Assembly (NCBI GenBank): GCA_021432655.1
Contig: MU271360.1
Location: forward strand, 62,001-83,555
Source of the DNA: Atractiella rhizophila
Lineage: Eukaryota
DNA: 21,555 bases
Reading direction: 5' to 3'
Part shown: one piece after another, positions 1 through 21,555 of the stretch
How positions within the stretch are numbered: the stretch's first letter is position 1
How the letters are laid out: every line of letters starts with the position of its first letter
Notes under the pieces: model-generated
What the model was told of the DNA's origin: nothing
Seen by the model: the letters and a program-made list of their open reading frames with translations, nothing else
The model's database searches: none
Program-made: the position numbers and the translations under genes

Positions 1-10
1 GATGAAATAG

Positions 11-626
11 GATGGCAGAAACGTGTTATCTTGCTGAACAGACCATCGCTTACGCTCCACTCTTCAATGAAATCCGATCCCTCACCCCACGACCGACTCC
101 TACAACCGAGACCGTAGGCATCTCAGCTGTGGCTGCTGCCCTCGAGCAAGACGCTGGTGCTATCATTGTCATGTCTACAAGTGGCAACACCAGCAGGCTC
201 ATCTCCAAATACAGGTCAGTTTTTTGTAGACTCATTGAGAGGAGCGCAGATCACTAATGAGTATGAATATTCGTAGACCAGCGTGTCCTATCATCACTAT
301 CACAAGGAACGCGCAGACTGCTAGGCAGATTCACCTTCACCGCGGTTGCTATCCCTTCTTCTACCCTGAACCGCGACCACAAAGAGCTGAGGACTGGCAG
401 AAAGATGTAAGTCTTTTGTTAACATGCAAGACAGTTTTAACAAGAAGGCGACTAGGTGGACAACAGAATTCAATTTGCTATCAAGAAAGCTCTGGAGCTT
501 AACATCCTCAAAGACGGTGTTCCTGTCATTGCTGTCCAAGGATGGAGGAGTGGAAGCAACATGACCAACACCATGAGGATCTTGACTGTGGATGCTAATG
601 CAGTTGGACTGGTCGAAAAGTCATAA
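11..626 (+). CDS. PYK1: Pyruvate kinase, C-terminal part (5' truncated by window edge); exons 11-214, 277-406, 456-626
   Basis: Spliced translation [22 protein letters not shown]...[65 protein letters not shown]...[13 protein letters not shown]...[22 protein letters not shown] matches the PK C (alpha/beta) domain; GT-AG introns 215-276 and 407-455; TAA at 624-626. Confidence 0.95.
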
Positions 627-729
627 TTAGGTTGTCTGAACATAATCGCATGGAAAACAGTTGGATGACGTCTAACGAGATAATTTTGTTACATTCTTTG
701 TTTCAAGTTTCAAGTTCGTGCAATAGACT

Positions 730-1766
730 TCAAATTCGTGCCTGCAGACCCTCTCTTTCACCCAACTGCAAAAATTCCACCACCTTGTCAATCAACTTCA
801 CTGCCGCGCTTTCGATATGAACACGATGGTCGGCGCCTTCCAGAACATAGGTTGTCAATACTCCTTTGGCGGCGGCGCGAGTCCACCTCTCGATTAGCTG
901 AGGTTGGACTGTCTTAATATTCGGTGTGTATTCGTCTTCTCCACTGAAGAGCGCCAAAACTGGAATATGAGGGGGGAGTTGTCCAAACGTCTGTGAGATT
1001 GCGCGATGGTCATCGCCTGTGTCTGGCAGAGAGACGGAAAAGTAATCGTCGTCTCCTCCAACGCAGAAGAGGGAATAAGCACGATAAACGCTCACTCCGA
1101 CCCCGAAGAGGACGTCGCAGGCTTCTTGTGGCGCGATCGTCTTGTGCTCTGTTCCTTTCGCTTTGCACTCTGCGTACAAGGCTGCGAGCTCGGATGCGAG
1201 AGAAGGGCTGACGGGGAAACCTTCACGGTCGGAAACTGATTGATGGAAAGTGTAAGAAGCTGTAAGGGTTTTGAGTCCAAAGAAACACACCTGGTGCGTG
1301 AAGAATGGCTTTTTTGATTGAATCGGTAGATTTGTTCAGTAAATAGTGTATCGTATCCTGAGAACCGGTTGAATGACCCATCAAAACGATCTCGTCCTTG
1401 CCTGTCCCAGACTTAAAGGATGAGAGTTATAGACTACATACGACATGAAAACTGACCAATACGCTTTAGATACTCGACTGCCCACTCGATCTCGTCCACA
1501 TCTCTATCCAAAGAGCCACGAGCAAATCCCTTGTAAGCAGAGCTCAAATGAGGTTGAGCAAGAGCCCATCCTTCATTCTTCAACCTTTCAGAAAGAGGGG
1601 CAGTCCAGGGAACAGTCGACAGTCCGTCAAATAATCCGGGAATGAAGACGAGGACTTTCTTGGACTCCAAAGATCCTGAGAGGAAGAGAGGAAGCGGGAT
1701 GAGGACATCTGGAGGTGTGTAGGTGTGCAGCTCGCCAGCAACTGGAGTAGGAGCGGAGGTCAACAT
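730..1766 (-). CDS. DUF1749 / UPF0613-family alpha/beta hydrolase, 3 exons
   Basis: LVFIPGLFDGL, SSAYKGFARGSLDRDVDEI, nucleophile elbow IVLMGHSTGSQD (middle exon, about 1291-1402), ILHAPVSDRE, GGDDDYFS, LFSGEDEY, EGADH; two GT-AG introns keep the frame. Confidence 0.85.
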
Positions 1767-2142
1767 TGTGAGGTCAAAGCTGGTTTAATTTCTGCTACCT
1801 GTGATATGAACAATAAGTATACACGTCTCGGTAGTTGACCCAGTGCGAACAACTCAACAATGGAACTCACCGAAGGCGCCTTGAATATCCTCAGAAAACA
1901 ATACAGCAGCTGGTCAAGAATACAACACACAAATTTTACACTACACAAATCCTATGACAGACCTGCACCAACTATGTTAGCTGGTTGTTGGTTGAAGCTC
2001 TCTTTCGTGATCATGGAGGTGAGGGCGGGCGGAAGTCTAACTCCAATGAAGTTAGGCGTCGCTCAGTTGTACGTTGTGCGTACGCGCCATCAGATCAATC
2101 CTGTTAAGTTGCAGCTGCATCATCCAGTTCAATCAATCAGCC

Positions 2143-3175
2143 ATGTCTCCTCCTGAGTTCTCTTCTAGACCCCAGGTAAGACTATCTCCGTAGATTAGCT
2201 GCAGTGATCAAATCCTGGGAAGGGCGACATCATCTGCCTCTTCGACGTCGATGGCACACTCACGCCTGCCAGGCGAGAGGTCAGCCCTGAAATGCTGCAA
2301 TTGCTTCAAGACGCGCGCAAGAAGATAGTCATTGGATTCGTCGGTGGTTCCGACCTTGCGAAGCAGCGGGAGCAGCTGGGGGAGAAAGGTGAGCTTCCTC
2401 ATTTCGTTCTTGGAATGTTGGGTAACTTGTTGGGCGGTTGGGTTTGAAGTTCTTGAACTCTTCGACTTTTGCTTCTCCGAGAATGGACTCACGGCTTACA
2501 AGCTCGGGAAGGAGTTTGCGTCCCAGTCTTTCATTGGACATTTGGGTGAGGAGCGATATGCCAAGATGGCGCGCTTTATCCTTCGCTGGCTTTCCGATCG
2601 CACCGATATTCCTATCGTTCGGTTAGTCTGTTCGTATCTTTGTTATCTGACATGTTAATGGAGGAATCGCAGAGGAACGTTCATAGAGTTCAGAAACGGC
2701 ATGATCAATGTTAGTCCGATTGGCAGGAACGCCTCTGTTCAGGAGAGGAATGACTTTGAGGAGTTTGATAAGGTATGCCCTACTCAAATCTTCTTCAGAT
2801 TGATACATAGATCAAACGTGGAATATTAGAAAGCTGGTGTGCGAAAGGCGCTGGTAGAAGCGTTACAAAAGGAATTCGCTGATTATGGCCTAACGTATTC
2901 GATTGGCGGTCAGATCTCCTTCGATGTCTTCCCTACCGGTTAGTCCCCCACCCAATCCTTTATGCTTAACGCTTACTCTAGCATGACCAGGTTGGGACAA
3001 AACTTATTGCCTGCGACACATTGAGAACGAGAACTTCAAAGAGATTCATTTCTTCGGAGACAAGACTTTCAAAGGAGGGAACGATTACGAGATCTATGAG
3101 GACCGTAGGACGATTGGACATTCGGTCAAGAACCCAGAAGAGACAATGGAGATTTTGAAGAAACTCATTTCTTGA
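2143..3175 (+). CDS. SEC53: Eukaryotic phosphomannomutase (HAD IIB), copy A, canonical motifs; 6 exons, 254 aa
   Basis: [29 protein letters not shown]...[15 protein letters not shown]...[10 protein letters not shown]...[24 protein letters not shown]...[22 protein letters not shown]...[18 protein letters not shown]...TIGHSV; five introns; TGA at 3173-3175. Confidence 0.95.
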
Positions 3176-3612
3176 TGGTTGTAGCATCTTTGGTTGAACG
3201 CAAATTTGGGCAATGGGATCAAGTAAATACGTCACACAAAAGCATGGGAACGCATAGACTTTCAAAGTATTCTATCAACTTGAACTATTTGTCTAGTTAG
3301 CCGCATTAGGCACAAAAAGCACAAAAAGTTATCGCCTTAAAGAAGAAAAGGTTTTGCTAAGTGCCATTCGGTTCCCGGTCCCGTGGAACGGTTCCCCTAA
3401 CTTCCTCCGCAGACGCGTTGGACCATCGTTTTCGTGCTTATTCGTGCTCAGCGTTTCGTCCCCACCTGCTTACTTGGAGCGAATGATTACCTTCTGGCTT
3501 CCGCACGCAGTTTGACAGCGTCTTTCGACCATAATGTGCCACAGAATCAGCCTCATGCTCCTGATCTTTTCCAAGCGGGAGTCAAGACCGCGTGACCCCT
3601 TCGAGAGCCCCT

Positions 3613-3618
3613 TATAAA
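3613..3618 (+). promoter_or_regulatory. Putative TATA box of the GH3 gene
   Basis: TATAAA about 125 bp upstream of the ATG at 3741; motif match only. Confidence 0.35.
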
Positions 3619-3740
3619 GCCACCAGGTGGTGGTTGCATATCTTCTTCCCGCCAGCGGAGAGAGCATCAAAGCTCGTTCATTCCTCGAGGCCGCATACCC
3701 ATTTTAGTCGGATACCTTGGAGTTGTTATCAATATCCGAG

Positions 3741-6557
3741 ATGACCTTCCTTCCCACTCTCCTTCTGCATCTCCTACCCCTCTCCATCATCGGGGTAGGT
3801 GCACAAATCACTCCCCGCACATGGGACGAAGCAAAGTCGTTGGCTGCTGCCACGATTTCATCCTTGACTTTGGAAGAGAAGGTGGGGTTGATGTATGGCC
3901 TGGGACAATTTGGCTCTCAATGCGTCGGGAACACCCACGCTGTCACCCGTGTTGGCTTGCCTTCTATCTGTTTGAACGATGGACCTGCCGGTGTAAGGTT
4001 GGTCGATTTGGTCTCTGCATTTCCAGCAGGTGAGTTCCGCTTGAGTTGGCGGCCTGAATGTAACTGACTGGATGCTTCGATAGGCATCAATGCTGCCGCT
4101 ACGTGAGTCCAATATCTTGCGAATGTGAAGAAACTGAAACCAAGGGAAATGATAGCTTCAACCGGGATTTGATCAGACAAAGAGGAGTGGCTATTGGGGA
4201 AGAGTTCCGAGCGAAAGGTGCGTAGAATAATCTCACCAAGACCAGCACTCTTACCGATGGATGGCAGGAATCCATGTTTTCGCACGTTGCTACCTTTGGT
4301 ATCCTTTACATAAGTCTTATCATGTCCTTATCTAGCTGGGTCCCGCTATCGACCCAATGCGTTCTCCTGAAGGAGGGCGTGCCTGGGAATCCTTTGGAGC
4401 TGGTCTGCATGTTTTCACCAAAACTACATGGTACTAACTTTGTACCACAGATCCATGGCTTAATGGCGAAGGCGGATTCGAAACGATTCAGGGTGTTCAA
4501 AGCGTGGGAGTACAAGCAGTAGCCAAACATGTGGGTTCTTCTCCTTACTCTTCAACCTTGGCTTGAAGTGTGAATCTTACCACCGCGAAATGGGGTGTTT
4601 TCACAGTTTCTCGCCTACATCCAAGAACATTATCGATTCACCTATTCTGCTGAAGTCGACAATCGGACTCTGCACGAGATCTATTGGCAGCCATATCTGA
4701 GGGCTATCGACGCTGACGTCTCGAGCGTCATGTGCATGTACAATCGCTTCAACGAAACTTACGGGTGCGAAGATCCGTTCCTCATCGGTGAAGGTGGCCT
4801 TCTAAAAGGTTAGCCTGCCTCCTAAGTACTACCTAAAAGAGTGGCTCAACCGTTGTTTCTAGGCGAAGGAGGATTCCAAGGCTATGTAATGTCAGATTGG
4901 GGAGCAAGTCATGGGAGCGCACAGTCGACCGTACAAGCAGGATTGGATATGGAGTGAGATCTGGTCTCATCATCTTACAGCCTTCCAATCGCTGACTTTC
5001 TGTCGCACAGGCAACCAGGTGATTGGATCCTCGTAGGAGGAGGAGTGTATGCCGGCCTCGCGAGCGTCTTCACAGGTGGTAGCCTACTCGATCAGGTGAA
5101 AAACGGAGCTGTATCTGAAGCGCTCATCGACAGCATGACGACTCGGTATCCGTTTTCATTTGCCTTCCATANNNNNNNNNNNNNNNNNNNNNNNNNNNNN
5201 NNNNNNNNNNNNNNNNNNNNNNNNNNNNNNNNNNNNNNNNNNNNNNNNNNNNNNNNNNNNNNNNNNNNNNNNNNNNNNNNNNNNNNNNNNNNNNNNNNNN
5301 NNNNNNNNNNNNNNNNNNNNNNNNNNNNNNNNNNNNNNNNNNNNNNNNNNNNNNNNNNNNNNNNNNNNNNNNNNNNNNNNNNNNNNNNNNNNNNNNNNNN
5401 NNNNNNNNNNNNNNNNNNNNNNNNNNNNNNNNNNNNNNNNNNNNNNNNNNNNNNNNNNNNNNNNNNNNNNNNNNNNNNNNNNNNNNNNNNNNNNNNNNNN
5501 NNNNNNNNNNNNNNNNNNNNNNNNNNNNNNNNNNNNNNNNNNNNNNNNNNNNNNNNNNNNNNNNNNNNNNNNNNNNNNNNNNNNNNNNNNNNNNNNNNNN
5601 NNNNNNNNNNNNNNNNNNNNNNNNNNNNNNNNNNNNNNNNNNNNNNNNNNNNNNNNNNNNNNNNNNNNNNNNNNNNNNNNNNNNNNNNNNNNNNNNNNNN
5701 NNNNNNNNNNNNNNNNNNNNNNNNNNNNNNNNNNNNNNNNNNNNNNNNNNNNNNNNNNNNNNNNNNNNNNNNNNNNNNNNNNNNNNNNNNNNNNNNNNNN
5801 NNNNNNNNNNNNNNNNNNNNNNNNNNNNNNNNNNNNNNNNNNNNNNNNNNNNNNNNNNNNNNNNNNNNNNNNNNGAGAACAAAGTGGGCCATCACTAGTT
5901 GATGTTCTCTGGGGAAACTGTCAACCCGAGCGGGAGACTACCTTACACTGTGGCCAAAGCAAGGGCAGATTATCCAACCGGTTCGTATTGTCCCTTCCCT
6001 GCGACATCCCCTGCTGATGGAGCAACTAGATATTCTCTACTTCTCCTTCGACGCCTCTCCTACCATTCAATTCACCGAGGGCCTCTTCCTAGATTATCGA
6101 CACTTTGATTCCGCCTCCATAACTCCACGCTTCGAATTTGGCTTTGGACTCTCATACACCACCTTCCAGTATTCAGGTCTCTCCATATCCGCCTCGGGCG
6201 ATGGCGCCACCATCTCGTTCACCATCGCCAATACTGGAACAGTAGCCGGTAGAGAAGTCCCACAGGTGTACCTCGCCTTCCCATCCGGCAGCGGGGAGCC
6301 TCCTCAGCTGTTAAGGGGGTTTGACAATGTCTTGATTGCCGCCGGAGCGAAACAACAGGTGACGATTTCACTTCGGAAGCAAGACTTGCAGTGCGTATTC
6401 TTTCATTTGCTTGTTAATAGGAAATGCGGGAATAACGAGTTGTGGATGCGACAGGATATGGGATAACAGCGCTCTCGCCTGGGTCAGACCTGCAGGGACG
6501 TTTGGAGTCCGTGTTGGTGCTTCAAGTCGGGATATTCGGCTTACGGGGCAGTTCTGA
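3741..6557 (+). CDS. Secreted glycoside hydrolase family 3 beta-glucosidase with C-terminal Fn3-like domain; middle hidden in an N gap; apparent 1-nt frameshift near 5916
   Basis: Signal-peptide-like [79 protein letters not shown], nucleophile motif [77 protein letters not shown] at 6555-6557. Confidence 0.92.
5172..5874. other. Assembly gap (703 N)
   Basis: Run of N inside the GH3 gene. Confidence 1.
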
Positions 6558-6940
6558 GTTCTTGGATGGGAATAATATGGCAATCTTGTTTATTTGGTAC
6601 AGTTGAGTTCGGTGGTAAGAGAATTGGTGTATCACTAAATATATCCAAAGAAAAAGGAGCACAATGGCCTTTAAAACCTTTGAGAAAGAACTTTGAGTTT
6701 TGAAACAGTTAGTGAAGGTGAGGACGAACTGTTTGTCCCACTCAGCATCCAGCCTTGACTATCCCGCGACCTTCCTTTACCATATGATGTGAGATTATGG
6801 GCTCTTCGACCAATATCTAGTTCTTTTGTCCAGGCAGCTCAGGATCAGGATATTGTTGAGTCTTTCTCGTTGTACTGCCCTTTCGACTTAGTGAAGCTCG
6901 ACCCAGCGATCTGACTGCTCGATCCCATCCTTTCGGCTAA

Positions 6941-7961
6941 TCATTTTGTGCTCGACGGAGTAACCATCTGCACCACGATACGATTAATCCAATGTAAAAC
7001 AAAGGTATCGTAAGAAGGAAATGGAAGGGAGGAAAGGGAAACTCACGATCCATTGCTTTATCGCCTCTTCGACTCCTTCCGCCGATGGCGTCTTTGCAAC
7101 GATAGGGACGGACAATCCTTCCTCCTCTTCGAGATACTTTCGGGTTGTCCCTCCAATCGCTCCTACTACCAACTCTAGTTCTGGTGATTTATGGTTTTTG
7201 AAGTGCTCTTGTGTGAGTGGGAGAGCGACCCGTGCGGAAGAAGGTGAGAAGAAGAGGGCTATCACTCGTTCGTCGCTCGAGGAAGGCGGAGAGATAGCCT
7301 GGAAGGAGGATTTGAGGGATTCGATGTCTGGGGAGGTAGAATAAACTTGAATCTCGTCCACTTCGTGTCCTGCCTCTCGAAGGAGACTGGAGAACAGTGG
7401 AGAGTTCTTGTCTCCCACTAGATATATGAATCCTTCTCCTCCGTTTGATTCGTTCCCATGTTCAAGGTCATGATCCTGGCGGCTTTCGTGCTTGGATCCT
7501 GCGTCGGATGCTAGCCGAGGAAACGTAGCAAGAATATGTCGAGCCAAAGCCTCCGAACTGCCACTCGTTTCTCCCTCCACTTCCCCTTCTTCAGGCCTGA
7601 TTTCCTCCGGCAAGCCCATCAGAGCTCTTTTGGTCGCAGGTCCCACGACGAAGAATTTCCTTCCTGTATACCTTTTTAATGACGATGCCTCTTCCACATT
7701 TAATAAAGAAGTAGATTGATCGAATAAGGCCAGTTTATAAGCTTCTACAGCGCGAGGGCTGGTGAACACTACATTTCTGTTTCTGTCGCCTCCTTCCGCG
7801 ACCAATACGTCTCGCAAGTGGGAGAGGTTGCAGAACTGGGTGCTGAGGACGGGTATGTAGGATGTGCGGATGGTGTGAGGCAACGGGAGGGACAGGGAGA
7901 GATAGTCGTCTTTCGAGTTGGAGGGGGATGGCGACTTGAAAAGGAGAAGGTGGAGGTGCAT
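6941..7961 (-). CDS. HEM4: Uroporphyrinogen-III synthase (HemD/Hem4); exons 7961-7047 and 6967-6941
   Basis: LLLFKSPS..SKDDY, YIPVL, VVFTSPRAVEA, FFVVGPATKRAL, GETSGSSEALARHIL, YLVGDKN, EIQVYST, FFSPSSA, GAIGGTTRKYL, VAKTPSAEGV; GTGAGT...CAG intron 7046-6968. Confidence 0.9.
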
Positions 7962-8209
7962 TTGTCCACCCAACCTTGGCTTTTGCTAGCTTTTGGCCTT
8001 CGCCAAATTAAAAAGCTTGTGCCTCGATCAAACCTTCCGAAACATAGTATTGTGGAGTGGAGCCATACTATTCTCGCACTTGTACAGACAAGATAGAGTA
8101 GAAGCCTCCATGCACTTTACGACATGAGTGTAGACCTTATGTCAAATGGGGCGGGTAGCAGGAATGAGGAGGTGGAATCGCTCTTCCATTTTCAGGTCTA
8201 CAATAACAA

Positions 8210-9546
8210 TCACAACTTCCTTCCACCAGCAGCAACAAGCCTTGCGATCTCTGTACCCCAACAAATCGTGAGCGTCAACATCATCCTCGCAGTCGCGATA
8301 CAAGCACAAAGAAAGAAAAGGGAAACCTACGTTCACTCTTAATTTCCTCTCTCTTGCCTCCCCCAGTAGAAACAACAACGGTATTCCATTGATTCTCTGG
8401 AATATTATACCACTCTCCATCCTTTGTCCAGCTTAGCTCTTCAGTTAACTCAGAAATCTTAGCATCGCTCTCTTCTGCAGCACCAAGCCAAGAAATCAAC
8501 ATCAGGTTTTGTCCACAACGACGGTATGGCGGACGCACCAAGGCCGAGCCAGCGCGCGAGACGTGAAGAGGAGATACGGGAGAACGTTCCTTCTATCTCC
8601 TTCAAAATGTTCTTCCGCACCCTAACACCAATATCAATCAATAACGCGAGAGAGTGTGAACGATGGCCAACGCACCCTTTCTCGAACCCCTCGATATCCT
8701 CCATGTAACCACTCCGTACACCAGTGCACTCTTCGCTCCGTAGATATGCCCAGAACTGGGGGAAATGGCGCGCTTGAAGATGCGATGAGAGAGGTGGTAG
8801 TGGAGCTAGCGGAGGTGAGATCTGTTTCGAGGATACGAACCACTTGAGTATCGGCTTTCAAGAAAGGGATATGAGACATACGGAGGAGAGAAGGGAGAGG
8901 GCGAGGGAGAAGTCTGGGGAGAAAGGGTTTGAAGAGAGGGTGAGGAGAAGGATGTTGAGTATAACTTCAGTCGAGCTCAGTTCAGGGTTGAACTGATACC
9001 TACATACGATATCGCACAACCAGTCATTCTCCCAATGTCATGTACAGATTAAGAGAGAACTTACAGCTTGAGAATTGCCAAATTAGCTAATGCATCGTAC
9101 TGCGTCGTTCCTTTCAGCTGCTCCAGCAAATACGCTTCGAGGATTCCAACGTTGTTGGGATTGTACCTGTCTACTGAGTTTATGAGCGTGGAAATGAGGT
9201 CGGAGCGGGTCGAAAAAAAAAAAAAAAAAAAAAAAGAGGAGAAGGATGTTGAGTATAACTTCAGTCGAGCTCAGTTCAGGGTTGAACTGATACCTACATA
9301 CGATATCGCACAACCAGTCATTCTCCCAATCTCATGTACAGATTAAGAGAGAGCATACAGCTTGAGAATGGCCAAATTGGCTAATGCATCGTACTGCGTC
9401 GTTCCTTTCAGCTGCTCCAACAAATATGCCTCGAGGATTCCAACGTTGTTGGGATTGTACCTGTCTACTGAGTTTATGAGCGTGGAAATGAGGTCGGAGC
9501 GGGTCGATGGTGCGTGCCAGGCCTCCAGCGACGGCGCGAGCGACAT
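8210..9546 (-). CDS. EIF3K: Translation initiation factor 3 subunit K (PCI domain), multi-exon; assembled sequence contains an internal 272-bp duplication
   Basis: MSLAPSLEAWHAPSTRSDLISTLINSVDRYNPNNVGILEAYLLEQLKGTTQYDALANLAILKL|YQFNPELSSTEVILNILLLTLSSNPFSPDFSLALSLL...GFEK|VRKNILKEIEGTFSRISSSRLARWLGL; last exon ends IARLVAAGGRKL*; the VDRYNP and ANLAILKLYQFNP motifs are typical of eIF3k. Confidence 0.9.
8942..9507. repeat. Direct duplication of 272 bp (8942-9213 and 9236-9507) separated by an A run (9213-9235)
   Basis: Hand alignment: 8 substitutions, no indels. Confidence 0.95.
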
Positions 9547-9688
9547 CTTCAGGAAGATCTTCAAGGGAGTTCAATGTTCAGGTACCGTAGCCTGAGAGTG
9601 AGAGGAGGACGAGATCGAAAATTTCTGGGTTCGTGGTTTCGGCGTTCGCGACAACGTGAAAGAGGAAGAACAAACTAAACCAAGGAAG
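9547..9688. promoter_or_regulatory. Probable compact bidirectional promoter between eIF3k and NDUFB11
   Basis: Only 142 bp between the divergent start codons at 9546 (-) and 9689 (+). Confidence 0.55.
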
Positions 9689-10291
9689 ATGTTGTCGCGT
9701 CTAGCTGTACGGCAGCCTTTAAGTGCCACTTGGAGGGTGGGAGGGAGGAGACATGCGTCTTTTAATGCTGGGTTCAACCCACCAACCGGTTCGTTCCTTT
9801 CCCACATATGTCCAGCAGCGCAGGTTGGGTGGTGATGCTTTTCTGGATGCTGGATTGTGTAGGTTATTTGTGGGGAAAGAAACCGTCAGAGAGAGAAGTG
9901 AAAGAGGGATGGGAGGCTTTATGGTACTTTGGTTTCTATGGAGGAACTGCCTTGGTTATTCCCTTCCTCGTCTTTCGACCGGGAGAAGAGTGAGTTTCCC
10001 TTCCTTCGTTCGAACCCCGTATCTCCTTACACATGAGCCGGTTGCTGATGTCACAATGCGTTGATAGTGGTATGTTTGAAAACATAGACACCATGCCCCT
10101 GCCAGACGGGAGCAAGTATAAGGTGGAAGAGGCGCGGTGGATGAAGGAAGTCAAAGGTTTGTATCTCTATTCTCTTCTCGGCTCTGTCTGTGCTCTCGAT
10201 AGAATGGCTACTGAATATGCTTAATGTGTTGGGTATAGATGAGCTAGAGAGGAGGGAGAAGGCTAGAGCGGCGTATGCCAAAGGAGAATAA
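9689..10291 (+). CDS. NADH:ubiquinone oxidoreductase ESSS subunit (NDUFB11-like), 4 exons
   Basis: Spliced: MLSRLAVRQPLSATWRVGGRRHASFNAGFNPPT|GYLWGKKPSEREVKEGWEALWYFGFYGGTALVIPFLVFRPGE|DGMFENIDTMPLPDGSKYKVEEARWMKEVK|DELERREKARAAYAKGE*; Arg-rich mitochondrial presequence, NPPTGYLWGxKP and KEGWE motifs, one TM helix; three GT-AG introns. Confidence 0.8.
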
Positions 10292-11010
10292 ATACAATGC
10301 CGCTTCATAAAAGTCTCTTGAACCGATTCGAGCACATTCTTCCAGCCTTTGCCTATACTCTGCTCCTCTTGACGCTCGACGCTCAACGGTAAAACGCACC
10401 CCTTAGCTCGCATCCAGCCAACGAACCTTTCATCATGCGCAGCCAATGAAGCCGCCGTAGACGTCTTTCCAAGTTCCTCTCGTTTGTGCCGAACGACGAG
10501 CTTGGAATCTCTTTGTTGCTACTTCAAGTCCATGATCAATCGAATGGGCAGACTGGGAATGAAAGGCATGAGAGCCTCTCCCATTTTGCCTTAGCCGTCC
10601 TCTCCGTCGTCAGTCGGGTTTCCATGTGTTAGCCGAACTGGACAATCTCCTTCCAGAGCCGAGGCCGTCGAATTCCCACACGGTCAGACTCTGATACTTG
10701 TTTCTTCAGGGCTGTCCTGCAGAGTGATGTCCTCCATTTCTGCTGCCTCGTACCTTACTTGTACACGGATTGAACGACATGGCCAAAATTTAGTATAGAT
10801 ATTGAACGACGCCATTTCTCTCCCGGTTTGTATGTAATCAGCACTGGTGCACTTGGTAACCCTCAGAATCAATGTCTGCATATAAACTTTGGGAAATATT
10901 ACTCAGATTTACCATACGCTATAATGCTCTGAACAGGTAGCCCTCTTTCTTCGAATTATGACATTCTCTCCACCCGGCTTCAACCAAATATCTTGTATGT
11001 GTACATTGAC

Positions 11011-14000
11011 GGATAGTTCTCATGACATCGCAATGATTCTGGTAGAAAAAATGCGACACCTGCAAGTCAATTTCTTGGTAGAATGTGATTACAAAATACA
11101 CACCATTTTGTAATATCTCAAACACATTTATGTTATTGCTTAGCTAGCTAGCTTCAGGATGTGTGCGTCACTTGCTACTTCACTCTGAATACAAACCAGC
11201 TAAGAATTTAAGCTTGATTTTTGAAAAAGTTTAATGTGTGGGGTATGTCGAGTAACAGGGAAGAGTAACGGTGTACAACGCGGTAGTGGGTCGTGAACAT
11301 TTACATGGAAATGGCAAAGAAGATCTCTAATTTTCGCCGCGTGTGAATGTGTATTGCATTCTGACAGTTCCCAGCAGAAACTGGGCAAGGGATCCTCAAA
11401 ATATGAGGGAGGAGATCGGGATAGTAGGTGACAGCAAAGAAAAAGAAAGAAGATAAAAGCTGTCATTGAATTGAAAAGTAAAAACGAGTTGAAACGGAGA
11501 AAATAGGAAAAGAAATGGACAATTTGAGAAGCGGAGGACAAATGAAAAAGATGCACGAAAATTTCGACAGGTGAAAAAACTGCATTCACTAGCTGTCCAC
11601 TGCATGAGTCTATCAAGTCCAAACTTCCGTCTTCAAGGCGTCATTAAAGAGACGGAGCATGAGGTCATGACTTCCCATATCTGCGCTATACTTTATGGAG
11701 CCATTCGGACCACCTGACGCGTCGTAGGGATCTACCCAGGATTTGAGCGAATTCCCACCCCGGTAGCAGCTCAGAGCTCCCATCATTGCATCGAGGAGTG
11801 TTGTAAGAGACCGAGACTTAAGTCGCAGCTCTTGTGCACATTCACGGTCGCGTATGAGGAGTTTTTTCAGTCGCGCCGCCCTTTTTGGGTCGGGGTCGTC
11901 AAAGAATTCGAGCGTCATTTTGTTCTGATCGTCCGCCGTTGTAGGTGCATATTTGGCTGCTATCCAGTAAAGAACCCAGGCGAAGGACTCTAAGTCGTCC
12001 TGAAGTTCATGCTTGACCGCCACTGGATTCCCCATGTCTTCCAGGAGTCGTATAGACAAGAACTGGTACGTTCCCTGCCAGTCTGCTTAGATCTCCATTG
12101 CGAAGTGAGGTGGTGAACAACGAACCATCCTTTCGTTCATCCCAGGGTCCGTCATTGTTTCGGCCTTGGCTGACTCCCAATCAATGAGGAAACCGCCCTC
12201 GTCTGCATCTGCCGCATTCAATACGATATTCCCAGCAGAAATATCACGATGTAGAATGCCTGCCTTCTCAAAAGCTTCCTTGTGAGCTTCCGCTACGGTG
12301 AGCATCATCATCTGTCTCGATTGGACGGACTTACCCATCAACGCATCTCTAACAGCCACCACCAGTTCCCTCTCCGTTCTGAAATCCGCTAAAGATCTTC
12401 CCACGCGGTCCAGGACGAGTCGGGAATGACACAGAACTTTCTTCTTCTCCTCACCTGACCTACCTTTGTACTTAAAAGTCGCACGCTGAGAATCGCTTCC
12501 CTCCTTGACATCCCCATAGGCGACGACGTTGAGCAAGTTCGGAACACCAGCATTTTTCAATTTCTCATAAACTTTACCCTCGTCTTCGTACGCCTCGTCC
12601 CTCCACGAGTCCTTGAGAACGACAGCTCGGTCTGATTCCTCGTCATAGGCAACGAAGCACCTGGTGCCACGTCCGAGAGGAAAATGATGAGCCCTCGTGA
12701 ACTCACGGTGAAGCAAGAACGTCTTCTTTGCGACTTCAACGGAAAAGACAGAGTGGAGGGATTCACTGGGGACCTTCAAGATATCCTTGATCTGGAGAGA
12801 TTTGCCTTTTTTCGTGGCTAGGTCGACGGGAGTGAAGGATGTATCGAGGCCTCGTTCGTGTTCTTTTGCGTGCATGAATCGCCAAAGGAATTGTTGGAGA
12901 TGGTCTGTGTCCTCGAGCGAGAACGAAACCGAGACCTCTGCACAGGCTCGCGAGTGACGGATCAGACGGCAGGTTTCACCGTGAATGAAGAAGGAGAAGA
13001 CCCTGGTTCGAAACTGGCGGGCTTGAATGACCGTGTTGTACAGTGTGATTTGGCCGCGAATGAGCTTCCCCTCCAGACTGGACGTCTCGAATTTGGTAGC
13101 GTCATCGTTGAAAGCAACTCCAGTCATTCCCTTCGTCTTCTCCCCGTCTGTCGACTTATACTCCTTGAATTCTCCAAACAGCACGGCGCGCCTCATGTCA
13201 CAGATCTTTCGGTGTGAGTTGTTGCTGGTGGATTCTTCGTCATAATAGAGAGTTATGTCTGGTTTAACGGACTCCGCCCCGAAGATTCCGAGCGTGTCGT
13301 TGTCAGGATGGGTCGACGTATTGACGAGACTCCAACTACCCCTATGATCGCTCGCTTGCTTCAGCATGGGGCTGAGGGTAGCTATCTGTAGCGGCATGTC
13401 AGCACATTACTCTTGCTGACAGCATCAACAAAGGGTTCAGGGTGGGTGGCAAGTGGATGCTTGACATATCTCGTTCGATGACGAGTCGACCTAGGCGACA
13501 TAGCGCGAAGCCCGACAGGCGAAGGGGAAAAACTAACTTCTTTGGCACGTAAAACAATCACTCACTAATTGATCGTATTTCTGCGGCCCAGTTGCCTTTT
13601 CATCCAGTTTCACTTTCATACTCTCGTTGAACTCCTTTGGTGCCTTCGGTAAGTACGCGAGAAACTCCTAAATAGTCACCTTCACAAACCTCCCCTTCAT
13701 CTCCCGCTCTGCCTGCGCGTAACTCTTGTTTTCATCTGTCAATGTGAAATATCCTATTTCCCCTGAGCGGCTGCGGCTAGTTGGCGTGCCTGAAGCGTTA
13801 GAGGTTACCCTGGTAGGTAAGCTTTGTTGTTCGGGTGGCGTGGACGGCCTACGCGAGGTGTGAGATGTTGGACTGGGAGGCATCGCGAACGGATTGATGG
13901 CAGGTGGTGTGTCGAGATGGGCGAAGGAACAGGGTTAGGAGATGAGGAGACGGAGGATGAAAAAGAGAGGGAATGAAGGTAGAAGAAGCGGAAGCGCCTA

Positions 14001-14851
14001 TAGATGTTGACGAAAATGAATCTGTGCCTCTTCAAACCAATGTCTGACTCCAAATAAGTGCTATGCCGCTCCTGATGCTCAAGGGATAGATCTCAAGACA
14101 TCACAGTGATTCTGATAGAAAAGAAATGCGACATGTCTGAGCTTGGTAAAATGTCATTATAAAATACACACGTTGATATCTCATTGGGTTATCGCTTAGC
14201 TAACTGCACGACATGCGCGTCACTACTACTTCACTTTGAATACGAATTAGCTAAGAATTTAAGCTTGATTTGAAAGGTTGAATACATGGGGTACGTTGAC
14301 TAACAGGGTAGAGTAACAGTGTACAACTCAAGAGTGAGTCGTGAACATTCACAAGGGAGTGGCAAAGAGGATCTCTAGTGTTGCCCACGGCCCCACCAGA
14401 AACTAGGCCGAGGATCAAAATAGGAGGCAGGAGATCGGGATTGTAGGTACCCCCATAAAACAACAAATAAGAGAAAAGCTATCAATGGAATTGAAAATCA
14501 AAAATGAGTTGAACGGATAAAATGGGAAGAGAAATGGAAATCTTGAGAAGCATAAACCAACTGAAAAAAGGTGCACAAAAAGTTTCTACAACGTGAAAAC
14601 TGCATTCGCTAGCTGCACATTGCATGAGTCCATCAAGTCCAAACTTCCCTCTTCAACGCGTCGCTAAAAGAGACGGAGCATGAGGTCATGACTTCCCATA
14701 TCTGCGCTATGCTTTATGGAGCCATTAGGACCACCTGACTCGTCATAGGGATCTACCCAGAATTTGAGCGAATTGGTACTCAGGTAGCAGCTCAGAGCTC
14801 CCATCACTGCATCGAGGAGTGTCGTGAGAGGCCGAGATTTAAGTCGCAGCC
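11011..14851. repeat. Diverged direct duplication of about 0.8 kb: about 11011-11831 versus about 14084-14851 (kinase 3' exon plus about 600 bp of downstream flank)
   Basis: Shared blocks such as cagctaagaatttaagcttgattt/tagctaagaatttaagcttgattt, gtcgtgaacatt, ggagatcggga, aactgcattc, tgcatgagtc and tcaagtccaaacttcc; coding part about 90% identical by eye, flank lower with indels. Confidence 0.9.
11613..13883 (-). pseudogene. Fungal-type protein kinase (FunK1 / Pkinase_fungal family), kinase domain intact but in-frame TAG at 13668-13670 in exon 1
   Basis: KPDITLY, FGEFK, RGQITLY, QFRTRVFSFFI, GRGTRCFVAYD, VVLKDSWR, HSRLVL, ILHRDISAGNIVL, FLIDWE, ERM|GTYQFLSIRLL, HELQDDLESFAWVLYW; introns about 13565-13386, 12334-12287 and 12125-12075; exon 1 reads EMKGRFVKVTI*EFLAYLP...KYDQL. 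Confidence 0.8.
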
Positions 14852-14859
14852 TCTGTCCA
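14633..14859 (-). pseudogene. 3' fragment of a second FunK1 kinase copy, with a +1 frameshift; runs into an N gap
   Basis: LRLKSRPLTTLLDAVMGALSCYLSTNSLKFWVDPYDESGGPNGSIKHSADMGSHDLMLRLF aligns to copy 1; an extra T (CTC TTT T AGC) gives TAG at 14664-14666. Confidence 0.8.
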
Positions 14860-14884
14860 NNNNNNNNNNNNNNNNNNNNNNNNN
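14860..14884. other. Assembly gap (25 N)
   Basis: Run of N; kinase homology does not resume beyond it. Confidence 1.
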
Positions 14885-15275
14885 TCATTTCAGGACAGAG
14901 CGCAAGAGATTCGCATAGCACCTGGTGAAAAGCTGTAAGCAGGTCTACTGTCAGGGTTGTTGACCTGGAAGATGCGGTTTTCTGCAAGCATTCATCAGCA
15001 GCTTCGATCTCAATGTTTCTAGCTGATGCTGCACTAGAAATGGCTGCTGGAGAAGGCCATCGGGCATCGCGTACCAGATGAATGTGGTTTACGAGCATAT
15101 GCCTTGGAATGTCTTCCATTCCCTGCCCAATTCTGAGCCAGCGCTTGCCCACGCCAGCTTGAGGATCGAAACGGAAGGGAGAACGACTCAAATGACTGTC
15201 TCTCTTTGCGATTTCATCATAGTACAACACCATGCGTCCAATCAATCAGTCATCATTGAATCCACCTCAGCTTAA
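14885..15275 (+). CDS. Possible 3' end of an unidentified gene
   Basis: A GTAAGC...CTGAT...TAG intron (14935-15037) joins SFQDRAQEIRIAPGEKL in frame to NGCWRRPSGIAYQMNVVYEHMPWNVF...IIESTSA*; no family recognised; an open frame also exists on the minus strand. Confidence 0.25.
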
Positions 15276-15419
15276 CGTAGTTCCTCGTTCCTGCACCGTT
15301 GTCTGACCTCAGCCGTCCCTGGTGGTGATGCTTGCGGTAGGTTGCTCGGGTAAAGCCGAAAACGCGACGTGTCGCGTTGTTCATCACGACGCAGCTGCAA
15401 CTCGCCCAAACTGACCAAA

Positions 15420-16589
15420 ATGATGCGCCAACTGCTCTCCTTCCTGCTCTTCCTGCTCTTACATACCCTCTACGCGTTCTCCCGCCTAATCTCTTACCTC
15501 TCCCACCTCCTGTTTTCCTCCGACCCCAACCAACATTTTTCATTAGACACAGTCGACGTTGGGACGTGGCTGAAGGCGGAGAAGAGGTTGAGACACCTCG
15601 CTATTTCCCTCGATACTGCTCCTAGTTATAGAAATGGGAGGGTAAAGGAGAGGGAAAGGGAAAGGGCAGTTAGGACGGCTTGCAGAGCTGTTGAGTGGGC
15701 TATAGAGATCGGAGTGGAGAGCTTAGCTCTTTTCGATCCGTCAGGTACGCTTCCTTCCTCAACGTGTCTGCGGTATGAGTTATGGGGGTTTCATTGAGTT
15801 GAAGACACTGGCTAATCGGTGCTCTGTGGCGACAGGTGTTTTCGAGCACTATGCTGAGCAAATAGCAGCAGCGGTTCCCGCAGCCAGACTCGTCACAACT
15901 GCAGAAAGGAAAGAGAAGGAGAAGGAAGAAGAGGCGCCGTACACCACTCTGCAAATCGACCATCCAACCTTCCTCTCCCTCTCCGAACCCCGACGACGGA
16001 CTCCTCGTTCTGTATCCCTCTCCAAATCCACCTCCACCTCCACAACCCATTCCTCCTCCTCCTCCTCCTCCGATTCCACAGCTCCTTCTTCCCTCCCATC
16101 CGCCTCGTCCTCTCCAACACCCCTCCTCACCATACACCTCCTTTCTCCCCGAGCCTCAAAACCATACCTAGCTCAAATCACACGGTCCCTCCTCTCTCGC
16201 TCCCCTCCTCTAGATTGGAGTGACATAGACATTCGAACCATTGATGCGGAGTGGAAGCTTCCCGAACCGGACTTGTTGGTCGTCTTGGGAGGCGAGAGTT
16301 GTACACTGAGAGGCTTCCCAGCGTGGGGATTGAGGTTGTCTGAAATCTTGTAAGCCTTCCTTCCTCAACCTTGCCTACGTTCCCATCTCCATCCGTATGC
16401 CATCCTGTGTTTTGTGTTTTCCTCGCAGACCCGGTCTAAAAGCGAGATGGATGATGCTGATGACTACCTTGTGTGTTGATGGGGATGGGATGGAATAGCC
16501 ATTCGAAACGACAGCAGGAGTTGGATGTGACGACGGTGAAGGAAGCTATGGCTGGATTCTTACGTTCAGAGCAGAGAGTGGGGAAGTAA
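15420..16589 (+). CDS. NUS1: NUS1 / Nogo-B receptor-like subunit of dehydrodolichyl diphosphate synthase; exons 15420-15744, 15836-16349, 16499-16589
   Basis: N-terminal hydrophobic segment, RHLAISL, AVEWAIEIGVESLALFDPSG, LTIHLLS..ASK, LPEPDLLVVLG, TLRGFPAWGLRLSEIF, C-terminal EQRVGK* (RxG motif). Confidence 0.88.
16051..16071 (+). repeat. (TCC)7 microsatellite encoding poly-Ser in the NUS1 low-complexity linker
   Basis: tcctcctcctcctcctcctcc within a Ser/Thr/Pro-rich stretch. Confidence 0.85.
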
Positions 16590-17113
16590 ATCTTTCCTAT
16601 CATTCAGCCTGTGGTGTGGCAGGGCCCCTGGGTAGAAGCAGGACATGCTCAGCAGCGACTCTACTAGTAATGGACATCATCATTTTGAACTAATAGATTT
16701 AGGAATGTTTCCCTGTAATTACAATGCATTCTGAGGCCGTCAACGAAAACTCCATTGAATACAGATGACTTGAGCTTTTGGAGAAAGGAAGATCATCTAG
16801 GGTAGAGTGTTGTGCTGTTACCTTTACCGAAGAAGCAACGATTGGAATTTGGAATGGGCAACAGCTTGACTTGAGGCGGGAAGTCGGAGCTTTTGATTTG
16901 TCGCTCTAAAACGTCGAGCGTCCTCGAAAACTCCTCTCCTCTCACTGTCATCTCAGCTGGTCAGCTTCTTTGGCCTAGCATTGACCGTATTGACCCCCCC
17001 AGCTAGATCTTGAGTTGTGACCGTCGCTTCAAGGTACGTTCCGTGTACGCGGCGAACGACTTCTTTGTCCTCCAGAGAGCTTCAGCGTTGAACTCAGCAC
17101 ATAGTAGTACGGC

Positions 17114-18199
17114 ATGGCACCCTCTGGCTTCTCTTCCAGGCCAAATGTAATGTTCTATGTATCCCGATCATTCTCACGACTGAGTGCTGCTGCATTGTGG
17201 CAGGGCAATATCATCATCCTCTTCGATGTGGACGAAACCCTCACGAAAGCCAGGCGGCTGGTAAAACCTGAGATGTTACAAGCATTAAAAGATTTGAGGC
17301 AGAAGTATGTCATCGGCTTCGTGGGAGGGAGTAATTTGGTAAAGCAGAAAGAGCAGTTGGGAGATAACGGTGCGTTCTCCTTGTAGTGCATAAAGGGAAC
17401 AGGATAGGATTTGATTGTAGCCGATAAACGTTTTGTGTAGTCCTTGAGTTGTTCGATTACTGCTTTGCGGAAAATGGACTCGTTGCCTACAAGCTGGGAG
17501 AAGAATTAGCTTCCCAATCCTTCATCAAATGGTTGGGAGAAGAGAAGTATGCAAAGATGGCGAGATTCATCCTTCGTTGGCTATCGGAGCGCACGGACAT
17601 CCCAATTGTGCGGTGCGCCAATCCTTCACCCTACTTTCGTCATTGGTATTGATGGAGAGATATGGGAGCAGAGGAACTTTCATTGAGTTCCGAAACGGGA
17701 TGATCAACGTCTCTCCCATTGGCAGGAACGCGAGTAACGAGGAGCGAGCGGCGTTCGAACAGTTCGATCTGGTCTGTTCCTTTCCTGACACCGTTGGGAC
17801 GAACTGATGGTGGTGCTCGGGATGGATGGTTATATAGAAAGCAGGAGTGAGAAAAGCTTTGATCGCAGCTCTGCAGAAAGAGTTTCCCGACTATGGCTTA
17901 ACATATGCGATTGGCGGGCAAATCAGCTTTGATGTCTTCCCTACTGGTTCGTCTTCACACGCCCACCTACTTCCCCACTGCTCTTCCGTTGCTCATTCTG
18001 GAAATACGTTATAGGATGGGATAAGACTTATTGCCTCAGGCACCTTGAAAAGGAAAATTTCAAGGAGATCCATTTCTTTGGTGATAAGACCTTCAAAGGT
18101 GGGAACGACTACGAGATCTACGAAGACGAAAGGACGATTGGACACGCCGTCTTGAACCCAGACGACACCTTAGCACAACTGAAGAAGGATTGGCTTTGA
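17114..18199 (+). CDS. Phosphomannomutase paralog, copy B, with non-canonical core motifs; 6 exons, 254 aa
   Basis: [29 protein letters not shown]...[15 protein letters not shown]...[10 protein letters not shown]...[24 protein letters not shown]...[22 protein letters not shown]...[18 protein letters not shown]...TIGHAV; same five intron positions as copy A; no stop or frameshift; TGA at 18197-18199. Confidence 0.93.
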
Positions 18200-18448
18200 T
18201 GAGAGTCTTTTTTTCTGGAGTGCCTTTCACATTGTTTTGTCCTCACTTAAGTTGAAATTCATGCTTGGATTCCCGATTGTGGAAATCGTGATATGTCAAG
18301 GATCAGGACGGGCTGATAGGTTCACTCCAAAGAATATCCTTGCAAGCATCTATCTTCGCAAGGGTCCAACGCGCGCGTAGGAAATGACCGCCTTGCGGTC
18401 CTATTGATACTCAGAGTCTCTCCGATTCCCAAAACTGTATTCCTTCGA

Positions 18449-19396
18449 TTATGCGAATCCCCAGTACTACAGTTTAGGCCGTCAGTCATCAATCTTAAGA
18501 TCCTTTCGATCCAGGACGACATACCTTGGCTGCGTACTTGACGGTCTTCAACTCTCCTTCGGTAGTGCAGGAGCTAGGCGGCTGCCCCAGAGCAGTATCG
18601 ACGCGGAAGACGGTCTTAGCGAGCTATAATCACAATGGCAAACCAATTACTTCAACAATTCTAGATTTGAAGAAGATTGACAAACTCACGTTTCCAGAGA
18701 CACCATTCAGTTGGAGGAAAGCAACATCTTCCACATCTTTTGCGGCCACTGATCCCTTCTTCTGAGCAGTTACGAACGCATCCGCCTTCCTTTGGCTCTT
18801 CGTGAAGTCGAATTGAGGGGCAATGGCGCCAGATGGGTCAGGGTAATTGACGAAGTAATGAGTGCCCTTCACCAGGCATCTCCGTCAGGTTCCGTTCTTG
18901 AACGCATGAGGAAATGGCTCACGAGAACCAGAGTGGACTTGATGGACCCAATGATGCCAGAGACCCTGGAGACATCCGAAGTGGAAAATCCGGGGACTGA
19001 TGGGGGAGCTCGTCGGTGTTTCCTGCCTGGAGAAGGAAGGGGAAGCTTGACAGCTAGATCCTGGACGTAGGGAAAGATGGGCGTGTTGTACAAGCAGCTG
19101 ATGTCGAAGAGTGTGGCTACAGCGCCGGCAGAAACGTAGGCGCCGTTGGTGCAGGTGTAGTTCCTACCCACAAGACAAAATAGTCACAGACTGAAGGGAG
19201 ACAAGAATTAGACCACGTACTGCGTTCCAACTCCAAGGCCGATAAATACTGGTGCTTGTCCAGTAGGAAGAACAAGCTGAGTCTGATTCTTCGGCAGGGT
19301 AAGGACAGCCTTCGAGACCGGGCAAGCTGCTGTGCTGGCGAAGGAAAGGGAGAAGAGGGAAGAAGCGAGAAGGGCCAGACTGAAAACGAATTGCAT
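18449..19396 (-). CDS. Secreted DUF3455-family protein (often annotated as putative malate dehydrogenase), 5 exons
   Basis: Signal peptide MQFVFSLALLASSLFSLSFA; IGLGVGTQ|NYTC, GAVATLFDISCL, VLGTHYF, PQFDF, DVAFLQL, VFRVDTALGQPPSSC, VKYAAK|YWGFA*. Confidence 0.85.
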
Positions 19397-20431
19397 CTTG
19401 TGCTTATCAAATCAAAATTCAAGAGAACAGGGAGCGATAGAGTAAAGGCTTTGCTTGCAAAGGATAACAACTTGCGTAAAAGATTGAACGTAAGTGTGGT
19501 GTGGTTGAAAGAAGGCGCGAAAAGAAGGACTGATTCGATGGAGCGTTCGAAGAAGTTGGCTTGCCAAAAGATGAGAACTTGAAGAGCAGCCATGTTCAAG
19601 AACTCCTGCTTTTAAGTGCAAACCGGAATCTTTCGTCTCGTCCGTCTGTCCGCAAGTCCTGTGCTGATCGGTTTCATATTAACGCCCACTCTTGTCCTCA
19701 AATTTCCATCTGCTTTACATTCAAGCACAACAGAGACGAAGGTTAGCGCACTAGCAAGGTCGTTGAAGATTCGAACGTTCGACTTCCGACCTTTTGCCGC
19801 CTCTCATTTTCCGAGGAGACGCCAACATACACCAAGCACGCATACTTATGTTTGTATCTGGTCTGAGGAAAATGGAAATTTCGAATCACAATGAAAGCTC
19901 GGCTTCCTCCAGTTTCCTTCAAGTAATTCAAGGAACCAGCCAGAACAGGTCAAAATGAAGCGTCATTAAGGTCGGTACCGGAGCTCGGTTGTCTGAGGAA
20001 GAGGATTGAAAGCTTCCCTTGAGTCCAATGTTCTTTCCAGCCGACAGGTTCTGTAACTGGTCCGGAAAATCAAAATACTGTTATCAAAGCATCATCGGAG
20101 CTATGTAACAGCGGATCTCAACGGATGGGAGTTGCAAGCCGAGCGTTGCAACGCAGGGGGAAGGGGAAGTGACGACAGTCAAGAAGGCGACTTGTCATAG
20201 TCTTCTGCCGAAGTCCCTCCACCATCACGTATGTTGGACCAAGAACACCAGTCCTGGCATGTCGTGGGGGGATACATCACGGATAAGCAAGAGTCTCAGG
20301 AAGTTGAAAGTGCTTGTTCGTTAGTTGTCGGTTTCGGTTGAGTTGAGTTTGAAAGGACGAAACACTAAGCTCACGGACTTTAGTTCAGCCTCTGATCCAA
20401 CGCTACATTGTGACAAAGAGCGAATATTGAC

Positions 20432-21487
20432 ATGTCTTCGTTAGACAAACTAGAGAAAGAGGCTGGAGATGTTGCACAAGAGGTGACAGAGGGGAAGATT
20501 GAGTGTGTTGCTTCCCTTTTCTCCGAAAAGAAGTAGGCACTTGACAGTCACCATAATCTTGGACACCAGCACGAAGGACACGAAACTTCGCTACCTCGCT
20601 TTTTTCGCGCGTATCAGACCAATCGTTCAACCTGCAGCAAGATATTTTGCATACACCGTAAGTTTTTCCACTACTCAACGTTGCCTTGATGTGTGACGTA
20701 GTGGCTAGTCGGATGTCGGGGAAGCTTTCCGACCAGTTGTGAAGCCTGCTGTTGTCACTGGTGCTTATGGTATCTCTTGGCTCTACGTGCTGGGAGATGT
20801 TGCATACGAAGGCTAGTCTCATTATCTATTTTTAATATTCTCAGCTTGATGTGCATTACAGGCTACAAAGCCCACCGCTCGCTTCGGCCACCAATCCACC
20901 ACCTCCCCTCCTCCCATGGCTCGCTCCCCATCTCCATCCCCATCCTAAAGGACAAGTCTGACTCTCAGTTCCTCACAAGTGGGGAGAAGAACACTTTCAT
21001 TGGACTCAGAGTGGCAGAAAGAGCAGTCTTTCAGGCGACTGCCTCCATGCTGTTCCCTGCTCTTACTATCCATTCGTGCGTGCACTTTTCCTGCTCTTCT
21101 ATATTTCTGAGCTCCGAAGAACACGCGTTGTAACATTGATATCGCGCTGTATGGGTTTAGGGTCGTCAAGTACTCCGCGAAAGCTCTCAAGCGGTCCAAT
21201 GTTCAGTCTGCCTTCTTGAAAGCGTGGGGACCAACGTCTCTGGGGCTTCTCACGATCCCTGCGCTCCCCTTCATCTTCGAGTTTGCTCTCTCTTCACCAC
21301 CTTGATTACCGCTGATGACAAAATGATTTTCAATAGTGAACCCGTGGAGAAGGTGGTCTCTACCAGCTTCGGTAAGATTGAAGAGATGGTGTTGCATGAG
21401 GAAGTGAGGAGAAGATTGGAGCATCATTTGAAGGTTCAAGATATTAAGGAGAAAGAGAAAGAGCTAAAGAAGAAGGAGGAGTTGTAA
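20432..21487 (+). CDS. MTP18: Mitochondrial 18 kDa protein / mitochondrial fission process protein 1 (MTP18/MTFP1), 6 exons
   Basis: DTKLRYLAF, RYFAYT|SDVGEAFRPVV, AYGISWLYVLGDVAYEG, AERAVFQATASMLFPALTIHS, WGPTSLGLLTIPALPFIFD|EPVE; TAA at 21485-21487. Confidence 0.9.
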
Positions 21488-21555
21488 CATGTGAGTTTGA
21501 CATAGATTCAATGCCTGGACCCAAAACACTTCTTGAAAGTTCTGTAGATATTTCC

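Follow-up and report, generated by a model that had tools for sequence, protein, structure and literature searches.

The window analysed here is a 21,555-nucleotide stretch of the Atractiella rhizophila genome that contains two phosphomannomutase (PMM) genes, each modelled from the window with six exons on the plus strand and each encoding 254 residues. Copy A (2143..3175) comprises exons 2143-2175, 2223-2388, 2450-2621, 2673-2772, 2830-2938 and 2991-3175 and reads DVDGT, TLTPAR and GGSD at its motifs. Copy B (17114..18199) comprises exons 17114-17146, 17204-17369, 17441-17612, 17672-17771, 17838-17946 and 18015-18199, the last of which ends in a TGA stop codon at 18197-18199. Exon lengths are the same in the two genes (33/166/172/100/109/185), and every intron is bounded by GT..AG, including the five of copy B, which measure 57, 71, 59, 66 and 68 nt. 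At the protein level the copies are 79.5% identical (52 differences in 254 residues), and at the level of the coding sequence 70.7%. A sequence-only reading of this DNA had described two 254-residue PMM genes with the same intron positions and about 52 differences, and the gene models agree with it. It had also described copy B as free of any disabling lesion; the frame is indeed open, with GT..AG at all five introns.

Three motif positions distinguish copy B from copy A, G22E, P26K and D55N, copy A having the majority states G22/P26/S32/D55. Glu22, within the motif I sequence DVDET, is encoded by GAA at 17234..17236 and is equivalent to Gly15 of human PMM2. Lys26, within TLTKAR, is encoded by AAA at 17246..17248, and Asn55, within GGSN, by AAT at 17333..17335, directly after the motif II serine and before the helix of residues 56-63. 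Lys32 (AAA, 17264..17266) is a further rare state common to copy B and the PMMs of the Pezizomycotina. All four codons lie on the plus strand, and the three codon changes that the sequence-only reading had listed are correct. Its statement that the catalytic residues are kept also stands, as both catalytic aspartates, the motif II serine, GDK/GGND, FRNG and QIS are present in copy B. Asp19, Asp21 and Thr23 of HAD motif I (DxDxT) occupy columns that are invariant in a 57-row alignment, and Ser54 in GGS and the FFGDKT..GGND block are likewise in place; columns G52, G53, S54, G202, D203, K204, G208 and G209 (P0001 numbering) are invariant in the same alignment.

The exons of both copies match PF03332, the eukaryotic phosphomannomutase family, with scores of 24.3 bits for exon 2 and 61.9 for exon 3 of copy B, and 311.3 bits for the public A. 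rhizophila protein P0001 where the cut-off is 22.4. An alignment of 184 PMMs has 90 columns with conservation of 95% or more; copy B keeps 89 of them, and the cap blocks FRNG, GRN and GGQIS are present. Its sole departure is S181A, at a residue (~17907-17909) that lies between the positions aligned to Arg180 and Arg183 of PMM1. Copy A also departs at one of the 90 columns (L42A), and at the columns that are at least 80% conserved copy B departs at 10 and copy A at 8, with 4 columns in common. Copy A itself is unusual at three positions, having Ala42, Phe89 and His97 where 97%, 88% and 82% of the 184 PMMs have Leu, Leu and Trp and where copy B has the majority states. Copy A is not simply the unaltered copy.

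Both genes have counterparts among public A. rhizophila proteins. P0001, named eukaryotic phosphomannomutase at NCBI, is 98% identical to copy B exon 2 and differs from copy B by three substitutions over 240 shared residues. The public model of P0001 is without 14 residues across the exon 4-5 junction (window 17672-17946), a gap that suggests a wrongly placed splice site in the public annotation. The second A. rhizophila PMM, P0099, differs from copy A at one residue. In a collection of 5.8 billion proteins, none besides P0001 is more than 77% identical to copy B exon 2, and, P0099 being copy A, no other protein is more than 67% identical to the whole of P0001. The metagenomes yielded no copy B orthologue, the best 80 of 396 relatives of P0001 all being at most 67% identical. 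Copy B is so far known only from Atractiella; few Atractiellomycetes have been sampled, so its absence elsewhere is weak evidence.

Contigs assembled from four public RNA runs (X1, X2, X8 and X9, of which X2 is a metatranscriptome) were aligned to positions 2000-18400. The libraries hold spliced RNA, as X8, X1 and X2 contigs run across copy A without introns 2-5 and X9 contigs do so without introns 3-5. A poly(A) loose end follows position 3269, after copy A, in X8. The 3' ends of copy A introns 1 (2176-2222) and 2 (2389-2449) read AAG, which is less common there than CAG or TAG, and contigs of three runs confirm the joint at intron 2. Copy B is covered by contigs of all four runs. Two observations fit removal of copy B intron 5: an X9 joint from 17947 to 18017, the only copy B joint among the 15 listed of 42, and an X2 contig that resumes at 18014. 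Three differences are listed in copy B exon 2 in X8 (17263, 17285 and 17287), and all are synonymous.

The spacing of about 14 kb between the two genes, as originally reported, stands in part. Both copies are present in the window, but two runs of N separate them (5172-5874 and 14860-14884), and RNA-derived contigs bridge the first and not the second; the linkage rests on scaffolding. In the database, the contigs given for the two A. rhizophila proteins differ in length (29,023 and 83,555 bases). Near the second gap lies a partial second copy of a fungal-type protein kinase gene (Pkinase_fungal, ~11200-13406, minus strand), in which sequence from the 3' part of the gene (11011-11829) recurs at 14084-14850 with 78% nucleotide identity; the second copy abuts the 25-N gap, and one X8 contig joins 14856 back to 11853. 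The assembly there may therefore be unreliable. The 703-N gap at 5172-5874 lies inside a transcribed GH3-type gene with an Fn3-like domain, which spans it. Contigs of all four runs bridge 5145 to 5875 with 677 other letters, and thus the missing sequence is mostly exon.

The remaining neighbours are a DUF1749 gene (730-1784, minus strand), HemD (6984-7985, minus strand), a CSN8/PSMD8-like gene on the route from copy A to copy B, and an MTP18-like gene (20702-21133, plus strand). The region of the CSN8/PSMD8-like gene contains a tandem 272-bp duplication with 97% identity (8942-9213 and 9236-9507). A 359-nt segment at 8995-9355, bounded by CT..AC and thus reading as a minus-strand intron, is skipped in contigs of three runs and covers the junction of this repeat. 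Among the neighbours of copy B within the window, nothing suggests a gene cluster tied to it. A segmental duplication that included flanking DNA was considered and rejected, as the flanks of the two copies are dissimilar and the gene alone is duplicated.

In a maximum-likelihood tree of 62 PMMs, copy B is sister to copy A plus P0099 with support of 100/99. The codons of the two genes differ synonymously at 108 positions and non-synonymously at 52. The rate dN is 0.15-0.17, and dS is saturated at 1.5-2.9 (LWL85 1.48, ML 2.88); it is undefined by NG86, and neither NG86 nor YN00 gave a value because synonymous sites are saturated. The resulting omega of about 0.05-0.11 is a pairwise value taken over both branches rather than one specific to copy B. 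No conversion tract between the copies was found, the share of identical codons among conserved residues being 0.25-0.68 in every 30-codon window. Judged from these comparisons, copy B arose long ago by duplication of an A-like gene and has since been maintained by purifying selection; it is not an ascomycete transfer. Purifying selection shows that copy B has a function, not which one.

The same data bear on the possibility that copy B is redundant and drifting towards loss. Its branch from the duplication, at 0.28, is about twice that of copy A (0.13), and it differs from its A. rhizophila counterpart at three residues where copy A differs at one. Word depth in X8 contigs is also lower on copy B (79-243) than on copy A (1438), a contrast of limited meaning as contig depth cannot rank genes. 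Set against this are the open frame and five GT..AG introns, the low omega at saturated dS, the near-complete retention of highly conserved columns, and the transcription and splicing of the gene, so that decay is very unlikely. The sequence-only reading had named an unexpressed copy B with dN/dS near 1 as evidence against its own proposal; instead, copy B is transcribed and pairwise omega is far from that value.

The motifs of copy B also occur in other PMMs. Among the 98 database PMMs most like copy B exon 2, DVDET, Lys26 and GGSN occur together in 15, mainly from the Pezizomycotina (Periconia, Bimuria, Penicillium, Hypoxylon, Cephalotrichum and others, plus P0001). DVDGT/TLTPAR/GGSD is found in 40 of the 98, and DVDDT/TKPR/GGSN in six. 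The 184-PMM alignment, which holds fungal and other sequences, is enriched for B-like sequences and overestimates minority shares; in it, position 22 is Gly in 155 rows, Glu in 14 and Asp in 10 (29 rows are without Gly), position 26 is Pro in 151 and Lys in 17, position 32 is Ser in 132 and Lys in 16, and position 55 is Asp in 148 and Asn in 36. Every row with Lys26 belongs to the Pezizomycotina core set. The minimum number of changes on the 62-row tree is at least five for position 22, at least four for position 26 and at least eight for position 55. These counts contradict the earlier statement that DVDGT and GGSD are near-invariant. That reading had also held that commonness of DVDET/GGSN in single-copy fungal PMMs would tell against it, and, counted per protein, the pair is essentially that common.

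The sequence-only reading had further suggested that gain of Glu in motif I and loss of Asp in motif II form a compensated charge swap, and here the evidence is divided. Residues other than Gly at position 22 tend to accompany Asn55; of five independent contrasts on the 62-row tree, about three run the same way and none the opposite way, an association that is not significant with only five contrasts (median p 0.25). Glu22 is, however, also paired with Asp55, in Lophium P0035, in P0071 and in Kalaharituber P0117, and in 5 of the best 80 metagenome loci. The existence of such proteins means that the G22E/D55N swap is not obligatory. Helix N-caps are commonly Asp or Asn, and in the AF2 model of P0001, where Asn55 directly precedes helix 56-63, either residue may serve as the cap.

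The likeness of copy B to the Pezizomycotina extends beyond these motifs. Twelve rare states were defined as consensus in 18 core Pezizomycotina PMMs that no more than 5% of the 166 remaining rows share. Copy B has four of the twelve (Glu22, Lys26, Lys32 and Gln248) and copy A none. The other 166 rows mostly have none (132 rows) or one (26 rows); two states are found in six rows and three in one, and the single row with five is grouped inside the Pezizomycotina in the 62-row tree. The combination of Glu22, Lys26, Lys32, Asn55 and Gln248 is found in none of the best 80 of 396 metagenome relatives.

One explanation of this likeness is that copy B, or its motif-bearing parts, came from a Pezizomycotina PMM by horizontal transfer or conversion. 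Exon 2 of copy B is 77% identical to the Periconia PMM and about 68% identical to copy A, and four shared rare states are many when 164 of the 166 other rows have two or fewer. Yet the whole-gene tree joins copy B with copy A at high support, and forcing copy B into one clade with 21 Pezizomycotina rows is 38.9 lnL worse (AU p 0.013, for a group that was named after the tree was seen). Intron positions are identical in the two copies, GC3 is 0.59 in both, and the shared rare states are spread over two exons. Across 46 Pezizomycotina-specific consensus states, copy B has 13 and copy A has 9, which is only a small excess. Transfer or conversion from this source is thus scarcely credible.

Because the tree places copy B with copy A, the shared residues look like the parallel acquisition of a small set in or near the catalytic loop. 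It is conceivable, although rather doubtful, that copy B and the Pezizomycotina PMMs independently gained one coupled set, Glu22, Lys26, Lys32 and Gln248 together with Asn55, that tolerates or favours the Gly-to-Glu change. The corresponding human change is the PMM2 allele G15E. The sequence-only reading named it as reported in PMM2-CDG, and it is in print; PMC12042452 describes it in two compound heterozygotes and puts Gly15 in the beta1-alpha1 loop, which holds the Mg-binding Asp residues in position. If a coupled set was indeed gained twice, copies A and B would form a natural matched pair within one genome for dissecting epistasis, and the kinetics or regulation of copy B may differ from those of copy A as those of Pezizomycotina PMMs differ from yeast SEC53. 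If the epistasis is real, exchanging these residues between the copies would reveal which partner states render Glu harmless at this site, with consequences for the interpretation of PMM2-CDG variants.

The main alternative concerns activity. PMM1 of mammals also acts as a hexose-bisphosphatase, and the DxDET motif bears a likeness to FCP1/SCP-type HAD phosphatases. Copy B could accordingly be a neofunctionalised, PMM1-like phosphatase of sugar phosphates or hexose 1,6-bisphosphate, in which Glu22 and Asn55 would favour hydrolysis of the phospho-enzyme. Several observations favour such a shift. First, copy B has evolved about twice as fast as copy A since the duplication, and as an old duplicate it has been retained under selection. 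Second, its catalytic beta1-alpha1 loop (residues 19-32) has changed at three positions, residues 22, 26 and 32 all falling within this loop in the AF2 model of P0001 (pLDDT 90.4). Third, S181A departs from a serine present in 179 of 184 PMMs (97%), which is also a point against reading copy B as an isozyme. Membership of the FCP1/SCP family was not found, as Pfam returned only PF03332 plus a weak PF08282, and no FCP/SCP structure is among the Foldseek matches listed. The top matches of the P0001 model are PMMs, namely 5ue7 (TM 0.80), 6i5x (TM 0.92), 8b5v and PMM2.

Human PMM1 is the nearest precedent for such a phosphatase, and its characteristic residues speak against this role for copy B. 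Arg180, Arg183 and Met186 of PMM1 are named in the mutant structures 6cfr, 6cft, 6cfs and 6cfu, and we take these residues to bind IMP and to govern the IMP-triggered phosphatase switch. Residues 3-35 of copy B exon 5 align to PMM1 chain residues 161-193 over equal lengths with no gaps, and the PMM1-type set is absent from copy B, which has Thr179, Ile182 and Gln185 at these positions, as does copy A. Thr, Ile and Gln are also what the mutants in 6cft, 6cfr and 6cfs have in place of the PMM1 residues.

The motifs themselves also count against a phosphatase. In the aligned sequence of 6i5x, an entry entitled 'Crystal structure of Aspergillus fumigatus phosphomannomutase', motifs I and II are DVDET and GGSN. 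PMC9603912 describes A. fumigatus PMM as indispensable, citing Zhang et al. 2021 (Mol Microbiol 116:245). An enzyme with Glu22 and Asn55 is thus a working, essential PMM, and since DVDET/GGSN is normal in an essential Aspergillus-type enzyme, the motifs of copy B do not point to a new function. Together with the 15 listed PMMs that carry the full triple, this makes a phosphatase role unlikely. The exact triple of Glu22, Lys26 and Asn55 is validated only by annotation in other Pezizomycotina, as 6i5x has Pro26. What survives of the sequence-only reading as a whole is an intact second PMM with G22E, P26K and D55N. Its suggestion that the motifs imply a phosphatase or regulatory function does not hold, in view of the same motifs in the essential A. 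fumigatus PMM and the absence of the PMM1-type residues.

A regulatory role would take a different form, in which copy B forms a heterodimer with copy A through the cap interface and tunes PMM activity or stability. PMMs dimerise through the cap, and PMC12042452 classes PMM2 residues 101-120 as dimerisation sites. Residues 101-140 of A and B are 93-97% identical although their synonymous sites have diverged as elsewhere, and the two copies have in common the rare states Met106 (Leu in 165 of 184 PMMs) and Trp113 (Tyr in 173 of 184). However, residues 101-140 are highly conserved in all PMMs, so that constraint on two separate homodimers explains the identity, and Met106 and Trp113 may predate the duplication. 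Copy B also keeps a full catalytic set, which a purely regulatory subunit does not need. A regulatory partnership with copy A is thus quite unlikely.

Copy B is paralogous to copy A, intact, under purifying selection, transcribed and spliced, and its Glu22 and Asn55 motifs are those of an essential, crystallised PMM. It is probably a second, functional PMM isozyme, and we infer mutase activity for it. As an ancient paralogue of the housekeeping, SEC53-type copy A, it would still be a HAD-type phosphomannomutase in which Asp19 is phosphorylated and Asp21 serves as acid/base, and it would interconvert Man-6-P and Man-1-P via a bisphosphate intermediate. Its role may have been split from that of copy A by expression or kinetics. 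G22E, P26K and D55N would not be lesions but the housekeeping PMM states of most Pezizomycotina, presumably gained independently by copy B after duplication from an A-like ancestor.

The locus offers a limited example of an essential gene, normally present once, whose duplicate has been retained. It is also a caution for motif-based calls, as a sequence that departs from the textbook DVDGT/GGSD is what a large fungal subphylum normally has. In this window a canonical PMM gene is accompanied by a Pezizomycotina-like one, and with them comes a possible compensated form of a pathogenic deviation (G15E). The only unusual aspect of copy B is the parallel, Pezizomycotina-like residue set; otherwise it belongs to a known family.

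Copy B can be compared with several known enzymes. Its closest relative is the SEC53-type copy A, represented by A. rhizophila P0099, a sister gene with six exons and the same catalytic and cap residues, which differs in its states at positions 22, 26, 32 and 55, in its own unusual residues and in its shorter branch. PMMs of Pleosporales and other Pezizomycotina, such as those of Periconia macrospinosa (P0002), Penicillium (P0024) and Hypoxylon (P0020), have Glu22, Lys26 and Asn55 as copy B does, and most also have Lys32 and Gln248. The commonest Pezizomycotina pattern at nine surveyed sites is the copy B state at seven. Unlike copy B, the Pezizomycotina PMMs are about 14 residues longer, have an overall identity of only ~62-68% to P0001, and display 33 further Pezizomycotina-specific consensus states that copy B lacks.

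A. fumigatus PMM resembles copy B in DVDET, GGSN, the PF03332 domain and fold (TM 0.92 to the AF2 model of the copy B counterpart P0001), with 61-62% identity. It has Pro rather than Lys at position 26 and is not phylogenetically close to copy B. It is also reported to be the indispensable PMM of its organism, whereas copy B exists alongside a canonical PMM. Mammalian PMM1 and PMM2 parallel copies A and B as two PMM paralogues in one genome, although the duplication is independent. Glu at the Gly15 site, pathogenic in human PMM2, is what wild-type copy B has.
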